Positions 1 through 23,486 of a DNA stretch of 23,486 bases are shown here, piece after piece (position 1 is the first letter of the stretch; the number at the start of each line of letters is the position of its first letter). This DNA comes from an uncultured Deinococcales bacterium (GTDB lineage Bacteria > Deinococcota > Deinococci > Deinococcales > JAAFIG01): positions 1 to 23,486 of the forward strand of contig CAXTKV010000064.1 in NCBI GenBank assembly GCA_964244895.1, in the 5' to 3' direction. The notes under the pieces are model-generated. The model had not been told where the DNA came from, ran no database searches, and was given only the letters and a program-made list of their open reading frames with translations. A program made the translations under genes and the position numbers.

Positions 1-848
1 GAACCGCCACCGATCAAACCGGCGTCCGACACGCCGAAATGCGGGTTCCTGAACGGCGCGACCGTCATCAGGCCGCGCGGCATTTTCCCGGCGGCGGAAT
101 GCACGCGGGTCACCTCGAGCGCCTCGGTTCTGGAAAGCGGCGGGCGCAATCCGACCGCGCGCCGCGCCAGCATGGTCTTGCCCGATCCGGGCGGCCCGAT
201 CAGCAACAGATTGTGGTGGCCCGCGACCGAGATTTCCAGCGCGCGCTTGCCCTGCGCCTGACCCTTGATGTCGGCCAGATCCAGGAGCGTGTCCGGGTCT
301 GGCTCGAGCGACACGGGCTGGGCGGGCTCGAGCGGTGTGCGCCCCGTCAGGTGCGCCACCAGCGCGTTCAGATCGGGCGGACAGAAGACGCGTAGGCCGT
401 CGATCACGGTGGCTTCTGGTGCGTTTTCCGGCGGCAGGATCACGGATTTGAAACCGTGCTCCAGGGCGGCCAGCGCGATGTTGACGGCGCTCTGGATGGG
501 CCGCAAAGACCCGTCCAGCGCCAGTTCTCCGGCGCACAGCAAGCCTTCCAGGGATTCCATCGGCACGATGCCCTGCGTGGCCAGCACGCCCAGCGCGATC
601 GGCAAATCGAAGCTCGAGCCTTCCTTGCGCACGTCTGCGGGCGCGAGGTTGGCGGTGATCCGTGAGGGCGGAAAGAAATGCCCACTGTTGCGGATCGCGG
701 CCCGCACGCGCTCGCGGGCTTCCTGGACGGCGGTATCGGCCAGCCCGACGACCGTGAACATCGGCAGGCCGCCCGTCACGTCCACCTCGACTTCGACGAG
801 CCGTGCGTCCACCCCGATGACTGTCGCTGCGAAGACCTTGGCTAGCAC
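1..848 (-). CDS. comM: YifB/ComM family Mg-chelatase-like AAA+ ATPase, 5' part (runs off the window edge)
   Basis: Manual translation from GTG at 848 gives [56 protein letters not shown]...[24 protein letters not shown], the typical YifB/ComM N-terminus. Later motifs include [12 protein letters not shown] (Walker A) and PFRNPH. TATACT lies 7 nt upstream. Absent from the ORF track because it has no stop in the window. Confidence 0.93.
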
Positions 849-855
849 GCGCTCG

Positions 856-861
856 AGTATA
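856..861 (-). promoter_or_regulatory. -10 box (TATACT) of a probably leaderless comM transcript
   Basis: Minus strand reads TATACT-cgagcgc-GTG (7 nt spacing). Confidence 0.6.
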
Positions 862-944
862 GGGGCGGGTTTTCGCGGGTCGTGGTCAGGCGCGGCAGGA
901 TGGCATCAGCGGATGCGTCCGAAAGAGCTTCGGCGCGTGTCTAA

Positions 945-1010
945 CTCGAGAAACACCGTCCAGTACGGTGTTTCTCGAGTGGAGGTTTTTGCGTCCCGCA
1001 CGGTGTTCGA
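945..1010. repeat. REP-like palindromic repeat family A, locus 1
   Basis: Perfect 15-bp stem CTCGAGAAACACCGT-ccagt-ACGGTGTTTCTCGAG (945-979), then TTTGCGTCCCGCACGGTGTTC. Confidence 0.8.
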
Positions 1011-1302
1011 GGAAAGTATCGCTTCGTCTCGAATAAGGGGTAACGCAAAGCCCTCTCCTGTTGACAGGGAGGACAAGATCAACGACGCTCGAGGGTCGCG
1101 CCACGGAATGACCACCTTGCCCATCGAGCACCGCAGCGTGTCGCCAGGGCAATGCCCCGCCAGGGGAGGGAGTTAGGCGGGGCACTGCCGAGGAGGATGG
1201 GGACCGGGTCTCGCCTCCCGGTGATTGAAAGATAATTGGGGCAGCCGTGGACTGGCTGAAACGAAACTGAGTCCCGGCTGAGTCCGTTTCGATGGCTGGC
1301 GT

Positions 1303-1357
1303 AACACCGTCCAGCACGGCATTTAACGGCACTTATTTCTCGTGTCCAGGACGGTGA
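1303..1357. repeat. REP-like family A, locus 2 (overlaps merR 3' end)
   Basis: AACACCGTCCAGCACGG ... GTGTCCAGGACGGTG. Confidence 0.7.
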
Positions 1358-1725
1358 TCGCTGGAATGCTGACCCACTTTTCGATAGTGCGCGATCTTGC
1401 CCTCGACGTGCGCCAGGTTGCCTTGCAACGCGCCGATGTGCGCCAGCACGTCCTGGCGGTGAGATTCGAGCAGGCGGATGCGTTCGGGGATGTTGGATTC
1501 GTCCTGACGAACCAGCGCAGCGAACTCGCGCAGGCGGCGGATCGGCATTCCGGTCTCTCGCAGGCAGGTCAGAATCCGAACCCATCCCAGGTCATCCTGG
1601 CTGTAGCGGCGGTGGTTGCTGGTGGTGCGTGTCGTCTCGAGCAAGCCTTCGCGTTCGTAGTAGCGCAGCGTGTCGATGCTGACGCCGATTTCGGCGGCGG
1701 CCTGGCCGACGGTCAGGGTGTTCAT
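1333..1725 (-). CDS. MerR family transcriptional regulator
   Basis: MNTLTVGQAAAEIGVSIDTLRYYEREGLL...RTTSNHRRY MerR HTH, CLRETGMPI, C-terminal coiled coil; divergent from an oxidoreductase. Confidence 0.93.
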   Translation of the reverse strand: MNTLTVGQAAAEIGVSIDTLRYYEREGLLETTRTTSNHRRYSQDDLGWVRILTCLRETGMPIRRLREFAALVRQDESNIPERIRLLESHRQDVLAHIGALQGNLAHVEGKIAHYRKVGQHSSDHRPGHEK

Positions 1726-1731
1726 GCGAAC

Positions 1732-1762
1732 AGCCTAAAACCTGGAGTGCGCTTCAGGTCAA
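1732..1762 (-). promoter_or_regulatory. MerR-type promoter/operator for merR
   Basis: Minus strand: TTGACC, 19-nt spacer, TAGGCT, 6 nt, ATG. Dyad ACCTG-N10-CAGGT at 1740-1759. Confidence 0.75.
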
Positions 1763-1785
1763 GGATGCTCAACACGGTTCGGGGC

Positions 1786-1816
1786 TTGACCTCGAGCGCG
1801 CACGAGGTTCTAGGCT
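1786..1816 (+). promoter_or_regulatory. MerR-type promoter/operator for the aldo-keto reductase gene
   Basis: TTGACC (1786-1791), 19-nt spacer, TAGGCT (1811-1816), 6 nt, GTG. Dyad ACCTCG-N8-CGAGGT at 1789-1808. A 19-bp spacer with a dyad is the hallmark of MerR-activated promoters. Confidence 0.8.
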
Positions 1817-1822
1817 TGGGGG

Positions 1823-2794
1823 GTGAACAGAATCCTGGGACGAAGCGGTATAGAGGTCAGCGCGCTCGGCATGGGTTGCTGGGCCATCGGCGGGCCGTGG
1901 AAGTTCGACACGAACGAAGCGGGCTGGGGAACGGTAGACGACCGCGAATCCGTGCGCGCCATCCGGGCGGCCATCGGTTTGGGCGTGAATTTTTTCGATA
2001 CCGCCGCCAATTACGGCGCGGGGCACAGCGAACGCGTGCTGGGCGAAGCCATCGGCGCGGACAGAGCCAGGATCGTGATCGCCACGAAGTTCGGTTACGG
2101 CGTGCGGGAAGACGAAAAGCGCGTCAGCGGCGTGGACGCGAGCCCGCAGGCCATCCGCCGATCCTGCGAGGACAGCTTGCGCCGTCTGGGAACGGACTAC
2201 ATCGACCTGTTTCAGTTTCACGTCGGGGATTTCCCGGTGGATCGAGCCGGGAGCGTTCGCGACGCGCTCGAGGCGCTGGTCACGGAAGGCAAGATTCGCG
2301 CCTACGGCTGGAGCACCGACGATCCCGAGCGGGCGCGGGTCTTCGCGGCGGGCGAACACTGCGCCAGCGTCCAGCACCAGTTGAACGTCTTCGAGCGCAA
2401 CCCCGAGATGCTGGCGTTGTGCGCCGCCGAAAACCTGGCGAGCATCGACCGTGGGCCGCTGGCGATGGGTTTGCTGACAGGCAAGTACGCGGCTGGCGCA
2501 AATTTTGAGGCGACCGATGTTCGTTTCACCAGCCCCGCCTGGATGGCGTACTTCAAGGATGGACAACCCAACCCGGACTGGCTGGCGCGGCTCGAGGCGA
2601 TCCGGGACGTGCTGACTTCCGGCGGTCGGACGCTGGCGCAGGGCGCGCTGGCGTGGCTCTGGGCGATCAGTCCCGCGACCGTGCCGATTCCGGGTTTCCG
2701 CACGGTGGCTCAGGTCGAGCAGAACGCGAAAGCCCTCGAGTTCGGGGCTTTGAGCGCCGATCAGCTCGCGCAGATCGACACGATTCTGGGCTGA
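1823..2794 (+). CDS. Aldo/keto reductase
   Basis: LGRSGIEVSALGMGCWAIGG; catalytic D/Y/K/H in FFDTAANYG, IATKFG and DLFQFH; PIPGFRT NADPH-binding segment. Confidence 0.95.
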   Translation: MNRILGRSGIEVSALGMGCWAIGGPWKFDTNEAGWGTVDDRESVRAIRAAIGLGVNFFDTAANYGAGHSERVLGEAIGADRARIVIATKFGYGVREDEKRVSGVDASPQAIRRSCEDSLRRLGTDYIDLFQFHVGDFPVDRAGSVRDALEALVTEGKIRAYGWSTDDPERARVFAAGEHCASVQHQLNVFERNPEMLALCAAENLASIDRGPLAMGLLTGKYAAGANFEATDVRFTSPAWMAYFKDGQPNPDWLARLEAIRDVLTSGGRTLAQGALAWLWAISPATVPIPGFRTVAQVEQNAKALEFGALSADQLAQIDTILG

Positions 2795-2805
2795 AGGTCG
2801 TTTAC

Positions 2806-2869
2806 TCGAGGAGCACCGTCCAGCACGGTGTTCCTCGAAATTCATTTTTTGCGTCTAAGACGGTGTTTC
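2806..2869. repeat. REP-like family A, locus 3 (between convergent genes; supplies the GNAT stop codon)
   Basis: TCGAGGAGCACCGTCCAGCACGGTGTTCCTCGA hairpin followed by TTTGCGTCTAAGACGGTGTTTC. Confidence 0.8.
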
Positions 2870-3436
2870 TTGCGCGCGCAGTTGCTCCCAGCCGCGCCGA
2901 TCGATCGCGTAATGCGCGTAGCGTTGCCCGCTGCCCTGCTCGACCACGCGTTGCAGCACGAAACCGACTTTTTCAAAAGCGCGCCGGGCGCGGCGGTTGT
3001 ACTCGAGCGTCTCCAGGCGGATGCGCTCCAGGTTCAGATCGTTGAAGGCGTACTCGAGCGCGGCGCGCAGGGCCGCCGTGCCGTAGCCCTGACCCCAGTA
3101 GTTTTTCTCACCGATGACGATCCCGAGCGTGCCCTCGGTCGGCTGGCGCGGCCTGATCGGTCGGAGCTCGTAGAATTCCACGCTGCCGATGAACTCGGCG
3201 TCCGTGGTGTAAATCCCCATGCCGACGCGTTCACCGCCTCGTTCCTCTCCGGTCACGACGCGTTTGAACAACCACAACGGCATCCTGATCGGGTGCGAAC
3301 CGTTCCACTCCGCGATCTCTCGGTCGCGGAAGTACGAGTGGAACCGACCCCATTCCCGCTGGGTCATGTCCAGGAGGGGTTTCAGGATCACCTGCCCCGC
3401 AGACGGCGAGGTCGGGCTCGGAGGCCGCATTGCCAC
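2855..3436 (-). CDS. GNAT family N-acetyltransferase (RimJ/RimL-like)
   Basis: LGIVIGEKNYWGQGYGTAAL acetyl-CoA motif, NRRARRAFEKVGF; TACAAT 6 nt upstream of GTG. Confidence 0.92.
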   Translation of the reverse strand: MAMRPPSPTSPSAGQVILKPLLDMTQREWGRFHSYFRDREIAEWNGSHPIRMPLWLFKRVVTGEERGGERVGMGIYTTDAEFIGSVEFYELRPIRPRQPTEGTLGIVIGEKNYWGQGYGTAALRAALEYAFNDLNLERIRLETLEYNRRARRAFEKVGFVLQRVVEQGSGQRYAHYAIDRRGWEQLRAQETPS

Positions 3437-3545
3437 GCATCCATTGTAGCTCGAGCGCAGAAGTGTGCAGTACGTCGGGTCACTGGGTGGGTGAGTGGTC
3501 AGAAGTCAGGAGAAACCACGATCCTGTGGAGGGTGATCGCAGGGA

Positions 3546-3600
3546 TACCGTCCAGGACAATCTTCTCCAGAAACGCGAATCTGTGTGCTGGACGGTGTTG
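3546..3600. repeat. REP-like family A, locus 4 (degenerate)
   Basis: TACCGTCCAGGAC ... GTGCTGGACGGTGTT. Confidence 0.65.
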
Positions 3601-3888
3601 CTCGAGCTTTCGCTGCTCGAGCCCGAGACGGCCCGCATCGGCGTATCGCCAGGAAAGCGTTGGATTCCGATACGCCGAACGTCCTCGATCTGGTCGTCAC
3701 CCTGAGCCCACGAGTCGTCTTTCGCCGTCGCTCGAGCGCGTACAGCTCGCACCGGGCCTTCGTTTCGTCTGCCCAACCGCGAAGAAGTCCGCGGTCGCTG
3801 GGACGCCCTCGGAATGACGGGAAGAGTGCTCTCGAGCGATAAGCGCTTTCGTGACAGCGCCGCTCATGCTTCCGCGCTAGGCTGCGCT

Positions 3889-4530
3889 GTGACCCGATTC
3901 CAACCCAGAGAACCCGTCAACGCGATCACGCACGGCCTCGGCGTTCCGATGGCGGTCATTTTCACGGCCTTGATGGTCGCGTTCGCGGTGCGATCCGGCG
4001 TGGTCTGGTGGCCGTTCGCGATCTTCGGCGCGAGCATGACGCTGGTGTACACGGCCAGCAGCCTGTACCACGGTCTGAACGTCACGGCGCGCACCCTGGA
4101 AGGCTTGCGGCGTTTCGATCACGGCGCCATTTTCGTGATGATCGCGGGCACGTTCACGCCGGTGGCCTGGGCCGGACTGCCCGACCCGTTGCGCACGATC
4201 ATGCTGGTCGTGGTGTGGGGCTACGCGCTGGTCGGAGTGCTGCTGAAAAGCTTCGTCCACCTGCCCGAATGGTTGTCCATCACGTTGTACGTGCTGATGG
4301 GCTGGTTCGCGGCTCCGCTGCTGCCGCAGTTCCTGGCCAGCTTGCCTGCGCCCGCAATCGCTGCGCTGGTGGTCGGCGGCGTGTCGTACACGATCGGGGT
4401 GGTGTTTTACGCGTCCAGACGCAAGCGCGCGTGGTTGTGGGGTTTCGGCCCGCACGAGGTCTGGCATTTGTTCGTGTTGGGCGGCAGCATCTCGCACTTC
4501 GTGATGGTCTTGAAATTGCTGTCCGTCTGA
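3889..4530 (+). CDS. Hemolysin III / PAQR family membrane protein (TrhA/YqfA-like)
   Basis: EPVNAITHG, SSLYH, RRFDHGAIFVMIAGTFTP and HEVWHLFVLGG motifs with about 7 TM helices. Start moved to the in-frame GTG at 3889, which has TAGGCT 5 nt upstream; the ORF-track start at 3814 adds a non-conserved-looking extension. Confidence 0.92.
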   Translation: MTRFQPREPVNAITHGLGVPMAVIFTALMVAFAVRSGVVWWPFAIFGASMTLVYTASSLYHGLNVTARTLEGLRRFDHGAIFVMIAGTFTPVAWAGLPDPLRTIMLVVVWGYALVGVLLKSFVHLPEWLSITLYVLMGWFAAPLLPQFLASLPAPAIAALVVGGVSYTIGVVFYASRRKRAWLWGFGPHEVWHLFVLGGSISHFVMVLKLLSV

Positions 4531-4578
4531 GAACACCGTCCAGCACGCGTCCCTAAAATTGCGTCCCAGACGGCGTTC
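4531..4578. repeat. REP-like family A, locus 5
   Basis: GAACACCGTCCAGCACGCG-tccctaaaa-TTGCGTCCCAGACGGCGTTC inverted pair directly after the stop codon. Confidence 0.8.
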
Positions 4579-4737
4579 CCGATTCGAAGCGCGCTTCTCG
4601 AGCATCGGGCTGGTCGAGCACGAATACCGCCCGAATCGGTGATGTGACGGTCCTCGAGACCGCGCTGAAACGGTCTGAGCGCTGCATTGCTGCGCGCTGC
4701 ACGAGCCGTAGGATGCTCGCGTTCAGAAGGAGCAACC

Positions 4738-5238
4738 ATGCGAATCTTTTACGCGGCCATCACCGGTTTTTTGCTCCTGAGCGCCCAAGCCGCCAGCCCG
4801 AACGCGTTCGATGGCTTCGTGGGCGAGTGGGTCGGAACCCTGGAATACCAGGATTACGGCGGCAACGGACGCGTCAAGATTCCCGTCAAGCTCGAGGTCA
4901 AAGCCGCGCAGCCCAACCAGGCCACCTGGGATTTCGTGTACGACGATTTTGGGCGGAACGTCAATAGCTTTGAAACGCACACCTGGAACAGGGGCACGTA
5001 CCGGGTCAGCACCAGAGGTCAAAAAGACGTGCAGACCTACACCAGCGCCGACTTTGCACAATTGATCGAATCGGGCTCAGGCAAGGCCGTGCTGATCGGG
5101 CGGGAACTCGAGGTCGGTCGAACCGTTGAGGTGCGCCGCACGATCACGCTGGAAGCCTCAAAGTTGACGACGCTCAAGGAAACCCGCCCCAAAGGTGGCG
5201 CGTTCGCCTTCCGCAACCAGAGCACGTACACCCGTTGA
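4738..5238 (+). CDS. Secreted hypothetical protein (signal peptide, beta-rich)
   Basis: AAGGAG RBS before ATG at 4738; MRIFYAAITGFLLLSAQA signal peptide; GEWVGTLEYQDY; host-like codon usage. Confidence 0.8.
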   Translation: MRIFYAAITGFLLLSAQAASPNAFDGFVGEWVGTLEYQDYGGNGRVKIPVKLEVKAAQPNQATWDFVYDDFGRNVNSFETHTWNRGTYRVSTRGQKDVQTYTSADFAQLIESGSGKAVLIGRELEVGRTVEVRRTITLEASKLTTLKETRPKGGAFAFRNQSTYTR

Positions 5239-5275
5239 GGTGACGGACGAGAAATCCGTTCTCATCGGTGAACCT

Positions 5276-5338
5276 CAGCCCGCGCGAGGGAAACCACGGG
5301 GGCTACGGCTTTCGTAGGGACGGGTCTTCGACCCGCCC
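5276..5338. repeat. Back-to-back GTAG-type REP doublet
   Basis: GTAG-GGACGGGTC-ttc-GACCCGCCC (5314-5338) and, on the minus strand, GTAGCCC...GGGCTG (5276-5306). Confidence 0.55.
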
Positions 5339-5401
5339 TTCCCTCCAAACGGATTTCCCCTCGAGCAACGCGATCAGGACGGCGCTCCCTGAACCCCAAC
5401 G

Positions 5402-5428
5402 AAAAACCCCGCCGTCAATGGCGGGGTT
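5402..5428 (-). terminator. Rho-independent terminator after the MFS gene
   Basis: Minus strand: AACCCCGCC-attgac-GGCGGGG followed by TTTTT, about 17 nt after the stop codon. Confidence 0.8.
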
Positions 5429-5444
5429 CTCGAAAAATTCCGGG

Positions 5445-7577
5445 TTACTCGGCGGGCGGTGCGAAGCTGTTCGTCTTGCGCAGCGGCAATTCCGGGATAA
5501 AGGCCGTGATCAAGAAGGCCAGCAGCGCGATCAGCACGCCGATGCGGTAGACCTGAGAGATGGCGATCGTGAAAGCTTCCTTGATGGCCGTACCGACCTT
5601 GTCAATCGCGTCTGAAGCGCTCTGAAGGGTGGACGCTTTGGCGGTGTCGAGCGCCTTGCTCGCGCCATCGAGCGCAGCCTGGGTGGCCTGGCTGGCCGCG
5701 CTCGCTTCGGCGGCGTCCATGCCGGATTTGATCTGCGCCAGAATTCCGGCGCGGGCTTGAGGATTGGCGAGCGCCTGGGGCGGAATCTTCTGGAGGTTCG
5801 CCTTGAGCGCGGCGGGCAGTTGCGGGTTGGCCAAGAGCGCCTGAAAGGCTTGCGGGTTACCGGAGTTGATCACGCCGGAGATCGCCCTGTACTGCGCCGC
5901 GAATCCCGCCTTGACGGACGCCGCGATGCCGCCGCCCTGGAGCGCCACCTTGAGCTGATCGGGCGTCTGCGGGCTCTCGAGCAGCGTCTTGATGGCCGCC
6001 GGGTCGTTGTCACGGATGGCGGCGGTCAGGGTAGCTTTCTGGTCGTCGAAGGCTTTGGAGATGTTGGCCGTGGCGGTCGCCTTGATCTTGGTGGCGTCGA
6101 AGTTTCGGGCGGAGCTGCCCTCGCTGCCACCCGAGGCGCTGAACTGGTCGCGCATGGCGGCGGGCAGCGAAGCGGTGGCTGCGGCGATGCGCGGTTTGGT
6201 TTCGTTGGCGAGGGTCGTGGCGAAAACCGTGCCTAGGATCGCCACGCCGATGGTGCTGCCCATCTGACGGAAGAACGTGGCGGACGACGTGGCCACGCCG
6301 ATGCTCTGGGGTGGCACGGCGTTCTGAATCGCCAGCGTGTACAACGGGATGCTCGGCCCCAAACCGATACCGACCAGGATCATCTTGAGGGTGACCTCGA
6401 GCTGCGTGCTGGTCGGGGTCAGCGTGAAGCCCATGACCACGAACGCGACCATCAACAGCACCAAAGCGATCAGCATCAGGGGTTTATACCGCCCAATGCG
6501 GCTGACCAGTTGTCCGGAAACGATGTTGCCCGCGACGATCCCGAAGGTCAAGGGCATGATCGTCAAGCCAGAATTGGTGGCGGACAATCCGACCACGATC
6601 ACCATGAACAAGGGCAAGAACACGATGCCCGCCAGGAAGCCTGCGCCGAGCACGAAAGCGGCCAGGTTACCGATGGCGAAGGTGCGGATGTTGAAGAGCT
6701 TCAGATCCAGGATCGGATCCTTGACGCGCTGTTCGGTGATCAGGAACGCGATCAAACCGACCAGCGACACGGCGAACATGCCCAGAATCTGCCACGAACC
6801 CCACAGGAAGCCCGTCTCGCCGGGAGTGATGGTGGTCTTGCCGAGCGACAACGCCAACAGGAGCGGCACGACCGTGATCAGCAGCAGGAACGCGCCCAGG
6901 AAATCGATCGTGGGTTTGCTCTGCGAGAGTTGCAACTTCGGCATTTTCGAGATGATGAACGCCAGTGCGATTGCGCCGATGGGCAAGTTGACGTAAAAGA
7001 CCCAGTGCCACGAGAAGTTATCCGTCAGGAAGCCGCCCGCCAACGGCCCGATCACGGATGACAACCCGAAGACCGCGCCGAACAATCCCGTGTAGCGTCC
7101 GCGCACGGCGGGCGGGAAGATGTCGGAAATGATCGCGAAAGCGCTGGTGAACAAAGCCGCCGATCCCAGGCCCTGCACGGCGCGGGATGCGATGATCATC
7201 CACGGGGCGCTCGAGAGGCCGCACAGCACGGAGCCCGCCAGGAAAATGCCGATGCCGATCAGCAGGATCGGTTTGCGTCCGTAAATGTCGGACAGCTTGC
7301 CGTAGATCGGTACCATCATCGTGCTGGTCACCAGGTAGGCGGTCGTGATCCAGGTGTAGAGGGACTGCTCGATGTTCAGGTCTTTTTGAATGGCCGGGCC
7401 TGCGGTGGCCACGATGGTTTGATCCAGAGCAGCCAGCAGCAAGCCCAAGAGCGCACCGATGAGCGTGAAGGTTTTTTCCTGCTGGGTCAATTCTGGAATG
7501 GCGGGCATACTGAAGGCGGGCGGGCCTCCTGCTCCGGCGGTTGCGGCGTTGGTTTCCCCTCTGGTCGGTGATGCCAT
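5445..7577 (-). CDS. MFS drug:H+ antiporter, DHA2 (14-TM, EmrB/QacA-like), with a large inserted domain
   Basis: LLAALDQTIVATA, GKLSDIYGRK, RAVQGLG, GPLAGGFLTDNFSWHWVFYVNLPIG and FFRQMGSTIG. GGAGG RBS before ATG at 7577, immediately downstream of marR. Confidence 0.95.
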   Translation of the reverse strand: MASPTRGETNAATAGAGGPPAFSMPAIPELTQQEKTFTLIGALLGLLLAALDQTIVATAGPAIQKDLNIEQSLYTWITTAYLVTSTMMVPIYGKLSDIYGRKPILLIGIGIFLAGSVLCGLSSAPWMIIASRAVQGLGSAALFTSAFAIISDIFPPAVRGRYTGLFGAVFGLSSVIGPLAGGFLTDNFSWHWVFYVNLPIGAIALAFIISKMPKLQLSQSKPTIDFLGAFLLLITVVPLLLALSLGKTTITPGETGFLWGSWQILGMFAVSLVGLIAFLITEQRVKDPILDLKLFNIRTFAIGNLAAFVLGAGFLAGIVFLPLFMVIVVGLSATNSGLTIMPLTFGIVAGNIVSGQLVSRIGRYKPLMLIALVLLMVAFVVMGFTLTPTSTQLEVTLKMILVGIGLGPSIPLYTLAIQNAVPPQSIGVATSSATFFRQMGSTIGVAILGTVFATTLANETKPRIAAATASLPAAMRDQFSASGGSEGSSARNFDATKIKATATANISKAFDDQKATLTAAIRDNDPAAIKTLLESPQTPDQLKVALQGGGIAASVKAGFAAQYRAISGVINSGNPQAFQALLANPQLPAALKANLQKIPPQALANPQARAGILAQIKSGMDAAEASAASQATQAALDGASKALDTAKASTLQSASDAIDKVGTAIKEAFTIAISQVYRIGVLIALLAFLITAFIPELPLRKTNSFAPPAE

Positions 7578-7587
7578 GTGTTCCTCC

Positions 7588-8118
7588 CTATCTGCTCGGG
7601 GCGGCGTCAGAGCGTTCGACGCGGCTCGAACTGGTTGCGGTCTCGGTCTGGGTGGCGGCGGACATGTTGCGGTAAGCGCGGTCGAGAATCGAGGCGAAGG
7701 CCTCGAGCTGATCGTCTGGGACATCCTTGAAGCCGTGATCCAATAATTCAGCCATGGTGCTGCGGGCCTCTTCGAGGACGGCGGAACCGTTCGGGGTGAT
7801 CTGGAGCTTGACGCGTCTGGAGTCCTCCGCATCGAGGGCGCGCGTGATGAAGCCTCGCGTGGTCAGGTGCTCGATCATCCTCGAGACGCCGCTCGGGTGC
7901 ATGACCAGGCGCTCGCAGATGTGCGTCGGGTACTGGGTACCGGAATCGATGGCGTTCAGCACGATGAAGTTGCCGAAGTCGATGCCGTGTTCTCGTTCCA
8001 GGCGCGGGGCGATGTGTTGCTTCATGACCTGACCGAAGCTCCACCAGGCCGTCATCAGGCGCGCGACTGGCGTGTCGGTTTTGGGTGCGAAGGGTGAAGT
8101 GATGCCGGGGGGTTTCAT
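7588..8118 (-). CDS. MarR family transcriptional regulator
   Basis: VSRMIEHLTTRGFITRALDAEDSRRVKLQITPNG winged-HTH motif; operonic with the MFS gene. Confidence 0.92.
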   Translation of the reverse strand: MKPPGITSPFAPKTDTPVARLMTAWWSFGQVMKQHIAPRLEREHGIDFGNFIVLNAIDSGTQYPTHICERLVMHPSGVSRMIEHLTTRGFITRALDAEDSRRVKLQITPNGSAVLEEARSTMAELLDHGFKDVPDDQLEAFASILDRAYRNMSAATQTETATSSSRVERSDAAPSR

Positions 8119-8141
8119 ACCGCTGATGGTTTTACATCAAA

Positions 8142-8162
8142 ATAGTTGCAGGTTGCAAGTAT
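8142..8162. promoter_or_regulatory. Putative MarR operator
   Basis: Imperfect inverted repeat ATAGTTGCA-ggt-TGCAAGTAT in an AT-rich patch 24-44 nt upstream of marR. Confidence 0.55.
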
Positions 8163-8360
8163 CTAGGCCAACATGCCTAATTGGTCGGGGGTTAGAAGTC
8201 AGAGGTCCAAAGCAAGAATCGAACGGCGACTGCGCCGCATCTCGAGTCTGCACTCGGCGCGGTGAAGCTTGCACGGTCGCCGCGTGAACGGCACGTGAAA
8301 ACGCCCACCGAGTCGCGCTCGAGGGTGGGTGCATAAAAAGGGCTTCTCGAGAGGTGCACG

Positions 8361-8380
8361 AGAACACCGTCTGGGACGCG
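8361..8380. repeat. REP-like family A, locus 6 left half
   Basis: AGAACACCGTCTGGGACGCG. Confidence 0.7.
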
Positions 8381-8484
8381 AGATGATATTGGTAGGTCGT
8401 CTCGTTTCCTCAACACAATGATCTCGAGGTCAAAACGCGTATGGGACGGCAAAGCCACCTTGCAAACCCAACGAGACAGACTAT

Positions 8485-8629
8485 TAGACCTGCTGTGAAG
8501 GTGATCGAATGCGGTTCGTGGGAAGGGTAACCACAAGGGTTACCCCTACAACAACCTGTCGCGTAGGGGCAACCTTGATGGTTGCCCTCGCGTGAACACG
8601 TCTCGAGACTGACGTTCGCAAGAGGTCTA
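8485..8629 (+). mobile_element. MITE-like element copy 1 (terminal inverted repeats plus internal GTAG REP doublet)
   Basis: Ends TAGACCTGCTGTGAA ... TTCGCAAGAGGTCTA. Internal GGGTAACCACAAGGGTTACCCCTAC and GTAGGGGCAACCTTGATGGTTGCCC. Aligns end to end with the reverse complement of 9368-9500. Confidence 0.7.
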
Positions 8630-8630
8630 T

Positions 8631-8650
8631 TTGCGTCCTAGACGGTGCTC
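8631..8650. repeat. REP-like family A, locus 6 right half
   Basis: TTGCGTCCTAGACGGTGCTC. Confidence 0.7.
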
Positions 8651-8657
8651 TGGGGGT

Positions 8658-9038
8658 CTAACGCGCGACCAGTTCGATCTCGACGCGCGCATTCACGGGC
8701 AAGGCGGCGACCGCGACCGTGGAACGCGCCGGGTACGGCGCTTCGAACTTGGTGGCGTAGACGGCGTTCATGGCCGCGAAATCCGCCATGTCCACCAGGA
8801 ACACGTTGCACTTCACGACATCCTTGAAGGTGCGCCCGGACGCCTTCAAGACGGCCTCGAGATTCATGAAAACGCGCTCGGTCTGCACCCCGATATCGCC
8901 CTCGACCAGTTTGCCGGTGGCCGGATCGAGCGGCGTCTGACCGGAGAGGAACACCAGATCGCCCGCCCGCACCGCGTAAGAGTAAGGGCCGACGGCATTC
9001 GGAGCGCCCGGTGCGCTGGTGATGGCATCTCTGGACAT
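8658..9038 (-). CDS. ridA: RidA family reactive enamine/imine deaminase
   Basis: APNAVGPYS, FLSGQTPLDP, PYPARSTVAVAALP and VEIELVA with the catalytic Arg; AGGAGG RBS. Confidence 0.93.
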   Translation of the reverse strand: MSRDAITSAPGAPNAVGPYSYAVRAGDLVFLSGQTPLDPATGKLVEGDIGVQTERVFMNLEAVLKASGRTFKDVVKCNVFLVDMADFAAMNAVYATKFEAPYPARSTVAVAALPVNARVEIELVAR

Positions 9039-9288
9039 GATGAACCTCCTGAAAACGGTGTCGCCCGAACGGTTCGGGTCTGATCGCGCTTCAGCTTAAC
9101 GCGTTGGCAGTCAGGGCTCAGAAATCGGAGGAACCCCGAGAGCGCCGTCCACCGCGAAACTCGCGTGCCAGATGGCATCTCGAGCCTGGGTGCTGAGCGC
9201 CTCCGATGTGTCGCCGTCGGGCGAGCTCATCGACCGCTCGAGACCGGCGGCTGGACACGAGTATTTCTCGTGCGCAACCCAAATCCCG

Positions 9289-9338
9289 AGAACACCGTCT
9301 GGGACGCAAATAAAGAACACCGTCCGGGACGGTGCTCT
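9289..9338. repeat. REP-like family A, locus 7
   Basis: GAACACCGTCTGGGACGCAAA-taaa-GAACACCGTCCGGGACGGTGCTC; same architecture as loci 1 and 3 in reverse orientation. Confidence 0.8.
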
Positions 9339-9367
9339 TTGGCTTCAACCACCGAAGATGGCTTTAT

Positions 9368-9500
9368 TGAGCCTTTTGCGAAAGTCAGTTGACGCGAGGG
9401 CAACCATAAAGGTTGCCCCTACAGAACAGGCTTTTGTATGGGTAACACTTGTGGTTACCCTGCCCTCGAGTCGTGTTCGACCCCTTTCGCAGGAGGTCTA
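9368..9500 (-). mobile_element. MITE-like element copy 2 (inverted relative to copy 1)
   Basis: Minus strand: TAGACCTCCTGCGAA...GGGTAACCACAAGTGTTACCCATAC...GTAGGGGCAACCTTTATGGTTGCCCTCGCGT...TTCGCAAAAGGCTCA. Confidence 0.7.
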
Positions 9501-9510
9501 TTCTCGACCC

Positions 9511-12500
9511 TCAAAAGTACAGCTTGAGCGTCACGACCTCGAAGGGCTTGACTTCCAGGCTGACGCGTTCGTCCTCGACCTCGAGCCAGCGACCTTTCTT
9601 CGGGCTGAAGCCCGCGTGACCGTTGCCCTCAATGGAATCCTCGAGCAAATTCACGCGCTCGGCGCGGCGCAAACCCGCGACCTCGAGCGTCGTCAGGCCG
9701 CGCGCGCCGTGCGGTTCGTACATCCGCAGGATCAGCGCGTCGTCATCGTCGGCTTTCTTGAGCGCCGCCAGCGTCAACGGCACGCCCGTGAGTTGCGCGA
9801 AGGCCGGACGGGCGCTGGGCGTGCTGACGCGAGCCACCACCAAAGGGCTGTTCAGGTCGAAGGCTTCCAGGGTCGTGTCGGCCTGCACCCAGTCGCCCGC
9901 GTGCGGGTAGAGGGCGTAGGTGAAACGGTGCGATCCCAGGTCGCTCTGGGGGTCGGGGTACATCGAGCCGCGCAGCAGCGTCAGCGACATCGTATCGCCC
10001 AGGACGGCGTGACCGTATCGCCCATCGTTGAGCAAGCTCACGCCGTAACCGGCTTCGGACAGGTCCATGAACCGGTGGGCGCTGACCTCGAATTGCGCGG
10101 CCTCGGCGGGCGAGTTGCGGTGCGTGGGTCGGGCTTGCGCGCCGAAGGCGGTTTCGAAGGTCGCGTGCGGCGCGCGCACGTTGACCGGAAAGAACGCCCG
10201 CAAGAGCGTCCGGCGCTCGTTCCATTCGATCTCGGTTTCGATCTCGATGCGTTTTGAGCCGCCGTACAGATGGTAAATCTGCGTGATGCTCGAGTTGCGC
10301 CAGCGCCGTTCGGTCTTGAGGGCCGCGCGCAACGGCCCGGATTCCAGAATCTGGATGGTTTCTGGCGCGGGCAAGGGTTCGCCCTCGAGTTCCATCTGCG
10401 GGTTGACATCCCAGGCTTCCCACGCGCCCGGCAAGTCGTGAAAGGCGCGAATCACGTTGGCGGGCCTGGAAATCACCTGGCGTTGGGATTCCTTGTCCAG
10501 CAGGTTCTGAATCGTGCCGTCCTCACCGATGGTCACGCGCAGAACCTCGTTCTCGAGCACCGCGCCGCGTTTGTTCAACTCGATGTGAACGATGGGGTTA
10601 TCGAAGCGCTCGAAGGCGTTCGGATCGAAGCTCAAGCCCACGATCCCCAACGGTGGCACGCTGATGTTCGGTGCACTGACCAGCACGCCGCCCTCCACAG
10701 TCTGGGACGGCACGGACGCCTGGTTGACATCGAAGGCCGCACCGATCGCACCGGGCAGCACGACCCGCAACGGGCGTTCCTGTAACGACGGGTTGACCAG
10801 CACCCACCAGCCGTCTCCGACACCGGCGATGGCCTCGACAGCCGTCTGACGCGTGGATTGCGCGGTGTCCAGCACGCTTTGTAGGTCGCTGTTGGCGTCC
10901 TGGTAGACCTCATTGATCGACGAGCCCGGCAGGATGTCGTGAAATTCGGCCAGCAGCAGACGCTTCCAGCTCTCTTCCAGGGTCGCGCGCGGGTACTCGA
11001 GCGCGCCCTCGACCCAGGCCAGGCTGGCCAGCACCTCGGTTTCCAGCAGGCGGTGTTCGGCCTCGCGGTGCAGTTTCTTGGTGCGGGACTGCGTGGTCAG
11101 CGTGCCCCGGTGCAATTCCAGGTACATCTCCCCGACCCACACCGGCAAACCCTCGCGCGGCAAACGCGCCATCAGTTCGTCCACGCGCGACATCTCGAGC
11201 GCGGGCAGGGCCGGGTAGTTCCGCAGGCGCTCGAAAGCCTCGAGCATCGGGGCGCTCGGGCCGCCGCCACCATCGCCGTAACCGAAGGTGTAGAGCGTCT
11301 CCGGGCCGCGATCACCCCAGATCGGCAGGCGCTTGCCCTTGAAATCGCGGTAGGTACCTAGAATCGATTCCGGGCTGAAATCGCCGTTGTAACTGCCGGT
11401 CGCTTCGCCGCCCCAGAAGGTGTTCTTGAAGGTGTGCGCCAGCACCCGCGAGCCGTCTTGACCTTCCCACCAGAACAAATCGTGCGGGAACTGGGAGGTC
11501 TCGTTCCAGTTGAGTTTGGTGGTGAAAAAATTGTTGATGCCCGCGCCCAACAGAAGCTGCGGCAGCGCGGGCGTGAACCCGAACGTGTCCGGCAACCAGG
11601 CCACGGTTGATCGGCGCTCGAAACGCGATTCGAAGTAACGCTGGCCGTACAGCAGCTGGCGCACCATCGATTCGCCGCCGACCATCTGCGCGTCCGGTTC
11701 GACCCACATGCCGCCGATGGCCTCGATCCGGCCTTCCAGCACGCGGGCGCGCACGCGCTCGAACATCACCGGGTCGTCCTGTTCCAGCCAGGCGTAAACC
11801 TGAGCCGAGGACTGGTTGAACACGAACTCCGGGTAGCGTTCCATCAGGCCCAGCACCGTCGCGAAGGTGCGGCGCAGTTTGCGGCGCGTCTCCGCCACGG
11901 GCCACAACCAGCCCAGATCCAGGTGCGCGTGCCCGGAAAGCGCCACCCGCCCGACGTTCGGATACCGCACCTGCAAACCCTGAATGCCGATCTGGAGGCG
12001 CTCCCGGATGTCCGAAATCTGATCGAGCGCGCCAAACTCGAGCGATTGCATCTCGGGCTGATCACCGGGCAGGTTCCACAGCGACTGGGCCATGTCTCGT
12101 CCCATGCTGCCCTGCCACAGCCGCGCCCGGTACGCGCCAGAATCCGACGGCCAGATCAGCGAATCCAGCGCTTTTTCTGCCACTCCCAGCAGGTGCGATA
12201 CGGCCTCGTGGTCGTTCAGGGCGCGGGCTGCGCCCAGCAGCGCGTCCAGATCCGCCACCAGATCGCGCACTTCCCGGTGCATCGCGACCAGGCTGGCGCG
12301 CTCGAGGCGCGGGTTCGGGTTGTGCTGACCGAACAGGGCTTTCGGCACGGCGTCTATCGTGACGCTCAGCTCCTCGCCACCGTAGGCTCTGGGGCTGACC
12401 TCGAAGCTCCGATGGTACGGGTTGAGTCCGCCAGAAACGCCGTTGGAGAGCTGCACGAAGCCCTCGCCACCGACGTTCAATTCCAGGTTGACGGGATGCC

Positions 12501-12729
12501 CGGCAAAGAACGCGGCGAGCTCGAAGGTCGCTTCCAGGCGCACCGGGCCGTTCTTGACGCTGGCGTCCACCACCGGCCAGGCATCACCGACCTGGATGGT
12601 CTGCGTCACGTCGCCCGCCGTGAACGTCCAGTCCTTGACGGGCACGTCGAAGGCGTCGCGCCAAGCGTTCAGTTCGTCGCGCCGTTTCTCGAGCAAACTC
12701 AGGCGTTGAGGGATGGTCAAATGCCACAT
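9511..12729 (-). CDS. Alpha-mannosidase, glycoside hydrolase family 38
   Basis: GHAHLDLGWLWP (Zn site), GGMWVEPD, WLPDTFG (nucleophile Asp), GYGDGGGGP, GEMYLELHRGT and FHDILPGSSI. Start set at ATG 12729 (MWHLTIPQ), which has TAAGCT 7 nt upstream. Confidence 0.95.
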   Translation of the reverse strand: MWHLTIPQRLSLLEKRRDELNAWRDAFDVPVKDWTFTAGDVTQTIQVGDAWPVVDASVKNGPVRLEATFELAAFFAGHPVNLELNVGGEGFVQLSNGVSGGLNPYHRSFEVSPRAYGGEELSVTIDAVPKALFGQHNPNPRLERASLVAMHREVRDLVADLDALLGAARALNDHEAVSHLLGVAEKALDSLIWPSDSGAYRARLWQGSMGRDMAQSLWNLPGDQPEMQSLEFGALDQISDIRERLQIGIQGLQVRYPNVGRVALSGHAHLDLGWLWPVAETRRKLRRTFATVLGLMERYPEFVFNQSSAQVYAWLEQDDPVMFERVRARVLEGRIEAIGGMWVEPDAQMVGGESMVRQLLYGQRYFESRFERRSTVAWLPDTFGFTPALPQLLLGAGINNFFTTKLNWNETSQFPHDLFWWEGQDGSRVLAHTFKNTFWGGEATGSYNGDFSPESILGTYRDFKGKRLPIWGDRGPETLYTFGYGDGGGGPSAPMLEAFERLRNYPALPALEMSRVDELMARLPREGLPVWVGEMYLELHRGTLTTQSRTKKLHREAEHRLLETEVLASLAWVEGALEYPRATLEESWKRLLLAEFHDILPGSSINEVYQDANSDLQSVLDTAQSTRQTAVEAIAGVGDGWWVLVNPSLQERPLRVVLPGAIGAAFDVNQASVPSQTVEGGVLVSAPNISVPPLGIVGLSFDPNAFERFDNPIVHIELNKRGAVLENEVLRVTIGEDGTIQNLLDKESQRQVISRPANVIRAFHDLPGAWEAWDVNPQMELEGEPLPAPETIQILESGPLRAALKTERRWRNSSITQIYHLYGGSKRIEIETEIEWNERRTLLRAFFPVNVRAPHATFETAFGAQARPTHRNSPAEAAQFEVSAHRFMDLSEAGYGVSLLNDGRYGHAVLGDTMSLTLLRGSMYPDPQSDLGSHRFTYALYPHAGDWVQADTTLEAFDLNSPLVVARVSTPSARPAFAQLTGVPLTLAALKKADDDDALILRMYEPHGARGLTTLEVAGLRRAERVNLLEDSIEGNGHAGFSPKKGRWLEVEDERVSLEVKPFEVVTLKLYF

Positions 12730-12806
12730 GACAGGCAGCTTATCGCAGCCACCGAAAGCGGCGCACCGCCGATGCACAGTTGCCGGAAGTGGAGGCCGTT
12801 CTTAAG

Positions 12807-12856
12807 AAAACACCGTCCTGGACGCGATTTTAAGAATGCGTGCACGACGATGTTTT
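12807..12856. repeat. REP-like family A, locus 8
   Basis: AAAACACCGTCCTGGACGCG-attttaagaa-TGCGTGCACGACGATGTTTT. Confidence 0.75.
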
Positions 12857-12942
12857 CATGAGATGAACGCGATCCGACCCCGAGAGGCGTTCATCAGTCC
12901 CGAGATACGGCGTTCATCAGCCGCGAGATACAATGCCAGACC

Positions 12943-13749
12943 GTGACCGACGCCATCCCGCGCGAGCCGCACGTCCTGCCCGAGGGCTGGCGTCGGTTGC
13001 GACTGATGCTCGAGTACGACGGCACGGACTTCGCCGGCTGGCAAGTCCAATCCAAAGGTGAACGCACCGTTCAGGGCGCGCTCGAGGCCGCCCTGGAGCC
13101 GTTGGGGATGGCTTCCAGACCCGTCGCGGCTGGGCGCACCGACGCGGGCGTTCACGCCCTCGAGATGCCCGTTCACGTCGACGTAGGGCACGACATTCCC
13201 GCCAGGAGCGTGCTGCGCGCCCTGAATTCGCGCTTGCCACCGGATGTGCGCATCCTGGAAGCATCCGATGCCCAGGCCGGTTTCCACGCTCGGTTCTCTT
13301 GCCAGTGGCGGGCGTACCGATACCGCGTCCAGAACGCGCCCATCGCCAGCGCCCTGGAACGGCACCGGGCGCTGTGGGTTCCGCAGAGATTAGACGTTGA
13401 CGCCATGAACGCCGCCGCCATATACCTGGTCGGCGCGCACGATTTTTCGGCCTTCGCCACCCAGGAGGAACGCCAGACCGTGCGCCAGGTCTACGCCGCC
13501 GAGTGGACCTCGGGTGCGCGGATTTCGGATGCGCAGTCCCCGCTCGAGTTTCGCATCACCGGTGAATCCTTCCTGCGCCACATGGTGCGCGGCATCGTCG
13601 GGACATTGCTGGAAGTCGGATTGGGCAAGCTCGAGCCCGAGGGTTTGCGCCGCATCCTCGAGTCTCGAGCCCGAGCCAACGCCGGGCCGAACGTCGTGCC
13701 GCACGGTTTGTATTTCTCTGAGGCGGGCTACGAAGCCTGGAAACCGTGA
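12943..13749 (+). CDS. truA: tRNA pseudouridine(38-40) synthase TruA
   Basis: YDGTDFAGWQVQ, AGRTDAGVHA (catalytic Asp), FHARFS, GAHDFSAF, FLRHMVRGIVG and PHGLY. Confidence 0.96.
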   Translation: MTDAIPREPHVLPEGWRRLRLMLEYDGTDFAGWQVQSKGERTVQGALEAALEPLGMASRPVAAGRTDAGVHALEMPVHVDVGHDIPARSVLRALNSRLPPDVRILEASDAQAGFHARFSCQWRAYRYRVQNAPIASALERHRALWVPQRLDVDAMNAAAIYLVGAHDFSAFATQEERQTVRQVYAAEWTSGARISDAQSPLEFRITGESFLRHMVRGIVGTLLEVGLGKLEPEGLRRILESRARANAGPNVVPHGLYFSEAGYEAWKP

Positions 13750-13759
13750 CGTGCGTCAA

Positions 13760-13805
13760 AGCACCGTCCAGGACGCGTTCCTTAGATTGCGTCGCACACG
13801 GTGCT
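13760..13805. repeat. REP-like family A, locus 9
   Basis: AGCACCGTCCAGGACGCG-ttccttaga-TTGCGTCGCACACGGTGCT. Confidence 0.75.
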
Positions 13806-13960
13806 CTCGCGTTCAAGCCCCGAGCCTCGAAGTCCCTTACGACGGGATTCAAAAAGAACGACCCCTACGCCGGAGGGTTTCGCGTCGATTGCGCGCCCGA
13901 CCCGGTCTGGCTCTCGGGCGGGGTTCTCGAATCTCGGGCGCTGTACTTCTCGGGTTCCTC

Positions 13961-15196
13961 GTGAAGCTCCTGTTCGTCTCCAACGGTCACGGCGAGGACG
14001 CCATCGGTGGGCATCTGGCCGCGACGTTTCTGAAGGCCGACCCGAACCTCGAGATCGAGGCTGTACCGATCGTCGGACGCGGCGAGCCCTACGAACGCGC
14101 CGGTGTGCGCGCGCTGGGGCCGCGCCTGGATTTGCCATCGGGCGGCTTCACGTTCACCTCCTTGAAATTGCTGCGCGCTGACTGGCAGGCCGGAATGCGC
14201 CAGATGTGCCGCGATCAGTTCTGGGCGATCCGTCGAGCGCGACCGGACGCGGTGATCGTGGTCGGTGACATCTACGCGCTCTGGGCGAGCTTGCGTTTCA
14301 CGCGCGCGGACGATCGCAAACCGCCCGTGTTCCAGTACCAGCCGCTCGTCAGCCTGCGCTACGCGGATGGCATGACTGCGCGGGATCGGTTGGATCGGCT
14401 CAACCGCGTCACGGTGGATGCGTTCATCGCGCCGGAACGCTGGCTGATGCGCTCGACCGAGCGGGTTTACACCAGGGACGAAATAAGCGCGGAATACCTG
14501 CGGAAATCCGGCGTGCCACAGGCGCGGTTCGTCGGCAATTTGATGATGGATTTGCTGAGCCCGGAACGCGACCTGGATTTTATTCTGGACGCTCGGCCCG
14601 CGCTGGCGCTGCTGCCCGGCTCGAGGGACGATCATTTGTTCTCGTTTCCGCTCATGCTCGAGGCCGCCGCACAGCTTCCAGAAGTGCAGGGGCTGGCCGC
14701 ATTCAACGGAAATCTGGATCGGATCGCGTTGCCGACGGGTTGGGCGTGGACGCCCTCGACCGACGTTGAGCGTTCCGCCAGCGCCGAACGGGTCGCCTTA
14801 CACGCCAGCGGCGCTCGGGTTCCCGTTCTGACGGACGCCTTCGCCGCCGTTCTGGACGCGGCTCGGGCCGTCATCGGCACGACCGGAACCGCCAACGAGC
14901 AGGCGGTCGGGCTGGGCAAGGCCGTGATCGGCTTCCCGACGCGCGGGCCGCAGTACCTGGAAGCCTTCGCGCGCGCGCAACGCCGATTGCTCGGGGCTGG
15001 CTTGATCCTGACGGCTGCCGATCCAGCGCAGATCGCGGCTGCCGTGCGTCGAACCATCGATAACGCGACCCTGCTCGAGACCCTGCGACGAACTGGAACC
15101 GAAAGGATGGGCGGCGCGGGAGGCGCGACCCGACTCGTCCGAGAGGTACTCGAGCATCTGAACTCTCAGGGAAGACCGTCCAGGACGCAAAGATAA
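13961..15196 (+). CDS. Lipid-A-disaccharide synthase-related (GT-B fold) protein
   Basis: From GTG 13961: MKLLFVSNGHGEDAIG, PIVGRG, LPSGGF, VVGDI, FVGNLMMD, LLPGSR, GTANEQAVGLGK and GPQY...FARAQRRLLG. These motifs match the LpxB-related family I recall from cyanobacteria and Deinococcota. Confidence 0.85.
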   Translation: MKLLFVSNGHGEDAIGGHLAATFLKADPNLEIEAVPIVGRGEPYERAGVRALGPRLDLPSGGFTFTSLKLLRADWQAGMRQMCRDQFWAIRRARPDAVIVVGDIYALWASLRFTRADDRKPPVFQYQPLVSLRYADGMTARDRLDRLNRVTVDAFIAPERWLMRSTERVYTRDEISAEYLRKSGVPQARFVGNLMMDLLSPERDLDFILDARPALALLPGSRDDHLFSFPLMLEAAAQLPEVQGLAAFNGNLDRIALPTGWAWTPSTDVERSASAERVALHASGARVPVLTDAFAAVLDAARAVIGTTGTANEQAVGLGKAVIGFPTRGPQYLEAFARAQRRLLGAGLILTAADPAQIAAAVRRTIDNATLLETLRRTGTERMGGAGGATRLVREVLEHLNSQGRPSRTQR

Positions 15197-15219
15197 ACCC
15201 GCGTCCTGGACGGTCTTCC
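15170..15219. repeat. REP-like family A, locus 10 (perfect 19-bp inverted repeat overlapping the CDS end)
   Basis: GGAAGACCGTCCAGGACGC-aaagataaaccc-GCGTCCTGGACGGTCTTCC. Confidence 0.85.
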
Positions 15220-15464
15220 GCCTTCAGGCACCCGGTGTGGCGGGGCTTTCGCACCCCAAAAAAGTGTGCGATCATGCCCGAACGCGCTCAGTGCGTCGTG
15301 ACGGGACAATCTTCCGATGCCTCGACACCCGCAATCTGGTTAAAATGCGCGATGGATTCTCGTCCCGCAACATCAGCGCATCGCAAACATGAACTTCGGG
15401 TGCGGGTCGTCTCGAGTCCCGTGGTGTCTCTAGGAGGGAAGATGTTTCAAGGTGGTGTACACGC

Positions 15465-16892
15465 ATGAGTCTCGTTGATCGGTTCTTCCCCGACCGGCCC
15501 GATGCCGCTGCCAAACTGTTCGTGACCTCGGCGGTCGTCTGGGCCGTCTGGGGCATGTCGCTCGGCTTTTTGATGGCCACCCAATTCATGTTCCCCGAGA
15601 TCACCAAGGACGTACCGCAACTTTCCTTCAGCCGCATCCGTCCCAGCCACGTCAACACGGTCGCGCTGATGTGGATCTCGATGGCCTCGGTCGGCGCGTG
15701 CTTCTACATGCTCCCCAGGCTGGTCAAAGCGCCGCTCTGGTCTGAGCGCCTGGGCACGATCACCGGTTGGGTCTGGAACATCTTCGGCGTGCTGATCACA
15801 CTGACCTTGACCAACGGCTACTCTGAAGGCCGCGAGTGGGCCGAACTGGTCGCCCCGATGGACTGGGCGTTCCTGGCCATTCTGGCCATGACCGCCATCA
15901 ACGTCTTCGGCACGGTCGCCAACCGCACGGAAAAGCAGCTCTACGTTTCCGTTTGGTACTGGATGGGTTCGATGATCGGCATGGCCATGACCTGGATCGT
16001 CGGCAACCGCACGTTCGTGCCGCTGGACGGGTTGAACGACGGCATCACCAACTGGTTCTACGCGCACGACGTGCTGGGCTTGTGGATCACCACCATGGGC
16101 GTCGGAATCGCGTACTACCTGCTGCCCAAGCTGACCCAGGGTCCCAACGGGGAACCCGGCAACCCAATTTTCTCGCACCGGCTTTCCCTGATCGGTTTCT
16201 GGGGCAACTTCGCGTTCTACACGGGCATCGGCGCACACCACATCATCCAGTCGCCCGTACCGGAATGGCTGAAGGCTTTCGCCATCGCGTCCTCAGTGCT
16301 GATGAGCGTGCCCGTCTACGCCGCCAGCGTCAACTTCTGGCTCTCGACCAACGGACGCTGGGGCAACCTGGCCTGGAACCTGCCGTTGCGCTTCTTGGTG
16401 TTCGGGTTGTTCGCGTATGCCATCGCATCGTTTCAGGGCAGTTTGCAGGCCGTGCGCGCCATCAACTGGTATCAGCATTTCACCGGCATCGTCTCGGCGC
16501 ACGCGCACCTGGCGCTTCTGGGCGGGTTTTCAGTGATTCTGTTCTCGTCGATCTATTACGCCCTGCCGCGCCTCTACCAGGCGGAATGGTACTCGAAGAA
16601 ACTCGTGATGGTTCACTTCTGGACTTTTGCGGGCGGCTTTTTGTTCTTCTTCACATCCTGGACGATCATGGGCTTCGTGCAGGCCGCCGCCTGGAACATG
16701 GGCATCAACGTCCAGCAGACGGTGCCTTTCTTGAAACCCTTCATCTGGGCGCGCTGGCTGGGTGCGGCCACGATGATCTTCGGCGTCTATATTTTCGCCT
16801 ACAACGCCCTCCAGACGGTGCGAGCCGCCAAACGCGCCCTCGCCTCGAGCCCCGCAGCCCCGGCGCTCGCCCCGGCAGCGGCGGATGACTGA
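15465..16892 (+). CDS. ccoN: C-family (cbb3-type) heme-copper oxidase subunit I, divergent
   Basis: RIRPSHVN (heme b His), REWAE, WFYAH (CuB His), Y-x5-HH (helix VII cross-link Tyr plus CuB His pair), HFT...HAH (b3/b ligands); about 12 TM helices. Confidence 0.92.
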   Translation: MSLVDRFFPDRPDAAAKLFVTSAVVWAVWGMSLGFLMATQFMFPEITKDVPQLSFSRIRPSHVNTVALMWISMASVGACFYMLPRLVKAPLWSERLGTITGWVWNIFGVLITLTLTNGYSEGREWAELVAPMDWAFLAILAMTAINVFGTVANRTEKQLYVSVWYWMGSMIGMAMTWIVGNRTFVPLDGLNDGITNWFYAHDVLGLWITTMGVGIAYYLLPKLTQGPNGEPGNPIFSHRLSLIGFWGNFAFYTGIGAHHIIQSPVPEWLKAFAIASSVLMSVPVYAASVNFWLSTNGRWGNLAWNLPLRFLVFGLFAYAIASFQGSLQAVRAINWYQHFTGIVSAHAHLALLGGFSVILFSSIYYALPRLYQAEWYSKKLVMVHFWTFAGGFLFFFTSWTIMGFVQAAAWNMGINVQQTVPFLKPFIWARWLGAATMIFGVYIFAYNALQTVRAAKRALASSPAAPALAPAAADD

Positions 16893-16904
16893 GGAGGAGG
16901 CAAC

Positions 16905-17828
16905 GTGCTGAACACCAAGAATTTCATCGTCGGACTGATGTTCGTGTTGCTCCTGACCGGCATCGTGTCCTTGACCGTGGTGATCCCCGCAGCCAGCTTC
17001 AACCCGGAACCCACACCGGGCTTGAGGCCGTACACAACAGCTGAATTGAAGGGTCGCGCGATCTTCCAGCGCGAGAACTGCTACGTCTGCCACAGTCAGT
17101 TCGTGCGCTATCAGGACGAAGGCATGGGGCCGAGCGCTCAGGCGGGCGATTTCGCCTACGACCGCGTCAACCTGTTGGGCACGCTGCGCAATGGCCCGGA
17201 TCTTTCATACGAAGGCGGCCTCTACCCGGACGAATGGCACATCGGGCACCTCAAATCGCCCCGCAGCTACCTGCCAGGCTCGTACATGCCCAGCTACAGC
17301 TACCTTGCGGACAGCGACCTGAAAGACCTGGTGTCGTACGTGCAGAGTTTGGGTACGCGCAACACGCGCGCCTGGGAAGTCAAGGATGTCAACATCCCAG
17401 AAAAGTACCGCGACCTGAAATCGCCCTTCGGTGGCAGCCCGAACGCCGCCGCCGCCGGGCGCGGCATCTTCAACCAGAACTGCTCCGCCTGCCACGGCTT
17501 CGAGGGTCGCGCCGACGTGCCGCTCGCGCGGGTTTTCTATCCGAAACCCGCCGCGAACTTTCACCTGCCGCGCTACAAGGACTTCACCGACGGTCACTGG
17601 TTCAACAAGGTTGCCAGGGGCGTGCCCGGTACGCGCATGCCGCGCTGGGATCAGACGCTCAACGATGAGCAAGTCTGGTACGTCGTCGAATACCTGAAAT
17701 CCTTGGCTGCCGACCAGGATCTGGTGCCCAAAGCGGGCCGCGAGAAGTACTACGACAAGTCCGTGCTTCAGCCCGGTGACAAGGAAATCGTCATTCCTGG
17801 CGCGCCCAAATCCGGCGGGGGACACTGA
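16905..17828 (+). CDS. ccoO: cbb3-type oxidase subunit II (CcoO) fused to a second cytochrome c domain
   Basis: TM anchor, GRAIFQRENCYVCHSQFVR, RNGPDL and PGSYMP; second domain with CSACH and PGTRMPRW; GAGGAGG RBS. Confidence 0.9.
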   Translation: MLNTKNFIVGLMFVLLLTGIVSLTVVIPAASFNPEPTPGLRPYTTAELKGRAIFQRENCYVCHSQFVRYQDEGMGPSAQAGDFAYDRVNLLGTLRNGPDLSYEGGLYPDEWHIGHLKSPRSYLPGSYMPSYSYLADSDLKDLVSYVQSLGTRNTRAWEVKDVNIPEKYRDLKSPFGGSPNAAAAGRGIFNQNCSACHGFEGRADVPLARVFYPKPAANFHLPRYKDFTDGHWFNKVARGVPGTRMPRWDQTLNDEQVWYVVEYLKSLAADQDLVPKAGREKYYDKSVLQPGDKEIVIPGAPKSGGGH

Positions 17829-17830
17829 TC

Positions 17831-18193
17831 GTGCGCCGCCCGATTGACCCGATCAGCTCGAGAAAACACCGTCCAGGACGGTCTTTAGCTCTTGCGTCCC
17901 GGACGGTCTTCTCTCGAGCTGCCAGACGCGCGATCCCGGTCGCGCTGCTGTTCGGTTCGAGCGCCTTCGCGGATCACATCCCGCCCGTCGGCCTCGACTA
18001 CCAGGGAACCTGGGTGGTGTTGATCGCGGTCGGCGTGATCACGGCCTTGCTGATTTTGTCGTTGCTGTGGGCCTACCTGGACGGTCAATTCACCAACCCC
18101 GAACGCATCAAGTTCGATGTCACCCAACCCGATAACGACTGGCCTTTCGGTCGCGGAACCGCCCTCGAGCGCCCAGAACCGGAAAAGCACTAG
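17831..18193 (+). CDS. CcoS-like small membrane protein with N-terminal extension
   Basis: TM helix ending LWAYLDGQFTNPE resembles the CcoS W-A-x-x-x-G-Q-F motif; possible signal peptide ending AFA-DH; start uncertain. Confidence 0.65.
   Translation: MRRPIDPISSRKHRPGRSLALASRTVFSRAARRAIPVALLFGSSAFADHIPPVGLDYQGTWVVLIAVGVITALLILSLLWAYLDGQFTNPERIKFDVTQPDNDWPFGRGTALERPEPEKH
17855..17920. repeat. REP-like family A, locus 11 (inside the respiratory operon)
   Basis: AGCTCGAGAAAACACCGTCCAGGACGG...TTGCGTCCCGGACGGTCTTCTCTCGAGCT. Confidence 0.8.
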
Positions 18194-18200
18194 GAGGCTT

Positions 18201-18386
18201 ATGGCAGACGACGCCCCCCAAACCGAGCGCGACGATGGCAGCGTTCACGACCACCACGACAACACCCACGAGATCGCTGGCATCAAAGTCGGCGAGAACG
18301 CCGTACCCGCGTCCGCCATTTTCGTGTTTATCGCCATCATCGCCATCGCACTTTTGATCTCGTGGATTCCGGCGCAGGGGTTCTGA
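18201..18386 (+). CDS. Small single-TM protein resembling the CcoP/FixP N-terminal segment
   Basis: AGGAGG RBS; HEIAGIKVGENAVP followed by a TM helix resembles the CcoP H-E-x-D-G-I-x-E-x-x-N-P-x-P motif; stop overlaps the next start (TGATG). Confidence 0.7.
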   Translation: MADDAPQTERDDGSVHDHHDNTHEIAGIKVGENAVPASAIFVFIAIIAIALLISWIPAQGF

Positions 18387-19342
18387 TGCAAACCAAACCC
18401 AGCACACTGATGGCAGCACTGGCGCTTTTACTGGCGCTCGATGCGTGTTCCATCAAAACCTCCGCCAACAGCCCAGCCAAGGAAGGCGCGCAGCAGGGGA
18501 AAGTGGAATTGCGCCCACTCGATGTTTCCCCAGAGGAAGCCACCTACCAGTTCAACTACCCGAAATACCCGCAGCAGTACACCGTCAATCCCCTTGATCG
18601 GGATTACATGAGCGGACGCACCGATCCCAAAGACGCCGTGGCTGAGCTCGGTTCTTACGCCGGGCCGTGGATCGAAGGCGCAGAGGCCGACTTGCTGCCC
18701 GTCAGTGCGCCGAACGTCAACCTCGGCAACACGATCTTTAAGGCCATCGGCGCGAGCGTCACCGCGAACATGAAACCCTCGCTCGAGGACAGTCCGCTCC
18801 AGGCATTCTTGAAAGTCCGATCCGGTTTGCAACGCGCTGGTCTGAAGAACGTCAAAAACCTCGAATTTGCCCTACCCGCCAGCGGTCAGAAAGTCACCGT
18901 GGACGTACCGCTCGACAAGGAAGCCATCTGGAGCCTGACGTTCGCGCTCTACCAGAAGCTCGAACCCGACTGGCACGCACCCATCGCCTCAAGGCTCAAC
19001 CCCGGTTGCAGTCCGACCGATAAGGACAAATGTAAATCTGGCGATCAGCTTTTCGTCGCCAACTGCGGCATGTGCCACGGCTCCGACGGCTGGGGACGCG
19101 GTCACAGCGGCAAGATGCTCCAACCACAACCCGCCAACTTCCACGAGCGCCGCCGCCTGTACAACCGCTCCGAGGCGCGTTTGCGCTCGGTGCTGCACAA
19201 TGGCATCTACGGTTCGGCCATGCCCCCGTGGGCGGACAAGCTTTCCGAAGAAGAAATCAACCACCTGGTCGCGTACATCCGGTCGTTCTCCTACACGAGT
19301 GAACCCTACGTGCCAGCGAAGGTCAAGGTGAGCGTCCAGTGA
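18386..19342 (+). CDS. Lipoprotein c-type cytochrome (monoheme C-terminal domain)
   Basis: MQTKPSTLMAALALLLALDA-C lipobox-like signal; CGMCH, QPANF and GSAMPPW. Confidence 0.88.
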   Translation: MQTKPSTLMAALALLLALDACSIKTSANSPAKEGAQQGKVELRPLDVSPEEATYQFNYPKYPQQYTVNPLDRDYMSGRTDPKDAVAELGSYAGPWIEGAEADLLPVSAPNVNLGNTIFKAIGASVTANMKPSLEDSPLQAFLKVRSGLQRAGLKNVKNLEFALPASGQKVTVDVPLDKEAIWSLTFALYQKLEPDWHAPIASRLNPGCSPTDKDKCKSGDQLFVANCGMCHGSDGWGRGHSGKMLQPQPANFHERRRLYNRSEARLRSVLHNGIYGSAMPPWADKLSEEEINHLVAYIRSFSYTSEPYVPAKVKVSVQ

Positions 19343-20016
19343 ACATCGATCGTCGCACCATCCTCAGGGGTTTGACCGCCATCCCGATCCTGGCCGCGCT
19401 CGGCAGTCTGGGAGCTGTCCTGGTTTCGTACCTGAAGCCCACGACCGCGCCACTTCAAGCGCCGACCACGGAAAAACCCTTGAATAAGGATCTGGTCGCC
19501 GCCACCCTGGACGAATTCAAGCAGGAATGGGACGTGCGCGAATTCATCTTCATTCAAGAAACAGTCGAATACAGCGCCCGAGGCAAACAGGCCTCGAACA
19601 TTCCCGGATTCGCACTCCGCATCCCGAACGACAAGCTCGATCCGGCTGAAGTCGGCGTCGGCCCGAACGGTCTGCGGCGCGGTTACGGCGTGGCCGACTT
19701 CAACGGCCAGAAATATTCACTGGTGGTCGTCTCGCGCATCTGCGCGCACCTGGGTTGCATCTTCCAGTACCACACCGGCGACGAGGTCTGCACGGGCTTC
19801 AACTACTGCGGCGAAAGCACCAAGGTCGCAGGAAGGGAAGGCCACCCGCTCTTCTCGTGCCCGTGCCACCTGTCCGTTTACAACCCGATCTTGGCGGGCG
19901 AAGGCAACGGTCAGAAACTGGCCGGTCTGGTCGTGTCCGGCCCTGCACCGCGCCCACCGTTCCCGTTTGATTTCACCATCGAAGATGGCAAGGTCATCAT
20001 CAAGGCCTACGCCTGA
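19339..20016 (+). CDS. Rieske [2Fe-2S] subunit of a cytochrome bc complex
   Basis: Tat-type DRRTILRG anchor, CAHLGC and CPCHLSVY boxes, GPAPRP loop. Confidence 0.93.
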   Translation: MNIDRRTILRGLTAIPILAALGSLGAVLVSYLKPTTAPLQAPTTEKPLNKDLVAATLDEFKQEWDVREFIFIQETVEYSARGKQASNIPGFALRIPNDKLDPAEVGVGPNGLRRGYGVADFNGQKYSLVVVSRICAHLGCIFQYHTGDEVCTGFNYCGESTKVAGREGHPLFSCPCHLSVYNPILAGEGNGQKLAGLVVSGPAPRPPFPFDFTIEDGKVIIKAYA

Positions 20017-20073
20017 ACTTTTCTCGAGGATTTCCCCTAACGTGATCTCGAGCCCTGCTTGAAGGAGGATTGA

Positions 20074-21408
20074 ATGGCAGCACCAACCGTCGGTCAAGTA
20101 GGCACCCCAGCCGCGCCGAAAAAAGCCGCACCAAGTGTCGGTCAACGCATCGCTACGTGGTGGCGCAAGAGCGCGCAGAATCTCGATCTGTTCGACGAGA
20201 ACAGCCACGACAAGATCAAGACCGATCCGTGGTTGATGGCGGGCGGCATGGCCATGCTGTTCTGGTTAATCACGATTGCGACCGGAGCCGTGCTGATCTT
20301 CTTTTACATCCCCGACGCTTCATCGCCGGGCTACCTGGCCTGGATTTCCGTGCGCGCCATTCAGGAAGGCAATCAGGGTTGGATCATCTCGATCGTCCGC
20401 AACCTGCACAAATACGCGGCGGATGCGCTGATCATCGCGCTGACCATCCGGATTTACCGCATGTACTTCCGGGGCGAGTTTAAAAATTACAACCAGCTCT
20501 CGTTCATGCTGACCATCATCGGGTTGATCCTCTCGATGTTCTCCGGCCTGACGGGCTACTTGTTAATCTGGAACCAGCGCGCGCTGTGGGCCACCAAGGT
20601 CTTCGCTACTTTCCCGACATTCGTGGACAACTTTCATCAGATTCCGACCATCGCCGTGTATTTCCCGTGGCTGGCGCACCTGCTCGAGATCACGTTAGGG
20701 CAGTTGCAGATCGGTCACACCATCGCCAATTACATGCTGGCCGGTCAGTACATCGGCCCCGCAACGCTGGTGCGTTTCTACCCGGCGCACTACATGCTTT
20801 CAATCCTGACGCTGATTTTGGTCGAGGCCTACTTCGCCCGCAAAGGCAAGGGCAAAGGCAACCAACCCGGTACCGGCGGCGGCGCGGGACGCGTGGCGCG
20901 CATCAACCTGCCGTGGTACTCGGTCTTGACCTTCACGGTGATGCTGCTGGTGATTTCAATCGCTGTTCCGGTCGACACGGGCTCGCCCGCCAACCCGAGC
21001 GTCACGCCGAACCCGATCCTTTCGGACTGGTACTTCCTGGGCCTCTACCAGATGATGAAGCTCTGGCAGCCCGCTACGGCGACCTTGCAGACGATCCTGT
21101 TGCCCGTGGTCGCGTTCGCCTGCGCCTTTCTTGACGCCAGCCCGGAGCGCAACCCATGGAAACGCCCATTCTGGACCATCGTGGGCATCTACGGCTTCGT
21201 GGCCTGGATCGCCTTCAGCGTACTGATCTGCCTGTCCATCGCGGACATCAAGCGCGACCCACCGATCATCTACACCGTCTCCATGATCATGCTGGGTGTG
21301 GGCATGATCTGGCACTGGTTGCAACGCGCGAGCGTGCATCGCAAAGCCAAAGCGCTCGAGGCCGCCAAGCTCGCGGCGGTTGTTCCGGCTCCAGCGGCAG
21401 GGGATTGA
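20074..21408 (+). CDS. Cytochrome b (A): full length, Qo-like SDWY motif, only the two bL His ligands
   Basis: RNLHKY, GLTGYLLIWNQRALWA, TLVRFYPAH and PANPSVTPNPILSDWYFL; AAGGAGG RBS. Confidence 0.92.
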   Translation: MAAPTVGQVGTPAAPKKAAPSVGQRIATWWRKSAQNLDLFDENSHDKIKTDPWLMAGGMAMLFWLITIATGAVLIFFYIPDASSPGYLAWISVRAIQEGNQGWIISIVRNLHKYAADALIIALTIRIYRMYFRGEFKNYNQLSFMLTIIGLILSMFSGLTGYLLIWNQRALWATKVFATFPTFVDNFHQIPTIAVYFPWLAHLLEITLGQLQIGHTIANYMLAGQYIGPATLVRFYPAHYMLSILTLILVEAYFARKGKGKGNQPGTGGGAGRVARINLPWYSVLTFTVMLLVISIAVPVDTGSPANPSVTPNPILSDWYFLGLYQMMKLWQPATATLQTILLPVVAFACAFLDASPERNPWKRPFWTIVGIYGFVAWIAFSVLICLSIADIKRDPPIIYTVSMIMLGVGMIWHWLQRASVHRKAKALEAAKLAAVVPAPAAGD

Positions 21409-21409
21409 G

Positions 21410-21709
21410 ATGAAGGGCACGCTCTGGCTGATCTCCATCACCCTGTTCATCGCGACCATCGCGGTGTTCTCGAGCGGCTACGCCACCCTGATGGCGTACT
21501 TCACAGCGCCCACGACCTCCGGTCTGGTCAGCATCATGGGGCACCTGCTGGTTCTGCTCGCGTTGATCGGTATGCTGGGATTCATCATGTACGCGACTGA
21601 ACGCAAAGCTGGAAACGTCAAAATCAAGAACCATCTCTTCGAGCGTTTGCTCGGGTACGCGCCGGACGCGCCGCTCCCCGATCTCGAGAAGCGAGAGGTT
21701 CGCCGATGA
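21410..21709 (+). CDS. Small 2-TM hypothetical membrane protein
   Basis: ATG 1 nt after the cytochrome b stop; two hydrophobic helices; ATGA overlap with the next gene. Confidence 0.8.
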   Translation: MKGTLWLISITLFIATIAVFSSGYATLMAYFTAPTTSGLVSIMGHLLVLLALIGMLGFIMYATERKAGNVKIKNHLFERLLGYAPDAPLPDLEKREVRR

Positions 21710-22029
21710 ATCAGGCCGTCAAGAACCTGCTGGCGCTCGTGCTGATCATCGGGGGGCTCGGATTTTCCGGCTTGACCATCGGTGCGTTCGCGCATCAGAA
21801 CCCGAACCTGCCCGCGCCTCTCAACCTGATCCGCGACCTGGAGGGGTTCGCCAGTTCGATCCTCTTGGGTTGGACGGAACTGACCAAACCCGACATGGCC
21901 GTTCACGCCTTCTCAAGGGGCTTCACCTACATGGGTCTGGCCATCGTCCTGACGTCCATCGCTGCAATGCTGGTATCCGGCACGCGGCGCGATAGCGTTC
22001 CCGTCCCCGGACGCAGAAAGGGGGCATGA
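21706..22029 (+). CDS. Small 2-TM hypothetical membrane protein
   Basis: Translationally coupled on both sides; two hydrophobic helices flanking a loop. Confidence 0.8.
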   Translation: MNQAVKNLLALVLIIGGLGFSGLTIGAFAHQNPNLPAPLNLIRDLEGFASSILLGWTELTKPDMAVHAFSRGFTYMGLAIVLTSIAAMLVSGTRRDSVPVPGRRKGA

Positions 22030-23214
22030 ATGGCCTCACGTACCGCAGACCAGGCTCCAGGCCCCGAAGCTCGAGGCTACGAGAAGGTGCTCGACGGAAT
22101 TCACCGGGGCATCGTCTCGATCGACAAACTGATCAACCGCGTCATCCCAGAAGAATTTAACCCGTTCTACTACCTCGGTGGGATCACCAACGTGCTTTGG
22201 GTGCTTCTGGTTCCCACCGGCGTGTTCTTGTGGTTTTACTACCAGCCCACGGAATCGCAGGCCTACAGCAGCGTCTCTTATCTGACCAACGGCGTGTTTT
22301 TCGGCAGCGTGATTCGCGGCATTCACCGCTACGCGGGTGACGGCATGCTGATCCTGGCGGTGCTCCACCTGCTCAGGAATTACTTCACCGACCGCTACCG
22401 CGGCTTCCGCGACGTTCCGTGGGTTTCAGGCGTGGTGCTGCTGTTGCTGACTGGCTTGATCGGCCTGACGGGCTATTTGCTGGTCTGGGATCAGCGCGCG
22501 TTGGTGATCACCGACGCGATGGTCAAAACCCTTCAGGGCCTCGATCTGGTGATCGCTGGCTTCGGCACGTGGCTGGCGCAGGGCTTGTTGGGCGGCGACC
22601 AGACGAACAACCTGACGTTGCCCAGAATGTTTTTCCTTCACGTCGGACTGGCTGTGCTGGTGTTCTTCTTCTTGTGGGTTCACTACTTGCGCCTGCACCG
22701 CCCGAAGATCTGGCCGCCGACCTTCGTGACGCTCCTGACCATCGGTCTGGTGCTGGTCGTGGCGGGCCTCTCACCCGTCGAAACGCTGCCGCCCGCCACC
22801 GTGCCGCTCGCGCAGGGCACGTCGATGCCTTTCGATGTCGTGTACCTGTGGCCCGTGCTGTTCCTCTCGAGCATGCCCGCCTGGGTGGTGCTGGGCCTCC
22901 TGCTGGTGGTCTTCGCGGTGCTGTTCGTCGTGCCATGGTTGCCCGCCAAGACACACCGTTACGTCAACGTCGCCACGGTCACGCCAGAAAATTGCACCGG
23001 ATGCCAGTTGTGCGCGATCGACTGCCCCTTTGACGCCATCGTGATGGTCGCTGGAACGAACCCCAACCCGCGCTATAACGAACTGGCTGTGGTCAACGAC
23101 GACAAGTGCGCCGAGTGCGGCATCTGCGTCGGTGCGTGCCCGTTCCACGCGATCAACCTGCCGCTGGCGGACGAGTACAAGATTCAGGAACAGGTGGTGG
23201 CCCTCCTCAAATGA
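22030..23214 (+). CDS. Cytochrome b (B) fused to a C-terminal 2x[4Fe-4S] ferredoxin domain
   Basis: NPFYYLGGIT; H-x13-H in helix B (RGIH...VLH) and helix D (FLH...WVH); GLTGYLLVWDQR; CTGCQLCAIDCP and CAECGICVGACP. Confidence 0.92.
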   Translation: MASRTADQAPGPEARGYEKVLDGIHRGIVSIDKLINRVIPEEFNPFYYLGGITNVLWVLLVPTGVFLWFYYQPTESQAYSSVSYLTNGVFFGSVIRGIHRYAGDGMLILAVLHLLRNYFTDRYRGFRDVPWVSGVVLLLLTGLIGLTGYLLVWDQRALVITDAMVKTLQGLDLVIAGFGTWLAQGLLGGDQTNNLTLPRMFFLHVGLAVLVFFFLWVHYLRLHRPKIWPPTFVTLLTIGLVLVVAGLSPVETLPPATVPLAQGTSMPFDVVYLWPVLFLSSMPAWVVLGLLLVVFAVLFVVPWLPAKTHRYVNVATVTPENCTGCQLCAIDCPFDAIVMVAGTNPNPRYNELAVVNDDKCAECGICVGACPFHAINLPLADEYKIQEQVVALLK

Positions 23215-23486
23215 CACAAGCTGCCGAAACACCCACCACACCGAACGTGCTGGCCGCCAACGGCAAGCCGAAAATCATCGGCTTCGTCTGCGAGTGGAGC
23301 TTGGGCCGCACCGACCTGATCTTCGAGGACGGCACGGTCAAAGGCATGGAGCACATCAAAACCATCAAGATTCCCTGCTCGGGCTTTGTCAAGACCGAGT
23401 GGGTCACGCTGGCCTTCGAGAACGGCGCCCAGGGCGTGTTCGTGCTGGGCTGCCCGTTGCGCGATTGTCACTTCAACGAGGGCAAC
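23211..23486 (+). CDS. MvhD/FlpD-like [2Fe-2S] subunit, 5' part (truncated by the window edge)
   Basis: Manual translation: MTQAAETPTTPNVLAANGKPKIIGFVCEWS...IKIPCSGFVKTEWVTLAFENGAQGVFVLGCPLRDCHFNEGN. This matches the MvhD pattern PKIxxFxC, CSGRV, GADGVxxxGCxxxDCHYxxGN. ATGA overlap with the previous gene; absent from the ORF track. Confidence 0.87.
   Translation, partial: MTQAAETPTTPNVLAANGKPKIIGFVCEWSLGRTDLIFEDGTVKGMEHIKTIKIPCSGFVKTEWVTLAFENGAQGVFVLGCPLRDCHFNEGN

Follow-up and report, generated by a model that had tools for sequence, protein, structure and literature searches.

Gene content of the operon

The window, meaning the whole stretch of DNA analysed (the entire contig C64, positions 1 to 23,486), ends in a forward-strand operon whose gene set and order match the Melainabacterial "complex III-IV" operon, here in an uncultured Deinococcales family. 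Judged by its sequence, it is most likely this organism's complex III-IV. A C-family (cbb3-like) haem-copper oxidase subunit I is encoded at 15465..16892 (PF00115, E 1e-75). Its match to ccoN TIGR00780 (E 2.5e-73) falls under the curated cut-off, and the His motifs and helix-VII Tyr are both there. A fusion of CcoO/FixO with a further cytochrome c domain follows (16905..17828; PF02433, PF00034), with two CxxCH motifs at 17079 and 17481, and then two small single-TM proteins at 17831..18193, conserved in position across family loci, and 18201..18386, also conserved across them. The former probably starts later than called; its family homologs have 86-100 aa. A membrane-anchored cytochrome c (18386..19342; PF13442/PF00034), with one CxxCH here versus two in most distant homologs, is the likely acceptor for the Rieske [2Fe-2S] protein (19339..20016). 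The latter has both boxes (19741-19758 and 19858-19881), with a Ser/Tyr pair in box 2, and its gene lies upstream of cytochrome b(A) in 77/78 loci.

The two cytochromes b encoded next, A and B, are ~27% identical. Cytochrome b(A) (20074..21408; 444 aa, 8 TM) is b6+subunit-IV-like, and cytochrome b(B) (22030..23214; 394 aa, helices A-F) carries a C-terminal 2x[4Fe-4S] domain. In the loci listed, an accessory 2-TM protein, s1 (21410..21709), separates A from B; no conserved His was seen in it. A second accessory 2-TM protein, s2 (21706..22029), comes next. The last gene of the operon encodes an MvhD/FlpD-like [2Fe-2S] protein (PF02662, E 8e-18), of which the window holds the N-terminal part with all four Cys (23211..23486) and contig C275 the remainder. 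The next gene on C275 is protein-kinase-like, in place of the flavoprotein or NAD(P)-binding partner that an earlier note on this DNA had envisaged beyond 23486. A promoter scan returned 0 sites against 1.9 expected.

Cytochrome b(A) retains the Qo side and lacks the bH ligands

The coordinates given for A and B in the earlier note all agreed on re-check. A keeps the bL ligands H112 (20407-20409) and H239 (20788-20790), and has R126 (20449-20451) and Tyr253 (20830-20832) at the bH positions. Tyr253 sits +14 from H239 and, in a profile alignment, matches the position that the fourth His occupies in cytochrome b6. The Rieske/cytochrome b hallmark is four haem His in the Qo-bearing subunit, whereas A has two. 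Its Qo elements are retained, namely the cd1 helix (20569-20616) and SDWY (21022-21033), which aligns to the subunit IV PEWY region and is PDWY in deeper A relatives.

Across 80 related loci drawn from several phyla, the bL His pair is present throughout (80/80). Position 126 is never His (0/80; Arg in 68, Lys in 12), and position 253 is Tyr in 57, His in 5 and Arg/Phe/Leu in 18. The proposal that both bH ligands are gone therefore holds for this protein and, for the helix-B ligand, in all 80 loci, which excludes local decay of A, but the helix-D His is kept in 5/80 homologs. The Gly/Lys-rich loop reported after helix D is present here (20839-20898) but is lineage-specific, with a gap at position 258 in 62/80 homologs.

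It is very improbable that A binds a second haem or another cofactor through non-His ligands (Tyr/His plus Lys), forming its own low-potential chain with B as an accessory. The invariance (80/80) of Gly57 and Arg129, both bH-site residues, the prevalence of Tyr and the occasional His at position 253, and an invariant N-side set of charged residues (D38, D41, E42, E251, R276) would fit such a site. However, position 126 is predominantly Arg, position 253 is Arg/Phe/Leu in nearly a quarter of the loci, and Lys126 occurs together with His253 in 1/80. A Lys/His or Lys/Tyr ligand pair as a general feature is excluded (4/80 only), and the helix-C bH Gly and Trp are largely lost (Gly in only 14/80, Trp in 7/80).

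Cytochrome b(B) and its ferredoxin-MvhD arm

B has four haem His (H99, H113, H204 and H218), all conserved in the related loci. The additional His noted five residues past the second bH ligand is there (H223), although only 18/71 homologs have it. The PEWY position is degenerate, as had been described (PFDVVYL, 22828-22848); B has no PDWF/PDWY motif, and Trp occurs at position 270 in 24/70 A-paired homologs. The described end of the protein was likewise recovered: six TM helices are followed by two CxxCxxCxxxC motifs (22993-23025 and 23107-23139), and the MvhD gene comes next. All eight Cys of the ferredoxin domain are found in 68/68 homologs and the four Cys of MvhD in 64/64. In B, Lys/Arg-rich loops are found on the N side but not on the P side, and the ferredoxin domain comes after helix F, which places this domain in the cytoplasm by topology; helix count and charge bias exclude an extracytoplasmic location.

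An N-side His is found in 66/68 A-paired B proteins, 52 having it where helix A begins, 20 where helix D ends and 6 of them at both, while 37/72 Rieske-less B proteins (see below) have it at neither place. This apparent His swap is carried by ~3 lineages, and position 49 is a candidate pocket residue. Haem cn is excluded in A and B alike, as its attachment Cys (CxGG) is missing from both: position 55 of A is Cys in 1/80, and position 48 of B is Tyr/Phe in 68/68.

The ferredoxin-MvhD tandem matches adjoining parts of the HdrA2 profile (571-640 and 645-720) and also PDB 9sfi_A, and fused B-ferredoxin-MvhD chains are found among the homologs. In HdrA-type systems MvhD is the entry port. No HdrA flavoprotein partner was found within the operon or adjoining it, and genome G000 has a single FlpD match.

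Conservation, distribution and phylogeny

Mean column conservation differs between the two proteins in opposite directions on the two sides of the membrane: it is higher in A than in B for cd1 (0.94 vs 0.50) and ef (0.89 vs 0.42), and lower in A for the bH-side BC loop (0.61 vs 0.74). The reciprocal losses read from this operon are kept in homologous operons across several phyla (80 loci). B accompanies A in 71/73 assessable loci; in the two exceptions B and MvhD are encoded at another place in the genome, which excludes them as cases of A without B. In 91 genomes from the class that includes Vampirovibrio, A and B are encoded in the same 53 and both are missing from the other 38. Co-occurrence of neighbouring genes is trivial in itself. 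Identity to Vampirovibrionia orthologs is 38-44% for A and 34-43% for B. A search of 150 further genomes from this phylum found no A-type protein at E 1e-60. The tree does not support A and B as sisters (56/18), and their origin from one duplication is likewise unsupported.

A sister clade of B-type proteins is found without A or Rieske in 80/80 loci, so B is possibly a self-sufficient module. These Rieske-less modules lie behind an eNOR-like subunit I in all 37 loci with enough flank, and some of the proteins carry FAD/NAD domains. Such features, together with the relocation of B and MvhD away from A as a unit at two loci and the weak co-folding score given below, would suit an arrangement in which one supercomplex holds A and B as separate modules with no bL-bL wire between them, B-ferredoxin-MvhD serving as an electron entry to quinone or the oxidase and A plus Rieske as a one-haem, non-Q-cycle quinol:cytochrome c oxidoreductase. 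We consider this doubtful. The P-side D-W-aromatic motif, retained in 73/73 Rieske-less proteins, decays specifically when B is paired with A, and cd1 is less identical than the whole TM part in A-paired B (0.38 vs 0.44) and more identical than it in B alone (0.66 vs 0.55). The bL His of A, kept in every locus, would leave electrons stranded if no acceptor were present, and the Rieske-less forms nest within A-paired B in the tree, albeit on unstarred nodes. Symmetric bH knockouts of bc1 are also non-functional in vivo, according to the part of the source available (PMC4152375).

Relationship to known systems

The operon type and the B-ferredoxin-MvhD architecture are already known. The earlier note's mention of operons with two cytochrome b genes fits the Melainabacterial complex III-IV operon, described in 2017 according to the available parts of the citing literature (10.1101/531145; also PMC6349859); a C-family oxidase and two cytochrome b genes lie in one operon here too. 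In the available portions of those accounts, haem-ligand loss, ferredoxin fusion, MvhD and asymmetry are not mentioned, and a keyword search of the accessible supplementary text of PMC5600118 gave no match. In the literature covered, no published description of the reciprocal haem/Qo losses was found.

The system resembles bc1/b6f in its Rieske protein with both boxes, cytochrome c and cytochrome b fold, A keeping cd1 and a PDWY-type motif. It differs in that its two cytochromes b are dissimilar, A has no bH ligands, an Fe-S arm is present and the haem-cn Cys is absent; B lacks the canonical Qo and helices G-H. Another parallel is an engineered Rhodobacter bc1 in which H212N in one half removes bH and G158W in the other blocks Qo, and which supports growth (PMC4152375, in the portion available). 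Here too the half with the active Qo has no bH, and in the half with intact haems a bulky residue (Ile160 in B) stands at the G158-equivalent, but the arrangement is natural, involves two genes and one Rieske gene, and adds ferredoxin and MvhD.

By architecture, B resembles the 'PDWF-FeS clade', in which cytochrome b is joined to a 4Fe-4S and MvhD-like domain (Kao and Hunte 2014, PMC4122944), although in this operon MvhD has its own gene and the motif has decayed. Entries without all four His were dropped from that study, as its available text indicates, and A-type proteins were therefore excluded. Cytochrome b-FeS proteins of eNOR operons (Ferrigenium preprint 10.64898/2026.01.22.701106, in its accessible part) belong to the same B clade (100/100) and adjoin a haem-copper enzyme, but they have no Rieske and no A, an intact P-side motif and, in some cases, FAD/NAD domains. 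The HdrA C-terminal ferredoxin-MvhD module has the same tandem; here it is attached to a membrane dihaem protein in an operon without the HdrA flavin domain. The best NCBIfam match is ExtP, but the Geobacter Ext cluster is excluded as the same system because it has one cytochrome b only (PMC5877670, as far as its available text goes).

A possible cross-subunit Q-cycle

Because its two cytochromes b are unlike, A without the inner haem and B with both haems, the operon probably makes a naturally lopsided complex III in which A oxidises quinol. The proposed A-B heterodimer passed structure prediction weakly. Co-folding of A, B and three haems gave a score of 0.35 against 0.00 for the best control, with contacts agreeing in at least 78% and partner pLDDT of at least 74. 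The co-folding mark was reached by 116/157 solved pairs and 2/215 mismatched pairs, but at scores of 0.60 or under by only 18/157 solved pairs plus both mismatches, and the predicted signal may reflect resemblance to solved cytochrome b homodimers.

Building on the observed anatomy, conservation, co-occurrence and topology, we infer a dimer, a haem wire, a Qi site and an arm direction, and tentatively favour the following mechanism, at somewhat below even confidence. The complex III core would be an A-B heterodimer with three b haems, and menaquinol would be oxidised at Qo(A) alone. The first electron would pass through Rieske and cytochrome c to the C-family oxidase and O2, and the second through bL(A), bL(B) and bH(B) to a Qi-like site on the N side of B, where menaquinone would be reduced and the Q-cycle thereby closed across the subunits. 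The 2x[4Fe-4S]-MvhD arm beneath bH(B) would be an N-side electron port, either buffering one electron for two-electron quinone reduction or admitting electrons from a cytoplasmic low-potential donor. In b6f, haem cn/FNR has been proposed to admit electrons at the N side in this way.

This cross-subunit Q-cycle is suggested by the reciprocal conservation, the co-occurrence of A and B, the helix-C losses of A, the P-side relaxation of A-paired B, the N-side His, the missing haem-cn Cys, the HdrA2 match of the ferredoxin-MvhD tandem, the fused B-ferredoxin-MvhD chains and the growth of the engineered cross-inactivated bc1. It is also suggested by the oxidase complement: the operon's oxidase is the only COX1 match in the genome, no bd oxidase was found in G000, and the sole haem-copper oxidase found lies in the operon in 18/19 family genomes, which requires that the second electron be recycled. 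Counted against it are the canonical Qi His in only 18/71 B sequences, the small number of lineages (~3) behind the His swap, the invariant Gly57/Arg129 of A, the weak co-folding, the Rieske-less B without A and the unsupported A+B sisterhood.

The same heterodimer might instead let the low-potential electron leave, from bH(B) through [4Fe-4S] and MvhD to a cytoplasmic acceptor, O2-driven bifurcation then yielding reductant; we regard this as rather unlikely. The cytoplasmic wire is complete in its Cys, the canonical Qi His of B is poorly conserved, and the Rieske protein retains its Ser/Tyr pair. Such a pair often marks a higher potential, although the rule is not strict. With assumed values, a well-oxidised Rieske at 250-300 mV gives an envelope of -310 to -390 mV, but one at 150 mV gives a floor of -120 to -270 mV. 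Export is therefore energetically marginal, reaching the NAD+ level only under favourable assumptions. A quinol:NAD+ activity has been proposed for a related Rieske-less protein (preprint 10.64898/2026.01.22.701106, in the part available). However, a flavoprotein follows MvhD in 0/61 loci (19 have no same-strand next ORF, and the other 42 include one short-chain dehydrogenase), and obligatory loss of half the electrons from the only oxidase route found would presumably need a matching sink. The earlier note's claim of net O2-driven cytoplasmic reductant is weakened by these loci, where MvhD is followed neither by a flavoprotein nor by another redox partner that binds NAD(P), by the operon's holding the only haem-copper oxidase found in nearly all family genomes, and by the marginal energetics; the note's other option, electron entry together with a Qi site in B, is the better fit. 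The full scheme, a three-haem heterodimer with O2-pulled quinol bifurcation that sends electrons by bL-bL and ferredoxin-MvhD to cytoplasmic carriers, or works reversibly, is rather unlikely.

The meaning of the H-shaped bc system has been called unclear (PMC7908018, in its accessible text). The purpose of the bc dimer and the physiological weight of bL-bL transfer form an open question that a natural bridge-dependent enzyme would make directly testable. If the cross-subunit Q-cycle is true, it would redefine the respiration of non-photosynthetic cyanobacterial relatives and assign a function to a large, unstudied cytochrome b-ferredoxin-MvhD family. If export were true, quinone-based bifurcation would be tied directly to soluble low-potential metabolism, in a system that would be the main aerobic chain in Melainabacteria and several other lineages. 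The system is carried by the named species Vampirovibrio chlorellavorus and Symbiobacterium thermophilum, the latter represented by a MAG.

Operon and genome setting

The window covers contig C64 completely, and this contig belongs to a 91% complete genome (G000) whose nearest named relatives are uncultured Deinococcales MAGs. A single same-strand operon (15465-23486) encodes a C-family oxidase subunit I, a CcoO-cytochrome c fusion, two small membrane proteins, cytochrome c, a Rieske protein, cytochrome b(A) (20074-21408), two 2-TM proteins, cytochrome b(B) with a 2x[4Fe-4S] domain (22030-23214), and MvhD (from 23211). The rest of MvhD is carried by contig C275, where the following gene is kinase-like; a Ser/Thr kinase-like gene lies a few hundred bases 3' of MvhD in most loci examined from the same family (e.g. 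L110, 3391-4179). The cytochrome c (18386-19342) has one CxxCH in the window, versus two in most distant homologs. In the oxidase (16053-16073), the residue after the first CuB His is Asp in Deinococcales (12/66 loci) and Asn in the remaining loci. Elsewhere in the window, a 1088-aa ORF (9511-12777) is predicted to be alpha-mannosidase-like.

Reciprocal losses in A and B

Single-chain models are confident (pLDDT 84.6 for A and 88.2 for B): A has eight TM helices, B has six together with the ferredoxin, and structure matches assign each model to the cytochrome b fold. When coordinates were checked, every residue that the earlier note had named in A and B was in place. Its claim that A has lost both bH ligands holds, with Arg126 and Tyr253 aligning to the two bH ligand positions of b6, and the ferredoxin domain of B is placed in the cytoplasm, as it had supposed, because of the charge bias of B. 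A non-His haem in A is regarded as very improbable. Among the best 80 of 303 relatives of A, His112 and His239 are present in 80/80, position 126 is Arg (68) or Lys (12), and position 253 is Tyr (57), Arg (16), His (5), Phe (1) or Leu (1). Gly57 and Arg129 are invariant in these 80, and the helix-C Gly and Trp are found in 14 and 7, respectively. SDWY is present in 80/80, a biased count since the scan patterns included this motif; it is also found in 16/16 aligned rows from a pattern-free search. Deeper relatives share the bH loss and carry PDWY. All four His of B are present in the rows covering each position (74, 74, 71 and 71), as are its eight Cys (68/68) and the four Cys of MvhD (64/64). 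The Qo-forming segments cd1 and ef have conservation of 0.94 and 0.89 in A versus 0.50 and 0.42 in B, and the bH-side loop 0.61 in A versus 0.74 in B. The reciprocal losses are conserved in homologous operons.

Distribution and earlier descriptions

A is found at 70-77% identity in 18/18 other genomes of the same Deinococcales family, and a search of 150 further genomes of the phylum with a cut-off of E 1e-60 did not find it. The genome scan retained the best 80 of 303 relatives, from Deinococcales, Vampirovibrionia, Symbiobacterium, Armatimonadota, Holophagaceae, Solibacteraceae and one Anaerolineae, and gene order is the same throughout these 80. Where flanks suffice, A is accompanied by Rieske (77/78), CcoN (60/61), B (71/73) and MvhD (63/65). 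The two A loci with no adjacent B keep B and MvhD together on another contig; these split operons (L065 and L068, with L192 and L193) are from small Vampirovibrionales genomes and break after the second 2-TM gene. Of 91 genomes from the class to which Vampirovibrio belongs, the same 53 carry A and B and 38 carry neither, weak evidence alone because the genes are adjacent.

Soo 2017 reportedly described a complex III-IV of Melainabacteria that includes two cytochrome bc proteins. Such an operon is in print (10.1101/531145; PMC6349859), so that operons with two cytochrome b genes have, as the earlier note said, already been noted. The B architecture corresponds to the PDWF-FeS clade of a study that dropped sequences lacking any one of the four His (PMC4122944). 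The accessible text and text supplements of Dibrova 2017 describe a His-less cyanobacterial subfamily K and a subfamily L with SxWF, and the A/B pair was not found in them. Full-text literature searches turned up no account of the reciprocal losses, though one could be contained in Dibrova 2013, ten Brink 2013 or the Soo 2017 supplement. The system is a real, conserved and uncharacterised variant of Rieske/cytochrome b complexes.

B-type proteins without A

Fused cytochrome b-ferredoxin-MvhD chains are common. A metagenome scan queried with 27 of 66 fused proteins gave 542 loci, and neither Rieske nor A was found in the best 80. A subunit I, which we take to be eNOR-like from a motif, lies upstream in 37/37 of the Rieske-less loci with at least 3.5 kb upstream. 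This label also draws on 10.64898/2026.01.22.701106. Second B-type copies occur in seven loci (L173, 5672-11530; L168, L171, L172, L180, L186 and L187), and the two that were domain-scanned both have [2Fe-2S], FAD and NAD domains. In these eNOR-like two-copy operons, one B-type gene ends in [2Fe-2S]-FAD-NAD and the other in ferredoxin-MvhD, and a degenerate COX1-like protein is also encoded.

Rieske-less B also serves as a control. Its PEWY position is Asp-Trp in 73/73, with Trp in 24/70 A-paired B. In dereplicated sets, cd1 versus TM-average identity is 0.66 versus 0.55 for B alone and 0.38 versus 0.44 for A-paired B; a fused set that is more diverse, and whose context is unknown, falls in between (0.41 versus 0.39). 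In a tree of 67 rows of the four-helix domain, with the two bH columns removed, a single group each is formed by A-type proteins (99/96), by all B (100/100) and by B that is Rieske-less or fused (100/100). The last falls inside paired B, through unstarred nodes, and sisterhood of A and B is unsupported (56/18). The existence of Rieske-less B counts against B being merely the complement of A. That A and B are separate modules is considered unlikely.

Association of A and B

Co-folding of A, B and three haems lends weak support to the heterodimer proposed in the earlier note (0.35 versus 0.00 for the best control), with contact agreement of at least 78% and partner pLDDT of at least 74. The co-folding mark was reached by 116/157 solved and 2/215 mismatched pairs; at scores of 0.60 or under it was reached by only 18/157 solved pairs and by both mismatched ones. 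The pass may be explained by resemblance to solved cytochrome b dimers. As the Rieske anchor is located on the opposite monomer (PMC7908018), A structurally needs a partner. An A-B heterodimer is likely. An engineered bc1 with one half lacking bH and the other lacking Qo supported growth, whereas symmetric knockouts did not (PMC4152375), showing that a cross-subunit Q-cycle is feasible.

Fate of the second electron

Searches of G000 gave one COX1 match, two cytochromes b and one FlpD, and no bd oxidase; futalosine-pathway genes and NuoF are also present. In 18/19 family genomes the oxidase of this operon is the only haem-copper oxidase found. The operon is therefore probably the main route to O2, from which we infer that the low-potential electron has to go back to quinone.

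Net export of electrons through the ferredoxin-MvhD arm would be the alternative fate. The flavoprotein partner that the earlier note sought beyond MvhD did not appear as the next gene in any of 61 loci: 19 have no following ORF on the same strand, and in the remaining 42 the next ORF encodes a kinase, ribosomal S16, a cupredoxin, an Fe-S carrier, a metal ATPase, a short-chain dehydrogenase (one locus) or an unannotated product. In Vampirovibrionales (L051-L080), a conserved His-rich small membrane protein with no Pfam match lies between MvhD and ribosomal S16. The menaquinone potential is -60 mV (PMC7908018). With assumed values of 150-300 mV for Rieske and 120-150 mV for the membrane potential, the lowest reachable cytoplasmic potential is -120 to -390 mV, so that NAD+ reduction is possible only in a favourable corner of these assumptions. 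Net export is accordingly rated a minor possibility.

MvhD is the entry port in HdrA systems, and the ferredoxin-MvhD tandem matches the HdrA C-terminal module in a profile search. In b6f, N-side electron entry has been proposed for FNR and haem cn (PMC7908018). Together with electron return, the missing flavoprotein and the narrow energetics, this tentatively favours, over net export, separate modules and a non-His haem, a Q-cycle that would run across the subunits, with Qi located in B and the arm serving as entry port or buffer.

N side of A and B

The His five residues past the last ligand, noted earlier for B, is present in B of this operon but in only 18/71 homologs. An N-side His is found in 66/68 paired B (46 at the helix A start only, 14 at the helix D end only, 6 at both), and 37/72 Rieske-less B have His at neither place. 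B position 49 adjoins the haem-cn Cys position of b6 in the alignment, and that Cys is kept by neither A nor B. We read the N-side His as a putative retained quinone ligand that may come from one flank of the Qi pocket or the other, a reading based on about three lineages and a presumed geometry.

In A, an N-side charged set (D38, D41, E42, E251 and R276; 20185-20199, 20824-20826 and 20899-20901) is invariant in 80/80 of the best 80 of 303 relatives, and D41 aligns to Asp20 of b6. These residues might fill the bH site as an ion-pair network, conduct protons or offer MvhD a docking face. In the B-C loop of B, a Thr-Asp-Arg-x-Arg-x-x-Arg motif (22387-22410) is conserved and largely common to Rieske-less B; the ferredoxin domain may dock on it beneath bH.
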